A DNA stretch of 64,000 bases from Desulfomonilia bacterium. GTDB taxonomy: Bacteria; Desulfobacterota; Desulfomonilia; UBA1062. A program made the position numbers and the translations under genes. The number at the start of each line of letters is the position of its first letter. The first letter of the stretch is position 1. The notes under the pieces were generated by a model that saw only the letters and a list, made by a program, of their open reading frames with translations, searched no databases and was not told where the DNA came from. The stretch is taken from contig CAXXDQ010000007.1 in the NCBI GenBank assembly GCA_963664325.2, positions 768,001-832,000 of the forward strand, given 5' to 3'. Shown piece after piece: positions 1 through 64,000 of this stretch.

Positions 1-135
1 ATTTCTCGTGATTATTAGTGCAGCATCGGTGCCTGTAAATCCCGTGAGCCATAATATATTCGGCCTTGATACGAACAGGATGGCATCAAGCCCCTCAGAC
101 AAACACGCCCTGACCCTTGCTAACCTTGTTTCCAT
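1..135 (-). CDS. Xaa-Pro peptidase family (M24), N-terminal part, runs off window
   Basis: Manual translation from ATG at 135 gives METRLARVRACLSEGLDAILFVSRPNILWLTGFTGTDAALIITRN, with the creatinase-N type NI.WLTGFTG motif. Overlaps the aroQ stop; this gene order is common. Confidence 0.75.
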   Translation of the reverse strand, partial: METRLARVRACLSEGLDAILFVSRPNILWLTGFTGTDAALIITRN

Positions 136-557
136 CTGGCCAGCCCTTCAAGCGCAAGGCAATATACTATTGGCCCCAGGCCGGCGACCGTCCCTATTGC
201 AATATCTGAAAAATAGCTCACATGCCTGAACTCTTCCCGCTTCGCCACATTGCTTATATGAACCTCAACAAACGGTATATTTACTGCGAGCATGGCATCG
301 CGCAATGCAACAGACGTGTGGGTATAACCTCCCGGATTAATAATGATTCCATCAGCCTTTTCAACACCGGCCTTATGGACCCTGTCAATAAGCTCACCCT
401 CATGGTTCGATTGGAAAAACCCGATTTCTATTCCGAGGGCTTCCGCCTTTTCTTTAACCAGTTTTTCAATATCCGAAAGAGATGTCTCCCCGTAAACCGA
501 TATCTCCCTTTTCCCGAGCATGTTCAGGTTTGGGCCGTTAATTATCAGAACCTTCAT
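120..557 (-). CDS. aroQ: type II 3-dehydroquinate dehydratase
   Basis: Motifs NGPNLNMLGKRE, QSNHEG, IINPGGYTHTSVALRDA and EVHISN; start moved to MKVLII at 557. Confidence 0.97.
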   Translation of the reverse strand: MKVLIINGPNLNMLGKREISVYGETSLSDIEKLVKEKAEALGIEIGFFQSNHEGELIDRVHKAGVEKADGIIINPGGYTHTSVALRDAMLAVNIPFVEVHISNVAKREEFRHVSYFSDIAIGTVAGLGPIVYCLALEGLARWKQG

Positions 558-1062
558 TTGCCAGCCTCCCCAGCCATTCTTCAAGCGTTTTTATAATGAA
601 CAACTTCTGCACGTCAGTGGCTTCTTTCCTAATTTCCGCATCGGTTTTAATTTCATCGAGCCCAGCAAATATATCAAGCGACTGCTCATAAAGCCCCTGC
701 GCAGCATAAATCCTGGCAAGCTCGACTGACTGACCTGAAACCAGTTCGTTTTCAGGAACGCCTTCCAGCAGGTCAAGCGCCTCGTCATCATCAGGCCTGA
801 ATGCGATATAACGTTCAATGCACCTCCTGGAAAGATCTGTTTCTCCCATTTTGGCATAAACGACCCCCAGGTGCTTTAAGGCATCAATCATTTCATCGAT
901 CTGGGCCTCTATGCCCGCAAGGATAAGGGCCGCCTGCTCATAATCTCCCATTTTCATAAGCGACATGCCAAGGATTATCTTATCCCGGGTCGTTGAAATC
1001 TCATTTGATGCCTCAATTATTTCGAGATACTTGCCTTCAGCAAATGCCTTTTTTATGTCCAC
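538..1062 (-). CDS. tetratricopeptide repeat protein
   Basis: TPR-like helices (LGMSLMKMGDYEQA, LARIYAAQGLYEQSL); overlaps both neighbours; probable GTG start at 1062. Confidence 0.7.
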   Translation of the reverse strand: MDIKKAFAEGKYLEIIEASNEISTTRDKIILGMSLMKMGDYEQAALILAGIEAQIDEMIDALKHLGVVYAKMGETDLSRRCIERYIAFRPDDDEALDLLEGVPENELVSGQSVELARIYAAQGLYEQSLDIFAGLDEIKTDAEIRKEATDVQKLFIIKTLEEWLGRLANEGSDN

Positions 1063-2593
1063 TTGAATACCTCTTATACGCATTAAGGATAAAATTCAGT
1101 TCCAACTTCCTGACTTCGAAATCACCGATCCCCTTTGCAAGCACAAAATTTATGCCCCCTGAAACGGATTTCTTGTCAACATCCATGGCCTTGCCTATTC
1201 CTGAAACAGGGGGAAGTTTGTAACGGCCTGATACCATAGAGTATTTGTCAATAAGCTTCCTGACCCTTGCAATATCATTTTTCTTCATCAAACCGAGTTC
1301 ACCAGAAATGAAGCACGCAAACTCCATACCCAGGGCAACGGCTTCACCATGATGCACCTTGAATTCATAAAACTGCTCAATGGCATGTCCGAGCGTATGC
1401 CCGAAATTGAGTATGCGCCTGAGTGACCCTTCCAGCTCATCCCTTGCAACCACATAGGCCTTGTCCCTGCAGCACATCCTGACAACAGTATCCATATCCA
1501 GGCTTTCATCTTCTAAACCTTCGAACAAAGCACTGTCCATGATGATGCCGTATTTAACCACCTCACCCATTCCGCCAATAATTTCTTCCCTGCTCAGAGT
1601 ATCAAAAAATACCGGGTCACAAACTACGAATTCAGGCTGCTTGAACAGGCCTATCAGGTTCTTGCCCCTTTCATGGTTTATCCCGGTCTTGCCTCCAATG
1701 CCTGCATCAACCTGTGAAAGCAGCGTGGTGGGCACCTGAACCACAGGAATCCCCCTCATGAATACCCCTGCGGCAAATCCCGAGAGATCCCCGGTCACGC
1801 CACCTCCGATTGCAACACACGCCCACTGTCTGTTCATCCCTGATGAGATCATCTTTGAAAGAACCTGTTCAAATTTTTTCTGGCTTTTGGAGCCTTCACC
1901 AGCTGAGACTTTTGTGATTATATGCCTGACCCCTGAAACGGCCTTTTCAATTTCCGTCCTGTAAAGCCTCATTACATTTTCATCAACAAGACAGAAAAGA
2001 CCTTCCGGCTTCAGATGGCGCTTCATGAGGGTTCCGAGCTTTTCAAATACCCCTTTGCCTATATAGACAGGGTACGGCTGATTTTTAAGGAGAACAGGCA
2101 CAGGTTCTGGAATTACTTCGAGAAATTCCATAATTTTTTTTGCGGATTTTCCGGCACTTGTTTCGTTCGTATCTATTATCAGGTCGGCATCTGAATAAGC
2201 TGTCAGGCGGGACTTGAAAAGAGCTTCAACGCCCTCGTTCCAGTTGGGCCTGTTCATATCTTTGCCTATTCTTTTCCTGAGAATTTCCAGTGGAGCCGTA
2301 AGGTTGACTATCATGCCGGAAGCCTTCATGACCGAACGGTTTAAAGGGTTAACCGGTGCACCGCCCCCTGTTGCAATTACACCCTGGCCTTTATCGGCGA
2401 TCTCGAAAAGCACCTCTCTTTCTATTGCACGAAACGCATTTTCGCCTGCGTATTTGAATATCTCAGGTATGGTGGAGCCCGTCTTCGAAACGATTTCTTC
2501 ATCCATGTCTATAAAAGGCAGTCCGCTTATTCTGGCAAGTTCACTACCTATTGTCGTCTTTCCGGCGCCCATAAATCCAGTGAGAAATATCAT
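1037..2593 (-). CDS. aroB: bifunctional shikimate kinase / 3-dehydroquinate synthase (AroK-AroB fusion)
   Basis: N-terminal GFMGAGKTT P-loop and ATGGG (AroK); C-terminal GGGVTGDLSGF, PTTLLSQVDA..GGKTG, LNFGHTLGHAIE and HGEAV (AroB). Confidence 0.96.
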   Translation of the reverse strand: MIFLTGFMGAGKTTIGSELARISGLPFIDMDEEIVSKTGSTIPEIFKYAGENAFRAIEREVLFEIADKGQGVIATGGGAPVNPLNRSVMKASGMIVNLTAPLEILRKRIGKDMNRPNWNEGVEALFKSRLTAYSDADLIIDTNETSAGKSAKKIMEFLEVIPEPVPVLLKNQPYPVYIGKGVFEKLGTLMKRHLKPEGLFCLVDENVMRLYRTEIEKAVSGVRHIITKVSAGEGSKSQKKFEQVLSKMISSGMNRQWACVAIGGGVTGDLSGFAAGVFMRGIPVVQVPTTLLSQVDAGIGGKTGINHERGKNLIGLFKQPEFVVCDPVFFDTLSREEIIGGMGEVVKYGIIMDSALFEGLEDESLDMDTVVRMCCRDKAYVVARDELEGSLRRILNFGHTLGHAIEQFYEFKVHHGEAVALGMEFACFISGELGLMKKNDIARVRKLIDKYSMVSGRYKLPPVSGIGKAMDVDKKSVSGGINFVLAKGIGDFEVRKLELNFILNAYKRYSSGHKKGIC

Positions 2594-3717
2594 GGCAGTT
2601 CAGAACGCCTCCTGTGTTCCTCGAATGCATATTTCAATTCATCCATATTTGCCTGTCCGAAATCATTCATGATGGCTGAAGCAATCGAAACAATCATCAT
2701 TGCCTCTCCAACCACACTGGCGGCAGGCACGGCGCAATAATCCGAGCGCTCGTACTGCGCCCTTGTCTCGGCGCCGTTTCTTATATCTATGGAATCAAGC
2801 CCTTTGATGAGGGTCGGAATCGGTTTCATCGTGCATGTGGCAACAATGTTCTGGCCGTTGGATATGCCGCCTTCTATGCCTCCTGCATTGTTTGTCCTCC
2901 GCCCGCTCCTTGCACATATTTCATCGTGAAAATTCGAGCCGTAAACAGCACCTGAATGAACGCCCTTTCCTATCTGAACAGCCTTGATTGCAGGAATCGA
3001 CATCATAAAAGCGGATATTATTGTATCCAGTCTTTTGTTCCACTGTGCAGACGAACCGATGCCGGCAGGAAGTCCTGCAGCCTCTATCCTGAACTCACCT
3101 CCAAGGGTGTCCCCGTCCTTGATGGCCTTTTCGATTGCCTTCTCCATTTCTTTTGATGTCACCGGATCAGGGCAGAACACACTTGATGCATCCCTTTTCC
3201 CGATATCGAACATACCATCGAACTTTACCTTCCCAATACCGGAAACATAACCGTATACATTAATGCCAAGCTCGTTTAATAGGCATCTCAGAAGTCCGCC
3301 TGCCGCCACCCGGCCTGCCGTTTCCCTTGCGCTGGCTCTTTCCAGCACATTGCGCAAATCCTTGTGGCAGAACCTTATTGCGCCGGGCAGATCTGCATGC
3401 CCGGGTCTGGGTGTGTAAAGCTCTTTTCCGGAAACAATGCTGAACGGGTCCATATAACTCTTCCAGTTTTCAAAATCGGCATTCCAGACGGCTAGCATAA
3501 CCGGACTGCCGAGGGTCAGGCCTCCGCGAATGCCGGACAGGACATCAACGCGGTCCTTCTCTATCATCATCCTGCCGCCGCGCCCGTAACCCATCTGCCT
3601 CCTGGCAAGGTCATTATCTATTACCTCTTTTGAAATATTCAAGCCCGCAGGTATCCCGTCCAGAAAGGCGAATATCCCCCTGCCATGAGATTCTCCCGCA
3701 GTATAGAATGTAAGCAT
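2590..3717 (-). CDS. aroC: chorismate synthase
   Basis: TAGESHG, PRPGHAD, ERASARETA, TNNAGGIEGGISNG; GGAGG RBS before ATG at 3717. Confidence 0.98.
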   Translation of the reverse strand: MLTFYTAGESHGRGIFAFLDGIPAGLNISKEVIDNDLARRQMGYGRGGRMMIEKDRVDVLSGIRGGLTLGSPVMLAVWNADFENWKSYMDPFSIVSGKELYTPRPGHADLPGAIRFCHKDLRNVLERASARETAGRVAAGGLLRCLLNELGINVYGYVSGIGKVKFDGMFDIGKRDASSVFCPDPVTSKEMEKAIEKAIKDGDTLGGEFRIEAAGLPAGIGSSAQWNKRLDTIISAFMMSIPAIKAVQIGKGVHSGAVYGSNFHDEICARSGRRTNNAGGIEGGISNGQNIVATCTMKPIPTLIKGLDSIDIRNGAETRAQYERSDYCAVPAASVVGEAMMIVSIASAIMNDFGQANMDELKYAFEEHRRRSELP

Positions 3718-3787
3718 TGTTCCTCCTATATCCGGCAAAAACTGTTTGTCTATCTAATTGATAAAAAATTCATGAATAATGTTTTAT

Positions 3788-4411
3788 TCAGATAATACTT
3801 AAAATATTTTCAAGAGAAGGCAAAGATTCTTTATGCATTTCACCCTCTCCCCTGTATACATGGTAAGCATTATATCCTGCTTTTTTGGGTGCTTCAAAGT
3901 CGTGGTATATGTTATCACCTACATGAACAAAAGGCCCTGCTAATATTTCGAGCCGTTTAAAGGCAGCCGGATCTGATTTTACCATACCCCAGTCGTCAGG
4001 AAGCGAGACTACATGGTCAAAATACGGACTCAATCCGGCTTTACTCATTTCCTCATCAAGGAAAAGCCTGGAAGCATTTGAGAATATTACCAGCCTGAAC
4101 CCCTGTTGTTTGAGTTTAATTACTGCCGGAATTACGTCATTGAATAGCTCTATACACATGGAAAATGCTTTTATAATTCCTTTTGCATCGGCATCCACAC
4201 CGAGATATTCAAGCCAGTAAGGAAGCTGATAATATTTAACCGATCTGTCTCCTATGGTTTCATATGCATTACGGCACAGAAATCTCGCCGTCTCTTTTGG
4301 AATTCTATACCTAGAAGATACTCGAGAAGGCACCCCTTCATCCCAGACGGCATCCGCAAATGTACGTTTTGTAAGCGTTCCGTCCAGGTCGAAAGATATT
4401 ACCCTGCTCAT
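3788..4411 (-). CDS. HAD-superfamily hydrolase
   Basis: FDLDGTL motif I, FSN motif II, HVGDNIYHD motif IV. Confidence 0.9.
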   Translation of the reverse strand: MSRVISFDLDGTLTKRTFADAVWDEGVPSRVSSRYRIPKETARFLCRNAYETIGDRSVKYYQLPYWLEYLGVDADAKGIIKAFSMCIELFNDVIPAVIKLKQQGFRLVIFSNASRLFLDEEMSKAGLSPYFDHVVSLPDDWGMVKSDPAAFKRLEILAGPFVHVGDNIYHDFEAPKKAGYNAYHVYRGEGEMHKESLPSLENILSII

Positions 4412-4438
4412 TATATCTTTTTAAAGTCCTCCGCTTAA

Positions 4439-5110
4439 TCAGAGAAGATACCAGACGTTATCGCGTTCTTCAATCTCTCCGGATATGCTCATGTCCGAGA
4501 GCACCTTTTCAATATCCAGTGTTGCCACTTCCAGTTTCATGGAGTCTTCAAGTATACTTATTATCTCTTCGATTGTTGCTCCACCTGTCATCTGCAGGGC
4601 TTTTTCGGTGAATATCACCAGATCTTCATGTTTGGACCACGGGAATAAGACCCACCTCCATTCGTCCATTACCTTGGGGCAAAAGTCTGCCCTGAATTTG
4701 CAGTTCATTTTGCTGACAAGAACCGCTGTTTTTATATCTCCGACCTTCGAGCCGAGGTAATTGACAACTGCCTGCATAGTCATACCCTCGTCGCTTACAT
4801 CGTCTACAACAAGCACTTTCTTATCAGTAAGATTGCTCTCAGGCAGAGGGTATATCAGAACGGGCTTTTCCGTAATCGTCATATCACCTGAAAGATGCCC
4901 CATCTGGAATGTGCATATATATTTTTTCTGCAGGTAATCGAGCAGTATTCTTGCGGGGACCAGCCCTCCCCTTGCAACGGCAATAACCACATCAGGGTCG
5001 TAGCCAGTTTTGTTGAGATTCAAATAAATATCCCAGACAAGGTCCTCCAGGTCATCCCAGGATATGTTGATCGCTCTTGGAAATTTGCTTTTCGTATCGC
5101 TTAAAGCCAT
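4439..5110 (-). CDS. type I phosphoribosyltransferase (Gpt-like) with C-terminal helical extension
   Basis: IAVARGGLVPA, VLVVDDVSDEGMT PRPP loop, WVLFPW; about 60 extra C-terminal residues. Confidence 0.88.
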   Translation of the reverse strand: MALSDTKSKFPRAINISWDDLEDLVWDIYLNLNKTGYDPDVVIAVARGGLVPARILLDYLQKKYICTFQMGHLSGDMTITEKPVLIYPLPESNLTDKKVLVVDDVSDEGMTMQAVVNYLGSKVGDIKTAVLVSKMNCKFRADFCPKVMDEWRWVLFPWSKHEDLVIFTEKALQMTGGATIEEIISILEDSMKLEVATLDIEKVLSDMSISGEIEERDNVWYLL

Positions 5111-5166
5111 TTTCGTCTCCCCCTGTATCCATCCTAAGTAACTTTTTAAATATTTCCTGGAATTCC

Positions 5167-6006
5167 CTAGTTGACATTAGTACGGGGCGAACCCAACGTT
5201 CCCCCGATCACTACCTTGACGTTTTCGTTCCCCGACGGCCCGAGAAATGCCTTGTATGCCTGGGAGAGTTTCAGGCCTATTATAAAGTTAAGGTTGGAGG
5301 CCCAAATATTGCCGCCCATTTTCATATCTCCCCTCAAATTCCCCGAGACATCATTCCCTGTCAGATCTGCCTTTGAAAGTTTCAGCAATCCGTTACTCAT
5401 GTTGGCCTTCAGTTCAAACTTGCTGAAAGGAATTGCGGCAATGGGAAAACCCGGAATGTTGAGCGGTATCTGTCCATTGTCAATCAGAAGGTCTATTTCC
5501 CCGTTTGATCTTTCAGGTTGCTTCTTTATATATGTGACATCAATGTCCCCGTTTACCGTCCCTGCCAGCTCGTCAAACTTGTTTGAAAAATGCTTGATCA
5601 CCGACAGTCCAAATTTTTTCATATGAAGGTTAACATCTATCCTGTTGCCGATCTTCAAAAAAGTTGTCGCAAGACTCCCCTTCAGCAGCCCTTTGCCTTC
5701 CGTGATCTTGACACCCAGGGCGAATTCACCAATAAACAAAGGCAATATTTCCGGTTTCAGTGTCAAGCTGTCCATGGCATGCTCTCCAGAGATATTAACT
5801 CCGACCATTGTCCATCCTATCGGCAGGGCTGGTTTTATCGCGTTCACCGAAACATCCATATTGATCGTGTTGCTTAATGCATTCTCAAATTTCGGCTTTA
5901 ATGCATAATAGGGAAACAGCATGTATGAAAACAAGAGGACACAGAATATTCCGTAGAGAATAAAAAGAAACTTCTTTCTGAAAGGGGCTTTGACTTCATT
6001 ATCCAT
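5167..6006 (-). CDS. gspN: type II secretion protein GspN-like
   Basis: N-terminal TM ending in FPY, beta-rich body, C-terminal IGGTLGSP; last gene of the gsp block. Confidence 0.75.
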   Translation of the reverse strand: MDNEVKAPFRKKFLFILYGIFCVLLFSYMLFPYYALKPKFENALSNTINMDVSVNAIKPALPIGWTMVGVNISGEHAMDSLTLKPEILPLFIGEFALGVKITEGKGLLKGSLATTFLKIGNRIDVNLHMKKFGLSVIKHFSNKFDELAGTVNGDIDVTYIKKQPERSNGEIDLLIDNGQIPLNIPGFPIAAIPFSKFELKANMSNGLLKLSKADLTGNDVSGNLRGDMKMGGNIWASNLNFIIGLKLSQAYKAFLGPSGNENVKVVIGGTLGSPRTNVN

Positions 6007-6550
6007 TTATCTGCACCTGAAAAGTGACGTCAAGGTTTTTATCCTTTTCCGATTTTCTTAGATTGAAACGTTTAATCTTAAGAGGCGTAGGGGAAGTATC
6101 AATGCCATAAAGAAATCCCACCAGGTCATCTTCAAAAATCCCCTTGATCCTGATTTCTACAGCCTCTCTTTCATTGCCTGCCGATGCAACAGGCTTCATG
6201 TATTCTATTTTGTCTTTTATATTCCGTTTATCGGCAAGATCCTCAAGATATCCGAACACGGTAAAATCCCCCCTAGCAGCCTTGCTGCGCGCATTTACGG
6301 ATTCGATTGCCTTGATTCTGGAACTGATCTCATAAACACTTTTCAACTGTCTTTCCTTTATATCAATATTTTTCTCCATTTTGGCGTTCAACTTCCCCAG
6401 AGGAAGCATTATAAAAACGATAAGGATAAACAATACCGCAAACGCACAGCCTGCCAAAAGATATTGCTTCTCTCTCTTGGAAAGCTTTTCATTCAGCTTT
6501 CCATTCAATGTTTTCTGTATATTCTGTATGCTTTTTATATTAATTTTCAT
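5999..6550 (-). CDS. gspM: type II secretion protein GspM
   Basis: LSKREK motif before a single TM, then coiled coil and ferredoxin-like C-terminus; follows gspL. Confidence 0.8.
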   Translation of the reverse strand: MKINIKSIQNIQKTLNGKLNEKLSKREKQYLLAGCAFAVLFILIVFIMLPLGKLNAKMEKNIDIKERQLKSVYEISSRIKAIESVNARSKAARGDFTVFGYLEDLADKRNIKDKIEYMKPVASAGNEREAVEIRIKGIFEDDLVGFLYGIDTSPTPLKIKRFNLRKSEKDKNLDVTFQVQING

Positions 6551-8049
6551 TTTGCGCCGCCTGTGGAACAGGTAAGCCTGAATACGACTTTCTGATCGTT
6601 TTTGTTTACGTTCGCAGAGACTATCTTCACTTCTTTTACAAAGGGTATTCTTGAGATACCTGTCTTTACTTTTTCAACATTTTCATATGAATCAGTAGTG
6701 CCGGAGAGTGTCAACGCGTTTTCATCAAGGGTCAGTGAATCTATTACCGTGTTCAGATTTGACGGTATCTTATCACTCAATTCCCTCAGAACGGTGAGAG
6801 GTGATTCGCCTGCTCCAGACCCGGGTCCGTAGATTGTATTGAGTTTGTTCAGCCTTTGTTCAAGCTGAACAACAGGGTCGACCATTGTTGTTCCGGGCGG
6901 CATGACTGTAGCAAACTGTTTTTTTACCTGTGAGTCAAGTTTGCTGCTTATCCTGCTCTTTAACAGGGTATCTGCCGTGTAACCGATGCCCCACATTACA
7001 ATCAGCACTACGACAGCCTTTATCCACACACCGAACTGTGCCTTGAGCTTTACCATCTGTAGGGAAAAGGCGCTTCCATGCTGGTAAAAATTTACCATGT
7101 CGACCTTGTCTTCACCCCTGAAGGCAAGGGATACCGACATGAAAGAAAGCATCATATCCTTTGCAGGGCCGTCATATAAAATACCCTTGAACGAAGGCAG
7201 GTTCCTGTCTATATCCGAGTTCTCAAGCATCTCTGAAATATCGTTTATGCAGGTAGCATAGCCCGCAGGTATCGCATTATAGCTCTCGACTTCACGTGGA
7301 ATTTTGTAAAGGGATATCATTACTTCCATTATCAGTCTGTCGAGATGACCGCCTCCATCAATGCCGGTTGACATGGCTTTTTCAAAAGCCTCGTTTACGG
7401 ATATTCCTTTTTCCTTTGCCACAACTTCAAGGATTCTTTCAAAACCAAGCGGTGCAGAGCCCATGTGTTTGACGACATTGCCGTGCAGTATGCAGATCGA
7501 CGTGTCCCTCCAGCCCATATAAATTACGACATATCCCCTTTCCGGTCCGAGGTTGAATACATTCCTGGCACCTGCACCTATCGCAGACGAAGGGGCCTCC
7601 AACACCTCGGGATCAATGCCTGCTTTTTTGCAATATGATATAATCTTATCTACCTCGGCCTTTCTGGCGGCAGCGGTCTCGATAAGGGTCTCTCCCGCGT
7701 CATCTTTCCCCACTATGACAAAATCAACATTAAGCTCATCACCAACCGGGAGCAGGGTTTCCGCCTCGGGGCCTACCGTTTCCGCAATCTTCTTCCTGTC
7801 GGTGAACGGCCTTTTCATCTGGCGGTACATGACATACTGGCCCGATAAGGCCGTTATGTTTTTTTCTGCAGTGAGACCGATTTCAGAGATAACCGATTTG
7901 ATGTCTTCGTCGAGATTCCTGACAGGCCGTCCGTGAGCCACTTCTCTTCTGCGTCTTACAAGCTTTTCAATGGATGCATCTCCAGAGTTTAAAAGGCAGG
8001 CCTGTATCTCGGTATCATCTCCGTAAACTCCCAGAGAGTATCTTGCCAT
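6547..8049 (-). CDS. gspL: type II secretion protein GspL (PilM-like cytoplasmic plus PilN-like periplasmic domain)
   Basis: Actin-like N-terminal domain, one TM, PilN-like LTLSGTTDSYENVE; lies between gspK and gspM. Confidence 0.82.
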   Translation of the reverse strand: MARYSLGVYGDDTEIQACLLNSGDASIEKLVRRRREVAHGRPVRNLDEDIKSVISEIGLTAEKNITALSGQYVMYRQMKRPFTDRKKIAETVGPEAETLLPVGDELNVDFVIVGKDDAGETLIETAAARKAEVDKIISYCKKAGIDPEVLEAPSSAIGAGARNVFNLGPERGYVVIYMGWRDTSICILHGNVVKHMGSAPLGFERILEVVAKEKGISVNEAFEKAMSTGIDGGGHLDRLIMEVMISLYKIPREVESYNAIPAGYATCINDISEMLENSDIDRNLPSFKGILYDGPAKDMMLSFMSVSLAFRGEDKVDMVNFYQHGSAFSLQMVKLKAQFGVWIKAVVVLIVMWGIGYTADTLLKSRISSKLDSQVKKQFATVMPPGTTMVDPVVQLEQRLNKLNTIYGPGSGAGESPLTVLRELSDKIPSNLNTVIDSLTLDENALTLSGTTDSYENVEKVKTGISRIPFVKEVKIVSANVNKNDQKVVFRLTCSTGGAK

Positions 8050-8068
8050 AATGAACAGCTCCCTTTGT

Positions 8069-9103
8069 TTAATATATTTTATAATATACTATTTGCGGAG
8101 TATTTTTATCAATCATAAAGAGTTTTGCCTTTGTGTTAACCATGGCACCCGAAGACATTACCCCTTTGACGTCCACACTGAACATGGTGCTGCTTACGCT
8201 AATCATTGCCACTAGTTTACTAACATCATTCGGATCGTCGACCAATGCCTGGTAACCCTGACCGGTGGTGTTATCCTGGACGCATTTTATTACTTCATCA
8301 ATTTTTTTAAAAGGTCTGCATTCAATGATCTTCTCGGCCAGAGCTTCATCAATATGTGGAGCAAGGCTCATCAGCACCTCTTTTGAGGCCGTATTAACAT
8401 TGACTGTGCCTTTACCCATTGCACTTGTCCCTGCCGTGATGAATTTGCCTATGCCTTGATAGGACTCGGTCCCGTAATACCATTCCGGCTTCATGCCCTT
8501 TACCAGAAGGATTTCTTCTGGAGAATCCATGGGCCCGTCTTTGCAGTCATACGGCTCGGCCAGGCTCTTGTAGTATTCATCCTCTGCGCCGCCGCTCACC
8601 TGCGGTTCATTGTCAAGGTCGATCCAGTCACATATGCAGTTGATAAGGTCATTGAGCTCCTGCTCAGATATATCGATATTCAGAACATCACGCCCCATCA
8701 GTCTTTTAAGCTGTGCCGCTCTGAACTCGTTCTTCACATACTTGTCCCCGCTCAGTTCGACCAGGCTGTTGATGTCCAGCTTGGAGCATTCGTCTGTTAT
8801 ATTGCCCTGTATGGTCATTCCCTCGAGATTGGTGCTCGCCACCATCATATAGTCCGAGAATTTAGCCCAGTCCTCATCTTCGGAATCATATTCGTTGTCG
8901 TCTTTAGCCAGCATGGACATCGCGGCCTCTACGCCGGCACTCCCCAGATATTGGGCCTGCAGGGAATCCCTGAAATTATAGGCAAGGTCCCGCTCCATCC
9001 TCTGATCGGTCTTGAAATTAAATATGAGCGCATAGAACAGTGCAAAAACAGCCAGAACAAGTATGAGGACCACACCCTTTTTATCGCGAACAAGAGATTC
9101 CAT
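8069..9103 (-). CDS. gspK: minor pseudopilin GspK
   Basis: KKG|VVLILVL prepilin site, DECSKLDIN, DWIDLD, GAEDEYY, VNVNTAS. Confidence 0.93.
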   Translation of the reverse strand: MESLVRDKKGVVLILVLAVFALFYALIFNFKTDQRMERDLAYNFRDSLQAQYLGSAGVEAAMSMLAKDDNEYDSEDEDWAKFSDYMMVASTNLEGMTIQGNITDECSKLDINSLVELSGDKYVKNEFRAAQLKRLMGRDVLNIDISEQELNDLINCICDWIDLDNEPQVSGGAEDEYYKSLAEPYDCKDGPMDSPEEILLVKGMKPEWYYGTESYQGIGKFITAGTSAMGKGTVNVNTASKEVLMSLAPHIDEALAEKIIECRPFKKIDEVIKCVQDNTTGQGYQALVDDPNDVSKLVAMISVSSTMFSVDVKGVMSSGAMVNTKAKLFMIDKNTPQIVYYKIY

Positions 9104-9108
9104 TCCTG

Positions 9109-9942
9109 CTAGGCCCCGCTTTTCGGCAGCTGTATTTTCGCCAGAACGGGAGAGGCAACACTAGAAAATGTATAGGTATCCTTGCCGCTTTTAAAGCTCA
9201 GCGTGATCTTGATCATATTAGGCAGGGCCGGCGGTGACGTACTCGATGCATCCCACTCATCGCTTTCCTTGTTTTCCTTGCCGTAATAGACAATACTCAT
9301 TGAAACCACGTTTTCGGCAATTTCCATACCTGGATTCTGTCCATTGTCAGTTATTCCATCGTGAGGCTTGTTGTCTTCCCGTCTTATAAGAAAATATAGG
9401 CCCTTGTTATCAGGGTCTTCTTTAAGCTCATAATCAACTTCGTTTAAAATACCTGCTTTATCCCCAAGACCTATATCGCTTGTAGTAGTGAAATATATCT
9501 TGTCAGTATCGTTCTTCCCGTCATTTTCGTGCTTGCCTATAAATCTGTATTTCTGAGCAAGTTCATTGGCCTTTGGATTGTTTTTGAGGTCATCATCGAG
9601 GAGCAGATATGGAGAAAAATACACACAACTCAGATCTTTCATCATCCTGTCCATGCAGAGTCTAGCCATCTGATAAACTTCTGTCTGGGCCATTATGGTC
9701 TTTGTAACCTTATGAGACTGGTAAAAGGTTACATAGACCGTTCCAACCACAACTACCGATATGGCAATTGCAAGCATCAGCTCTACCAGGGTAAAGCCCT
9801 TCCTGTTCTGTTTTGGATTCAAGCCCATCCCTGAGCTGTCCGTGGAAATAGGCTCCGGTATGCCTTTAACATACCCGGGAGAGCTGACAACCCAGCCGAT
9901 AGAAAAGGCATCTGAATGCAAACCGGAATCGTTAATCTGCAT
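9109..9942 (-). CDS. gspJ: minor pseudopilin GspJ-like
   Basis: RKG|FTLVELM prepilin motif and C-terminal LPNMIKITL; start uncertain (9942 or 9828). Confidence 0.82.
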   Translation of the reverse strand: MQINDSGLHSDAFSIGWVVSSPGYVKGIPEPISTDSSGMGLNPKQNRKGFTLVELMLAIAISVVVVGTVYVTFYQSHKVTKTIMAQTEVYQMARLCMDRMMKDLSCVYFSPYLLLDDDLKNNPKANELAQKYRFIGKHENDGKNDTDKIYFTTTSDIGLGDKAGILNEVDYELKEDPDNKGLYFLIRREDNKPHDGITDNGQNPGMEIAENVVSMSIVYYGKENKESDEWDASSTSPPALPNMIKITLSFKSGKDTYTFSSVASPVLAKIQLPKSGA

Positions 9943-10303
9943 ACAGGAATGTAACGAGCTTATTCTGGTAGGCATTATTTCCTGTCCCAAGGTTTATCGT
10001 CAGAGTATATTTATAATAAGCGGATAAAGGTGTAACCTCAACATCCTCCTTGTAGGTATAACCCGGGAAATCCGCACCGAAATCACCGTTTTTCTGTCCC
10101 GGTACAGGCGGTTCCTTCGACATATTGGCCTTTACCTCGGAAATATGCCGTTCTGCGAGAAGCGTTGATGTTGTAATGAACTTTGATTGCGAGCACATAT
10201 CGATACCCTGGGTCTCCGCTGAAAGGAGCGCCACAAATGTGATGCTCAAAAATACCATTGCTATCATCACTTCCAGCAGAGTGAAACCATTATTCCTTGC
10301 CAT
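9932..10303 (-). CDS. gspI: minor pseudopilin GspI
   Basis: NNG|FTLLEVMIAM prepilin motif; position in operon. Confidence 0.82.
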   Translation of the reverse strand: MARNNGFTLLEVMIAMVFLSITFVALLSAETQGIDMCSQSKFITTSTLLAERHISEVKANMSKEPPVPGQKNGDFGADFPGYTYKEDVEVTPLSAYYKYTLTINLGTGNNAYQNKLVTFLYAD

Positions 10304-10808
10304 AACCCATCTCGATATAACTGTCATGCAGTTTGAATTTGCCTGAAAAGGGCTTTACTTCGAGTGTGTATATCTTGTCGCGGCTTCCCTGAAGATAGAT
10401 AAGGCTTTTTTCGATAATCCCGTCCGTGTTTACTTTGATCTCGGCCTTGCCTTTGTCTTTTTTGGGCTGATTCATGGTCTTGACACCTTTGATTTCAATC
10501 GTATCTGGAAGTTTGATTTTTCTTTCCAGTTCTGGTTCCGTTCCAGACTTTTCTGGCACAGGATAAAAACCGACGATTTTGTTGTCGATATCATACTGGA
10601 TATAGCAGGGTTTATGCTGGGTTATGGCATATGATTTTGCAGTAAGATATAAGTTTTCCATCAGCCTCTGGGCTTCATCGATGTCTGAATTTGTCAGACT
10701 GCTTACTATGCGTGGGGCTACATATCCAAGAACAATGCCGATGATCGCAATAACGATCATCAGTTCAAGAAGAGTAAACCCTTTACTGGGACTGTTGAGG
10801 CGTCTCAC
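10290..10808 (-). CDS. gspH: minor pseudopilin GspH
   Basis: KG|FTLLELMIVIAIIG prepilin motif; directly after gspG. Confidence 0.82.
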   Translation of the reverse strand: MRRLNSPSKGFTLLELMIVIAIIGIVLGYVAPRIVSSLTNSDIDEAQRLMENLYLTAKSYAITQHKPCYIQYDIDNKIVGFYPVPEKSGTEPELERKIKLPDTIEIKGVKTMNQPKKDKGKAEIKVNTDGIIEKSLIYLQGSRDKIYTLEVKPFSGKFKLHDSYIEMGYGKE

Positions 10809-11235
10809 TTTCCCAGTTCCCTATCATTTTGCCCTGATCTCCGCCCGGACCGTCTGGGCCGTAAGAGAATATATCAACACCGTTCGTATTATGGGTTCCG
10901 GGATTCATATATATGTAATCGTTGCCCCATGGGTCTTTGGGTACTCTCCCCTTTTCCAGATATCCGCCTTCTTTCCAGTTCTTGGGAATATCACCTACAG
11001 TAGGCTTTTCTACAAGGGACTTAAGCCCCTGTTCGGTTGAAGGATATTCAAAGTTCTCCAACCTGTACATTTTAAGGGCGTCCTCAAGCGTCTGTATCTG
11101 AATTTTCGCCTGGTTAATTCTTGCCTTCTCGGGTTCTCCCATGAAACGTGTAGCTACAAATGTGACGAGAATGCCAAGAATAGCTACAACTACAAGCAGT
11201 TCGATAAGTGTAAAACCTTTTTTGTCCATGCGCAT
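10783..11235 (-). CDS. gspG: major pseudopilin GspG
   Basis: KG|FTLIELLVV, YPSTEQGL, DPWGNDY, SYGPDG. Confidence 0.96.
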   Translation of the reverse strand: MRMDKKGFTLIELLVVVAILGILVTFVATRFMGEPEKARINQAKIQIQTLEDALKMYRLENFEYPSTEQGLKSLVEKPTVGDIPKNWKEGGYLEKGRVPKDPWGNDYIYMNPGTHNTNGVDIFSYGPDGPGGDQGKMIGNWESETPQQSQ

Positions 11236-11250
11236 TCTCTCCCCCTTATC

Positions 11251-12474
11251 TTACTTTACTGAAGAGCTCATTTCGATCATCGGGAACAGTATCGAGACAA
11301 TTATAAAACCGACAATTGCAGCCATGAAAATAATCATAACCGGCTCAATCACGGAAGTAAGACCGGCAACTGATGTCTCGATGTCGTCTTCATAGGCATC
11401 AGCAGCCTTGATCAGCATATCTTCCAGGGTTCCGCTCCGTTCCCCCACTTCCACCATGTGATGTACCATTGATGGAAAAATTCCTGACCTTTTAAGGGGT
11501 GCGGCAAGGCTTGAGCCTTCTATGATATCATCTATAGCCTCGCTCAGATGAGCTTCCATAACCTTGTTCTGTACAACTGTTTTGACAATCTTCATGGCTT
11601 CGACGATAGGAACGCCAGCAGTCAGAAGCGTCCCGAGTGTTCTTGCAAATCTGGCAACCGATACCTTGACAAATATTGCGCCGAAAACAGGCATGCGCAT
11701 TTTGAACTTGTCATACTTGAGCGCACCTGAATCAGTCATCTTCCACCTGTTTATCAGAAATACTCCGACCGCGAACAGGAGTATTATTATCCACCATGTC
11801 TTTCCCAGGAAGGAACTTATGGTAATAAGAATCCTTGTGGGAAGAGGCAATGTCTGATGCATGCTTTCAAACATCGAAATGACCTTGGGAACAATGGATG
11901 TCAGCAGAAAGAATACTATGGCGACTGCAACGAACAGCAGCAGTGCAGGATATATCATGGCCGACTGGACCTTTGCCATAAGCTTTCGCTGGCCTTCAAG
12001 AAAATCAGCCAGACGCGCAAGTACAATATCCAGTGCACCGCTGGCCTCTCCAGACCTGACCATATTTACATACAGATCGGGAAATATTTTTCTATGCTGC
12101 CCTAAAGCATCGGCGAATCCTGCACCTTCATTGACAGCATCCCTTACCTGGGCCATCGTCTTTTTAAGTGTGGGATTGTCTGTTTGATCATATAAAGCGC
12201 TCAGGGCTTCAACCAGCGGAACACTTGCACCAATAAGTGTTGAAAGCTGTCTGGTCATAATGGCGACATCCTCTTTCTTGACCTTGCCGAGGATATCTCG
12301 GATGTTTGCCGTACCGGTCTGTACAGTTCCGACCGGGGCCTCTTCGTTTATAGAACTTACGAAAATGCCCTTTGCCTTCAGCTTGACTTTTGCTTCTCTA
12401 AGGGATGCTCCATCGAGCATCCCTTTTTCGGTCTTTCCCTTCTCGGTATAACCTGTCCAGCTGTATAGAGGCAA
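11251..12474 (-). CDS. gspF: T2SS inner membrane platform protein GspF
   Basis: Two T2SSF domains (TRQLSTLIGASVPLVEAL, GEASGAL; RTLGTLLTAGVPI, VGERSGTL). Confidence 0.96.
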   Translation of the reverse strand: MPLYSWTGYTEKGKTEKGMLDGASLREAKVKLKAKGIFVSSINEEAPVGTVQTGTANIRDILGKVKKEDVAIMTRQLSTLIGASVPLVEALSALYDQTDNPTLKKTMAQVRDAVNEGAGFADALGQHRKIFPDLYVNMVRSGEASGALDIVLARLADFLEGQRKLMAKVQSAMIYPALLLFVAVAIVFFLLTSIVPKVISMFESMHQTLPLPTRILITISSFLGKTWWIIILLFAVGVFLINRWKMTDSGALKYDKFKMRMPVFGAIFVKVSVARFARTLGTLLTAGVPIVEAMKIVKTVVQNKVMEAHLSEAIDDIIEGSSLAAPLKRSGIFPSMVHHMVEVGERSGTLEDMLIKAADAYEDDIETSVAGLTSVIEPVMIIFMAAIVGFIIVSILFPMIEMSSSVK

Positions 12475-12483
12475 GACTGCTCC

Positions 12484-13488
12484 TTATTTTGCCGGTTTTG
12501 CCTGCGGAGCTGCTGCGCCCGGAGCCTGCTGTCCGGCCTTTGGTGCCGGAGCCGGCGCGCCAGGCATTCCTTCACCGGGTTCACCAGGAGCAGCCGGCGC
12601 CTTTTTGGCGGCTTCTTCCTTCGCCTTCTTGAAATATTCCTCGTTTATTGCAATCGGGAAATCTTTCTTAACCTGCTCTTTGAGCTTGTTTGTAACTTCC
12701 TCTCTCTTTTCCCTCTGCAGCTGTTTCTCAATCTGAGGCTTGATATCTTTAAGGTCCTTTTCTTTCTTGGCCTCGATATCGTCGCAGATTATAATATGAT
12801 AACCGAAAGAGGATTTCACGATCCCGCTCATCTGTCCCTTCTTGAGAGCAAATGCGGCCTTTTCGAACGCCGGGTCCATTCTGCCTTGTGTCACCCATCC
12901 AAGGTCTCCGCCTCTAGGTGCCGAAGGACATTTTGACTTTTCCTTTGCAAGTTTGGAGAAGTCGGCGCCACCTTTTAACTGGGCAAGGATGGCCTTTGCC
13001 TCAGGTTCCGTATTGACAAGGATATGCCTTACCTTAACCCTCGGCCCCTGTGCAAATTTATCCTTGTTGTCGTTATAATACTTGGTTATGTCGGCATCGC
13101 TGATCTTTATATTCTCCACCGCCGATTCCTCAAGGTCCCGCGCCAGTATCTGGTCTCCGATATACTCCAGCTTCAGTTTCGTGGCAGGCTTCTTGTCTAT
13201 GCCTTTCTTCTTCGCTTCCATTGCCATCATTTTGACTTCAGCCATCTTCTCGATGATCTCCCTCTTCGCCTCAGGCGTCGCATAACGCGCACGGTACGGC
13301 TCGGGAATCTGTGACAAAATCGCATCCAAATCGGAATCCTTGATCTCTGTTGTCCCAATTTTAGCAATCACATTTGGGCTGCTAAACTTAACTTCCTGTT
13401 TTTCCCCTGGTTTTCCACCCTCAGTACCTTTTGAACAGCCGACTGCAGCCAAACCCAATACAACCAGTAAGATTATTAACCTTTTCAC
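12484..13488 (-). CDS. PpiC/parvulin-type peptidyl-prolyl isomerase lipoprotein (PrsA/SurA-like)
   Basis: Lipobox AVGC, VRHILV, GGDLGW, SSFGYHII; Pro/Ala-rich tail; GTG start at 13488 after AAGGAG. Confidence 0.92.
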   Translation of the reverse strand: MKRLIILLVVLGLAAVGCSKGTEGGKPGEKQEVKFSSPNVIAKIGTTEIKDSDLDAILSQIPEPYRARYATPEAKREIIEKMAEVKMMAMEAKKKGIDKKPATKLKLEYIGDQILARDLEESAVENIKISDADITKYYNDNKDKFAQGPRVKVRHILVNTEPEAKAILAQLKGGADFSKLAKEKSKCPSAPRGGDLGWVTQGRMDPAFEKAAFALKKGQMSGIVKSSFGYHIIICDDIEAKKEKDLKDIKPQIEKQLQREKREEVTNKLKEQVKKDFPIAINEEYFKKAKEEAAKKAPAAPGEPGEGMPGAPAPAPKAGQQAPGAAAPQAKPAK

Positions 13489-13650
13489 TATGTTCTCCTT
13501 TCGCATCTTTCTTATAATTTCAGGTTAAGCTTAAAGCCCTTCCTTTAGTATCATATTATTAAAACTGCGCAGACGATAGCATCAATGAGTTCCCATGTCA
13601 CTAGTGATTATAGAATATTAGCCTGTATTAATCCTGTCGCATCCGGTTCT

Positions 13651-14292
13651 TCATTCCCCTCTTCTGGATATGATTGCAATCAGGATACCCCCTGTAACAA
13701 TTACTTCGGCAGAATCATTTTTAACCACATTGCTGATGCCGACAGGGAAACTCATATCCATATCGATATTATCGATCTCATACTCAAATCCCTTCAGTGT
13801 TATCCCGGCTGCGGAATACCCAAGCGGAAGGAAAGAGATGAGTGAACCGGTTTCATTAATAATTGCGCATTTATTTTCTATCAGGAATATTTCATGTATT
13901 CCGGAAATAATTTTTGACTTAACACCCTTTCTCAAAGCCCTGTAGAGAAGATAGACATTCGCCAGGCTATGATCAAAACGCGAACCGATTCCCGAGACTA
14001 TTTCAATTTCGCAGGCACCCTTTTCAAGAGCCATATCTACAGCGATCTGGGTATCTGTCATATCCTTTCTGCAATCGAACCTGCGGATTTCTATATTATG
14101 TGAAACAAGTTCATCCTGAATTTCTGCCGGCAAGGAGTCCAAGTCGCCGACAACCATATCCGGCAGGATACCCGCCTTCAGACAATAATCAGCACCTCTG
14201 TCCGCTGCAATAACCATAGACGAGGAAGCGGCTTTTTCTTTCAACAAGGCTTTTTCAGGCCTTTCCCCGCCTGTTACGATCAGAACCTTCAT
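13651..14292 (-). CDS. thiN: thiamine diphosphokinase
   Basis: AADRGA, VGDLDS, KDMTDT, RFDHSLAN, GISN. Confidence 0.93.
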   Translation of the reverse strand: MKVLIVTGGERPEKALLKEKAASSSMVIAADRGADYCLKAGILPDMVVGDLDSLPAEIQDELVSHNIEIRRFDCRKDMTDTQIAVDMALEKGACEIEIVSGIGSRFDHSLANVYLLYRALRKGVKSKIISGIHEIFLIENKCAIINETGSLISFLPLGYSAAGITLKGFEYEIDNIDMDMSFPVGISNVVKNDSAEVIVTGGILIAIISRRGE

Positions 14293-14295
14293 TTT

Positions 14296-14847
14296 TTATT
14301 TTGGAAAAACATCTCCTATTTCGCTCATCAAAGGCAGAAGCCTGTCCTTATCAGACAAAAGTATGTTTTCAAACGGCCATTTTATATCCAACACCGGGTC
14401 GTTCCATATTATACCGCTTTCAGCCTGAGGTGCATAAAATTCATCAACCTTATAATGCACGACACTTTCGGCTTCAAGTGTGCAGAAGGCGTGTGCAAAC
14501 CCCTTTGGAACCAGCAGCATTTTCATGTTATCTGAAGAAAGTTCAATACCAATCCATTTTCCGCATGTGGCGGAAGACTTTCTCAGATCGACAATTACAT
14601 CATAAACACTTCCTCTGAGGGTGCGTACCAGTTTAGTCTGGGAATACGGAGGTTTTTGAAAATGAAAACCTCTCAATACGCCCCTTTCCTTGGAAAACGA
14701 GTGGTTGTCCTGCACAAAATCAATTCTGAATCCGTTTTCCTCAAAAGCCCTTCTGTTGTACGTTTCGGTAAAGAAACCGCGCTGGTCTCTGAATATTTCA
14801 GGTTCAATCACAAATGCATCTTTAAGTGGTATCTCAGTGAATTTCAT
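14296..14847 (-). CDS. rfbC: dTDP-4-dehydrorhamnose 3,5-epimerase
   Basis: DQRGFF, FVQDNHS, GVLRGFHFQ, PKGFAHAF, LSDKD. Confidence 0.96.
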   Translation of the reverse strand: MKFTEIPLKDAFVIEPEIFRDQRGFFTETYNRRAFEENGFRIDFVQDNHSFSKERGVLRGFHFQKPPYSQTKLVRTLRGSVYDVIVDLRKSSATCGKWIGIELSSDNMKMLLVPKGFAHAFCTLEAESVVHYKVDEFYAPQAESGIIWNDPVLDIKWPFENILLSDKDRLLPLMSEIGDVFPK

Positions 14848-14896
14848 GAACTCCAGATATATCTCAACGTCTCGGAATTGGCAAGAAATTGCCTTT

Positions 14897-15472
14897 TCAA
14901 GAATGTATCTTCTTTAAAAGCCATGCCATATTTTCGCCAAGCGTCTTCATGATGGCAATCCCTTCTTCATCTGACTCAACGGTTCCGGGTTCCCTTCCCA
15001 TACCCATATTCCAATAGCTTGAGCCGGGTACAACCATCTGGTTTATGAAGAAAAAGTGGTTGATAGTATCGAATACATGCACTGCACCTGCCCGCCTTAC
15101 CGCTATGACAGCCGCCCCGACCTTGCGCCTGAACATATCGGCGTTCTGCTTTGCAACCATGCCAGCACGATCGATCAGGGCCTTCATCTCTGCCGTCACA
15201 TCAGTGAAGTAGGTAGGTGAAGCCAGTATTATCCCTTCTGAATCGAGAATCTTCTCAATATAACTGTTTAGAGGATCATCTTTCACGGCACATTTTCTGT
15301 CCAGGTTCTCGCCGCATTTAAAGCATGCCGTACAACCTCTCATTTTAACGCCTGCAAGCTGAATCAGCTCGGTCTTAATGCCGGCTTTTTCAAGCTCGCT
15401 GAAAACATGTCCGATTAATACTGCCGTATTGCCGTTTTTGCGGGGGCTTCCGTTTATCGCGATTACTTTCAT
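14897..15472 (-). CDS. flavodoxin-like iron-sulfur flavoprotein
   Basis: INGSPRKNGNT, CTACFKC...C cluster motif, ASPTYF. Confidence 0.92.
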   Translation of the reverse strand: MKVIAINGSPRKNGNTAVLIGHVFSELEKAGIKTELIQLAGVKMRGCTACFKCGENLDRKCAVKDDPLNSYIEKILDSEGIILASPTYFTDVTAEMKALIDRAGMVAKQNADMFRRKVGAAVIAVRRAGAVHVFDTINHFFFINQMVVPGSSYWNMGMGREPGTVESDEEGIAIMKTLGENMAWLLKKIHS

Positions 15473-15635
15473 TGTTACTCCTTTGTTTTAAAGAATAATT
15501 AAATCATTACCACATTGTTTGAACATGCAAAACCAATGACCTGAAATGGGTTGCCGAATACCGGTTTTCTGTTTTTAAAAGGTATGCTAATCTGTTGTCT
15601 ATTAAAAAAATAAAATTTGATATGGGGAGAATAAA

Positions 15636-16793
15636 ATGAAACACCTTCAACATGGGGCAAGAAATCCGTTTTTTTCCATCATTTTATCATTTTCAGTTTT
15701 ATTCCTCAGCGGGTGTCCCGAGGCTACGATTACAAAAGACCCTTACCTTCAGAATGTTACTACCGGCGGAATGACCATCTGCTGGGAAACAGCATCCGCC
15801 TGCCTGGGGTCTGTCAATTACTCTGTTTCCGGCTCCATGCAGGCAGAAACTTTCACTGCAGTGGAAAATATACCGCAGACTTTCCATGCAATAAGGCTCA
15901 AAAATCTGTCGACAGAAACCTATTATGATTATCAGATAATCAATAAAGTGGAATCCGGCCTGTTTAAAAAATGGGTTGATATTCCGGGACCTTCGTCAAC
16001 ATTCAGGACAGCTCCATATACTGGAACTCCTTTCAGTTTTACGGTCTGGGGAGATTCTCAGGATAATCCGGATATTTTCGGTAAGCTTATCAACCTGATG
16101 GGAGATTATAATCCCGACATAGCAGTCGGTGTAGGTGACCTGGTGTCAGACGGATGGGAGCTTTCTGAATGGGACCTGAAACATTTCGGACCCATGAAAG
16201 ATTTTCGCAAAAGGATCCCTGTGTTCTCCGCAATCGGTAACCATGAGAATGAATCAATTTACTTTTACAAGTATTTTTCTCAGCCCGGCAATGACCACTG
16301 GTTTTCATTCACTTACGGTAACAGCATATTCTTAGTGCTGGATTCAGTAATATTCTTTCCATACAGCCCTCAGCACCTGTGGTTTCTCAATACCGTCAAG
16401 TCTGATGAATTCAGGAATGCCGCACATAAATTCGTATTCTTCCATTATCCTCCATATACGGAACTCTGGAACAGCCATTATTATGACGGAGACCAGCTCA
16501 CAAGGGATTACCTGGTGCCGGTTATCGAAAAATCGGGTGTCGATATCGTGTTCAGCGGGCATACACACGCATATGAACGCGGCAGATGGCCCCAGGACGG
16601 TGAACCTTTCACTTATTATGTTGTAACAGGCGGGGGCGGAGGAGGTCTTGATACCGAGGCATGGAAAGACTGGCCTCAGATTGAAATCAACGTATCGCAG
16701 CACCATTTCGTGATCATCGACGTTGACGGCGAGCATTTGAGCGGAAACGCTGTTAACTTAGACGGTGAAATCATAGACAGTTTCAGCAAGTAA
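15636..16793 (+). CDS. purple acid phosphatase-like metallophosphoesterase lipoprotein
   Basis: Lipobox LSGC, FN3-like N-domain, GDS, GDLV, GNHE, SGHTHAYER. Confidence 0.9.
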   Translation: MKHLQHGARNPFFSIILSFSVLFLSGCPEATITKDPYLQNVTTGGMTICWETASACLGSVNYSVSGSMQAETFTAVENIPQTFHAIRLKNLSTETYYDYQIINKVESGLFKKWVDIPGPSSTFRTAPYTGTPFSFTVWGDSQDNPDIFGKLINLMGDYNPDIAVGVGDLVSDGWELSEWDLKHFGPMKDFRKRIPVFSAIGNHENESIYFYKYFSQPGNDHWFSFTYGNSIFLVLDSVIFFPYSPQHLWFLNTVKSDEFRNAAHKFVFFHYPPYTELWNSHYYDGDQLTRDYLVPVIEKSGVDIVFSGHTHAYERGRWPQDGEPFTYYVVTGGGGGGLDTEAWKDWPQIEINVSQHHFVIIDVDGEHLSGNAVNLDGEIIDSFSK

Positions 16794-16795
16794 TT

Positions 16796-16838
16796 ATCAA
16801 AAAGTCTCTGGCGTAATTAAAGACAGGGACTTTTTGAT
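16796..16838. terminator. bidirectional intrinsic terminator
   Basis: Inverted repeat ATCAAAAAGTCTCTG / CAGGGACTTTTTGAT between convergent genes, with T-tracts on both strands. Confidence 0.75.
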
Positions 16839-16858
16839 TTTCCTTGTTCTCTAATAAC

Positions 16859-17359
16859 TCAGAAAACAACCTCTGCGGCATAAATCTCTTCTTTGCGAGG
16901 AATGCCCGCCTCGATTCTTTTCTTTGCGCTGATTCTTTCAAGCAGTTTACCGACATTGCCCATCGAGGTAAGCATCATTGATGCCTCATTATCATTCATA
17001 AGTTCAAGACTAGCTGTAAATAAATGATAATGATGGGCCTGGACCTGTTTTATAACCTTTGCGCCTTCAGGCGTCAGGCTTAAATGTGTATTGCGTTTGT
17101 CAATCTCGTCTTTAGCTTTGGCAACAAGACCTTTTTCAGTCATCAGCGCAAGAAGTCTCGAAACAGCGAAGAGCGGCATGTTCAATTCATTTGCCAGATC
17201 GCTTACTCTGCACGGAGAATGCTTTGTAAGGTATTTGAGTGCATGTATGTCGCGCCATGAGAGACCGAATCTCTCCATATCATGGTTTTCCAGTTTGTGG
17301 ACTTCCTTTAGAAGTCTAAACACAATTTCATCAAGAATTTCACTGGTAACCTTATTCAT
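16859..17359 (-). CDS. MarR family transcriptional regulator
   Basis: wHTH (VSDLANELNM..FAVSRLL), DKRN..LSLTPEG. Confidence 0.9.
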   Translation of the reverse strand: MNKVTSEILDEIVFRLLKEVHKLENHDMERFGLSWRDIHALKYLTKHSPCRVSDLANELNMPLFAVSRLLALMTEKGLVAKAKDEIDKRNTHLSLTPEGAKVIKQVQAHHYHLFTASLELMNDNEASMMLTSMGNVGKLLERISAKKRIEAGIPRKEEIYAAEVVF

Positions 17360-17412
17360 AATTCTTTCCTCCTCATATGAATCACAATTTCAAGAATTTA
17401 TATCATACATAA

Positions 17413-17425
17413 TTGCATTTTGCAA
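17413..17425. promoter_or_regulatory. putative MarR autoregulatory operator
   Basis: Palindrome TTGCA-TTT-TGCAA about 55 bp upstream of the marR start. Confidence 0.45.
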
Positions 17426-17680
17426 CTACTAAGATCATACCGAAGGAATATCTTAAATAAATCTTTTCCGGTTACAACTTTTAACCAGCCTGAACCCAAT
17501 AGGAATAAATAGTATCATTGGGCACTATTTAGAAACAGACATTAATACAGTGTCTGAAATCTTTATGAAATACATGTCGAAAAGGTAGGTTTTCCATGAA
17601 AAGACTTTCCATGTCAATCAGCATGCCATTTCAAGGGATTTATTCAAAGTTTCCCCCGGAGTGCATGCCCAAGCAATTCC

Positions 17681-18841
17681 TTATTCACTCATCCACTTCT
17701 TTATCGCCTTCATCTTTTCCTGCCATGTTCTGGAGAACCTTTCAGTCAGGAATGCCCCAAAAAAACTGTCAAAGAGCTGAAACCCGGATTCCATAAGACT
17801 CATGCGTTCCAGAAATGCAGCCTCACGTTCTGCAGCAGGATCGTCAATGAGCTCACCCTTCTCAATCTTTACCGGAGGCGATTTATAGGATGAAAAAACG
17901 AAGGTGTCGCTTTTCAAATTAAGGCTCCAGCTCAAGTCACCCTTTTCAAAATAGATTGCCGCTTCACAGATATTTTTCCCGGCTGAAAGCGCCTTTTTAG
18001 CCTCTCCGAAGTCCTGCTGCGGACCAATTATCCTGCTTTTACGCACACCCTTTTCAGGCTCTCCTGCAAGCAGGAATGAATCGTGCAGATAGGCGACAAA
18101 TACTTCTCCTTTGTTGAATGTTCCTTTTGCAGAGACTCTGTATTCTCCCTGGGAGATGCTTGTGGAATGAATGGCCCAAAGCAGGAATTCATGCCCAAGC
18201 CATCTGTTTTTATTTATCTGCTGTAGCACATCCTTTGTGGAGGCTTTGTCTTCGTGTGCCAATGCTGCCAACAAACTCTCGTCAATATTAAGTTCCGCCC
18301 GGGCCATAGGATAAATTGATATTAATTTAAAACCATCAAAAGTCTGCATAAACTTGTCTTCCACAAGTTCAAGGGTCTTCGAGCTTACGGAAGCAATTGA
18401 AACCGTCGAAGTTTCAATGTTCCAGATAATGTCACACACGGAGGGCACAGGCAGTGATTTTGTTACAAGACTTGCCACAAGATTATCCCTGATCTCAGCT
18501 TTGCGTTTTGAAGGCATTTTTCTTATATCCGGATGTTCAGCCATCCATTTACCGCATTCCAGATCAAGCCTGCTCTTTATTACCGCAGAGGGAACGCTTC
18601 TTTTGTCCTTCCTCAGTGAAAGCCCTATATAACTGCCGACCTTGGGAGACCCGAGACTAAAAGAACTGTCATTGTAATCAAAAAGACTGACCCAGCCTGC
18701 CGACTCCTCATCAGGCAGATTATCGATCGGTGAAAACCTGTTCCTGTAAAGGCAATCGGCCAGCCATGTATCAATATCCGAAGGAGGTTCACCTTTAACC
18801 CTGTACTGGGATATGCTTACGGTATTCGATAATATGCCCAT
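17681..18841 (-). CDS. rdgC: RdgC-like recombination-associated protein
   Basis: MGILSNTVSISQYRV, FSPID..EESAGWV, LRKDKRSVP; second half begins WLGHEFLLW. Confidence 0.7.
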   Translation of the reverse strand: MGILSNTVSISQYRVKGEPPSDIDTWLADCLYRNRFSPIDNLPDEESAGWVSLFDYNDSSFSLGSPKVGSYIGLSLRKDKRSVPSAVIKSRLDLECGKWMAEHPDIRKMPSKRKAEIRDNLVASLVTKSLPVPSVCDIIWNIETSTVSIASVSSKTLELVEDKFMQTFDGFKLISIYPMARAELNIDESLLAALAHEDKASTKDVLQQINKNRWLGHEFLLWAIHSTSISQGEYRVSAKGTFNKGEVFVAYLHDSFLLAGEPEKGVRKSRIIGPQQDFGEAKKALSAGKNICEAAIYFEKGDLSWSLNLKSDTFVFSSYKSPPVKIEKGELIDDPAAEREAAFLERMSLMESGFQLFDSFFGAFLTERFSRTWQEKMKAIKKWMSE

Positions 18842-18914
18842 TTTTTTCCTTTCTTATTTTTTAGGTGGAGTCTGATGAAAATGTATTCAAAACAGACCGG
18901 TTAAATATTTTTTA

Positions 18915-19974
18915 TCACACGGAATTTCTTTTGGCTATATCAGGTATCTCATTTTTGCTTAATGACATCCCGTCCCTGTACACCTCGACAAAGGCCAGTG
19001 CCAGTGCGAGAACAAGAGGCCCGACAATTATACCGGGAATTCCCCAAAAACTAACCCCCCCGAGTACGGAAAACAATATCCATATAGGGCTGATTTTCTC
19101 TGAACCCTTCATGAAGTAAGGGCCGAGGATATTGTCACAGACGCCTATAACTGCAACTCCATAACAGGCAATGAATAGCGCAGGTTTTATTCCCGAAGTC
19201 AGCAGCAGGACGACAGCAGCAGATGTCCACACGGTAAGCGAGCCGATTACAGGGATAAGTATTCCGATGGCAACAGCAAGGCACCAGAGCGCAACCGGAA
19301 GGCCCGTAAAATAAAACCCCGGACATGATATGCACGCAACAGCCAGTGAATTCAGCAGCATCCCTCTTACAACAGACCTGCTGACACTGCCAAGCCTCAC
19401 AATGATCTTTACTGTCTGGTATTCAGGCATGGGAACCGTTCTGATCAAAAAAACCTTTCATGGCTGCCCCGTCCCGTAAAAAACAGAACATGGACATCAG
19501 GAATACAATAATGCCTGCTGCGATTTTTATCGTATTACCCATAACGCTTGCACTGAATCCTATTATAAACGACTCGATTTGAGCGACCTGACTCACGACC
19601 TGCCGCCTTATTGACTCTTCAGACAGGTGCAGATAATTATCGGTATAGTAGAACATCTTTTTTATCCCGGCAGGCGGATTGTCAAGATAACGGGGAATAT
19701 TATCCATCCAGACCGAAGCCTCGCTGATCACGAATGTGCCTATAATCACTAATGGTACAAGTACAACCGTTATAAACAACAATACTACTGATAGTGAGGC
19801 GGCTGAAGAACTGCCTTTGAAAATCTGGAGAACCCTTTTATATAATGGATACAGAACTGAGGCAAACGCCATCGCCAGAACAATTATGCTAAGATAAGGC
19901 AAGAGCAGAAATAAAAAGCAAAAATATCGACAGAAACAGGACAGAAAAGAAAAACGGTATTTTCTGTTTCAATC
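18915..19974 (-). pseudogene. AI-2E family transporter, frameshifted
   Basis: N-part (19423-19902) and C-part (18915-19448) join if one T is removed from a T7 run near 19447-19453. C-part has DNILGPYFM and GIPGIIVGP. A second frameshift is likely in the T-rich 5' end. Confidence 0.8.
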
Positions 19975-20209
19975 CAGCACCATTAGATATCCTGGAAAGG
20001 AAACGGCAGGAAGACTCTTACTGCATTAATATCTGCCATATTGCCACCTTGTATGCCTCTTGAAATATTTTGATGGTTTTTAGCTTATACCGCTTGCTGC
20101 AACACTCATCGACTGATGAGACCCGTTAAACATTGACAAACTGAATAATCTCCTTTTTTTATAAACCGTCTTGCTTGCCGCATACACCTTTATAACACAC
20201 TTTGCTGTT

Positions 20210-21493
20210 TTAGAAATAAACCCTTCCCAGCAGATACACCGACCTGGGATAAAGGCCAAATTCGGATTTGACGTTTAAGCCCTGGCTGAACATATCGAAG
20301 GAAGAGGTTTCTCCATATGGGATTGTCCCGCCGAGGATAAGCTCGGCCTCATCGCTTAAACTGTAAATAACGCCTGGGCCGAACAGGATGGAGCCGTCAT
20401 CGAGGTTTGCAATCAAAGCGCCCTGGAGAGTGAAAAGTGGAGATGGTTCGCCCTGAACGAGGATCCCGGCATAATTCATGCCCAGATACGGGTCCATGAT
20501 ATCGGGGTTGTTTAATGCGCGCTCCATATATTCATCGGGATTGGATTTTCCGTTCCCATGATAAAAATATTCAAGGATTACATGAATCGAATTCTCCCAC
20601 TTTTTGTCTACCCCGGCCGAAATCTGGAAGAAGTCGGCATGAGCATCCCCTTCGGTCGGATGGGAATAGTTGCCTTCAAGCCTCATACCCAGTCCAAGGG
20701 CTTCCGCATTCAGAGTCATCCCGACAAGCCTCCTGGTGTCGGTCTTGCCTGCAATCACAGAGACATCTATGCTTTTTACATTCATGCCGCCGCGCAGGAT
20801 TGCAGCAGATTTCTCCCATGAAGGGTTATTGCCGTCATATCCTGCAACGCCAATGGCGGAAATCACAGAAAGTTCTGTAATGTCATAATCGAAGCGCAAT
20901 GCATCAACCCCGGGTCTGAATTCACGGTCAACAGCGGTCGCGGAGAAAGGGTAGAAAACATCGTTTGGCGTGAAGAGGAAATTATTGGCAAGGCTTACAG
21001 GCTGTCTGCCAGCAGTCATATTCGATTGGGCCGTATGATATTTGACGCTCAACTGGTCAATATCGCCGCATATCAGAGAGCTGTCGGTCTGTGTTATTTC
21101 CCAGTACAGCTGAGGATAGCGGTACGGGCTGTCCTGCTGATTATTGTAATTTGAAAAGTATCTCTGTTCATTCGAGCTTGCATAGATATACCCGTTGAAA
21201 TCCAGGCGCGTATTATCATCAATTGTCGAATCGAGCAGAAGCCTCGAAGTTGCGCTGTTGAAACCCTCGGTGTCTTTGGGATAAATTATTTCCGGCTGCG
21301 GGTAATGTGTAAAACCGCTCATTAAATCAACTGCCAGCCTTCCCCTGAAATTGGAATTTTCCCCCTTGTACTCGTAAAAGGCGTGCAGCGGCCTTGAATA
21401 TGAAAAAAACAGCATGCTCACAAAAACAATGAATAGTATTTTCTTGTTTTTGTTCTGATTCCTGACTCCTGACTCCTGGCTCCTTCTTTTCAT
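20210..21493 (-). CDS. outer membrane beta-barrel protein, uncharacterised
   Basis: Signal peptide, amphipathic beta strands, GRQPV..N.LFTPND and RPGVDALR motifs, C-terminal ..RVYF; last gene of the Lol-like ABC operon. Confidence 0.75.
   Translation of the reverse strand: MKRRSQESGVRNQNKNKKILFIVFVSMLFFSYSRPLHAFYEYKGENSNFRGRLAVDLMSGFTHYPQPEIIYPKDTEGFNSATSRLLLDSTIDDNTRLDFNGYIYASSNEQRYFSNYNNQQDSPYRYPQLYWEITQTDSSLICGDIDQLSVKYHTAQSNMTAGRQPVSLANNFLFTPNDVFYPFSATAVDREFRPGVDALRFDYDITELSVISAIGVAGYDGNNPSWEKSAAILRGGMNVKSIDVSVIAGKTDTRRLVGMTLNAEALGLGMRLEGNYSHPTEGDAHADFFQISAGVDKKWENSIHVILEYFYHGNGKSNPDEYMERALNNPDIMDPYLGMNYAGILVQGEPSPLFTLQGALIANLDDGSILFGPGVIYSLSDEAELILGGTIPYGETSSFDMFSQGLNVKSEFGLYPRSVYLLGRVYF
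21453..21484 (-). repeat. heptamer tandem repeat (CAGGAGT-like) in the N-terminal coding region
   Basis: Minus strand reads AGGAGCCAGGAGTCAGGAGTCAGGAATCAGAA, encoding RSQESGVRNQ. Confidence 0.6.
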
Positions 21494-21549
21494 ATGTTTT
21501 TTCCCTTATTCATCTCAGCCTGACAGCCGTCGTCCTGTCATCCGATTTT

Positions 21550-22245
21550 CTATTCCACCCTCCTGTCCTCGGCAATTTCCCCGTCCTTCATCATGATAAG
21601 CCTGTGCGCACGTTCCATTACCCTCGGGTCATGTGTTGAGAAAATAAATGTGGAGTCGTGTTCATGATTGAGATGCTCCATCAGCACAAGCAGAGACTCG
21701 GCTGTCCTGGAATCCACATTGGCGGTAGGTTCGTCGGCCAGTATCAGCGCTGGCTCCGATACAACAGCCCGTGCTATTGCAACGCGCTGCTGCTGTCCTC
21801 CCGAAAGCTGGTTCGGCCTGCGGTTAGCCATGTCAGCCATGCCTACTTCATCGAGAATGGTCATCACCCTGTTTCTTCTTTCCTTATCCGGGATACCCTG
21901 AAGAACAAGCACAAACTCTGCGTTTTCATAAGCAGTAAGTACAGGAATAAGATTGTAGGCCTGAAATACAATTCCTATGCGGTTCATCCTCATTTTTGAA
22001 AGATCGGATTTTGACATCCGGGCTATATTCCTCCCTTCGACCTCGATCTTTCCCGAGCTCGGAGTATCGAGCGCCCCTATCAGGTTAAGGGCGGTGGTCT
22101 TGCCCGAGCCTGACGGGCCGCAAAGCGCAGCGAACTCGCCTTTGTTCACAGATAGGGATATGCCGTTAAGGGCATATGTCTCGACATCGCCTGTCTTGTA
22201 TACCTTTTTCACGTCCTGAAGCCTGACTATCTCTTCATTCATCAT
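21550..22245 (-). CDS. ABC transporter ATP-binding protein (LolD/MacB-like)
   Basis: [29 protein letters not shown]. Confidence 0.95.
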
Positions 22246-22255
22246 ATCTCCACCT

Positions 22256-23488
22256 TTAAATAATCTTTATGGTATCCACTGGGTTCGTCTTGGCCGCCAG
22301 GTATGCGGGATACAAGCCTGTTGTCATGATAAGGATCAATATCGCACCGATTATATTCCTGAGATGTCTGGGAAGGATGGCCGCCTTTACAAGCGGTTCG
22401 AAAAGAACGCCTCCGACAGTGTTGTCTCCTGCTGTAAGGAAGGATGAGAAGTCTATTCCGTAAACATGTATATACCAGTAAACCGGGGCGGTAAGGATAA
22501 AACCAGCAATCAATCCCACGACTGCAAGCCAGAACGCCTCGGCCATGATAAGGCTTATGATCTTCCCGGGCGTCATGCCCATTGATATCATTATTCCGAA
22601 TTCGCGCATCCTTTCCGTTACCCCCATCAGTATCGTATTAAGAATCCCTGCTGCAATCACAAGAAAAATGAATACCTGGAAAATTATCGATGAGGTCATG
22701 TCCATAGTCATGTAACCGAAGAAATCAGGCATGAGTACGGACCACGGCAGTGAAACCCCGCCGTAGTTTTTTGATATCTTCATCATTTTTTCAGCGATTT
22801 TTTCCGAATCCCACCTTTGCTTGATGAATACTGCGACATGGCTTGATTCCCCCGGGTTATAACCGATTTGTGAACGCACATAACCAATCGGCATGATAAC
22901 AAGATTGTTATCGGCCTCACTGACGCTTGTTGTAAAAATTCCCGAAACCTTTACCAGAAAGTTGACAACCTGGCCATGCCTGTCCGTGGTTGTGATAACC
23001 AGTTTCTTTCCGGGCCTTAAATCGAGCTGTTTGGCCATTAAAGACCCTATAAGGGCGTAGGCGCCGTCTTCGGGGAGTTTGGAGCCTGCTTTTATATGCT
23101 TGAAGAAATACATGGTGTCGTTTTCTTTAAGCGGATCTATTGCAATAAAGCCCATGCCGGTTGAATCAATGGCCGTCGCAGCCATTCCCTGTCCTACGAT
23201 CCTTTCACGGCAGGCCGTTACCCCTTTGAAAGAAGTAAGTTTCCTCATAAGCTCGCCGGTATTTGATATGACTTTGTCGGTTCCGGGATGATCCCTGTAA
23301 TCGGCCGGTTCAACCGTAATGTGCCCTGATGCCATGTCCGCGGCAATATCGATCATCCTTCCGTATGAGCCATCGGAAAGGCTTGTAAAGACGATTGTAA
23401 GCAGAATCCCGAATGCAATCGAAGTGGCGGTGATTACGGTTCTGCGTTTGTTGCGCCACAGGTTTCTCCAGGCGAGTTTTAAAATCAT
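22256..23488 (-). CDS. ABC transporter permease (LolC/E, MacB/FtsX type)
   Basis: LAWRNLWRNKRR, periplasmic domain, ERMREFGI FtsX motif. Confidence 0.92.
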   Translation of the reverse strand: MILKLAWRNLWRNKRRTVITATSIAFGILLTIVFTSLSDGSYGRMIDIAADMASGHITVEPADYRDHPGTDKVISNTGELMRKLTSFKGVTACRERIVGQGMAATAIDSTGMGFIAIDPLKENDTMYFFKHIKAGSKLPEDGAYALIGSLMAKQLDLRPGKKLVITTTDRHGQVVNFLVKVSGIFTTSVSEADNNLVIMPIGYVRSQIGYNPGESSHVAVFIKQRWDSEKIAEKMMKISKNYGGVSLPWSVLMPDFFGYMTMDMTSSIIFQVFIFLVIAAGILNTILMGVTERMREFGIMISMGMTPGKIISLIMAEAFWLAVVGLIAGFILTAPVYWYIHVYGIDFSSFLTAGDNTVGGVLFEPLVKAAILPRHLRNIIGAILILIMTTGLYPAYLAAKTNPVDTIKII

Positions 23489-23498
23489 TGCCTTTTCC

Positions 23499-24725
23499 TC
23501 ATGTGTAGTGGATGGCCGTGACCGGATCAAGCCTTGCAGCCCTCACTGCCGGTATAGTACCGGCTGACAGCGAAAATACGAATAAGGCTGCGAGCGGTGT
23601 CAGGATATCAAAGGCCGACAGGTAGGAAAAGAGGGCTATATTTACTGCTACCCCTGATATAGTTCCCCCTTCGACCAGTGCGGAGAGGTCAATGCCGTAT
23701 GTCTGGAGGCTTATTGCCAGAGGTATTCCGAACGCCATGCCGATAACGGCTGCCGCCGTTGTCTGGACAAGTATTTCCATGATCACCATATTAAAAATAT
23801 CAAACGGTGTCACGCCCAGAGCCTTCATCATGCCGTATTCGCGGATACGTTCAAAAACAGCCATAAGCATTGCATTGAGTATTACAATGGAAATCGCTAT
23901 GAAGGTAATAACTATCAAAAAGACCATGACGACCTGAAACAGATTGATGATGTTTGCCAGCGCCGGGTTAAGAATCTGCCATGACCTGATGTCCTGGCCC
24001 CTGCATATTTTTTTCACAATGTCTATTGCGGAATCCAGATCATATCCCGGAGGTATCATGACGGCAATTTCATGTGCCCCCTCCGGTATTACCATAAGGT
24101 TCCGGAACGTGATTATCGGCATGATAAATCCGGCCCGGTCGGTTATTTCATTGACCGATTTGAGAATGCCTCTTACCCTGAACAGATCATTTGCAATTGA
24201 TCCGTCAGCCGCCTGTGAGACTATGACGATTTCATCACCGATCTTTGCAGACAGGTTGTTTGCAAGCCTTTTACCGATTACAACCCCTTTGGGATCAGTA
24301 CTGTCCAGCCATTTTCCTTCCATCAGCTGCCGCGGCATTATAAACGCCCAGTTTTCGGCAGCCGGGTCCACCCCTTCTATCAGGACACCGGCGGAGGATT
24401 CATCTTTTGCAGCAAGACCGCTTGAAAACAGCCTCGACACTGCCCTGAACCCATGAGAATCAATGGCCCTGACATAATCATCAGGGTCACTCATTATCTT
24501 GTAAACAGACCTTGTTTCAAGGTATTTCGGGGCATGCACCTGAATACTTCCCATCTGCATGGAAACGGCATTATCGGCAATGCTTCTGTTAAAGCCGTCC
24601 ATAAGGCTGAGGTAAATGATCATAACTCCCAGCGCAAAAGCCATTGCCAGCGTGGTTATGGCGCTCCTGCGTTTTGCCCTGAGGACATTCCTCAGTGAAA
24701 GCTTAAATATGCTTCCCGGCTTCAA
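23499..24725 (-). CDS. ABC transporter permease (LolC/E, MacB/FtsX type)
   Basis: LRNVLRAKRRS, ERIREYGMMKALG, PAVRAARLDPV. Confidence 0.92.
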   Translation of the reverse strand: MKPGSIFKLSLRNVLRAKRRSAITTLAMAFALGVMIIYLSLMDGFNRSIADNAVSMQMGSIQVHAPKYLETRSVYKIMSDPDDYVRAIDSHGFRAVSRLFSSGLAAKDESSAGVLIEGVDPAAENWAFIMPRQLMEGKWLDSTDPKGVVIGKRLANNLSAKIGDEIVIVSQAADGSIANDLFRVRGILKSVNEITDRAGFIMPIITFRNLMVIPEGAHEIAVMIPPGYDLDSAIDIVKKICRGQDIRSWQILNPALANIINLFQVVMVFLIVITFIAISIVILNAMLMAVFERIREYGMMKALGVTPFDIFNMVIMEILVQTTAAAVIGMAFGIPLAISLQTYGIDLSALVEGGTISGVAVNIALFSYLSAFDILTPLAALFVFSLSAGTIPAVRAARLDPVTAIHYT

Positions 24726-24727
24726 TC

Positions 24728-25477
24728 CTACCTCCTCAGTTCAGCTAACGAAAAAAATCCTTTTTTAAATTTTACACCGAAAGTCAACTCGTCATAAATG
24801 ACTTCGGTATATTCACCGGGTTTATCCAGGGGAGTCATTGTAAGCCTTGTCGGTAAGAGCCTTCCCGATATGGTCTTGTAGTCTGAACACGTCAGAATTC
24901 TCACTACATTTCCATCTTCGTCGTAATATGTATTTTTTATTGGCTGCCAGTCCGAGGCGCGAACTGCAGCAATAATCTTGCCCCACACAACCGGAGCATT
25001 GGGTTTGGGAGTAAGCGTTATTTCGACAACATCCTGGGAGTCGCGTTTACCCTGAAAGGTGATCTTGAAATTATAATCTTCTGCAAGCCTGCTTTCTTTC
25101 ACAAGATCGTCATTATTGAAGTGGCTGCCCATCCATGAGCCCATCATCATGGCCGCAGTCAGTTTTATCGTCCTGTCTGTCTTGGGAAGGTAATTATATA
25201 TCTCGTCAAAAATTTTCAGCGTGGCCGTTCCCTGCTCCTTCAAAGGCTGAAGCAGCTTTACAAGTGAATAATCTTTTCCCTGAGAGTAAACGTCCATTGT
25301 CAGAGACCGTTTCCAGTTTGCCGTTTTGACATTCATGGTTATTTTCCCCTTAGATGAAGTTCCGCGCCAGAGGTCGTCCTGTTTGGCTAGTATTTCACGG
25401 GCATCAGGGGCCTTTGCCCCCATGACAACCGGCAGAAGTACTGCTGTAACAAGCAGAGCCAGCCTTCCGATCTTCAT
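24728..25477 (-). CDS. LolA-like outer membrane lipoprotein-sorting protein
   Basis: Signal peptide, GTATLK, WMGSHFNNDDL signature. Confidence 0.85.
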   Translation of the reverse strand: MKIGRLALLVTAVLLPVVMGAKAPDAREILAKQDDLWRGTSSKGKITMNVKTANWKRSLTMDVYSQGKDYSLVKLLQPLKEQGTATLKIFDEIYNYLPKTDRTIKLTAAMMMGSWMGSHFNNDDLVKESRLAEDYNFKITFQGKRDSQDVVEITLTPKPNAPVVWGKIIAAVRASDWQPIKNTYYDEDGNVVRILTCSDYKTISGRLLPTRLTMTPLDKPGEYTEVIYDELTFGVKFKKGFFSLAELRR

Positions 25478-25735
25478 ATCCCCTCCCGTTGAAGGTAACC
25501 CTTATTTGATAATCGATAAAATATCTTTTTTTATGAAGATTTGCCAATTTTAAAATTTTAGCCCCACCCAATTTCTTTTCATTCTGCATGAGGCTTCCCA
25601 TAGGATCTGTTGGAACGTCTACCCTATGGTTCTTCCCCGGCTGATCATTTCAGTTCGGAAAGCTCTTGTGGATCCCGTTGATATTTCTTCAGGCTGTTAC
25701 TTGTTTAATTATTAACAGGGATATTATTCCTTTTA

Positions 25736-27955
25736 CTATTTTGCGCACTGTTTATCATCGATTATCTTTTTCAGCATGCCGGCAAGGTTATCGATCCTGT
25801 ATGGTTTCTGGATAAAACCTGAAAGGCCTTTTTCCGGAAAACGCCGTAATACATCCTGTTCGTTGAAACCGCTGCTGATAATGACACTCACGTCAGGTTT
25901 GAGCATGAGCATTTCACGATAGGCCTCATCACCGCCCATATGCGGCATTGTAAGGTCAAGAATAACACAGATAATTTTATCCCTGTTCGCACTGAACACC
26001 TTAAGGGCTTCCTTCCCGTCTGCGGCAAGGATAACATCAAATCCCATATCCTCAAGTATCTGATGGCCCAGAGATCTTATAGGTTCCTCGTCATCAACAA
26101 GCAGCACGGTGCCGCTTGCTTTCCAGAGACTCTCCTGTTTCCCCTTTTCTTCGGATATAAAATCCGCAGGTCTTGCAGTGACAGGCAACAGGACCTTGAA
26201 GACTGTCCCCCTGCCCGGCTCGCTTGATATCATCAGCCCTCCCCTGTGGCTTTTAACAATACCCTGCACTGCAGAAAGTCCGAGCCCCCTGCCTATGAAC
26301 TTTGTAGAAAAAAACGGATCAAATATCTTTGACAAAGTCTCACGGTCCATACCACAACCTGTGTCTTCAACCTGCAGATACACATAATGTCCAGCCGAGA
26401 TATCATCCTGCATTTTATTTTCAATCAGGAACCTGCTGTCGCATTCCTGAATACCTGTGGATAAATTAATAACACCGCTTCTGTCTCCTAATGCTTCGGA
26501 CGCATTTATTACCAGGTTCATTATGATCTGTTGCATCTGTGCCGAATCAACCTCTATTGAAGGCAGCCCTTTCGCCAGGTTATAATTCAATACGGCCTTT
26601 TTGGAGATCGACACATCGAGCATGTTGGCCATTTCCCGTACCATTTCCGAAAGGTCAACCGGCCTGATCACAAACAGGCCTTTACCCGAATATGCCAGCA
26701 TCTGCCTGCAGATTTCGGCCGCCCTTAATGAAGCTCTGTTTATGTTTTCCAGTCTCTGCTTTGCAGGAGATTCCTCAGCGACGTCCTTCAGGGCAAGTTC
26801 AGAATTACCCAGGATAACCATGAGGATATTGTTGAAGTCATGTGCGATGCCGCCTGCAAGTATACCTATGGATTCCAGCTTCTGTGAATGATGAAGCTGT
26901 ATTTCAAACTTTTTCTGCTCTTCTTCAGCCCTTTTCAGTTCGGTAATATCTGCAATGCTGGAAAGGATATTCCGTTGGTCATTAATTGTTATGACTTCAG
27001 CAGAAAACAAGCCAGTGATTGTCTCACCCGATTCCTTGTGAAATAGAAATTCTTTTCCTCTTAAACTCTTGTTTTTGAGGAGTTCCTTGAGAACATAGGC
27101 GCGATCACTTTCATTAACCCAGAGTTTAAGCTCCAAGGTTGTCTTTCCGATAGCCTTATCACGGCTGAACCCTGTGATCTGCAGAAATCCTTCATTGACG
27201 TCGAGGATACGTCCATTGACAAAGTCTGTAAGCGTTAGGGCATAGGGAGCGGACCTGAATGAGGTCTCGAATTTTGCCTCGGCCTCTTGAAGTTCATTTT
27301 GCGTACGCTGAGAATTAACAAATAAAAGGCTTATTCCAAGTCCGATGTTAAAGACCGGGGTAATAAAGAATAAAAGGATATTGAAGAAAACAGGGTCAAG
27401 CATGCTGTATTGAGGCATTAATAACCAGAATGCGGACCGGAACATGATTACCAGTCCCCATGCAATATTGATCAAGGCTACAGAATAATACAGTTTGTTC
27501 GTTTTCCTGGCTTTACCCAAAAATACGGCTGCCGTGAAAATAAAGACGGATAACATGGCTATGGAAAAAATAAAATTTCTTAACGCCACAGCATCTTTAA
27601 CGACCAGATAATAGCTCATTATTGCCAGTGTAATAACAGGCAGCAGGTAAAAAGGCTTCCAGAGTTTCCTTCCGAGAACAAATCTGAAAGTGCCGTCAAG
27701 CCTTACGACAATGGCAAGAATGAGCAGGAAATTCTGCAGGAAAAAAAATATGAAAGAAAACAGAGCGCTTGACATTACGGCAGTAATTCCCCTAGCCGCC
27801 ATCGAGACATAGGCAATAAAGATAATCAGTGCCCCTGCCTTCCAGTAACAGAATCCGTCATAGGTCTTCTGGGTCTGTCCATAGAATATGAACATCATCC
27901 ATATGCTGAAGCTCACAACCGCTTCACTCATAACAAGGGTGTTAATATCAACCAT
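25736..27955 (-). CDS. hybrid sensor histidine kinase (multi-TM, PAS, HisKA, HATPase, REC)
   Basis: About 7 TM segments, PAS, LAGGIAHDFNN H-box, NLVINA, FFSTK..GRGLGL, VLLVDDE/DLTMP receiver. Confidence 0.95.
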   Translation of the reverse strand: MVDINTLVMSEAVVSFSIWMMFIFYGQTQKTYDGFCYWKAGALIIFIAYVSMAARGITAVMSSALFSFIFFFLQNFLLILAIVVRLDGTFRFVLGRKLWKPFYLLPVITLAIMSYYLVVKDAVALRNFIFSIAMLSVFIFTAAVFLGKARKTNKLYYSVALINIAWGLVIMFRSAFWLLMPQYSMLDPVFFNILLFFITPVFNIGLGISLLFVNSQRTQNELQEAEAKFETSFRSAPYALTLTDFVNGRILDVNEGFLQITGFSRDKAIGKTTLELKLWVNESDRAYVLKELLKNKSLRGKEFLFHKESGETITGLFSAEVITINDQRNILSSIADITELKRAEEEQKKFEIQLHHSQKLESIGILAGGIAHDFNNILMVILGNSELALKDVAEESPAKQRLENINRASLRAAEICRQMLAYSGKGLFVIRPVDLSEMVREMANMLDVSISKKAVLNYNLAKGLPSIEVDSAQMQQIIMNLVINASEALGDRSGVINLSTGIQECDSRFLIENKMQDDISAGHYVYLQVEDTGCGMDRETLSKIFDPFFSTKFIGRGLGLSAVQGIVKSHRGGLMISSEPGRGTVFKVLLPVTARPADFISEEKGKQESLWKASGTVLLVDDEEPIRSLGHQILEDMGFDVILAADGKEALKVFSANRDKIICVILDLTMPHMGGDEAYREMLMLKPDVSVIISSGFNEQDVLRRFPEKGLSGFIQKPYRIDNLAGMLKKIIDDKQCAK

Positions 27956-28160
27956 AAAAATTTCATCTCCTGTATGATGAATGTCCCGTATTCCCAAACC
28001 AAAGGCTTTTTACGTCTGTCCGAGTCCCGGTAAAACTGAGCCTGTCTGATTCTTTCCTTAATAATATCGGCTTACAAAGCCAAAATATTTAAAATATTTT
28101 CCTTTTTATGAGGGCCGCGGTTTTATTCCGACTAATGATTCCTGTCCTACGGGTGCCTTA

Positions 28161-28772
28161 TCATATTGATTTCACTGTCCACAAAGCCGTTACGATTACT
28201 GCCAGAACAGGAAATATCACATAGAATATGCCTTTGGGCTTGGGGATTGGAATTTTCAAAACGAAAAAGAAGGCAGCAAGCACATAAGCGATGCGTATGC
28301 ACAAGGTATAAACCGGCCCGGCCGTAACAAATTCAAGCAGGTAAACGAGCGGAAATATCAATGCTGAAAATGTGACGGGCAGGCCCGTATAGAACTTGAC
28401 CGGCCCCTCACCAGTGAGACCTGTAACATTGAAATAAGCCAGCCTCATGGAGGCGGCGCAGCAATAAACAGTCAGTATTATATAATCCACAGGTGCATTG
28501 AAACCCGAGTGCAGTGCAATCATTGCAGGAGCCGCCCCGAAATTGACAGCATCATTGATTGAATCGATCTGGACGCCAAATGCCTTCTCCTCCTCGCTTA
28601 AGTCGAATTTGCGGGCAACAAATCCATCGAACAGATCGAATATGCCGGCCCATATCAGGCACACCATTGCATACCCGGTATATCCGTTAAAAGAGAACAT
28701 GCACGAGGCCATCCCTAAAACCAGCGCTATAAACGTAAGGACCGTCGGGAGGTTATAGAATCCTACCAGCAT
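28161..28772 (-). CDS. pssA: CDP-alcohol phosphatidyltransferase (phosphatidylserine synthase-like)
   Basis: DLFDGFVAR...FGVQIDSIND, RLAYFN, FYTGLP. Confidence 0.85.
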   Translation of the reverse strand: MLVGFYNLPTVLTFIALVLGMASCMFSFNGYTGYAMVCLIWAGIFDLFDGFVARKFDLSEEEKAFGVQIDSINDAVNFGAAPAMIALHSGFNAPVDYIILTVYCCAASMRLAYFNVTGLTGEGPVKFYTGLPVTFSALIFPLVYLLEFVTAGPVYTLCIRIAYVLAAFFFVLKIPIPKPKGIFYVIFPVLAVIVTALWTVKSI

Positions 28773-28879
28773 AATTCACTCCTTATAATACGTCTGTCTT
28801 TGGCAGATATTAAAGGTATCGGATTATTCAACGCTAAAGTTGACTGCTACTGGGAAATCATAAAAAGATCGTATAAGGA

Positions 28880-29905
28880 TCAAATAATACCATATTCGGA
28901 GAGTTCGCTTTTAAGGTAGGCATAATAAATCGGCGCGGCAACAACCCCGGAAATCCCGAAAGCGGCTTCCATGACTATCATGGTGACAAGAAGTTCCCAT
29001 GCCCTTGAATTGATCTGGGTACCCACTATCCTGGCATTCAGAAAATACTCCAGCTTGTGGATGACGATCAGGAATACGAGTGAAGATATGGCGACTCCGA
29101 GCGATATGCTCATGCTGACTATTACAATGACGGTGTTTGATATGAGATTGCCTATGATCGGGATAAGACCGACGACAAAGGTCAGGGCGACAAGAGTTTT
29201 GGCAAATGGCAGGTGAATACCGATAACAGGCAATGCAACCCCAATATACAGCCATGTGAAGAATGAGTTCAATGCGGAGATCCTCACCTGCGCAAAAACA
29301 ATGCGCCTGAAGGCAAGATGAAACATGTAAACCCTCCTGCGCAATGCCCCTGTAAAGGGTTTGCCTGACGGGCCGGGTGATACTTCGCTAAGGGACACTA
29401 TGCCACCTATTATCATGCCTATCAGGACCATGGCTGCTCCCCGGGCTGCCTGTTTTCCAGCCATCGGCAGTTCATACGCATGTTCGTTAAGCCATGTGAT
29501 TGCAGACTGTTTCATGCTCTCGGCATCCTGCGGGATATATTTCATAAGCCAGTCTGGGATAAGTCTGTGTGGTCCGCCGATAATTTCGGCCATTTTTCTG
29601 AACAGCTCAGAGACATTGCCTGATCCGCTTCTCAGAAACGAGATTGCACCCCATGAAACAGCAATAAGAATTGCAATTACAATGATCGATAATAACGCTA
29701 CAACCATGACCCTTGCTCGCCCGCCGCTGAGATGCCTGCTCGTTACATAGGGAGAGAGACTGTGTACGATTTCATAAACCAGGAAACCTGCGATAAGGGC
29801 CCCTAGCAGATGCAGTCTCAGCACAAAGAACAGCATCAGGCCAGCCAGAATCCAGGCTGTTATGTCATAACCTGTGGGACGTCCGCTTTTTACGATATCG
29901 GTCAT
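28880..29905 (-). CDS. AI-2E family transporter
   Basis: Hydrophobic; AQVRIS, IPIIGNLISN, HKLEYFLNARIVG. Confidence 0.88.
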   Translation of the reverse strand: MTDIVKSGRPTGYDITAWILAGLMLFFVLRLHLLGALIAGFLVYEIVHSLSPYVTSRHLSGGRARVMVVALLSIIVIAILIAVSWGAISFLRSGSGNVSELFRKMAEIIGGPHRLIPDWLMKYIPQDAESMKQSAITWLNEHAYELPMAGKQAARGAAMVLIGMIIGGIVSLSEVSPGPSGKPFTGALRRRVYMFHLAFRRIVFAQVRISALNSFFTWLYIGVALPVIGIHLPFAKTLVALTFVVGLIPIIGNLISNTVIVIVSMSISLGVAISSLVFLIVIHKLEYFLNARIVGTQINSRAWELLVTMIVMEAAFGISGVVAAPIYYAYLKSELSEYGII

Positions 29906-31812
29906 CTGATAAAATCAAGCCCGAGCTTATCGAGTGTCTTTCTTGTCGGGACGCCGTTTTCATCCCATCCGCGAAGCCTGTAATACTTGGGCAGCATGTC
30001 ATCAACCCTCACAACCGATTCGGGCTTCTCGGAGATCTGCGGATCGCTTGTAAAACGTTTAGCCAGGGTATCGTCCTTCTTTGAAAACCCTTCACGGATA
30101 TTGAACATACGCTCCAGGTTATATCCCCGCGCCCCGACCTCCAAAAACTTGCCGAAGCTCATATCCATGCCTGTCGCCAGCTTGATCGCCTTCGTATGAG
30201 GCAGCATGGGCAGGTGTATCTTCATGAGTCCCGGGGGCAGCATCAGCGTTGCATCTATACTGGGCCAAGCATAAGTAAGTATCTTTGAAACGACCTTGGA
30301 GAGTGTCTTGTACCGGGGGACTTTGAATGCAATCGGAGGTACGAAGGTCCATGAAGTGAACAGACACTGGCCTCCTGAGCTGATCGCAGCCATCAGGTTC
30401 TGGTCCAGCACGACCCATCCGGGTTTTGACCTCCAGTGGTACTGGTCCAGGAGTACCGGGCCGGTTACCTCGAAATAAATCACGTATCCGCCGTCAAGGT
30501 GGCACCCGCCTCTGCTGGCCGTTGCATAGCCGAGCCCGTGTCCGACACTTCCACGGGGCTCGTAGGCAGCCATTTCCAGGCCTTTTGCATGGGGAGCAAA
30601 GTCCTTGCCGCCATACTTTTCACTGAGCCATTTAACACCTTCCGCAAGGTCATTACCGGCCCCGCGCCGGTATGCGATGTCATCAAGCACCTGTGAAATA
30701 TTGTCGGTCCTGCCAAATTCAACGCCGCTGTCCCACATGCCCTTTTCATTGAGCTCTGCCGCGAACCCCATGACAGTCCCGACACTTATGGAGTCAATTC
30801 CCAGCAGATCTAGCTCATAGTTCCAGCGGATGATTGCATCCATGTCATCGATAAGCATGTTCGAGCCGAGCAGGCACAGGATTTCATATTCGGGACCTTT
30901 CACTTCGTGGCCGTCAAGTTCGACAACCCTGCCGCACCTGATGGGGCAGGTCACGCAGCCGTAATTTTTAACAAGTTTCTCCTCTGCAAGCCTTTTCCCG
31001 CCGATCTTTTCGGCATGCTCATAAGTACCTTTCAAGAAATTTTTGGTAGGCAGGGCATTGCCCGCGGAAAGGGTCGTAAGGAAAGTGGCCGTTCCATACC
31101 TCGGAGCCATATCGCCGGTTGCTGGATGCGCCTGAAGCATGGCCACCCATTTCCTATACACCGCCTTCAGCTTTTCGGGTTCGGCGATCTCAAGCTTTTT
31201 TGTACCTTTTGCGACAAGCCCCTTGAGGTTTTTCGAACCCATCACCGCGCCCATTCCGCATCTGCCGTGGCTGCGTTCCTGCGATACCGCCGTTGCATAT
31301 TTCACCATGTTTTCACCCGCCGGGCCGATAACGACCTTTCCGCCCCCCTTACCCAGCAGCGCCTGCGCTTCCTGTGTGTTCTTTCCCCATAAGTGGGCGG
31401 CATCCTTTATTTCGACCTTCTCGTTATCTATATCGATATAGACGGGCTTTTCGGCTTTGCCTCTTATGATAATCGCATCCCAGCCCGCGCGCTTCATATG
31501 CAGTCCGAAGTGTCCTCCGGAATTGGAGTGCCCTATCGCCCCGGTAAGCGGGCTCTTGGCAGATATATCATACCTGCTCGACGATGGTGCTCCCGTTCCG
31601 GTGAGCGGGCCTGTCATTATGACAATGACGTTCTCTGGGGACAGGGGGTCAATTCCGGGCTTCAGTTCATCCCAGAGTATCTTCGTGGAGAGATACCTGC
31701 TCCCAAGGAAAAGTTCCCGGTCTTTATCGGATATGTCGTATTCACCGATTTTCCCTGATGTAAGATCAATGTCTAATGCCCTGCCTGTATATGCCTTGAA
31801 CCTGCTTGCCAT
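29902..31812 (-). CDS. aor: aldehyde:ferredoxin oxidoreductase family (W/Mo-bisPPT)
   Basis: KSPLTG, GRCGMGAVMGSKNLK, CVTCPIRC, GPEYE, LLGIDSIS, YY.LRGWDENGVP. Confidence 0.95.
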   Translation of the reverse strand: MASRFKAYTGRALDIDLTSGKIGEYDISDKDRELFLGSRYLSTKILWDELKPGIDPLSPENVIVIMTGPLTGTGAPSSSRYDISAKSPLTGAIGHSNSGGHFGLHMKRAGWDAIIIRGKAEKPVYIDIDNEKVEIKDAAHLWGKNTQEAQALLGKGGGKVVIGPAGENMVKYATAVSQERSHGRCGMGAVMGSKNLKGLVAKGTKKLEIAEPEKLKAVYRKWVAMLQAHPATGDMAPRYGTATFLTTLSAGNALPTKNFLKGTYEHAEKIGGKRLAEEKLVKNYGCVTCPIRCGRVVELDGHEVKGPEYEILCLLGSNMLIDDMDAIIRWNYELDLLGIDSISVGTVMGFAAELNEKGMWDSGVEFGRTDNISQVLDDIAYRRGAGNDLAEGVKWLSEKYGGKDFAPHAKGLEMAAYEPRGSVGHGLGYATASRGGCHLDGGYVIYFEVTGPVLLDQYHWRSKPGWVVLDQNLMAAISSGGQCLFTSWTFVPPIAFKVPRYKTLSKVVSKILTYAWPSIDATLMLPPGLMKIHLPMLPHTKAIKLATGMDMSFGKFLEVGARGYNLERMFNIREGFSKKDDTLAKRFTSDPQISEKPESVVRVDDMLPKYYRLRGWDENGVPTRKTLDKLGLDFIR

Positions 31813-31960
31813 GAACAACCTCCAGTCAAGTATAAACCGGGATTATAGGTTAATTTATAAACTCAGTAAAGAACAGTTATCAGAGCTGCATTCAGGATGA
31901 AATCCTGTACCTGGTCATTAAATCCGAGCCTCGCTTTTCGAGTCTAAATTCGCGCCGGCA

Positions 31961-33346
31961 CTACTTGTTTTTATCTCTTGCCAGCGACGCGAACACGCCT
32001 AGTATACAGAGCGCGGTATTAAGGATAAAGCACAGGCGTGCGGCATGGATAAAGCTTTTGTAATATGACGGCAATATTTCCACATGCCCTATTGCAACTG
32101 AAAATATCACCATCACGACAGCCATGCTTATGGTCTGGCCAGTAAGCCTCATGGTGGCGAGCATGCCTGAAGCAATGCCATAGGCGCTTCTGTCAACAGA
32201 ACCCATGACCGCATTTGTATTTGGAGAAGAGAATATCCCGAATCCGGTACCCAGTATCAAAAGCGATACAACGATATAAAACGTGCCTGATTCGGCAGTC
32301 AGGAAAATAAGACATGCAAGCCCCAGGGCGGTTATGGCCATGCCTGCCGAGGATAGAACTCTGGCATTTACCTTATCCGACAGCCTTCCTGAAAGAGGTG
32401 CTGCAACAGCCATCACGACAGGCGAAGAGACCAGGATCAGACCGGCCTCTTCTGGCGTCATTCCCTTTATGTACTGGAGGTAAAGGCTCAGGATGAATCC
32501 CGATGCGAAGGTGGCGGCATAGTTTATCAGTGCAGCAAGGTTCGAAAACAGGAAAAGCCTGTTCGAGGTGAAAAGCTTCAGGTCAATAAGAGGGTTGAGA
32601 GACTTCTTCTCCCACATTACAAAAGCCGCCAGCATGCAAAAACCAGCTGTGACCAGTAAATACCCCCTGCCGGGCAGGAGGGAAAAACCATATATCATTA
32701 AAAACAATCCCAGAGCATATGCCATGGAACCGGTATAATCCATACGGCAATTCTGAACGCATTTACCTTCGGCGGATGCCGTTTTCAGCGTCAGTAAAAA
32801 AGCGGCAGTCGAAAGCGGAATAACAGCAAGAAAAATCATCCTCCATGAATAGTGCTGCGTCAGCCAGCCACCGAAAAAAGGCCCTGCAGTCAGCCCTGTA
32901 TAAACTGTGGCAATAGAGTAGCCTATCATTTTACCGCGCACTTCGGGCCCGTATGCGGCCGAGAGCATCGCTATACCCGTACTGAAGATAAAGGCGCTTC
33001 CTATCCCCTGCAGCACACGGGCAATAATAAGCATGGCAATCGAGTATGAAAGTCCTGCGGCAAGAGTCGAGACTGTAAATACCGCCATGCCCGAAGCGAA
33101 AACCCTGGCCCTGCCGTAAATGTCTGAAATCCTGCCCATAGGCAGTAGGAAAACAGCTGTTGAAAGCAGGTATGAAGTGGCCACCCAGTTGAGAGTAACG
33201 GCATCCAGACTGAACCTCTTTGCAATGGCGGGAAGCGCGATGTTAACTGATGAGGACATGAACGGCGTAATGAACGATGACAGGAGCACGACAAATAAAA
33301 CCATACCCCTTCCTGCCAAGGCCTCTTCAATCTGGTGTCTGTCCAT
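31961..33346 (-). CDS. MFS transporter, DHA2 (14-TM) type
   Basis: VNIALPAI, GRISDIYGRAR, RVLQGIG, GPFFGG. Confidence 0.92.
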   Translation of the reverse strand: MDRHQIEEALAGRGMVLFVVLLSSFITPFMSSSVNIALPAIAKRFSLDAVTLNWVATSYLLSTAVFLLPMGRISDIYGRARVFASGMAVFTVSTLAAGLSYSIAMLIIARVLQGIGSAFIFSTGIAMLSAAYGPEVRGKMIGYSIATVYTGLTAGPFFGGWLTQHYSWRMIFLAVIPLSTAAFLLTLKTASAEGKCVQNCRMDYTGSMAYALGLFLMIYGFSLLPGRGYLLVTAGFCMLAAFVMWEKKSLNPLIDLKLFTSNRLFLFSNLAALINYAATFASGFILSLYLQYIKGMTPEEAGLILVSSPVVMAVAAPLSGRLSDKVNARVLSSAGMAITALGLACLIFLTAESGTFYIVVSLLILGTGFGIFSSPNTNAVMGSVDRSAYGIASGMLATMRLTGQTISMAVVMVIFSVAIGHVEILPSYYKSFIHAARLCFILNTALCILGVFASLARDKNK

Positions 33347-33517
33347 AATCATCTTATGTGTCCGGAATTGCCCATTATCAAGTAAACACGGTTTTTGCCA
33401 TAAAAACAAACAGCTCGATGTTGAATCAAATTGACATTTACCTTTCTAGGATGGATTATAATCATTATTTGAACTGGGTTCCCATAAAATCAAAAATCAT
33501 ATTGCGGGACGGTTACT

Positions 33518-34447
33518 ATGGTTGAAAAAACAAAATATATTTCAATAATGTCAGTTATTCTCCTCATCTTGACTGCGTCACCTTTGTGCATGGCGGGAGA
33601 GGTGATAACAGATGCGGCAAGGCAATGGGCCAAAGAAGCCGTCAACAAGGAAAAGTCCCTTTCATCCGAGACTGCAGGAAATACCGTGGCCGTACTCAAC
33701 TTCAAGAACTCCTCCGATGACGCAATACTGAATCCTTTGCAGAAGGGTTTTGCCTTCATGCTGATGACGGACCTGGCGTCTGTGCCCGACATACAACTGG
33801 TTGAAAGGGTGAAGCTTCAGGCCCTGGTCGAAGAGCTCGACATGGGAGCGTCAGGCATCGTCGAAAGCGATTCCGCCCCAAGGATGGGCAGGCTGTTGAG
33901 GGCTAATTACCTCATAGGCGGTGAACTGAAGCCGTCAGGCGCCGGGGGTATAGACGTGGGTTCATTCCTCCTGGGCGTGTCAAAGAACAGCATATTGGGC
34001 CAGCCGAATGCGAACGGCAGCTTGGATGAGATATTCGACCTGGAGAAAAAAATTCTTTTTGCCATGATCGACCAGCTGAAAATCAGTCTTACCGAAGATC
34101 AGAAGACTGCTTTGAAAAAGCCCCTTACAACGAATTTCAAAGCCTTATACTACTTTTCAAAAGGCATTGACAGCAGCGACCGGGGAAATTACCAGCTGGC
34201 CCAGATCTATTATAACCAGGCTGTTGCTGCAGATCCTCAATTAAAAGCGGCATCTTCGGCAAGGAATGAACTTATCAGGATGAAGCTTGCGCCGGCAAAG
34301 CCCCGAGAAGCAGCCGTCGTAGGACAGATGGAAGCCCAGAACTCAGGCTCGGCGAGCCTGAAACAGAACAACTCCACATTCAGGGAGCTGAATCCGTACC
34401 AGATTGAAAAAGGTCACGGCTCAGGACAGGTGAAGGTGTCATGGTAG
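33518..34447 (+). CDS. exported CsgG/HfaB-like protein with TPR
   Basis: Signal peptide; TVAVLNF...LVERVKLQALVEEL..GASG...GRLLRANYLIGG; TPR ALYYFSKG..A..YNQAVAADP. Confidence 0.75.
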   Translation: MVEKTKYISIMSVILLILTASPLCMAGEVITDAARQWAKEAVNKEKSLSSETAGNTVAVLNFKNSSDDAILNPLQKGFAFMLMTDLASVPDIQLVERVKLQALVEELDMGASGIVESDSAPRMGRLLRANYLIGGELKPSGAGGIDVGSFLLGVSKNSILGQPNANGSLDEIFDLEKKILFAMIDQLKISLTEDQKTALKKPLTTNFKALYYFSKGIDSSDRGNYQLAQIYYNQAVAADPQLKAASSARNELIRMKLAPAKPREAAVVGQMEAQNSGSASLKQNNSTFRELNPYQIEKGHGSGQVKVSW

Positions 34448-34470
34448 GCAATCTGAAAGGAGGTTATTTT

Positions 34471-35841
34471 ATGGCGCACTATTGCAGAATTGCCATGCTG
34501 ATGCTTATCGTTCCGATATTCTTCTTCTGCTCATGCAGCAGCTCTTCCAAAGGCGATACCCGAAATGACGCCACAGGCTCAGTCAGTTTTTCAATTGATG
34601 TCGAAGAGAGCAGCCCGGCGGCCGGATCAATAAATATGGCTGCCGTTGATTGCAGCAGGATGAGAATCGATACGGTTGTAGCGGAACTGAGAGACAACCG
34701 GAACAACCTTATAGCGACTGGCGGGCCTTGGGCTTGCAGTACAAGACAGGGAACCTTGAGCGCCATTCCTGCCGGCGAGGGATATACTCTGATAATCATG
34801 ATGAATGATTCAGACAATGACGTCCGTTATCAGGGATTCGTGTACGGCATTATAGTTCCCGCAGCCGGGACTGCCGACGCAGGCACAGTTACAGTGATTC
34901 CGAAGAACAACCCTCCCTTGATAACAGAGATCAGAGGGAATAACCGTGTTACAGGCGGATCGGGGACAATGCAGCTTGAAGTCATAGCAAACGACCCTGA
35001 CGGCAACAACCTGACATATTACATGACCGACCTCCCCAAAAGCCAGGAGACCGGTTACTTTTCCGGCGCCTCATTCGATCCTGATACGCATGTATTCACA
35101 TGGAACACCTCGGATTATTATTATGAAACCGGAGAATATTTCGTCTGGTTCATCGTAACGGATGACGGTGTGCCCAGAAGAAGCGCATGGAAAAGGTGCA
35201 AGATATTTGTCGACCCTGTCGGCTCGGCAACCCCTGACACGCAGCTTGTCTTAAATACCGACAGCGATACAAACGAGGCGGCCGGAAGAAAGTACGCCAC
35301 TGCTGGTGAACAGTTCAGCATGCAGCTGAAAGACACTTCCTCAACTTTGCATTCAGGGCTCAAGTTCTCTATGGAGCCTCTGATAGGTGTTCTGAATGAA
35401 ACATCGGGACTCTTTACATGGACGCCAGGCACAAGCGATATCGGGAACCAGCTGCTGATTTTCTATATTGAAGGCGGAGTTGCATCCGCATACAGAAGTG
35501 ACTGGAAAAAAATCCTTGTGACTGTCGGAACGGGCAATGTCTGCCCCCTTGCAGAACCTATCGGAATCAGAAGGGTGATGGAGATAAATCAGTCATATGA
35601 ATTCTATGTCACCGCTGAAGACCCGGACAGCGAAAACCTGACATTTTACGCTGCCGGCGGATACGACAAATATTACAACCCCTTCGAATATGGCGCGCAA
35701 TTTGATGCGGATACGCATAAATTCTCCTGGACACCGCCTGCTTCGGCACTAGAGTACGGCACCTTCGGTGTCTTGTTTACTGTTACGGACAGCTCAGGGG
35801 CGAGTGACTTCTGGCCGACCTATATCGATGTGATAGAGTGA
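34471..35841 (+). CDS. surface lipoprotein with N-terminal beta-sandwich and about 3 cadherin/He_PIG Ig-like repeats
   Basis: AGGAGG RBS, FFCSC lipobox, repeats NNPP..A.DPDG..LTY...GASFD..T..FTW..VTDDG. Confidence 0.75.
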   Translation: MAHYCRIAMLMLIVPIFFFCSCSSSSKGDTRNDATGSVSFSIDVEESSPAAGSINMAAVDCSRMRIDTVVAELRDNRNNLIATGGPWACSTRQGTLSAIPAGEGYTLIIMMNDSDNDVRYQGFVYGIIVPAAGTADAGTVTVIPKNNPPLITEIRGNNRVTGGSGTMQLEVIANDPDGNNLTYYMTDLPKSQETGYFSGASFDPDTHVFTWNTSDYYYETGEYFVWFIVTDDGVPRRSAWKRCKIFVDPVGSATPDTQLVLNTDSDTNEAAGRKYATAGEQFSMQLKDTSSTLHSGLKFSMEPLIGVLNETSGLFTWTPGTSDIGNQLLIFYIEGGVASAYRSDWKKILVTVGTGNVCPLAEPIGIRRVMEINQSYEFYVTAEDPDSENLTFYAAGGYDKYYNPFEYGAQFDADTHKFSWTPPASALEYGTFGVLFTVTDSSGASDFWPTYIDVIE

Positions 35842-35842
35842 G

Positions 35843-36979
35843 ATGAGAATGAAGATAAAAATTATAATCTTAACGTTGATTCTGACTGGTCTTGCTTCGG
35901 CAGTGCTCCCTCTATATGCTTCTGAAACCGGCTTCAATAGCGGCCTGATGTTCAATACATGGAAAGACGACGATTCGGACAAAGGCTTCCAGACCGCAAT
36001 GCCCATTGAACTGTCCACCGACTTTCATGGTGTCAACCTTGATCTCCTGAATGCCTTCGTCTATACATGGGTGAATCAGAAAGATACGCCGAACGCCAAC
36101 CTCGGCAATTTCCTTGATACCAAAATTAATGCCTCCTACCAGCTTCAGGACGTTATTCCGGTCAATATTCTTTTCGGGCTCGGACTCAATCTTCCTACGG
36201 GAACAACCGACCTGTCTCAAAGACAGCTGATACTTGTTGCGGACCCGGACCTTATGCCGTTCACGACATTCGGGGAAGGCTTTAATGTCAATCCGTATAT
36301 CACCCTGTCAAAACAATGGGAAAAGCTCGTTGTCGGTATAGGCGCAGGTTATTCATACCGGGGGAAATATGACTATTCAGTCTCAACCCAGGATTTCAAG
36401 CCCGGTAACCTTTTAACCGCTTCAGCCGAGGCCTCCTACGATTTCACAGACAGCATCCATGCAGGCCTTTTCGGCGAATATGCAAACTACGGCACCGATA
36501 CCGTGGACGGTGACGACTATTACAAGGAAGGCGACCTGTTTGTAATAGGACTTGGAGCAGGGTATTCCCGGCCCTCATGGAAGCTGGACATCAATCTTGC
36601 AGGGCTCAAAAGGAATAAAAGCGAGTTTCTGACCAGCACACAGATACTTGAGCCTGAGGCGAAGAACAGCCACGGTATCGAGTATGATGCTGGTGTTGCA
36701 TACAAATACTTTCTGAACGAACTGACAGCATTCGGTGCTGATATCGATCTTGCCTATCTCGGCAAGAACGGCTACCCGAGCGATTCCCCTTACTATATCG
36801 GCAACCGCACCAAGGTTGCAATCGGCGGCGGAGTCGACAGGAAGTTCATGGATAACCTGAAGGGCAATGCGTCATTGAGCCTCTTCACGATCAAGGAAGA
36901 ACAGGACTGGGAGCATCCTGACGGTTCCAGGACATATTACGGCGGAACTTTAACCGCATCGATCAGCTACACGTTCTGA
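35843..36979 (+). CDS. outer membrane beta-barrel protein
   Basis: Signal peptide, alternating beta strands, GLNLPTG motif, C-terminal SISYTF (BAM-type signal). Confidence 0.8.
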   Translation: MRMKIKIIILTLILTGLASAVLPLYASETGFNSGLMFNTWKDDDSDKGFQTAMPIELSTDFHGVNLDLLNAFVYTWVNQKDTPNANLGNFLDTKINASYQLQDVIPVNILFGLGLNLPTGTTDLSQRQLILVADPDLMPFTTFGEGFNVNPYITLSKQWEKLVVGIGAGYSYRGKYDYSVSTQDFKPGNLLTASAEASYDFTDSIHAGLFGEYANYGTDTVDGDDYYKEGDLFVIGLGAGYSRPSWKLDINLAGLKRNKSEFLTSTQILEPEAKNSHGIEYDAGVAYKYFLNELTAFGADIDLAYLGKNGYPSDSPYYIGNRTKVAIGGGVDRKFMDNLKGNASLSLFTIKEEQDWEHPDGSRTYYGGTLTASISYTF

Positions 36980-36990
36980 GAAAGGTATAA

Positions 36991-37014
36991 GGCGGGAGAA
37001 CCTGATTGCCCGCC
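36991..37014. terminator. hairpin between convergent operons
   Basis: GGCGGG...CCCGCC stem directly after the beta-barrel stop. Confidence 0.4.
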
Positions 37015-37068
37015 TTCCTGAGATGTTTTCTACAATGAACGAATTCCATTATGGGCGGCTTTAATTCT

Positions 37069-37581
37069 TTACATCAGCCCATCGGCGGCTTCAGCTGCCG
37101 CTTTTACCCATGAATTTACATCCCCGGCCTTGACTGTCTTTTTGGCGGTTTTCAATACCCTGCCCGTCTCGACATCAACAAGCCTTAAATCAAGCCTCAT
37201 GCTGCCTCCTGATACAAGGTAACCGCCGAACACCATCCGCCTCGCGCCAAGCATTCTGCCGACCTTGAGCCGTACGGACTCATCCGTCAATTCCGAACTG
37301 CCCAGTTTTAATTCCTGAAGCACGCTGAGCAGTTTCTGCCTTTCAATGACCTGAACTCCCGGTTTTGTTGAAAGCCTGCTTACTATCTCAGATGAAAGAA
37401 GCCCTCCAAGATCGTCTCCGGACGAATCATCGGGGCTTAAGTTTTCGATGTCGAGAACAGCTATTGTTAACGGAACAGCCTGTTTTGCTGTCGTTGCGCA
37501 ACCGGGAAGGCCTGTTGTCAGCAGGCATGCAACCGACAACAGGCATACAGCCCATAAATTATTTATTTTTCCTGTCCGCAT
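37069..37581 (-). CDS. CsgG/HfaB-like lipoprotein
   Basis: LPGC lipobox; TIAVLDIEN...VIERQKL..VLQELKLGSS...GRMLGARRMVFGG..LRLVDVETG. Confidence 0.78.
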   Translation of the reverse strand: MRTGKINNLWAVCLLSVACLLTTGLPGCATTAKQAVPLTIAVLDIENLSPDDSSGDDLGGLLSSEIVSRLSTKPGVQVIERQKLLSVLQELKLGSSELTDESVRLKVGRMLGARRMVFGGYLVSGGSMRLDLRLVDVETGRVLKTAKKTVKAGDVNSWVKAAAEAADGLM

Positions 37582-39508
37582 CGATCGTCTCAATAATCTT
37601 GTCATCCGTGACAACCGGCCGTTCCTGCCTTGTTATCCTTGCATTTGAGAAATCGAGTTCCGTGCCGGTAACCTCTATTTGACCCACTATTTTAGGGGAG
37701 GCCTTAAGGATTTTACCCTTGTATTCAGTAGTGGGCTGCTCCTCAATGATATTGAATTTGGTGCCCGTAACCACACCCTGGTTTGAGCCTACGTTTATCG
37801 TCAGGTCGCCGTCCTTATTGGCGACAACAAAACCTTTTACAGGATATTCCTTGATTACGGCGGCCAGGAGTTCCCGGTTAAGGCTGTTTAAATTGTCCTT
37901 GAACCTCTCATCGGTGTCTATATCCTGATTAATGACCTTTGCAATTCCTGTGGTTTCGGTATCGACAAGCCTCATTCTGAGCAGCGATACATCGGGCAGG
38001 TTGAACACTATCCCGGTGCCGATAACACGTGCCGCCAGTATCTTGCCGAGCTTCAGCTGCGTTTCCTGATCAGCCAGCCCCGATGAACCAATTTTGAGCT
38101 CTTCAAGCAGCCTGTCCATGATAATGCGGTCCACGACCTTTACCCGGCCCGAACTGTTCAGCTTATCAGCCAGATCGGTTGCCAGTACCGTCGAGATGCC
38201 GTCTCTCTCTCCGAGCACACCCTTTTCCTCAAAATCCACGAAGGCCAGAGTTGTAATCGGTGTTGTCCATTCATCCTTAAGCGTTTTCTTGTCCGCCTTT
38301 TTCTGCTCCTTGAACTGCTTTACAAGGTCATCTACATACTTGTTTATACGCTCCCTGCGTTCCACATCCTTCTGGAGTTTGACCATTTCGGTTGCACTGG
38401 CCGCCAGAATCTTTGTATAGGCATCCCCTTTTATCGCCGCCTCCCCTTCTTTGTAGGATTCAATCGCTTTGTCCAGATCACCCTCTTTTTCATAGGTGAC
38501 ACCCTTGTTTGCCATGGCCTCGACATAATAGGGATCAAGTTCTACGGCCTTGTTATACAGTTCACGGGAACCCTTGTAATCTTTGGCCCCGGCATAGAGA
38601 CGTCCCAGCTTGTTATAGGCAAGAGCCTTCTGGAACGACTCCCCTTCCTTCTTCTGCGCTGCCTTTGCATATTCGGCCTGAGCCTCTGTCTTCTTGTTTT
38701 TTGCATAAAGGATATCAGCCTTGACCACGCTCGCATAAGATCTTTCCGGGGCAATTTTTTCAACTTCTTCAGCCAGTTTATAGGCCCCGCCGGAATTTCC
38801 CTTTCTAATATAAACAGCAGCCAGACCCTCTTTCCCATAAACAGCAGAGATGCCGTTTCTCTTTGAAAGACCTGTAAAAATCTTTTCCGCATCGTCGATT
38901 CTGCCCGCTTTCAGCGCTGCATAGCCTTTTGTCATGAGGGCTTTTGCGTCATCCGGTGTCTTTTTTATGGCCGCATCACTCAAGGCCACGGCCAGAAACG
39001 TCTGCCTCTGCTGAAGTTTTCTTTCCGCCAGCCTGTCCAGAATAGCGCTTGCTGTCTTGCCGCCTCCCTGAATGCTGTCAATGACCTTCTGGCCGGGACC
39101 GATCACACATACTGTCGGAAGTATGTTTTTTGCATCATAGGCCTCGCTGACCTTCGCATTATCGATAAGAACGGGAAACGAGAGCCTGCTGCTTTTCGCA
39201 AAGGCGGCCGCCTTGTCCTTATGCGATGCGGTTACGGCCAGGACATTAAGGTCAGCGTCCTTGTATTTTTTTGCAATCTCGTCAAGGCTAATGAGTCCCT
39301 CTACAGATGACTGGGATGAAGGATTGAAGAAATAGACAATGGTCATTGAACTTGCCTTCATGGCTGCCAGGTCATATTTTTTGCCTTGGACATCGGAAAG
39401 CGTGAATCCCGGGGCAATACTGCCTTCGATCTGCTTAGCCAGGATAGTGCCTGTTAACATGAACGCCAGGATCAGAACCAACCAAGTTATTCTTGTAATC
39501 GTTTTCAT
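37559..39508 (-). CDS. exported multidomain protein: AhpC/TSA-like + TPR array + CsgG-like + FlgT-C-like
   Basis: APGFTLSDVQG thioredoxin fold lacking CxxC; several TPRs; TLAFVDF...VVDRIIMDRLLEELKIGSSG; INVGSNQGV..G..F. Confidence 0.78.
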   Translation of the reverse strand: MKTITRITWLVLILAFMLTGTILAKQIEGSIAPGFTLSDVQGKKYDLAAMKASSMTIVYFFNPSSQSSVEGLISLDEIAKKYKDADLNVLAVTASHKDKAAAFAKSSRLSFPVLIDNAKVSEAYDAKNILPTVCVIGPGQKVIDSIQGGGKTASAILDRLAERKLQQRQTFLAVALSDAAIKKTPDDAKALMTKGYAALKAGRIDDAEKIFTGLSKRNGISAVYGKEGLAAVYIRKGNSGGAYKLAEEVEKIAPERSYASVVKADILYAKNKKTEAQAEYAKAAQKKEGESFQKALAYNKLGRLYAGAKDYKGSRELYNKAVELDPYYVEAMANKGVTYEKEGDLDKAIESYKEGEAAIKGDAYTKILAASATEMVKLQKDVERRERINKYVDDLVKQFKEQKKADKKTLKDEWTTPITTLAFVDFEEKGVLGERDGISTVLATDLADKLNSSGRVKVVDRIIMDRLLEELKIGSSGLADQETQLKLGKILAARVIGTGIVFNLPDVSLLRMRLVDTETTGIAKVINQDIDTDERFKDNLNSLNRELLAAVIKEYPVKGFVVANKDGDLTINVGSNQGVVTGTKFNIIEEQPTTEYKGKILKASPKIVGQIEVTGTELDFSNARITRQERPVVTDDKIIETIDADRKNK

Positions 39509-39552
39509 CTTTCTCCCTCCTGTAAGGGTGGATTGTGACATCAATTTCTTGC

Positions 39553-40761
39553 TTACTTTAAATTAGGTTTATTCACCTCGGGTTCCAGTGTTATTTTAAG
39601 GGGCTGTTCACCCTTTTTGTCAAGGTTTACCTGCGCCTCCCACTCCAGATAACCCGGCATGCTTATCTTCACCTCATGCTCACCGAGGCTCAGCGGTATC
39701 TTAAGCGGAGATGCCCCTTTTGATTTGCCGTCGATAAACACCTGTGCGCCGACCGGTTCGCTGTCCAGATTTAAAACAGCTTCAGCCGAAGGATTCTGCT
39801 TAACGGGCCCAAGGGCAGGCCTGTCTTTTTTGCCCGACATGACTAAAATTGCCGCTGCCGCCACCAGTACAGCCATGGCGATAATTACTGCCGCCGCGAT
39901 TCGTCTGCCGGGTTTTCCCTTACGGGGAATCATCCCGGCCTCAAGGAGCTGATTTCCCCTTGTTGCTGCAAGCGCTTCAGCCATATCCCTGCCTGTCTGG
40001 TATCTCAGTGCAGGGTCCTTGGAGAGGCTCTTCATGATGACATCTGAAAGGGCCCTGGGCATATCCGGTTTCAAATCCGCCAGGTCGACGGGGACGGCTG
40101 TTGTAATTGAATTGAAGATCGACCCCAGGTTCTCACCCTTGAAGGGTTTAACCCCCGATACAAGCTCATACAGGATAACCCCAAGGGAAAAGAGGTCTGA
40201 CCTGCCGTCCACTTTTTTGCCCAGGACCTGTTCTGGCGACATGTAGTTCGGTGTCCCGAGTATCTCGCCCGCCTGTGTCTGCTGTGTCGCTTCGGTATCG
40301 TCTATATGCGCAATCCCGAAATCGGTTATCTTCACGTGGCCATCTTCCGTAATCATTATATTGGGCGGTTTGATGTCCCTGTGGACTATCCCCTTCCCGT
40401 GCGCATAATCAAGGCTTGAGGCAATTTCAATACCCAGCTCCGTTATTTCATCATATGAAGGTGTCTTGTCCCTTGCATGAACATTGAGCGGCGAACCCTT
40501 CAGCAATTCCATCGCTATGAAAACAGTATTCTGGTCCTCACCAACGTCATAGACAGTAACTATATTGTTGTGGGCGAGCCTGCCTATGGCCCGTGCCTCC
40601 TTGAGAAACCGCTGGACGAAATCCGCGCTTTCGACCCTGTCGGGACGCAATATCTTGAGGGCAACTTCCCTGTTTATGTTCGGATCATGGGCGAGATAGA
40701 CCATGCCCATCGAGCCCCTGCCGAGTTCCCTGATGATTTCGTAACGTCCGTATTTCATCAC
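39553..40761 (-). CDS. Hanks-type Ser/Thr protein kinase with TM and PEGA domain
   Basis: LGRGSMG, VALK, HRDIKPPN, DFG, GTPNYMSPEQ; TM; SEPVGAQVFIDG..G.SPL PEGA. Confidence 0.95.
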   Translation of the reverse strand: MMKYGRYEIIRELGRGSMGMVYLAHDPNINREVALKILRPDRVESADFVQRFLKEARAIGRLAHNNIVTVYDVGEDQNTVFIAMELLKGSPLNVHARDKTPSYDEITELGIEIASSLDYAHGKGIVHRDIKPPNIMITEDGHVKITDFGIAHIDDTEATQQTQAGEILGTPNYMSPEQVLGKKVDGRSDLFSLGVILYELVSGVKPFKGENLGSIFNSITTAVPVDLADLKPDMPRALSDVIMKSLSKDPALRYQTGRDMAEALAATRGNQLLEAGMIPRKGKPGRRIAAAVIIAMAVLVAAAAILVMSGKKDRPALGPVKQNPSAEAVLNLDSEPVGAQVFIDGKSKGASPLKIPLSLGEHEVKISMPGYLEWEAQVNLDKKGEQPLKITLEPEVNKPNLK

Positions 40762-41732
40762 TCCTGCCTTTCCTTGATAAAAAGCAAAACCGTATCAAGG
40801 GGTGTGATATAGGAATAATCAAGCCTTCCCCTGAGTCTACCCTTGATGATCCCTGCAAAGACACCGTTTTCCGTGAAAACCGGACCGCCGCTGTCCCCGG
40901 GCCTGACTTCCATCTGCGCCTGCCAATAAACCTGTCCGTCCACTTTCCTGGAGTTGCCGCTTATTACACCGCTGATTATCTGGCGGCTGTTTTTTTCCGC
41001 ACATCCGAAAGCGATCACCTTCTGAGAATCATAAAGATTCGATGCGCCCTTCAGGATATTGACTTCCGTCTTGAAGCCGTATCTGCAGTCAATGAATGCA
41101 AGGTCTTTTTTCCTGTCAATTTTTATCAGCCTGCCGCTCAGGACCTGCCCGTTTTTTGTAAATACACGTATTGCAGCCCGGTTGCTGAGATAATGGGCGG
41201 TGCACAATATCAGCCCCTTTTTGTCTGCTACAAAGCCTGTGAGATTGACTGTCTCTCCCTGCAGGACAGCTTCTATGCATACGACGCTTTCCGAGTTGCC
41301 CGGGTTTGCCGCCCCGATATCAGTCCCGGCCGGATCATCATATTCCCTAGAAATCTTTTTCACCTTGAGTTTGTCGACATAGCCTGCAAGATAATCCGTC
41401 AGTTCAGATGTATCGTTATTGCCTTGCTTGAGCGGCACGACGGCTACAAAGGAAGCCATCGGCGAATCTGTGGTTATTCTTACCTGAATATCCCCATTCT
41501 TTCCGGACGCCTTTATGAGCGAGATATCACGGCTTTCCTCTATTGTGATTTCATAACCCTTTTGTCTCATCCAGGCTTCAATAATGTCTGACGTCTCAGA
41601 CCTCGGCAGGGCGATATGATAGGGTTTTGCATTATCCAGGGCAGAAATAACCGTCGGGAACACAGGTAAAGATAAAAATATCAGAATTGCAACTATAAGA
41701 TCTTTTTTCAGGCCTGAAGCCGGATCACTCAT
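40758..41732 (-). CDS. exported trypsin-like (S1) serine protease
   Basis: Catalytic triad motifs CTAHY, KDLA, PGDSGGP; signal/TM N-terminus; ATG at 41732 overlaps the upstream TGA. Confidence 0.85.
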   Translation of the reverse strand: MSDPASGLKKDLIVAILIFLSLPVFPTVISALDNAKPYHIALPRSETSDIIEAWMRQKGYEITIEESRDISLIKASGKNGDIQVRITTDSPMASFVAVVPLKQGNNDTSELTDYLAGYVDKLKVKKISREYDDPAGTDIGAANPGNSESVVCIEAVLQGETVNLTGFVADKKGLILCTAHYLSNRAAIRVFTKNGQVLSGRLIKIDRKKDLAFIDCRYGFKTEVNILKGASNLYDSQKVIAFGCAEKNSRQIISGVISGNSRKVDGQVYWQAQMEVRPGDSGGPVFTENGVFAGIIKGRLRGRLDYSYITPLDTVLLFIKERQE

Positions 41733-42097
41733 GACCTCAACCTTGCACCGCATTTGGGGCAATCTTTTATGAAATCTTTTCCGCCTCTCTGTGAATTTGA
41801 CGCACCATCCTTCAGTTGCTCGCCGCAGGCAGGGCATCTCCAGAACTTTTCCCTGGCAACGCGCTCGAACACACCCAGAAGGATTAAAAGTATTACGCCT
41901 CCTGAAAGGATTATACCCTTTACATTCAGGGCGCCGGTCCCGCTGCCATAGTATTTGTAAACAAATATGGATATGAGGACATATGCCGCGACAAGCACCA
42001 GCATTCCCAGATGCGAAACGTTAAGCAGTATCTTTTGAGAAGCAAACTTTTCAATCACCTGTTCTTCCTGCGGGGTTTTCTTGGGGTTTTCGTTCAT
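41729..42097 (-). CDS. small 2-TM membrane protein with C-terminal zinc ribbon
   Basis: Two hydrophobic helices, then WRCPACG...CPKCG. Confidence 0.7.
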   Translation of the reverse strand: MNENPKKTPQEEQVIEKFASQKILLNVSHLGMLVLVAAYVLISIFVYKYYGSGTGALNVKGIILSGGVILLILLGVFERVAREKFWRCPACGEQLKDGASNSQRGGKDFIKDCPKCGARLRS

Positions 42098-42933
42098 AAA
42101 CCTGATACCGTCCTTTCTATTAATTCCTTTCCATTCTCAAAAAAGACTCTCTCATAAAATTCATCTGACAGATCATAGCTCAAGAGTGTTTCAATTTCAG
42201 ATTCCCTGGGCATTATGAGATTGGGAAAATCGGAACCGTACAGTATTCTCTTCCTGTTGCGCTCCAGGGCCGGTTTTCCAAGATCATAGCTGCCTTTACC
42301 TTCAAATTCCTTGAAAAACGCAAAGGCCGTGTCAAGGTACATGTTTGGATTTTCATCAAGGGCCTTCATAAAACCATTATATTCATATGCGCCCATGTGT
42401 GCAACAATTGCAGGCAGTTCAGGATATCGTTTCATAAGCTTTCTGAAATGATCGAGTCCCACATACTCGTTTCCGACCGGCCCGTTTCCCGCATGCAGAA
42501 GCAGGTATTTCCCCTTGTCCATAACCATCTCATACATGGGGAAAAGCCTTTCATCATGGGGATAGAACTTCTGCACCAGCAGTTGAAGCTTTATGCCGAG
42601 AACCCTGGGATGCGAAAGCGCCCTTTCGGCAATCTTAACGGCATTTTTATCCCCGGGATGATAGGCCGCGAAACAGTAAAGCCCTTCGAACTCATCGAGA
42701 ATGCCCAGGTTCCATTCGTTAAGTCCCTCTGCAACACCTTCTCTGTGAGCATAGTTGGAGTATACAATTTCTCCGACACCCCTTTCATGAAGGTACTCGA
42801 TGCACCGGGCATGGTACATCCTGTAAAGAACATCCCACTTGTAATCGCTTATGAACGCCTTCCATATTGCATCGAACATCCGGTCCGGAAAAAGGTGGAC
42901 ATGAAAATCTATAATCTTCCCAGGAATGGCCAT
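42094..42933 (-). CDS. amidohydrolase family protein (Amidohydro_2)
   Basis: IDFHVH, LLHAG, VAHMG, LYGSDFP. Confidence 0.9.
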   Translation of the reverse strand: MAIPGKIIDFHVHLFPDRMFDAIWKAFISDYKWDVLYRMYHARCIEYLHERGVGEIVYSNYAHREGVAEGLNEWNLGILDEFEGLYCFAAYHPGDKNAVKIAERALSHPRVLGIKLQLLVQKFYPHDERLFPMYEMVMDKGKYLLLHAGNGPVGNEYVGLDHFRKLMKRYPELPAIVAHMGAYEYNGFMKALDENPNMYLDTAFAFFKEFEGKGSYDLGKPALERNRKRILYGSDFPNLIMPRESEIETLLSYDLSDEFYERVFFENGKELIERTVSGL

Positions 42934-42939
42934 ATTCCC

Positions 42940-43674
42940 TTACATATCTCCCGATATCCGGACCAGCACGACGGTAATATTATCTTTCCCGCCCCCCGCC
43001 TTCGCCAGGTCGATCAGGCCCGATGCCATCTCCTCAAGAACGGAATAATTATTCATGCATTTTTCAATGGCCGCATCATCGGCCATGTCGGTCAGACCGT
43101 CGGAACACAGGAGATAAACATCACCCTTGACCGCCTTTGATTTGATTATATCAAGGCTGAAATTCTCCTCGACTCCGACCGCACGCAAGATCACATGCCG
43201 CATCTTGTGCTTCTTCGCCTCCTGGGCAGTAATTGCCCCCTGGTCTATCTGCTCCTGGATCAGTGAATGGTCTCTGGTTACCTGTTTCAGCATGCCGCTC
43301 CTTAACCTGTAGGTCCTGCTGTCGCCGACATGGCCTATTACAATAAGATCGTCCGACAGGCTGAGAAGCTCTGCCGTCGTACCCATTCCCCTGTGATCAG
43401 GGAAAAGCATGATATGTTCGCGTATATTGCCGTTAGCCGTTATGTAAGTCTGCTGGACAGGAAATACGGGGTCACCCTTATCACCCTGCACCCACTCTTC
43501 ATAGATATCAACCGCTGCATCCACGAAGATCCTGCTGGCAATCTCTCCTGCCGCAGCACCTCCCATGCCGTCGGCCACAACGCATAAGTTAAGGTCTTCC
43601 CTTATGAGATATGAATCTTCGTTATTGGCTCTTTTCAGTCCGGGATCGGTTTTTCCGAATGTGATTATCTTCAT
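42940..43674 (-). CDS. PP2C-family Ser/Thr phosphatase (Stp1/PrpC type)
   Basis: RANNED, VADGMGG, MGTT, HVGDSR, CSDGL, GGKDNIT. Confidence 0.95.
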   Translation of the reverse strand: MKIITFGKTDPGLKRANNEDSYLIREDLNLCVVADGMGGAAAGEIASRIFVDAAVDIYEEWVQGDKGDPVFPVQQTYITANGNIREHIMLFPDHRGMGTTAELLSLSDDLIVIGHVGDSRTYRLRSGMLKQVTRDHSLIQEQIDQGAITAQEAKKHKMRHVILRAVGVEENFSLDIIKSKAVKGDVYLLCSDGLTDMADDAAIEKCMNNYSVLEEMASGLIDLAKAGGGKDNITVVLVRISGDM

Positions 43675-43735
43675 ATATTACACGACTCATACCACTTGAC
43701 AGGCTGCTGATTCAAGTTGTACTTGAGGCAATATT

Positions 43736-44683
43736 ATGAAAATGCCCCCTATAATCACGGTTCAGCTGATCCACCTTCAGGGGCCGATGAAAGGCCAGAT
43801 CCAGGAATTCTCTGAAAACACCATATCCATAGGCCGCCAGGCCGACTGCAGCGTGCAGTTCCCAAAGGATATGACAACGATATCCCGCCTGCATGCCGAA
43901 ATTGAGCGAGACGGCAACCGCTTTAAGCTCACCGACAAAAGCGCGAACGGCACTTTCGTCAATGGCAAGAAAATAACTGAAACCTACCTTAAAGACGGTG
44001 ACGTCATAATGTTTACGGAAGGCGGACCGAAAGTCAGCTTTATTGCCGCAATTTCCGAAGCGCCTGCTGAAACCGCACCGATTATTGCTCCTCTACAACC
44101 AAAGCATGAGCCGGTGATTACATCGCCGATACCCGCGCCTGTACCACCGGTCTTGACACAGGAGCCTAAGGCGCAAAAACAGGCTTTTGTTCCACCGGTT
44201 CCGGAACCGCCCAGACCGGTTCCCGAAACGCCAGTGCGGGCAGCCTTTGACGGTGCTCAGGAAAAAGTTCAGGTTCCGCTGATGATACAGTTCGGCCCGG
44301 CACTGCGCTCATACAAAGAGCTGCCGGTCACAATCGGGAAAAGCCCTTCAAGCGGATTTGTCATGGCGCATCCGGACATTTTGGAAAATCACGCGCAGAT
44401 ACTTTTCAGCCAGGGCGCATACAGAATAAGAGACCTTACAGGGAAAAACCTGATAAAGTTAAACGGCAGAACAATTGAGTTCGAGACGGCATTATCCACT
44501 AATGACGTTATACACCTGAGCCCGAACGGTCCTGCGCTGCGTTTCCTCGGCGAAGGAAGGCTCGCAGAGCACGAAGAAGCCACTGCTGAAGATGAAATAG
44601 CAGGGCCTTCAGTAACTCCCGCGCCCCATAAAGAAGAAAAATCAAAAGGCCTGAAAGGTTTCATGGATTTGTTCAAGAAATAG
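43736..44683 (+). CDS. double FHA domain protein with Pro-rich linker
   Basis: FHA1 canonical (IGR..SRLH..SANGTFVNG); FHA2 degenerate (IGK..ENH..GKN). Confidence 0.9.
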   Translation: MKMPPIITVQLIHLQGPMKGQIQEFSENTISIGRQADCSVQFPKDMTTISRLHAEIERDGNRFKLTDKSANGTFVNGKKITETYLKDGDVIMFTEGGPKVSFIAAISEAPAETAPIIAPLQPKHEPVITSPIPAPVPPVLTQEPKAQKQAFVPPVPEPPRPVPETPVRAAFDGAQEKVQVPLMIQFGPALRSYKELPVTIGKSPSSGFVMAHPDILENHAQILFSQGAYRIRDLTGKNLIKLNGRTIEFETALSTNDVIHLSPNGPALRFLGEGRLAEHEEATAEDEIAGPSVTPAPHKEEKSKGLKGFMDLFKK

Positions 44684-44779
44684 AATCTTCGCTTGTATTA
44701 AATACAACATAAAGCAGGCTCAGCTGATATACGATAATCAGGATGCCTTTTCATATCAATTAGAACATAAGGTAGTGGG

Positions 44780-44824
44780 TCAGTTTGAATTTAGGAGATT
44801 TATAATTTCCTCGATTGACCATTT
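44780..44824 (-). pseudogene. C-terminal remnant of an IS1-like transposase
   Basis: Translates KWSIEEIINLLNSN* with the stop inside the TIR; resembles, from memory, the WS.EE.. ending of IS1-family transposases. Confidence 0.55.
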
Positions 44825-44839
44825 AATAATGAAAAATAA

Positions 44840-45442
44840 TTATTTTTTATTTTTAGCCGGATCATGCTTATCCACATCATTTATCGGTAAACCCTTTTGC
44901 TTCAAAATATAATCACGCAACAGAACACCAAAGACAGACATAATATCTTCTACTAAAAGACCGCGATTATAGGCTTCCTGTTTTACCACTAATAATTCAT
45001 TATCGTTAAGACATGATATCATTTTTTCTTTTGCGACACGCATTGATATCATTTGTATATCATAGGCATTGTTAGGCTTATCGGTCTCCACCTCCCTAAC
45101 AAGGTCATAAATACACCTATTCAAGATATCATTGCCGTTTATCTTTTTTACTATTTCTTTTCCAACTTCAGTCAACATTATTGGACTCATAGACGCCACC
45201 GGTCTTTTTGAACCCAAGGTATGATCATATATCAGATCAATCTTGGTTTCTATTTTAATAACCTTTTCGGCAAGATTTTCATTATGCTTAATTTTTTCAT
45301 CAAGAAATTTGAATGTCGTTTTCCATTTACCTGTCCATTTACCTGTTTTATATAGACCAGAACATACAATAATCACAAAGATTATTAATACGAAAACACT
45401 ACTATTTAGTTGTTTAATAAGTTCTAATAATATCGGCCACAT
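44840..45442 (-). CDS. cargo protein, N-terminal TM plus coiled coil, unknown function
   Basis: 200-aa AT-rich ORF inside the TIRs; TM at residues ~16-31; SPIMLTEVG motif. Confidence 0.75.
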   Translation of the reverse strand: MWPILLELIKQLNSSVFVLIIFVIIVCSGLYKTGKWTGKWKTTFKFLDEKIKHNENLAEKVIKIETKIDLIYDHTLGSKRPVASMSPIMLTEVGKEIVKKINGNDILNRCIYDLVREVETDKPNNAYDIQMISMRVAKEKMISCLNDNELLVVKQEAYNRGLLVEDIMSVFGVLLRDYILKQKGLPINDVDKHDPAKNKK

Positions 45443-45593
45443 ATAGTCCTGTTCAAATCAAAAGAAGGATGTAAATACAAATTATTTTGTTAAAAATAAA
45501 TATATTAGTAATCTCCTAATCCCATGGTCTGAAAATTTTGTCAACTACCCACCTGTCAGATTTGTTGGAACTAATACACTTCAAAATTACAGA

Positions 45594-45824
45594 TTAAGTT
45601 TTTATCCAACGCGCCTTAGCCGCCTTCTCTGCTATCTCCTTGCGCCTTTCAGGAGATAGCTTATCCTTTCTGGCCTTGCCACCCTTAAGCCCCCCAAGTC
45701 TCCCCAGCGCAACAGCAGCAGGGTTCTTTTCTGTTTTGGTCTCTGTTGGTACTTGTCCTGTAGCTTCTGCTACGATCTGGAAGGCAAGACTATTAATGTC
45801 GATGAGTCTTTTCTTTTTAGTCAT
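45594..45824 (-). CDS. small basic protein, KNPAAVALGRLGGLKGG family (often labelled histone H1-like)
   Basis: KNPAAVALGRLGGLKGGKARKDKLSPERRKEIAEKAAKARW motif. Confidence 0.85.
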   Translation of the reverse strand: MTKKKRLIDINSLAFQIVAEATGQVPTETKTEKNPAAVALGRLGGLKGGKARKDKLSPERRKEIAEKAAKARWIKT

Positions 45825-45979
45825 GCCATGATATTAGCATGACCGGTTAAGCATTACAAGGTGGGGTTATTTCAAACTGACTCACTACCGAACATAATGA
45901 TATGAGAATATGCCAGTCGGGCTCAATCCCTGTTTAAGTCATGTAGGTTTTGCCTGGACAGCCATTTATTCAAAATCGA

Positions 45980-46135
45980 TTAGTTATCCAAGCTGTCATC
46001 AATTCCATAACCGCTTAACCCGCTTATAAGCATGCTGAGCCCTCGTTCAAGTAGAGTAAGATATCCTGCTACCGCGTGAATACAAACAAGGCCTGCGGTT
46101 GCCATTATGCCGTTCTTTTCCGTTTGATCCTTCAT
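45980..46135 (-). CDS. small hypothetical protein (51 aa)
   Basis: AGGTG RBS before ATG 46135; hydrophobic core; preceded by the duplicated 34-bp motif. Confidence 0.45.
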   Translation of the reverse strand: MKDQTEKNGIMATAGLVCIHAVAGYLTLLERGLSMLISGLSGYGIDDSLDN

Positions 46136-46194
46136 AAATTCACCTGCTGATATTTTTCTTAAAATCTGGGATCGATCATACAATATCAGGCTTA

Positions 46195-46228
46195 CCTGAA
46201 GATTGCCTGGATGTTACCCTTTGGTAAT
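46195..46228 (-). promoter_or_regulatory. conserved upstream motif, copy 1
   Basis: CCTGAAGATTGCCTGGATGTTACCCTTTGGTAAT, 28/34 identical to 48031-48064. Confidence 0.65.
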
Positions 46229-46288
46229 CAGAACAAATCCTTATCTTATAAAACATCCAGGCTTGTTTTATCATTAACTGCCTTTATT

Positions 46289-47854
46289 TCACTTCCCGGA
46301 ACCATTTGCCGGGGTAATGTACGCCAGCCTGGCGAACTTCTTTTTGTTATAGTCCTTCCTGCTTTCGATCAGCATATCTATTTTTGCATTCTGTTTTTTG
46401 ACCTCGTTCAGAATGGCATCCTTTCGGTCGTACCAGGCATAGAGACCTGACTGTTTGATATCCGCAGGCGATTCCACCATCCTGTAATTTTTTCCGCTTA
46501 CAAATGGAAAGACCCCGTCCATGGTCTCTTCCGGAGAGAGCAGGATTATCTCGCGGCCGTTGGCAGCCGCCACTGCCTGCCTGGTAAAGCTCAGGAAATC
46601 CATTATCGGCTTGTCATACTGGTAATACACGGTCATGCACGTGCTCAGGCCTATGCAGATAAGCAGCACCAGCGAGATGGGTTGATACTGCTTCCTGTCA
46701 ACCTTCAATATGAAGACAAGGGCCGCGACGCTGATCAGACCCATGACAGCCCCGAGGACAGGATGGCCGAGAAAAATGCCTGCAAACGGTACGAAGCTTC
46801 CGGCAAAAGCGGCACCCCATGTGATTTTATATAGAATGTTCTCCCACTTTGCCCTGCTTGTATTGGTCAGCCATACGGCTATCATGCAGGCCATTGCCGG
46901 GTACAGGGGCGCAAGGTATATGCCGCGCTTTGTCGAGGCAATCGAAAGCATGACAAAAGGCACTATGAACCAGCTGATGTAGGGGTCGTCCTTGAACTTC
47001 CTTATCGAAGCGATAATGGCCGGGATAAAGAGCAGCGTCCAGGGCAGGATGTCACCCGGCAGCCCCTGCAGATAATACAGAGGCCCGTGCTGATGCCCGA
47101 GGGCTGCGGCCTCGGCTGCACCCGTGAAGCGCATCAGGTTGTTCACGATAAGAACCTCGCGCACAAACGGCCATCCCCCGCGGCTGTACAGGGCCGCTAT
47201 CCACGCGGCGACCGGAAGGGCCGCAAAGAATATTATCAGATGAGGTTTTGTCTTCCAGAGAAGTTTTATGTCACGCTGACGGATTATATCGGCCAGGATG
47301 GATACCGCAATGATAGCCGGTCCTATCAGACCTTTGGCCATAAAGGCCACGCCTGCGGCCAGCCCCAGGAGAATTGCATACCGGGCCTTGTATGACTCGA
47401 TCAGCCGCATGTATGCGAACATCGCAAGCGCCACGCCGAAGACAAGGGCGATATCCACCTGAATCCACCTGGCAAGCATGAAGACCTCCCACGTGCTGGC
47501 GAGGATGCCTGCAGCGATGATTCCTGTTATGGTGCCATGCTTTCTGGATGCTATCAGGAATGTGATCAGGACTGCAAGCGCAGCGAAGAGCAGCGAGGCC
47601 AGGCGGTACGAAATGTCCTGGTCCACGCCGAACATGGCCCCGGAAACAGCCGCCACGGCATAGTATAGCGGAGGCTTTTCAAGAAACGGCTTGCCGTTGA
47701 GGTGCGGTACGACATAGTCTCCGGTACGCACCATCTCGGCGCTGGTTCCCGCGACTCTCGGTTCGTCGGGCCGCCAGAGGCCGTGGTTTATTCCCGGGAT
47801 GATTAGAAGCGAAAATGCGACGATTGCCAGTACTATCCAAACTTTTATGTTCAT
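46289..47854 (-). CDS. ArnT/PMT-like polytopic glycosyltransferase (GT83/GT39)
   Basis: PDEPRVA..EM..GDYVVPHLNG.PFLEKPPL, MAKG, STKRGIYLAP; start at 47854 after GGAGG. Confidence 0.9.
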   Translation of the reverse strand: MNIKVWIVLAIVAFSLLIIPGINHGLWRPDEPRVAGTSAEMVRTGDYVVPHLNGKPFLEKPPLYYAVAAVSGAMFGVDQDISYRLASLLFAALAVLITFLIASRKHGTITGIIAAGILASTWEVFMLARWIQVDIALVFGVALAMFAYMRLIESYKARYAILLGLAAGVAFMAKGLIGPAIIAVSILADIIRQRDIKLLWKTKPHLIIFFAALPVAAWIAALYSRGGWPFVREVLIVNNLMRFTGAAEAAALGHQHGPLYYLQGLPGDILPWTLLFIPAIIASIRKFKDDPYISWFIVPFVMLSIASTKRGIYLAPLYPAMACMIAVWLTNTSRAKWENILYKITWGAAFAGSFVPFAGIFLGHPVLGAVMGLISVAALVFILKVDRKQYQPISLVLLICIGLSTCMTVYYQYDKPIMDFLSFTRQAVAAANGREIILLSPEETMDGVFPFVSGKNYRMVESPADIKQSGLYAWYDRKDAILNEVKKQNAKIDMLIESRKDYNKKKFARLAYITPANGSGK

Positions 47855-48020
47855 AAAATCATACCCTCCTGGGGTTACTTTGAAATGATATGTTAAACGG
47901 TAAGAGTCCAACCGTTTAAAAATATCAGCGCTGAAATCAATCTTTCATATTTCCTGTTGCTCACAATTCAGACTTCCTTTTTATGCAATTTCGCAATCAC
48001 GATTGCATCTCCACTATCAT

Positions 48021-48064
48021 ATGAAGATTGCCTGAAGATTGTCTGCTGATTACCCTTAGGTAAT
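48021..48064 (-). promoter_or_regulatory. conserved upstream motif, copy 2, with 11-bp-period direct repeat
   Basis: Plus strand TGAAGATTGCC-TGAAGATTG; minus strand CTTCAG-N5-CTTCAT followed by TATGAT; adjacent near-palindrome ATTACCCTTAGGTAAT. Confidence 0.65.
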
Positions 48065-48332
48065 GTTTTATGCGGGACGGCAAATCAGAGTGCACCGGAA
48101 TTATGCATTCGACGGGTTCGGCCTCAGATTCCGGCCCGTTGGACTGAATACCTTAATGAATACAGTCCCGCGCGAGTTCAATTTTGATATGCAATGGCTC
48201 CCAATATGGATTACACGTGATGACTTTTATTCTTCGGGCCGGCTTGATCCCGGTGATTTCTCAAAGTAACAAGGGTACGGGTTAACCGTAGCATGCGGCA
48301 CATAATCATCAGTTTTTCGCTTTCCCCTGTTT

Positions 48333-49175
48333 TTAAGGTTCCACATCGCACGCACTGATATGGCTGCGCTCTGCAACGAAGAGAGTGGCGAACTGATGCA
48401 GCATGATGCCGTTGCCTTCTCTGTTCCTGTTGAAGGATTCCGCCAGATCTGTCCGGAGTGATGCCTGGAGATCTTCTGGAACAAGGCTCAGAAAGTTGCC
48501 GAAAGAGCTCGACTCGGCAAAATCTACGACGTCTTCACCGCTCTTAAGGGTTTGCGTGCGTCTCACGAGATGGAGCTCGATGAGTTCAAACCGCTGTTCA
48601 ACCAGCAACGCAACCAGCTCGGTGGTTGTAAGATGCCGATGCATCAATCCGAGCATGGACGGGTCGAGCGATTCAAGGTACGGGGACCGGCTGAACACGG
48701 ACGCACAAACTGTCGGCACGGTGCCAGCCCAATACAGCTCTTTGGGAACAGTGGTACACCCCAGCCGTCCGCCCGGACGCAGCACGCGTCGAATCTCCGC
48801 AAGCGCCCTGGGCTTGTCGTTTATCCAATGAAACACAGCGCTGAGGCACACCGCGTCAAAGCTCCCGTCCGGAAAAGAGCCGAGGTCTTCCGCGCTACCG
48901 ACCTCAAAGTGTATATCGCTGCAGCGGTTGCGCGCTATGGCAATGCGTTCAACCAGAGGATCGATGCCGGCCACGGTACCGCTTGGCCCGACGCACTCGC
49001 GTATCCAGCAGGCGAGCCGGCCCGTACCGCATCCGACATCAAGCACGCGATGGCCAGCCTTGATACCAAGCCTTTCAACTATACGCTTTCCGCCCTCAAA
49101 CTGTGAGTCGCTGATCCTGTCATAGATTTCGGCCAGGTGACGGCTGTCTCGGTCGTAAGACGTCATAATACGCAC
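48333..49175 (-). CDS. class I SAM-dependent methyltransferase
   Basis: VLDVGCGTG, GSFDAV, RVLRPGG. Confidence 0.9.
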   Translation of the reverse strand: MRIMTSYDRDSRHLAEIYDRISDSQFEGGKRIVERLGIKAGHRVLDVGCGTGRLACWIRECVGPSGTVAGIDPLVERIAIARNRCSDIHFEVGSAEDLGSFPDGSFDAVCLSAVFHWINDKPRALAEIRRVLRPGGRLGCTTVPKELYWAGTVPTVCASVFSRSPYLESLDPSMLGLMHRHLTTTELVALLVEQRFELIELHLVRRTQTLKSGEDVVDFAESSSFGNFLSLVPEDLQASLRTDLAESFNRNREGNGIMLHQFATLFVAERSHISACDVEP

Positions 49176-49445
49176 TCCTTATGGCACCTGTGTTTTGGTT
49201 GTCCTCTCAGGATACCTCTGTATATATAGCTTATTCCTCATTTAAAGTCACGAAGCGGGACATCGGACTTTGTGAACGGCAAGGGACATGGATCTTATAT
49301 GCCTTTTATCACCCCTGTCATCGACTCATGTCCCGGCGTTTTCACAAAGGTTTCAAGAAGACCAGAAACTTACGGTCCGTGAGATATGATGCACTCTGAT
49401 ATAGAACACCCTGCATCATGTAATTGAAAACTTGAGATTTACAGT

Positions 49446-50291
49446 TCAATTAAGCCTGCGCGCTGTGATAATGGAAGCTGCCGTTACTGCCAGGACAACG
49501 ATCCCGCCTCCTATGATCGTACGGATACCAGGGGCTTCCCCTATCGTGAAGTATACCCATATAGGGTTAAATATAGGTTCTATGACTGCTATGAGGTTCG
49601 CCTGAACCGCTGAAACCCGTTTAATGGCAATGGAAAACAAAACCGCCGAAAGGCCTATCTGAAAAACCCCGAGCACCATGATGGCAACGACCGATTCAAG
49701 CGTTATATGCGGGGCTGGAAGGAAAAGCGATATGATGATACAGATCCCGGCCGTAAGCCAATGGGACATAAGAATCGATTCAAGCGGGGAACCGTCTTTT
49801 TGCATGCGCAAAAACACAAAACTAAAACTGAACGTTACTGCCGACATGATTGCCAGGACATTGCCAAGCAATTTTCCGCCGCCTAGTTCGTCGAAAAACA
49901 TGCAAATCATACCCGCCGCCACAAGAGGAAGCGCCACGAAATGTTCCATATACGTTCGTTCCCTGAGTAAAATGGCGCTGATAAAGACGGTCAACACCGG
50001 CGCACAATACTGAAGCAGTATCGCGTTGGCCGCAGTGGTGGTTTTATTGGCAGAGACAAACAGAATCATGGTTGCGGCATTGGCGATGGACGCAGCAATC
50101 TGGGGAAATGATAGATTAAACCTGGGATGCCTTAAATACAGGAAAATAACGATCGATGCTATGAGGCTGCGAATGCCTGCTATGGCAAAGGGATTCCAGT
50201 CTATAACTTTTATGAACAACCCCGCAACACTCCAGAGAAACGCCGTAGCCGCCATTGCAAGGATGCCGACACCTTTATTCGAATTTTTCAT
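49446..50291 (-). CDS. DMT/EamA family transporter
   Basis: About 10 TM, two EamA repeats, TTAANAILLQY, IEPIFNP. Confidence 0.9.
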   Translation of the reverse strand: MKNSNKGVGILAMAATAFLWSVAGLFIKVIDWNPFAIAGIRSLIASIVIFLYLRHPRFNLSFPQIAASIANAATMILFVSANKTTTAANAILLQYCAPVLTVFISAILLRERTYMEHFVALPLVAAGMICMFFDELGGGKLLGNVLAIMSAVTFSFSFVFLRMQKDGSPLESILMSHWLTAGICIIISLFLPAPHITLESVVAIMVLGVFQIGLSAVLFSIAIKRVSAVQANLIAVIEPIFNPIWVYFTIGEAPGIRTIIGGGIVVLAVTAASIITARRLN

Positions 50292-50540
50292 ATAATATCC
50301 GACACTACACTCCATTGCTGCAGAATGTCCAGATATTGAGAGCAGGCAATATGCCGATCAAAGACTTGAACTTGATGGTCTGAAAATTATGATTTAAGCC
50401 GTTTATTATTCAGTCTGGCGGGGCCCATTAAAAGGCTTATCATCAGAGATTTGAGCCGGAATAGACAAGCCTTCTATTATCCATGGGCAGTTTTGCTGCT
50501 GATACTAAAGATTACATCAAGAACAGCCGGTTGCGTCTAT

Positions 50541-50870
50541 TTACAAATACTTCACTCCGATACTGTTGCCTGAGACGTGCATGACCTCGGCCCTGATGAT
50601 TTTACCATCGTCCGGCCTGCCCATCTCAATCAATGCCCCTTTGAATTTGCTGAAGCTGAACCCTTTCAGATTCTCGGTAAGTCCCAGCATGTCGACCAGC
50701 CTCATCATCATCCCATATTCATTTACGTTGATCGTCTGGGCTATCCCCTTTATACACTTGCTGTCGGCACAATAGCTCCGGTTCAAATCCCGTGAAATCA
50801 CATTGAAAAGGACAATTCCTTTGCCATCATTCCTCAAATGGTTTCTTCTTTCGGTTTCGCGCGTATTCAA
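50541..50870 (-). CDS. PilZ-like domain protein
   Basis: ERRNHLR (RxxxR), NVNEYG in place of D/NxSxxG, AEV..IGVKY end; TTG start after GGAGG. Confidence 0.6.
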   Translation of the reverse strand: MNTRETERRNHLRNDGKGIVLFNVISRDLNRSYCADSKCIKGIAQTINVNEYGMMMRLVDMLGLTENLKGFSFSKFKGALIEMGRPDDGKIIRAEVMHVSGNSIGVKYL

Positions 50871-51284
50871 GGCAACCTCCTTTCCATGTCACGCAGATTT
50901 ATGCAAAGCTGCTTTTAAGATTGATTTGAATACTGTAATATTAACCCTGAACACATGAAGGTCAAGGCTGTTTTCTCATTTTTTATTAAATATTCTCCCA
51001 TATGCCATTCATCCAGGCTGTCTGTTACCATTCATGACTGTTTCATGCAACCCTTGATCTCCGGCCTGCTTTCAGGCTCGAAACTATGGCAATGCCATCT
51101 TTTCATTTGATGCCCGGATAGAATGAAACAGGCCTGATTGACCTCTGTATTTTTTTCCGCACAGTCCATTGTTTACATATCCTGTCAATGGCTGTCCTGC
51201 AGAATAATCGCGGGATTTGCAGCCATCGGCCTCAACTGTTAGGGATCAGGATGAGCAGGATAACAGATAGAACTAATTTTGTAT

Positions 51285-52010
51285 TTACGATATTACCTGA
51301 ACCGATTTTCTTTGAATTCTGTCATAATGTTTCTGCAGGATACTCCTTGCTTTCGGCGATCCGTGCACCGGTATAAATAATGAGCATCCTGTATCCAGCA
51401 GCCTTTTCCAGGTTCTTATTATCCCGGGCATATCATCACCGAATGGCGGAAACAATCTGCCTTTGAATACGCCGACCATATTGTCCCCTGTAAAGGCGAT
51501 CTCTCCATCAACTATTATGCTCAACGAACCCCTGGTATGACCGGGAGTATGAAGTATGCAGGCATTGAATCCGAACTGATTCAAATCCAGCCTGTCACTG
51601 ACAATAATGTCGCATTTCACCGGCTGGTATCTGAACATCGGCTGTGCCCTTTTTTTAAAGAATTTCATAAGCAGCCTTGTGAAAAAGACCGTTCCCGCAG
51701 GCAGCGGGCTGTCGCCATTCTCCAGATATCCCGCTTCAAATTCCTGGACAATTATCCTGGTGCGGAATCTTTGCTTTATCCGTGCCGCGTTCTCCGCGTG
51801 GTCGAAATGCGTATGTGTCAGGATGAGGGCCTCCAGGTTTTCTTCGCTAACTCCGATTGCCTCCAGATTTCCACACAACCGCTTCCATGCATATTTCCTG
51901 CCGGCATCGACAAGGAGGTACTTATCGCCGTTATAAATAAGATAGGAATTAAAAAATATCCCTCCCGCATGAATTATCTTAAGCTTGTTTCTTGTTGTCC
52001 AGGTTTTCAT
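51285..52010 (-). CDS. metallo-beta-lactamase fold hydrolase
   Basis: THTHFDH, HTPGHT, FTGD, PVHG. Confidence 0.92.
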   Translation of the reverse strand: MKTWTTRNKLKIIHAGGIFFNSYLIYNGDKYLLVDAGRKYAWKRLCGNLEAIGVSEENLEALILTHTHFDHAENAARIKQRFRTRIIVQEFEAGYLENGDSPLPAGTVFFTRLLMKFFKKRAQPMFRYQPVKCDIIVSDRLDLNQFGFNACILHTPGHTRGSLSIIVDGEIAFTGDNMVGVFKGRLFPPFGDDMPGIIRTWKRLLDTGCSLFIPVHGSPKARSILQKHYDRIQRKSVQVIS

Positions 52011-52701
52011 ATGCGTTCTTCTCCCTCAGTTCAAACGGCTTTATCCATATAACCGAATACCTCCATAAAAGATGCCTTTTGATCTTGGCCCCGGGAATAT
52101 ATTCATCACATAACCTTATCAGCTCTGACATCAGAGAATAGATTTCATCTTTCCCATGCTCTTCCCATGCCCTTCGTATATTTTCGGGCTCCCTTAACCT
52201 GCCTTTTTTTATAAGCATCAGCAATCTGCTCAACGGAAAGCTCAAGGCACCAAGCAGATAATCCATAATGCCTTCGGCTCTCAGCATATCCAGGATTAAT
52301 ATTCTTCCGCCCGGTTTTACGGCACATGCCATTTTCTCCAGCATAAAACCAAGGGGCAGGTGGTGAAGCGTTGCAATGGAAACTATGCAATCAAAATGAT
52401 TATCAGGCCAATCATAATCGATAATATTCCGGACGCAATATTCGATATTTCCTGAGGCGTTCAAATTATTTTCTGCAACACGAATCATCTCAGGAGAGAG
52501 ATCAATCGCAAGGACATGCTCGGACTTCAAAGCGATCATGCGTGTAAAATCACCTGTGCCGCAGCCTATCTCAAGTATGTCGCCGCAATGCTCAGGAACA
52601 TGCCTGCTTAATAATTTATAAAAGAAGCTGTTATGCGTCCATCCCTCATCAAGGGAAGCGATTCTGTTGAAGTCCCGTTCTATTTTATCCGAGATTTCCA
52701 T
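51979..52701 (-). CDS. class I SAM-dependent methyltransferase
   Basis: ILEIGCGTG, IDLS, FDCIVS.ATLHH, KPGG. Confidence 0.9.
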   Translation of the reverse strand: MEISDKIERDFNRIASLDEGWTHNSFFYKLLSRHVPEHCGDILEIGCGTGDFTRMIALKSEHVLAIDLSPEMIRVAENNLNASGNIEYCVRNIIDYDWPDNHFDCIVSIATLHHLPLGFMLEKMACAVKPGGRILILDMLRAEGIMDYLLGALSFPLSRLLMLIKKGRLREPENIRRAWEEHGKDEIYSLMSELIRLCDEYIPGAKIKRHLLWRYSVIWIKPFELREKNAYENLDNKKQA

Positions 52702-53551
52702 TCAGACCTGTTAACCTTTCACAAAGGTTCCTGAGCTTCAGGCTCAGGGCTTCATCCCTAGCCTTCCCGGTTATGGGAATCTCTTTGTTCAGCATGAAGA
52801 AACGGCCTGTCCTGTCCTTCACGCCATCGGATGTCGCCAGATATATTACAGGCTCAGCGCCTTTATCGGGTGATTTGAAAAGCAACTTGGAAAGCCTGAG
52901 CAGCTTTCCTTTAAGATCATGCGTTACGCCCAGGCTTGTCCTGATCACCCCCGGATGAAGGGCGTTGACTGTAACGCCAGTCCCATTAAGCCTTCCGGCC
53001 ATTTCGGTCGTTGTGATAACGCCCGCAAACTTGCTGTTACAATATGTGCGGAACATGTTGAAATCTTTTCCATAAGGCGTTTTTTCCATATCGACATGTC
53101 CAAAGACATAAAGCGCGGCATTTACATTCACGACCCTGGCCGGAGCACTCTCTTTAAGCCTGTCCATAAGCAGACTGGTAAGCAGGAACGGCGCAAGACA
53201 GTTAACATGAAATGACTGCTCGATCCCGTCAGCATTGAGTTCGCGTCTTGTCATCCAGATGCCGGCATTGTTGATCAGCGCTGCAATCCGGGGGGCTTCT
53301 TTCAGGAGATTTTCAGCAGCCAGCCTTACGCCCGCATTATCCGAAAGGTCGCCGACTACGAGTTTTATTTCCGCATCCTTTACCTTTGACCTTATTTCTT
53401 CTATCGCCTGTACGGCCTTGGCCCTGTTTCTGCACAACATGATAACGGGCAATCCTTTTCCGGCGAGCCCTTCGGCCACTGCCTTCCCTATTCCGGCGTT
53501 TGCGCCTGTGACAATGTACCAATCCTTGTTCCCGTGAATTTCTTCTGTCAT
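52685..53551 (-). CDS. SDR family oxidoreductase (retinol dehydrogenase-like)
   Basis: TGANAGIG, NNAG, YCNSK, HPGVIRT. Confidence 0.92.
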   Translation of the reverse strand: MTEEIHGNKDWYIVTGANAGIGKAVAEGLAGKGLPVIMLCRNRAKAVQAIEEIRSKVKDAEIKLVVGDLSDNAGVRLAAENLLKEAPRIAALINNAGIWMTRRELNADGIEQSFHVNCLAPFLLTSLLMDRLKESAPARVVNVNAALYVFGHVDMEKTPYGKDFNMFRTYCNSKFAGVITTTEMAGRLNGTGVTVNALHPGVIRTSLGVTHDLKGKLLRLSKLLFKSPDKGAEPVIYLATSDGVKDRTGRFFMLNKEIPITGKARDEALSLKLRNLCERLTGLNGNLG

Positions 53552-53554
53552 TAT

Positions 53555-54034
53555 TCAGCCCTGACCTTTCTCATTCGTAGGGTCGCCTTCCGCAACCATC
53601 TGAGCCAGAAGCTTTTTTTCAGGCGCTCCCGGGATTATTCCCGTCAGGGTGCATTCCATAACGTTGAACCCGTCCTGATTTACGAGTAAGGCCTCGGCCC
53701 TTGCCCTTCCTCCATCACCGGTTTCCACAACCCTGATCGTGCATGTTATCGTATCCCCAATATAAACAGGCAGCCTGAATTTCAGGTTCATACCGGATGC
53801 AAGCCATCCGATCTGGCCGCCGATCTCAGTCACCATGCAGGCTACAAGGAGGCCGTGGCAGACCCGGCCCTTAAACTTTTTTACCGACGCGAACCTTTCA
53901 TCGTAATGAACGGGATTGTAGTCGCCTGAAATTTCACCGAACATCATCACATCCTGCCCGGTGAAGGTGCGGGTCACCGAAAAACAGTCGCCGGGCTTCA
54001 ATCCCTCGATAGCCTTTTTCCGGATATGAGACAC
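53555..54034 (-). CDS. MaoC/PhaJ family (R)-specific enoyl-CoA hydratase
   Basis: SGDYNPVH, HGLL, LKFRLPVYIGDT. Confidence 0.9.
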   Translation of the reverse strand: MSHIRKKAIEGLKPGDCFSVTRTFTGQDVMMFGEISGDYNPVHYDERFASVKKFKGRVCHGLLVACMVTEIGGQIGWLASGMNLKFRLPVYIGDTITCTIRVVETGDGGRARAEALLVNQDGFNVMECTLTGIIPGAPEKKLLAQMVAEGDPTNEKGQG

Positions 54035-54090
54035 GCCGGTATCACCCTAACCTGAGGTTGCTTTGACCCGAGACTTCATCACCTTATGTT

Positions 54091-54717
54091 TCACCCTCTC
54101 CTTTCAAAGGCAAGCTTTAATCCAAGCGCTATCAGTACAAAGCCGCTGATGCGGTTTATCCATGCCGATACATCGGGGCGGGAACGAAGCCAGTTCGAAA
54201 GAACTCCGGACGCAAATCCGACAGGGCCCTTGACCATGAATGTAAGGCCGGAAAATACAGCCCCGAGCATCAGAAGCCTTGATGCAGGGCTTGTGGAACC
54301 GGCCGGTACAAACTGCGGCAGGTACGCAAAGTAGAATATGGCGATTTTGGGATTCGACAGGTTGGACAGGGCTCCCTGCAGATACAGCTTTCTAAGAGGG
54401 GCAACAGCCATGTTTTGTATGTCTATGCTCAAGGGGTTATGCCTGAAATGCATAATGCCCAGATAAACCAGATACACCGAACCCGCCAGTTTAACCGCCG
54501 TGAAGAGAACCTCGGACGCCATGAGCAGCGCTCCGAGCCCAAGGGAAGCAAGCAGTGTGTGGCCCAGCAGCCCAGTGCTCACCCCGGCGGCTGTCGCAAC
54601 ACCCGCCCTGGGACCCTGCGATATCGAACGCGACATCACCAGGATCATGTCCTGTCCCGGCGTTATGATAAGCACAAGCGAGGCAATGATAAACAAGACC
54701 GGTAATGTTCCGCCCAT
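54091..54717 (-). CDS. LysE/RhtB family translocator
   Basis: TPGQD, KLAG..YL.YLG, NLSNPK. Confidence 0.92.
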   Translation of the reverse strand: MGGTLPVLFIIASLVLIITPGQDMILVMSRSISQGPRAGVATAAGVSTGLLGHTLLASLGLGALLMASEVLFTAVKLAGSVYLVYLGIMHFRHNPLSIDIQNMAVAPLRKLYLQGALSNLSNPKIAIFYFAYLPQFVPAGSTSPASRLLMLGAVFSGLTFMVKGPVGFASGVLSNWLRSRPDVSAWINRISGFVLIALGLKLAFERRG

Positions 54718-54732
54718 AAGCGCTCCCTTAAA

Positions 54733-55266
54733 TTACTTTTTTAATCCCGCAAGCTCATTGATAAAGTCAGCAAAATCCTGCTTCAGCAATTCCCTTTCGG
54801 CCTCGATCCTTCCGACATAGGCACTGAAAACGCCGAATCTCTCAAGAAATAACCTCTCCTGTTCCGTAAGTCCCGGGCCCTGATCCTTTTTTCCGAAAAT
54901 ATCTGTTTTCGGGATTGAGATCTCATTGAGTTCCTCAAGGAGCGGCTTGTCATTATCATCAATTTTTTGAAACCTGCACAGGGAGGTATAGGCCCCGGCA
55001 ATAATTTCCATGGCCTCAATCTGATTTTTTACGGCAAAAGAATGGAACTGTATCTTCAGGGCAGCTTTTATGTCATCCTTTAAAAAAGGGAGCAGCTCTT
55101 CATCGACAATGAAGGCTTTGTTGGCCCGGTATACCCGGCCGTATGCATCGACGACCCTGTCGCTGAACTTGAGCAGCTCAAGCCTGTTAAGGCCGTGTAT
55201 TTCATCAAGAACGCTGATCCCATCCTTATTTATTCTGTCGATGTGTTCTTTGATATCAATATTCAT
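54733..55266 (-). CDS. hypothetical helical protein
   Basis: ATG at 55266 overlaps the upstream TGA (ATGA); no recognised motif. Confidence 0.6.
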   Translation of the reverse strand: MNIDIKEHIDRINKDGISVLDEIHGLNRLELLKFSDRVVDAYGRVYRANKAFIVDEELLPFLKDDIKAALKIQFHSFAVKNQIEAMEIIAGAYTSLCRFQKIDDNDKPLLEELNEISIPKTDIFGKKDQGPGLTEQERLFLERFGVFSAYVGRIEAERELLKQDFADFINELAGLKK

Positions 55267-55955
55267 TGTACGGGAAAGTTGAAATATGAATCCGGGTATG
55301 GTTCGTTTCCAAGAGTGAAATGCCACCATTCCTGGGCATAGGGAATGAAACCGTATTTAATCATCAGTGTCCTCAAAAGAAGGCGGTTGGCGCGTTTGTC
55401 GGCCGGAGCAAGTCTGCTGTCCGGCCATGATACGGGCCCGAAGAAATCGAATGTGCTGCCCATGTCAAGCTCTTTGCCTGTATCCGAAATGATAATGGTC
55501 AGGTCAACCGTACTCCCGCGGGTATGGCTCGATTTTTCGGCGATATATTTTTCCTTGAACAGATCCGCCTTATCGACATCGGGATAATACTGCTTTTTCA
55601 TCTTTACGTCACCAAGGTCGGCAGCCCATCTGACAAAGCTGTCCACGGCCATCTGCGGTCTATAGGCGTCAAATATCTTCAATTCAAGCCCGAAGGCAGC
55701 GAGGTCGTTCTGAACGTTCTTTAGCGCCCCGGCCGCGGGTTCAGATATTATGCACCGCGGTTTCAGGTAACCGTCGACCCTTTTCCCCGTGAAATTATTT
55801 TCGGAATAATACCGCATTTCCAGCTTGATCCCTGGGATGGCTTTATCCAGGTAAACAAACCCGTCCGGCAGGGGCTGCGCGGAATTCAGGGCTGCCGGGT
55901 TAAGCCATGCAATAATAATCAGGGCTAAAAAGATAAATCTTCTTGTCTTAATCAT
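55263..55955 (-). CDS. ddpX: D-alanyl-D-alanine dipeptidase (M15D, VanX/DdpX), exported
   Basis: DAYRP, SSHTRGSTVD, DMGSTFDFF, EWWHF; signal peptide. Confidence 0.9.
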   Translation of the reverse strand: MIKTRRFIFLALIIIAWLNPAALNSAQPLPDGFVYLDKAIPGIKLEMRYYSENNFTGKRVDGYLKPRCIISEPAAGALKNVQNDLAAFGLELKIFDAYRPQMAVDSFVRWAADLGDVKMKKQYYPDVDKADLFKEKYIAEKSSHTRGSTVDLTIIISDTGKELDMGSTFDFFGPVSWPDSRLAPADKRANRLLLRTLMIKYGFIPYAQEWWHFTLGNEPYPDSYFNFPVQ

Positions 55956-55987
55956 AATCTCTCCAATCGGGCTTCATTTTCCTTTTT

Positions 55988-56770
55988 TTAATCTTTGACC
56001 ATCAGCCCGACGGCATACCACCAGTTGGTATAAGGTGACTTTCTGAAAACAACCCTGCGTTTCCCATGAAAATCATAATCAGCCGTTCCTTCCTCCTTTT
56101 TGAGCATTTCCCTAATGGCCTTCGTCATTGAACTGTTGCCCTGTGCTTCAGGGTCAAGGAACACACGGTCGGGGTTGGAATTTATGGCTGTTATATGCTT
56201 TTTGTTGAGGGCAAAGAAAATCATGTCGTCCTTAAATCCCAGTTCGATTTTTAACTGGGCGCTCAGTTTCCTTGTGAATAAGGAAACACCGAGAATGCCT
56301 GTTACAGGACCCCCTTTCTTTATGGGAACCGCTATTATCGTCGACACCTGTCCGGTTGCCTTGCTGACTACCAGTTCGCCGATTGATGTCTGTCCGGCAA
56401 GGACCTTCGGGAAATACTCACGGTCTTTCAGGTTTTTATCCGTAATACCGTCATCAACCGTATAGTAGGAGCCGTCCGGAAGGGCAAACCAGGCAATGGC
56501 ATCGCCTTTCTCCCGTTTCTGAATATTCTCAAGCAGAGGCCTGATGCGCTGCCAGTCCCCGCTCGCAGCCTCCTCTGTCAGTGACGCCACTTCAAGCTCA
56601 CCGGAAATGGCCTTTATATATGAATCCGTAACCGCCATCAGAGATGAAAGCACGACACCGGCGTCAAACATCATTGCAGCAGGATATCCGACATTTTCCG
56701 CTGCATATGATGCAGGGCAGAATAAAAGTACAGTCACCGCAGATATCAGAATAATGATTCTGTTCTTCAT
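55988..56770 (-). CDS. stand-alone periplasmic dCache domain protein
   Basis: Signal peptide; LKDREYF, VVSKATG..IIAVPI..GILGV; ends WWYAVG; no output domain. Confidence 0.8.
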   Translation of the reverse strand: MKNRIIILISAVTVLLFCPASYAAENVGYPAAMMFDAGVVLSSLMAVTDSYIKAISGELEVASLTEEAASGDWQRIRPLLENIQKREKGDAIAWFALPDGSYYTVDDGITDKNLKDREYFPKVLAGQTSIGELVVSKATGQVSTIIAVPIKKGGPVTGILGVSLFTRKLSAQLKIELGFKDDMIFFALNKKHITAINSNPDRVFLDPEAQGNSSMTKAIREMLKKEEGTADYDFHGKRRVVFRKSPYTNWWYAVGLMVKD

Positions 56771-56819
56771 TTTTTCTCCGTTTTCCGCTTTAAAGGCTGC
56801 GATTTAATCTGAACAGAAA

Positions 56820-57623
56820 CTATTTCTCCTGCTGATATGCGACCAGTATCCAGTTGTTTCCGTAAAAATTGAGAGTCCTCCATGCAGCCTCTTTCCTGAC
56901 CACTTTACTGGTGCCGTTGATCAGGAATGTGTAAGACCCCTGGCCGCTGGCCTCCCTGGTCATTCTTTTGCCGAGTTCGATGAGTTCGGGGTAGTCCTTG
57001 TAAAGAGGGTCGGTAAACAGGTTCAAGCCTATCTGGCTGTGATCGGTTTCATAGATTATCAGCCCGTCCTTCTGCATGACCCATGTTTTGACGCCTCGCC
57101 CGGCCTCTACCTGAACAGCTGCAAACCTGATCATGTCTTCAACCCTTGTGAGCATGCTCAGGGAACCCAAAAATTCCTTTTTGGGGGAAAAAACCGGGAA
57201 TTTGAAATCAATTGATTTTATGCCTTCAACGGAATCAATAAGATTGCCCATTACAGGCTGCTTTGTTTTCAGGATTTCTTTCACAGCATCCTGGGAACTA
57301 ATGTCAGACCCCTCGAAATTCTTATATTTGCCGGGTTCGATAACTTTCATGACACCCTTGTCATCAATAAAGGCGGTGTCGATCACATAGGATCTTCCCA
57401 GGCCGCATTCCCTGAGAACCCTTCTGACTTCCAGGCTGCCGGGCCCGAGCTTGCCGATTATGGTTGCAGACTTTGACAGTGTCATGTCAATGCCCTTTAG
57501 CAGTCCCGTTATACCCGATTCCAGATTCCTGGCGGACTTGTCAAGGTTATCATCCTGAGCCAGAAGGCTGCCTGGACACACTATAAAGACTATTGCCGCA
57601 ATTGTTAGAGCCAAACGTTTCAT
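56820..57623 (-). CDS. stand-alone periplasmic dCache domain protein
   Basis: Start MKRLAL at 57623 with signal peptide; GSDISSQ, FPVF...LGSL, GLNLFTDPLY, G.GSY..W.L. Confidence 0.75.
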   Translation of the reverse strand: MKRLALTIAAIVFIVCPGSLLAQDDNLDKSARNLESGITGLLKGIDMTLSKSATIIGKLGPGSLEVRRVLRECGLGRSYVIDTAFIDDKGVMKVIEPGKYKNFEGSDISSQDAVKEILKTKQPVMGNLIDSVEGIKSIDFKFPVFSPKKEFLGSLSMLTRVEDMIRFAAVQVEAGRGVKTWVMQKDGLIIYETDHSQIGLNLFTDPLYKDYPELIELGKRMTREASGQGSYTFLINGTSKVVRKEAAWRTLNFYGNNWILVAYQQEK

Positions 57624-57705
57624 CCGGTTTTCCTCCCTGAACTTATTTGAATGTTGCTGCCGGCGATGGGTGACATATAAATCAAACTGCTGTCCCCTGC
57701 AGATT

Positions 57706-58101
57706 CTATGGCGCAAGGAGCAGCACCTTGGTCTGGCTCGGCGCCACACGCACGCCGGGGCAGTTTGTGGAATTCTGCAAAGAAGCGCTTGTAAGCTTTG
57801 TTGCAGGCATGCCTCCCACAAGCACGGTAAATGATGCTGTAAGGTGCTTTGACGGCCCCATAACCATGCCTGATGCAACGCCGGTATTAACCCCTGCATT
57901 GTCTCCGTTGGTAAGCGGGACCTGAGTGCTCATGTTATGGGCCGGTGCGCACATCATGAGGACCTTGTATGCGGCGGGCACGCCCATCGGTCCGTTGGCA
58001 ATATTCGGATAAGGCGTGGGCACCGGGCCCGCAGGTGTCGGTGTCAGACAGACATCGGGAAATCCCGTATCCATTCCGCCCATTTGGGTGTTGGCAAACA
58101 T
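57706..58101 (-). CDS. DUF4150 PAAR-like spike tip protein (TagD-like)
   Basis: FPDVCLTP..PVPTPYPN, TNGDNAG...GVASG, PSQTKVL. Confidence 0.9.
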   Translation of the reverse strand: MFANTQMGGMDTGFPDVCLTPTPAGPVPTPYPNIANGPMGVPAAYKVLMMCAPAHNMSTQVPLTNGDNAGVNTGVASGMVMGPSKHLTASFTVLVGGMPATKLTSASLQNSTNCPGVRVAPSQTKVLLLAP

Positions 58102-58118
58102 ATTTTTTCCTCCTAAAA

Positions 58119-58237
58119 CAGGGCGTGATAACCTTGCATGCCCTTGTCGCTCCTCACCTCGTCATTGCGGCATACGCTAAAAGTATGTCTCATTCCTCTG
58201 CTTCGTCGCTTCCCGGCTGCTTTGTTCTGACGCCCTG
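58119..58237. mobile_element. candidate MITE / short palindromic element (119 bp)
   Basis: Terminal IR CAGGGCGTGATAA / TTCTGACGCCCTG (11/13); internal hairpin GGCATAC-GCTAAAA-GTATGTC. Confidence 0.5.
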
Positions 58238-58363
58238 CATGTTTATTTTTCCAATTCTCCTTGCATCTTCGGCATCATTTTGAATGCAAAATAGAATTGG
58301 TAATTTTTAACATCTTCAAAATCTCACTCCAGTTCGCATCGTGGTCTCTTCTGTTCCATTTTT

Positions 58364-58416
58364 GCTTAACAGCTTAACAGCTTTTTCTCACCACTCACCA
58401 CTTATAACTTATAACT
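58364..58416. repeat. short tandem repeats
   Basis: GCTTAACA x2, CTCACCA x2, CTTATAA x2 directly downstream of the DUF3540 gene. Confidence 0.55.
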
Positions 58417-58422
58417 ATCTTT

Positions 58423-59076
58423 TCATCCCAAATGAATCTGGTCGCCCTCTATCTTGACCAGTTCATCCGCCGTGACAAGGGCATTATGTCCTTTCAGGCT
58501 CATGTTCTTTTCCGCCCTGTAATCTATCTGATTGCTCCGCACCTGGTCAATTTCTTCAACAACCCTGTAGCTGCGTTTGACCTTCTGGCTGATGCGTTCG
58601 GCAATTGTGTCGAATATCCCGCCTACAAACTTGAAAGCCCCGGCCTGCGCCAGAACCTTGCGGCCGACATATGAAAGCCGGTCAATGAAAACATGCCCCT
58701 TATCTGAGCGGACGGCAAACACGGATGATGTCATCGATATGTCTCTGGCAGACACCAGATCAACCCCCTGTGATGAAACGACGCTGAAGCGGCCTTTCGG
58801 GACCCCCAGATGAAGGTCGCCGTCAACGGTTATTCTTGTGGCCGATGCATTCCCCTGTTCCAGAACTGCTATGATAAAAAGGCCTTCATTGAGATCACCG
58901 GCCACCAGAACCCTGTCTCCTGCGGCAGGCTCGACAAGACAGCTCACCGCACGCCTGACAAAAAGTTCTCCATATTCACAATCGACAGTGACGAAATCTC
59001 TCTCACGACCGGTGACAATACCGTCTGCCTGGATATGATAACTCTGCCTGGCTGCCTGATTCAATGCCTGTTTCAT
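58423..59076 (-). CDS. DUF3540 domain protein (TagC-like)
   Basis: RRAVSCLVEP..GDRVLV, IIAVLE, C-terminal VKIEGDQIHLG. Confidence 0.88.
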   Translation of the reverse strand: MKQALNQAARQSYHIQADGIVTGRERDFVTVDCEYGELFVRRAVSCLVEPAAGDRVLVAGDLNEGLFIIAVLEQGNASATRITVDGDLHLGVPKGRFSVVSSQGVDLVSARDISMTSSVFAVRSDKGHVFIDRLSYVGRKVLAQAGAFKFVGGIFDTIAERISQKVKRSYRVVEEIDQVRSNQIDYRAEKNMSLKGHNALVTADELVKIEGDQIHLG

Positions 59077-59187
59077 AATTAACCCCTTTCTACTATAGCT
59101 AATGAGCCGATAAGCCACAATGCTGTCAAGTAAAACCCTCCTCCTGACAGCCCGACGGCTTACAAGCCTGCCAGCTGATTTTACAGC

Positions 59188-60237
59188 TTAATAGACCGGT
59201 TCCCAGTTTTCCGCTTTTAACAGTTCAGGTTCATTACCCAGTGCCGAAGCCCGATCCGTAATAACCGCTTTTTGATCTGAAATCCCATGCAGCTTCGCCC
59301 TGAACATTTTTGCCCCATAGAGATTCGCCGCTCTCAGGTCTGCATGTGAAAAGTCTGCATAGGTCAGGTCGGCATTTACAAACCTGGTCTGCACGCATTT
59401 TGCTTTTGCAAGAATGCACTGCCGCATGTCAGCACCTGATAAGTCCGCAAGACCAAGATCCGCATCAATGAAAATCGACTGGTAGAGTTCCGCATCACGG
59501 AGAACCGTCTCATTCAGCATGGCTTCAACAAAAAGGGCATTGTTCGCCCTGGCACCCGCCAGGATCGCCTTTTTGAGGTCGGCACCCTTGAAATTGCACT
59601 GGGTGAGGTTGGCCCCTCTCAAGTCACAGCCTGAAAGGTCCGCACCCATGAATTGTGTAAGGGAAAAATCCTGGCCTGCAAGGCTCAGTCCTGCAAGGTT
59701 TGCTTCAATAAGAACCGCCATTCTCAAGCTGCTTCCGGCAAGTCTTGCCGTTCTCAAATCGGCCTTCACCAGTACAGTCTGCGGCAGAACAGTCCCAGAA
59801 AAATCAATCCCAGCCGTTTCGACTTCAACAAATGCGGTGCGTTCAAGGTCAGCACCGCAGAATCTAGCATATTCAAGCCTGCTCTGGGCTATTGCAGCAA
59901 TCCTTAAATCAGCCCCTGTAAAATCCGCAGACGAAAAATCACACTGGCTTATCTGGGCTGCCTTCATATCCGAGCCCATAAGGTTCGCCGATTTGAATGA
60001 ACACATATGCAGGCTCACAAGGTGAAATCCGGCCTTGCTCAGATCGGAATTGTCAAATCCGCACCTTACAAGGATCGACTCCTTGAATGATGCACCGTTC
60101 AGGCTGGTCCTGCTGAAATCACAATCTTCGAAGATACCGCCTGACAGGTCTGCACCCGAGAGGTTGAGCCCGGCAAGACTGGCCTTTGAAATCTGCTCGC
60201 CCCGGCTTATCATGCTGCACAGCGTTTCACGGTCCAT
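59188..60237 (-). CDS. pentapeptide repeat protein (TagB-like)
   Basis: Continuous A(D/N)L/Fxx pentapeptide repeats. Confidence 0.92.
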   Translation of the reverse strand: MDRETLCSMISRGEQISKASLAGLNLSGADLSGGIFEDCDFSRTSLNGASFKESILVRCGFDNSDLSKAGFHLVSLHMCSFKSANLMGSDMKAAQISQCDFSSADFTGADLRIAAIAQSRLEYARFCGADLERTAFVEVETAGIDFSGTVLPQTVLVKADLRTARLAGSSLRMAVLIEANLAGLSLAGQDFSLTQFMGADLSGCDLRGANLTQCNFKGADLKKAILAGARANNALFVEAMLNETVLRDAELYQSIFIDADLGLADLSGADMRQCILAKAKCVQTRFVNADLTYADFSHADLRAANLYGAKMFRAKLHGISDQKAVITDRASALGNEPELLKAENWEPVY

Positions 60238-60239
60238 AG

Positions 60240-62891
60240 TCAGTCGCCCTCTTTGTTAAGCTGCTTCCTGCGCGGATAGACCCTGACTTTCGCAGTCAAG
60301 GCCTCACCTAGCTTGGTCTCATTATCGGCATACACTCTTGCAAAATCAGCCTGAAAAAGGTTGGCCCCGCTGAAATTGGCGCCCCTCAGATCAGCCCTTT
60401 GAAATGACGCGTTCATTGCGTTTATGGATATCATAACCGAGCCTTTGAGCTCCGCCTTGATAAATCGCGCGTCCTTTGCGACCGTGCGATAAAACCTCGC
60501 TTCATTCAAGCTGCATTCGCTCAGATCGGCCCCGTTCAACTGCACAGCAGTAAAATTGCACCCGTTAAGGCTGGTGCCCCTGAGGTTCGCATTGTTCAGG
60601 ATCGCCCCGGAAAAGTCGGACTTGTCAAAACTGCATTTCTGAACAAAACGCACATTGGTCATGTCGGCGCTCATGAAATTAACCGCGCCTGCATTAACCT
60701 CGAGAAAAACGGCCGAGACAAGAGAGGCCGCAGTAAAATCCACGCCGTTGAGTTTAACCCTAAGAAAGTTGCATTTATCGAGATTCGCCCCTTTAAGAAT
60801 CAGCCCTGCCAGGTCTGTCTCAAAAAATGTCACCATTTTGGCCTGAACACCGGAAAAATCCGTGTTTCCAAATTTTGCCCCTGAAAAATCAGCCCCTGTT
60901 AGAAGAGCTCCTGAAAAACTGGCGCTTCTCAGGTCGGCCTGTGCCAGGATCGCTTCGCTGAAATCCGCCCTGTTTGCCTTCGCATTGACAAGGAGAGCCC
61001 CTCCGAGGTTTGCACCACCAAAGACAGCATCGTCCAGACGGGCCTCATTCAATGCCGCATGCGCCAGGACCGCATTCCTGAAATTGCAGCCTTCAAGATT
61101 TGCCCCGGTGAAGTTCACGCTTTCAAGGAATGAATCTTCAAAATCTGCGCCCTTAAGATCAAGCCCGGAAAGGTCCGCTCCTGTCAGGTCGGCTCCGGAT
61201 AAGGCATGCTTTTCTGAATGCGCTTTCATGACCGATTCACGGACTGTCTGAGATTTCTCATCAGGCATGGCCGGTGCAGCATCCTGATTGTGGGCATTTA
61301 TCCGGTAGGCCTCTTTAAGTTTTTCCTCACCTTCATAGAGACGTTTACAGAATGCTTCGTCGGCCAGGTATGCATCGATCTCGACAGGCTCGATCCCCTG
61401 GGAACGCAGCTTGTCCGCCAGAACTTTCAGGGCGTCTATCTGGGCCCGGGCGCTGAAATCGGGCGGTCCCTTAGGTCTGCGCTCAACTTCTTCGCGAATC
61501 ACGTTAAAGTCCATGCCCATCTTTTTAAAGAGCCCTTCGGTTTCATTAAGGCTCCTGATCTTTCCTTCCTCGGCAAGTTTTTTCTGCTCTTCTGCCTCGG
61601 CAAAAAGTTTATCCATATATTCCGGCAGGTGCTCAAGGTCGGGCAGAGGCTCTTCTGGCTTAGGTGTCCGGGGTCCATGAAGATCGGGATCAAGGCCGTA
61701 TCCGGCAACAATGGCGCGGGCCTTCTCCGTTTCCAATGCCGCACGTTTGCCGAGATTCCTGCGTATAAGCCCCTCGCCTTCAAACATGGCCTTGTCTTCG
61801 GCGACCTCTGCATTGATGGTTTCAAGCCCATCGGGCAGCAGGTCGGAATCCCTTAGCGCATAGAGAGGCCCTTTTTCCTTGTCCAGCCTTAGCCTCATGA
61901 CATCAAGATAATGCTCTTTGTGTTTCTGTTCGCCTAGATTTTCAGCGCCTATGACTATATGGGAAATATCGGAGGCATCCTCATCGCTGACTTCACACAA
62001 ACCCTGGTAGACAAGTATTGCCCGCTCGGCATGTGGGAAAAACCATACCGTTGTAAGCCTCTGCGGTATTTCATCAAAACTTTCACCGTCACCCTTAATC
62101 CTGTTGATGAAGCATCTGGCCGAAAAGCCGGGCAGGATTCCCGTTATGATGGGTTTCTCAGGGTGCATGTTATGTATCTGAAAGTTTTCGTCGGTCTTAA
62201 GCGGGTGTTCCAGCCACTGGTCCGGCTGGGCGCAGTTGAATATCGTCCAGTCTATGTCGGGCGCAAAACCCGGAAAATCCTCTTTCAGCCATTTATCGTC
62301 ATGCGTTCCGGCCTTTGAAAAGCGCTGGGGCCAGGAAAAATCCACTGGGCTGAATGATGCCGGTTCATGCTGTTTTTCAGGCGAGAGTATCCTTTCATCC
62401 GGATAGAGGACATTGGGAAGCAGCTGTACTGTCATGTCTTTGATGTTTACCGGCCTGAAGCCCCTGCCGAGGGGGTTTTTTTCAAAGCCTTCTCCGCCGT
62501 AGGCATGCTCCCAATCGATCTTCATGCTGTTAAAGCTTACGGGCTCACTGGGTGCGCCCGCATTCCAGAAACGCTCGCCATAGACATAAAGTTCCTTCTC
62601 AATATTTCCCAGACGCACTTTGACCGAGCAGCCTATGCTTTTTTCCCTGCCCGGGACAAAGGCCGAGCCCACGGCAAGGAATTCAGGTTTCTCCTTTGGT
62701 ATGCAGGCATCCAGTGCCGCATCTTTTCCGAGTTCGGCGGCCGCAAATTTCCACATGCCCGCCTCGGAATAGAGCTCCGGCTTGTCTGAAAGCGGGACAT
62801 ACATAAGGACGCTGGCTGCAAAGTAGAATCTGCTCCTGAATTCAAAACACCTTGTAAGTATGCCCAGCTTCTGGGGTTTGATCGTCTTCAA
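60240..62891 (-). CDS. DUF2169 T6SS adaptor fused to pentapeptide repeats (TagA/B-like)
   Basis: YGER.W, WEHAYGG...NPLGRG, WPQR..AGT.D..W, FNCAQPDQ; C-terminal pentapeptide array. Confidence 0.92.
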   Translation of the reverse strand: MKTIKPQKLGILTRCFEFRSRFYFAASVLMYVPLSDKPELYSEAGMWKFAAAELGKDAALDACIPKEKPEFLAVGSAFVPGREKSIGCSVKVRLGNIEKELYVYGERFWNAGAPSEPVSFNSMKIDWEHAYGGEGFEKNPLGRGFRPVNIKDMTVQLLPNVLYPDERILSPEKQHEPASFSPVDFSWPQRFSKAGTHDDKWLKEDFPGFAPDIDWTIFNCAQPDQWLEHPLKTDENFQIHNMHPEKPIITGILPGFSARCFINRIKGDGESFDEIPQRLTTVWFFPHAERAILVYQGLCEVSDEDASDISHIVIGAENLGEQKHKEHYLDVMRLRLDKEKGPLYALRDSDLLPDGLETINAEVAEDKAMFEGEGLIRRNLGKRAALETEKARAIVAGYGLDPDLHGPRTPKPEEPLPDLEHLPEYMDKLFAEAEEQKKLAEEGKIRSLNETEGLFKKMGMDFNVIREEVERRPKGPPDFSARAQIDALKVLADKLRSQGIEPVEIDAYLADEAFCKRLYEGEEKLKEAYRINAHNQDAAPAMPDEKSQTVRESVMKAHSEKHALSGADLTGADLSGLDLKGADFEDSFLESVNFTGANLEGCNFRNAVLAHAALNEARLDDAVFGGANLGGALLVNAKANRADFSEAILAQADLRSASFSGALLTGADFSGAKFGNTDFSGVQAKMVTFFETDLAGLILKGANLDKCNFLRVKLNGVDFTAASLVSAVFLEVNAGAVNFMSADMTNVRFVQKCSFDKSDFSGAILNNANLRGTSLNGCNFTAVQLNGADLSECSLNEARFYRTVAKDARFIKAELKGSVMISINAMNASFQRADLRGANFSGANLFQADFARVYADNETKLGEALTAKVRVYPRRKQLNKEGD

Positions 62892-62894
62892 ATC

Positions 62895-63266
62895 CTATTG
62901 CCCTTTCGTGCCGACATCCACAATTGCCACATTTTCAGGTTTCTTGGAGTCATATTTGACCCTGAGGACTGCCCCTGGTTTGTAGCCGGCAAGCTTAAGA
63001 GGCGAAACAGGCAGGGTTATTTCGGCATTGAAATCCTTTCCGGCCGAATCGGTTACGACGAGCCTGATATTCACAACCGGATTCGTATTGTGACGCCTGC
63101 CGGTATCGGTCACGTCCACAACCCTGGCGTTTGCCTCTATGCCGCTGCTGAGCACCGCTCCCCTCTTGAAATGGTTCCAGATTACTGGACCTACTGTTAC
63201 TGCAAGCACAATGCCCAGAATAATTATAAATATCAGGTTTTCCGTCAGCGTCGTCTTTCCTGCCAT
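62895..63266 (-). CDS. single-TM protein with small beta domain (DUF3592-like)
   Basis: N-terminal TM, G..A.A.V..V.DTG..N.NP, PG..L.V.YD...P..V. Confidence 0.7.
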   Translation of the reverse strand: MAGKTTLTENLIFIIILGIVLAVTVGPVIWNHFKRGAVLSSGIEANARVVDVTDTGRRHNTNPVVNIRLVVTDSAGKDFNAEITLPVSPLKLAGYKPGAVLRVKYDSKKPENVAIVDVGTKGQ

Positions 63267-63279
63267 GTCCCACCCTCCC

Positions 63280-64000
63280 CTAGTCGATAAGCGTGAGCGT
63301 GTACATATAAAGCCCTATTGCGCCTGATTTGAGCTTGGTGGAAGCCTGCTTGAACGTCAGCGGCTCATTGGCCGATTTCACCCCGCACCTCTCAAGCGCA
63401 ATCCCCGTAACGTCAATCTTTGTGGCCTGCATGGCCGTGGAAAGTCCTGCAATGGTTGTCTGCATGGAAAGGATCGCGGTCTGGACCGCAAAGAGGTCTT
63501 CATCCTTGCCGCCGATCTTTGTAAACCATGAGTCCACCGTCTTGTTCCCTCCCGGGGCCACGACAGTGTAACCTGCCGGGGCATTGATTGTGATACCGGC
63601 AGGCGAGTTGATGGTCATGCCGCCCCCAATGTTCTGCGTAACGGCTCCGCTCACCGCTTCAGTAATGGCCCCTGAAATTGTCCGTGTTTCACCGCCGACG
63701 ACAGTTTCGGTTATCCCACCATTAATGGTCCGTGTTTCACCGCCGTCCACCGTTTCGGTGATACCTCCGCTTATTGTCCTTTTCTCGCCGCCATTGATTA
63801 TCTGCGTCATACCGCCGTTTATTGTCTCCTTGGCTCCGGAATCGACCTGCCGGGTTTCGCCGCTGTCGATGTTCTCAGTGAAATGTCCCTTTACATGAAC
63901 CTTGCGGTCGCCGCCCACATCGAGCGTATCATTGGCCTCAACCGTCGTATCCATATTCTTCTCTGCATGGACCTGTATCTGCTCCGAACCTTTCTTGTCC
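63280..64000 (-). CDS. vgrG: T6SS spike protein VgrG, C-terminal part (5' end outside window)
   Basis: In-frame upstream translation DKKGSEQIQVHAEKNMDT is the VgrG hallmark; followed by 8-residue gp5-like beta-helix repeats. Confidence 0.9.
   Translation of the reverse strand, partial: DKKGSEQIQVHAEKNMDTTVEANDTLDVGGDRKVHVKGHFTENIDSGETRQVDSGAKETINGGMTQIINGGEKRTISGGITETVDGGETRTINGGITETVVGGETRTISGAITEAVSGAVTQNIGGGMTINSPAGITINAPAGYTVVAPGGNKTVDSWFTKIGGKDEDLFAVQTAILSMQTTIAGLSTAMQATKIDVTGIALERCGVKSANEPLTFKQASTKLKSGAIGLYMYTLTLID
63660..63830 (-). repeat. intragenic 24/48-bp tandem repeats in vgrG
   Basis: GTCCGTGTTTCACCGCCG at 63680 and 63728; encodes GGITETVxGGETRTI units. Confidence 0.75.

Follow-up and report, generated by a model that had tools for sequence, protein, structure and literature searches.

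The question raised by this locus is what an element represents that has the ends of an insertion sequence (IS) and no intact transposase, and whether, as an earlier note on the same DNA proposed, it should be regarded as a swappable system for the delivery of genes. The element occupies 1119 bp at positions 44771-45889 of the window (the whole 64-kb stretch of DNA that was analysed) and its anatomy can be read directly (Table 1). Its two 19-bp terminal inverted repeats (TIRs), GGTAGTGGGTCAGTTTGAA at 44771-44789 and, as its complement, TTCAAACTGACTCACTACC at 45871-45889, agree at 18 of 19 positions and are separated by 1081 nt; both start with GGTAGTG, are conserved across the family and are abutted by an exact 8-bp duplication, GAACATAA. 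The insertion point lies between two convergent genes. When the window was searched with the end pattern, allowing up to three mismatches, there were two matches, both of them ends of the element, and 0 of 100 shuffles yielded any match. The interior holds two intact genes and no others, co-oriented with a gap of 151 bp between them, and these are the 76-aa basic protein (pI 10.5) and the AT-rich 200-aa membrane protein (gene GC 0.32, compared with 0.474 for the window) that the earlier note had described, together with the same ends and duplication.

Table 1. Features of the element and its target-site duplications, in window coordinates
Feature	Position	Strand	Remark
Target-site duplication, left copy, GAACATAA	44763..44770		Identical to 45890-45897
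IRR, transposase-distal terminal inverted repeat, GGTAGTGGGTCAGTTTGAA	44771..44789	+	End-pattern match
Transposase C-terminus remnant, KWSIEEIINLLNSN followed by stop	44780..44824	-	TGA at 44780-44782, inside IRR
Passenger gene, 200-aa protein	44840..45442	-	From ORF list; unnamed family
AT-rich spacer upstream of passenger gene	45443..45593	-	Without DNA likeness to IS family
SBP, 76-aa small basic protein, motif KNPAAVALGRLGGLKGGKAR..LSPERRKEIA.KAAKARW	45594..45824	-	IS-lineage core gene, judged from relatives
Leader, IRL to SBP start	45825..45870	-	DNA conserved in family
IRL, SBP-end terminal inverted repeat, GGTAGTGAGTCAGTTTGAA on minus strand	45871..45889	-	End-pattern match
Target-site duplication, right copy, GAACATAA	45890..45897		Directly outside IRL

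Likeness to the DNA of the IS family runs from 45889 to 45584 and begins again at 44797, and is absent from the intervening 44798-45583, which comprises the passenger gene and its spacer. The distance from the start of IRL to the start of the SBP is 65 bp, compared with a family median of 71 bp, and the window element shares an extension past the end repeat with three other loci (L034, L035 and L036). Promoter-like sites were no more frequent than in shuffled sequence (7 compared with 5.8 expected), the terminator search found none and an Rfam scan gave no match at E≤0.1. In metagenome contigs, related loci were sought with an 11-row alignment (A4). Weak repeats are numerous in the repeat listing, the interior of the element being AT-rich and prone to repeats. 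A candidate degenerate internal IRR at 45504-45568 was rejected, its alignment score of 22 having been equalled or exceeded in 54 of 500 shuffles.

The transposase has been lost apart from a tail of 14 residues whose stop codon lies within the TIR, as had been noticed. Nine of these 14 residues are identical to the C-terminus of an intact relative (L113), and when 59,912 windows of 14 residues from a six-frame translation of positions 30001-60000 were compared in the same way the tail alone reached eight or more identities, the next-best score being 7, in four windows. In compact copies the transposase ends in VWSIEEMLALLDSN and a stop (L113), the final S-N and stop being encoded by bases of the end repeat. 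An autonomous copy ending W-S-I-E-E-...-S-N with its stop in the end repeat, which the earlier note had looked for, thus exists elsewhere (L113); none was found in the element's own genome.

The IS1 family is characterised by short terminal inverted repeats beginning with GG and target duplications of 8-9 bp, as catalogued by ISfinder, and also includes members with a single ORF. The relatives resemble it in their GG-initiated ends of about 19 bp, in duplications of 8 bp (rarely 9 bp) and in a transposase that matches DDE_Tnp_IS1 in Pfam (288-aa protein of L025, 28.8 bits, cut-off 24.1). The view that the window element is non-autonomous and derived from this family is supported. Public plasmid records contain homologues (53-58% identity, 98-99% of the length covered) under the name 'IS1 family transposase', and in Mesorhizobium loti a plasmid copy combines perfect TIRs with a duplication of 8 bp. 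In this lineage one ORF of 276-312 aa encodes the transposase, which carries an N-terminal helix-turn-helix, and D70, D142 and E206 are invariant or nearly so in 30 sequences. Less typical of the family are the score against the best NCBIfam model, IS1, which at 49 bits is below the cut-off of 100, and the loss of the transposase from the window copy. Unlike classical IS1, the lineage does not have the InsA/InsB' -1 frameshift pair and has an extra conserved upstream gene, that of the SBP; the single ORF argues against membership of the classical IS1 group, but not of the IS1 family. The nearest known elements are thus single-ORF, non-frameshift members of the IS1 family, such as ISfinder's ISMhu11-type subgroup; no mention of ISMhu11 was found in the literature search.

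How widely the lineage is distributed was approached both through the ends and through the SBP. Of 122 genomes in the class to which the host belongs, 38 contain the 19-mer TIR with at most one mismatch; 16 TIR pairs spanned between 55 bp and 5.8 kb, ten with an exact 8-bp duplication and one with an exact 9-bp duplication. A scan of genome contigs for the SBP gave 586 stretches, 428 of them relatives, from which 80 were retained as loci; a transposase lay downstream of the SBP in 52 of the 80, and the 34 complete elements among the SBP-found loci included 27 with an exact 8-bp duplication. The canonical order is IRL, SBP, DDE transposase, IRR; miniature forms of 190 bp (L032) and 55 bp (L039) also occur, as does a 419-bp form that consists solely of IRL, SBP and IRR. 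Nearly identical 19-bp ends are present in loci labelled as belonging to many bacterial phyla and to one archaeal (Methanoperedens) MAG, and by this measure the IS1-family lineage is unusually conserved. The literature search, to which subscription papers and ISfinder were outside scope, yielded neither a description of the lineage nor any link between 'IS1 family' and 'histone H1', and it would appear that little has been described of the lineage or of its small protein, although the type of element is already known.

The SBP gene is intact in the window copy, so the proposal that the small basic gene had been kept holds, with a correction as to its status. It is present in 9/9 full copies found through the ends, and a TIR lies no more than 250 bp upstream in 53 of the 76 loci with enough upstream DNA. 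Because of these two observations, the SBP is, by comparison of relatives, a core gene of the IS lineage and not cargo. It has been kept in four transposase-less copies, that in the window and L076, L083 and L090. The family has at least 7950 relatives (E≤0.001, among 8000 candidates that were scored), which genome annotations label either 'hypothetical' or, automatically, 'histone H1'. Searches of Pfam gave no credible family (best 13.3 bits, cut-off 27) and those of NCBIfam and PADLOC no match; the AlphaFold model, with a low pLDDT of 65, was left out of the fold searches, and a predicted complex of the L113 transposase with its own SBP scored 0.28 (mark, 0.32), which speaks neither for nor against an interaction. 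From its composition, its conservation and the 'histone H1' label, it can be proposed, with the balance even, that the SBP may bind nucleic acid and act as an accessory factor or regulator of the IS.

The 200-aa passenger has a single N-terminal hydrophobic segment (residues 12-30, Kyte-Doolittle 2.53), and its AlphaFold model (pLDDT 93.3) predicts a single membrane helix at the N-terminus, followed by a body that is all helical. At E≤0.001 its family numbers 756 representatives, of which 29 remain at E≤1e-30. Residues S86, P87, Y127, D128, Q130 and R176 are nearly invariant. There was no credible match in Pfam, NCBIfam, PADLOC or PHROGs, the best, to Sulfolobus_pRN in Pfam, being below the cut-off at 16.5 bits; the profile gave a best E of 0.5 with PDB sequences, Foldseek found nothing at E≤0.001 in the PDB or BFVD, and the matches in the protein atlas were to clusters of 'hypothetical protein' alone. 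None of the remaining 121 genomes of the class yielded a homologue. The low GC, this restriction within the class and the break in likeness to the IS DNA all indicate that the passenger is foreign. Marks of the IS family are borne by 12 of 54 sampled loci of the passenger family, which is also found without the SBP, in prophage-like and other contexts. In eight other loci the arrangement is different from that in the window, the gene of this family being placed between the transposase and IRR and pointing towards the transposase; simple deletion from that form thus does not account for the window arrangement. DNA likeness between the window passenger and its homologues is confined to the coding region, so that the junctions are uninformative. 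It is conceivable, if somewhat doubtful, that the passenger is a phage- or MGE-borne accessory gene, possibly with a defence or exclusion function.

The diversity of passengers elsewhere is a matter of direct observation. That other copies with the same ends would hold different genes had been anticipated, and this proved to be so, the genes concerned including RM, toxin-antitoxin, DUF3800 and NYN genes. Among the copies are ones carrying an MmeI-like RM gene, EcoRV with a D12 methylase, SocA/Panacea (twice), DUF3800 (twice), NYN and Bro-N, as well as toxin-antitoxin genes and many uncharacterised proteins, some of them membrane proteins. A RES/Xre pair adjoins the Acidiphilium copy but is beyond its ends and was not counted as cargo. 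Four other copies likewise have exact duplications and no full transposase: L022 and L023, both without the SBP, the cargo of L023 being Gp49/HigB and an HTH gene; L076, with the SBP and HTH cargo; and L083, in which the SBP and HTH-M78 cargo are accompanied by a transposase tail of 38 aa.

Within its own assembly the element has little company. There are three TIR matches, one SBP and one copy of the passenger, and nothing more, together with a 50-aa transposase remnant (C7:688413-688587). No intact transposase of the family was found in the assembly (95.6% complete, nine contigs), from which it follows that the cassette is probably stranded and immobile now, although at that level of completeness an autonomous copy may exist unassembled. 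In one run of the source sample (X3) there is a separate contig of low depth on which 1205 bases lie between a matching end repeat and an SBP-like stretch. Four runs of one sample, probably the source (X1-X4), contain the locus together with the element, with no joint skipping the element, and a fifth run (X5) gave 0 reads. No empty site was found among these runs and the diverged relatives from the genus. In three such relatives (G001-G003) the match to the left flank, at 75-77% identity, is confined to its coding part; a different gene follows the left-flank gene after 36 bp, and the right flank is elsewhere or absent.

The window element is very probably a mobile insertion cassette (MIC), a non-autonomous derivative of a passenger-carrying IS of the IS1 family. 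The parent lineage has the order IRL, SBP, single-ORF DDE transposase, IRR, with optional genes on either side of the transposase. In the simplest history a passenger would have entered the gap between SBP and transposase, and the body of the transposase would then have been deleted, this order of events being itself conjectural; direct substitution of the transposase by the passenger is equally possible. Insertion between the convergent genes would have occurred by ordinary DDE transposition, the transposase binding both 19-bp ends and a staggered cut giving rise to the 8-bp duplication. That transposase may have come from the element's own intact ancestor or have acted in trans, and we infer mobilisation in trans by a cognate transposase, the four relatives with exact duplications described above being comparable cases.

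MIC231 of the Bacillus cereus group is an example of a MIC. The pattern of MICs and of transporter IS (tIS) has already been named (PMC3129680). MICs are similar in having IS ends and a duplication around a passenger, no transposase and movement presumed to be in trans. The window element has the IS ends and duplication, lacks a transposase gene and carries a gene unrelated to transposition; it differs in being derived from the IS1 family and not from the IS4 family, and in keeping the parental SBP and a 14-codon transposase tail. Transporter IS are IS copies with passenger genes (PMC3129680 and PMC7986276, both citing Siguier et al. 2009), and the autonomous relatives likewise carry passengers inside their ends, move as a unit and have 8-bp duplications; the differences from tIS are that the window copy has lost its transposase and that the passengers here are rich in RM and toxin-antitoxin genes. 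MITEs are also non-autonomous and bounded by the ends of the parent, but they are non-coding and of tens to a few hundred bp, whereas the window element has 1119 bp and two intact ORFs. Tn7-like transposons (PMC8649781) share a variable cargo dominated by defence and addiction genes, but their machinery is unrelated, and the elements here are far smaller and without a target-selection module.

An important consideration is whether some more specialised arrangement would account better for these observations. If the ends and the SBP formed a platform that exchanges passengers specifically, in the manner of integron cassettes, then the enclosure of many different genes by the same ends, the retention of the SBP in the four transposase-less copies and the recurrence of the passenger family with marks of the IS would all be accounted for. 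However, passengers occur in three different slots (IRL-SBP, SBP-transposase and transposase-IRR), the gaps vary in size (-6 to 1644 bp) and breakpoints differ among copies. Furthermore, passenger boundaries showed neither a conserved junction nor a site for recombination, no recombinase other than the DDE transposase was found among the ORFs scanned and long copies have no internal end repeat after the transposase stop, so that the likeness to an integron does not extend to a boundary site or a dedicated recombinase. The confinement of likeness between passenger homologues to the coding region also tells against such a platform, as do the exact duplications of derivatives without the SBP (L022 and L023). 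A dedicated swappable system is thus very unlikely, and to call the element a 'swappable gene-delivery system' was an overstatement.

It might otherwise be supposed that the SBP and the 200-aa protein are a functional two-gene module, either regulator and membrane effector or toxin-antitoxin-like, that makes use of IS ends, since they are co-oriented, close together and the sole intact genes. This is highly improbable, as the SBP accompanies the transposase whatever the passenger, both in the full copies and in the 34 complete elements, no homologue of the 200-aa protein was found in the approximately 100 IS-family loci collected here and its family also occurs without the SBP. The notion that the repeats are there by chance and the ORFs are ordinary chromosomal genes could draw on no more than the AT-rich, repeat-prone interior, and it is refuted by the shuffles and by the recurrence of the ends across genomes, the same 19-mer bounding elements with 8-bp duplications in dozens of them.

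As a mobile insertion cassette the window element is an ordinary class of object, and it is the lineage, the SBP and the passengers that following it has yielded. Since the passengers are rich in RM and toxin-antitoxin genes and in conserved unknowns, the slots may be a cheap place in which to look for new defence-type genes. A more far-reaching and rather unlikely reading is that small defence and addiction genes could have in this lineage a pan-phylum vehicle, with the SBP a new nucleic-acid-binding cofactor and the passenger an undescribed exclusion or defence factor. Such a cofactor might organise the ends or counter silencing, and this role, if true, would explain the survival of the SBP in transposase-less copies, including the 419-bp form. 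Recognition of the SBP would correct many annotations and would provide a simple marker for these elements.

An element with terminal inverted repeats, an 8-bp target duplication and two open reading frames, as claimed in the earlier note, was seen at window positions 44771-45889; its end pattern, allowing up to three mismatches, occurs at just these two sites in the 64-kb window and matched none of 100 shuffled sequences. Two convergent genes flank the cassette with their 3' ends, and upstream of it two proteins were called by eye as PP2C-type-phosphatase-like and double-FHA-domain-like (see table). The small basic protein gene (SBP; product pI 10.5), the passenger gene and the remnant transposase tail follow one another in that order, all co-oriented, with the SBP start 65 bp from the start of the adjacent end repeat (IRL) and some 15 bp between passenger stop and tail. 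GC content is 0.32 in the passenger gene and 0.474 in the window as a whole, and the passenger protein has one hydrophobic segment only, at its N-terminus. In DNA sequence the element resembles its family only in 45889-45584 (IRL, leader and SBP) and 44797-44771 (the opposite end, IRR), and the 786 bp between these stretches are, judged by this comparison, foreign.

Codon-by-codon reading confirmed the 14-codon tail with its stop inside the end repeat, and the predicted autonomous partner with a matching transposase C-terminus was found, for example at locus L113, where the stop again lies in the repeat. In such compact copies, as in the window, the end repeat itself supplies the codons for the final two residues and the stop, and the transposases end in ADHVWSIEEMLALLDSN (L113), AWTIDEIVALLDSN (L074) and VWTLREIAALLDSN (L066). 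The window tail is identical to the L113 C-terminus at 9 of 14 positions, and across 59,912 control windows more than seven identities were reached by the tail itself alone. Over the set of SBP loci the distance from the end of the transposase to IRR varies between -6 and 1644 bp.

Features of the window cassette, of related loci and of loci with passenger homologues
Locus	Feature	Position	Strand	Remarks
Window	Upstream proteins	42940-44683		244 aa and 315 aa
Window	Direct repeats GAACATAA	44763-44770, 45890-45897		Immediately flank both ends
Window	Left end repeat GGTAGTGGGTCAGTTTGAA (IRR)	44771-44789		
Window	Transposase tail KWSIEEIINLLNSN	44780-44824	minus	TGA 44780-44782
Window	Passenger ORF	44840-45442	minus	Intact, 200 aa
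Window	SBP ORF	45594-45824	minus	Intact, 76 aa
Window	Inverted end repeat (IRL)	45871-45889		1 mismatch, 95% complementary
C2 (L003 1501-2275)	Solo end repeat	267054-267072		1 mismatch, GGA variant
C7 (L026 1492-1644)	Transposase remnant	688413-688587		50 aa, ends in ADHEWTIDEVLELLK
L022	Transposase remnant			156 aa; exact duplication
L023	Gp49/HigB-like toxin, helix-turn-helix protein			No full transposase; exact duplication
L024	NYN			
L025	MmeI-like restriction-modification enzyme			Two ORFs
L032	Miniature form	301-490		190 bp, non-coding
L036	P63C-domain protein	2057-3118	opposite	SBP-transposase interval
L037	P63C-domain protein; DUF3800	2239-3249 (P63C)	opposite (P63C)	P63C protein in SBP-transposase interval
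L038	Opposite-strand protein	1681-2829	opposite	SBP-transposase interval
L039	Miniature form	1963-2017		55 bp, non-coding
L060, L071	SocA/Panacea antitoxin-domain proteins			Each beside an unknown partner
L076	SBP, HTH cargo			No full transposase; exact duplication
L083	SBP, HTH-M78 peptidase cargo			38-aa transposase tail; exact duplication
L090	IRL, SBP and IRR only	1982-2400		419 bp; 6/8 duplication bases match
L095	EcoRV-like endonuclease, D12 methylase			
L101	DUF3800			
L104	Bro-N			
L115	Abi_2			Weak match, below cut-off
L149	Passenger homologue	3292-5921		Between Dit-like tail protein and baseplate hub gp41 genes
L181	RES-domain toxin, MbcA/ParS/Xre antitoxin	3383-4221		Adjoin IRR of intact copy

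The host assembly (4.31 Mb, nine contigs, 95.6% complete) holds three copies of the end repeat only, the window pair and a single copy on contig C2. With up to one mismatch the repeat is present in 38 of 122 species genomes of the host's class, the window's own included, and is absent from all three other species of the host genus in that survey; the search for other bounded copies proposed in the earlier note revealed units enclosing different genes. Sixteen same-contig end pairs (15 fetched and the window's own) span 55 bp to 5843 bp, and the duplication is an exact 8 bp in ten, window included, an exact 9 bp in one, matched at 7 of 8 bases in one and lacking in four. Nine units encode a protein of 276-312 aa matching Pfam DDE_Tnp_IS1 (28.8 bits against a cut-off of 24.1, tested on L025), and its top NCBIfam model is the IS1 equivalog at 49 bits, below the cut-off of 100. 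Plasmid homologues in cultured bacteria, 53-58% identical over 98-99% of their length, are annotated as "IS1 family transposase", and in a Mesorhizobium loti plasmid copy the ends are perfect and CGCTGGTG is duplicated. Across 30 aligned transposases D70 and D142 do not vary and E206 is nearly invariant, and these residues are likely to form the catalytic triad. Two miniature forms are non-coding end pairs. On an Acidiphilium multivorum plasmid (L181) the RES/Xre pair was rejected as cargo, as it lies outside that copy's ends and duplication.

An SBP homologue adjoins one end in all nine full copies found via the end repeats. Database searching gave at least 7950 relatives at E<=0.001 among 8000 candidates scored; among the matches listed there is no Pfam domain and the few named are mostly "hypothetical". 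Scanning one genome per species with the SBP alignment gave 586 matching stretches, 428 of them coding for relatives, from which 80 loci were retained (L050 and L056 being identical in DNA to L036 and L038 of the class survey), with record titles from Acidobacteriota, Actinomycetota, Chloroflexota, Bacteroidota, Planctomycetota, Nitrospirae, several proteobacterial groups and one Methanoperedens MAG. Where at least 130 bp of DNA lay upstream of SBP, the end repeat (up to four mismatches) was found within 250 bp of its start in 53 of 76 loci (median 71 bp) and at 250-1000 bp in another 13; a same-strand transposase lies downstream in 52 of the 80, and 34 loci are complete elements of 1852-4417 bp, 27 of them with an exact 8-bp duplication. 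This linkage of SBP, end and transposase gives a canonical order of IRL, a leader of about 70 bp, SBP, optional genes, transposase, optional genes and IRR. The locus titled Candidatus Methanoperedens sp. (L097) has SBP, an end repeat with one mismatch 74 bp upstream and an N-terminal transposase fragment.

The SBP alignment (37 sequences) has 17 invariant columns, including the motif KN, AL-G, LGG and GG, and a final RW. Its C-terminal motif recurs at the N-terminus of P63C-domain proteins (phrog_2384) found in some copies. Three copies (L036, L037 and L038) carry opposite-strand proteins of 336-382 aa which start with GG-KARA-LSPE-R-IA-KAA-RW, the motif that ends SBP; the first two match Pfam P63C, the second also phrog_2384, and the third has no Pfam match. 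These likenesses suggest that SBP and P63C-type proteins share a module. Relatives of SBP are called "histone H1" in automatic cluster names of the protein atlas and in the M. loti plasmid record. Structure prediction for SBP gave, at low confidence (pLDDT 65), four short helices. SBP is intact in transposase-less copies, and is not required in cis because copies lacking it also have exact duplications; the favoured reading, with about an even chance, is that it binds nucleic acid and serves the IS as an accessory or regulator.

Siguier et al. 2009 is said to concern IS1595, IS1 and passenger genes. Besides the passengers tabulated, many proteins of the variable stretches belong to no family and several have membrane segments, and across 21 transposase-to-IRR slots the passenger ORFs are mutually unrelated, save for duplicate loci and the family shared by L036 and the C2 solo end. 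The closest analogue of the window's cassette is L083. The variable-passenger and transposase-less copies match the pattern of the transporter IS and mobile insertion cassettes, names given to such copies in passages of the literature (PMC3129680, PMC7986276).

The 200-aa passenger belongs to a family of 756 cluster representatives at E<=0.001, 189 at E<=1e-10 and 29 at E<=1e-30, mostly of 190-200 aa, in which P87 is invariant and S86, G94, Y127, D128, Q130, K154, G161, R176 and D191 nearly so (55 aligned sequences). A confident AlphaFold model (pLDDT 93.3) comprises one long N-terminal helix, residues 2-75, opening with a membrane segment, and a helical body; no structural relatives were found in PDB or BFVD, no family assignment in Pfam, NCBIfam, PADLOC or PHROGs, and no homologue at E<=1e-5 in the other 121 class genomes. 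In 49 of 54 metagenome loci the homologous gene has a GC content below that of the surrounding DNA. Marks of the same IS family occur in 12 of the 54, and in eight of these the order is IRR, passenger and convergent transposase, unlike the window. Neighbours were scanned at five further loci: at one (L149) the homologue sits where phage accessory ("moron") genes are typically found, at another it lies downstream of the gene for a phage Rha regulator, a few hundred bases away, at a third it adjoins an SNF2 helicase and a PD-(D/E)XK nuclease, and at two it is amid housekeeping genes. Tailed phages are the commonest known taxon in two of the three nearest protein-atlas clusters. The passenger is read as an accessory gene borne by phages or other mobile elements; that it serves in defence or exclusion is a guess, and rather an unlikely one.

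The interpretation in the earlier note, of a non-autonomous shuttle in which a passenger took the place of the transposase, was right in kind, but its "swappable system" was overstated, as passengers occupy at least three positions within the family with differing breakpoints and no end-repeat copy follows the transposase stop in long copies. Likeness between homologous passengers is confined to coding regions, and no dedicated exchange mechanism is evident. A candidate internal end copy inside the window element was rejected as not significant. The window order might have arisen by direct substitution of the transposase by the passenger; the simplest origin would be a passenger lodged in the gap between SBP and transposase in a copy that later lost the transposase body by deletion.

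In the host's own assembly SBP and the passenger each occur once, and no intact transposase of the family is present. The solo end on C2 is followed by an AT-rich 235-aa membrane protein, 42% identical to the IRR-adjacent passenger of L036, with no transposase, SBP or second end downstream, and looks like a truncated second family element with a different passenger. The transposase remnant on contig C7, about 80 kb before the window, is convergent with a 91-aa ORF of no known family, has no recognisable end repeat and is a third, more decayed relic. The window cassette is probably a stranded relic, subject to the incompleteness of the assembly and to one contig of the source sample. In X3, one of four sequencing runs from the probable source sample, record 3 (3025 letters, depth 2.7) matches window 44771-44792 and 45605-45628 with 1205 other letters between end repeat and SBP-like stretch, enough room for a transposase, and this low-depth contig may be an autonomous relative from the same sample.

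The cassette itself is of an already known kind, and of greater interest are the by-products of its analysis: a pan-phylum IS1 lineage, an undescribed core protein, SBP, and passenger slots in which defence and addiction genes abound. If the binning of the archaeal MAG carrying L097 is right, the IS family crosses domains.
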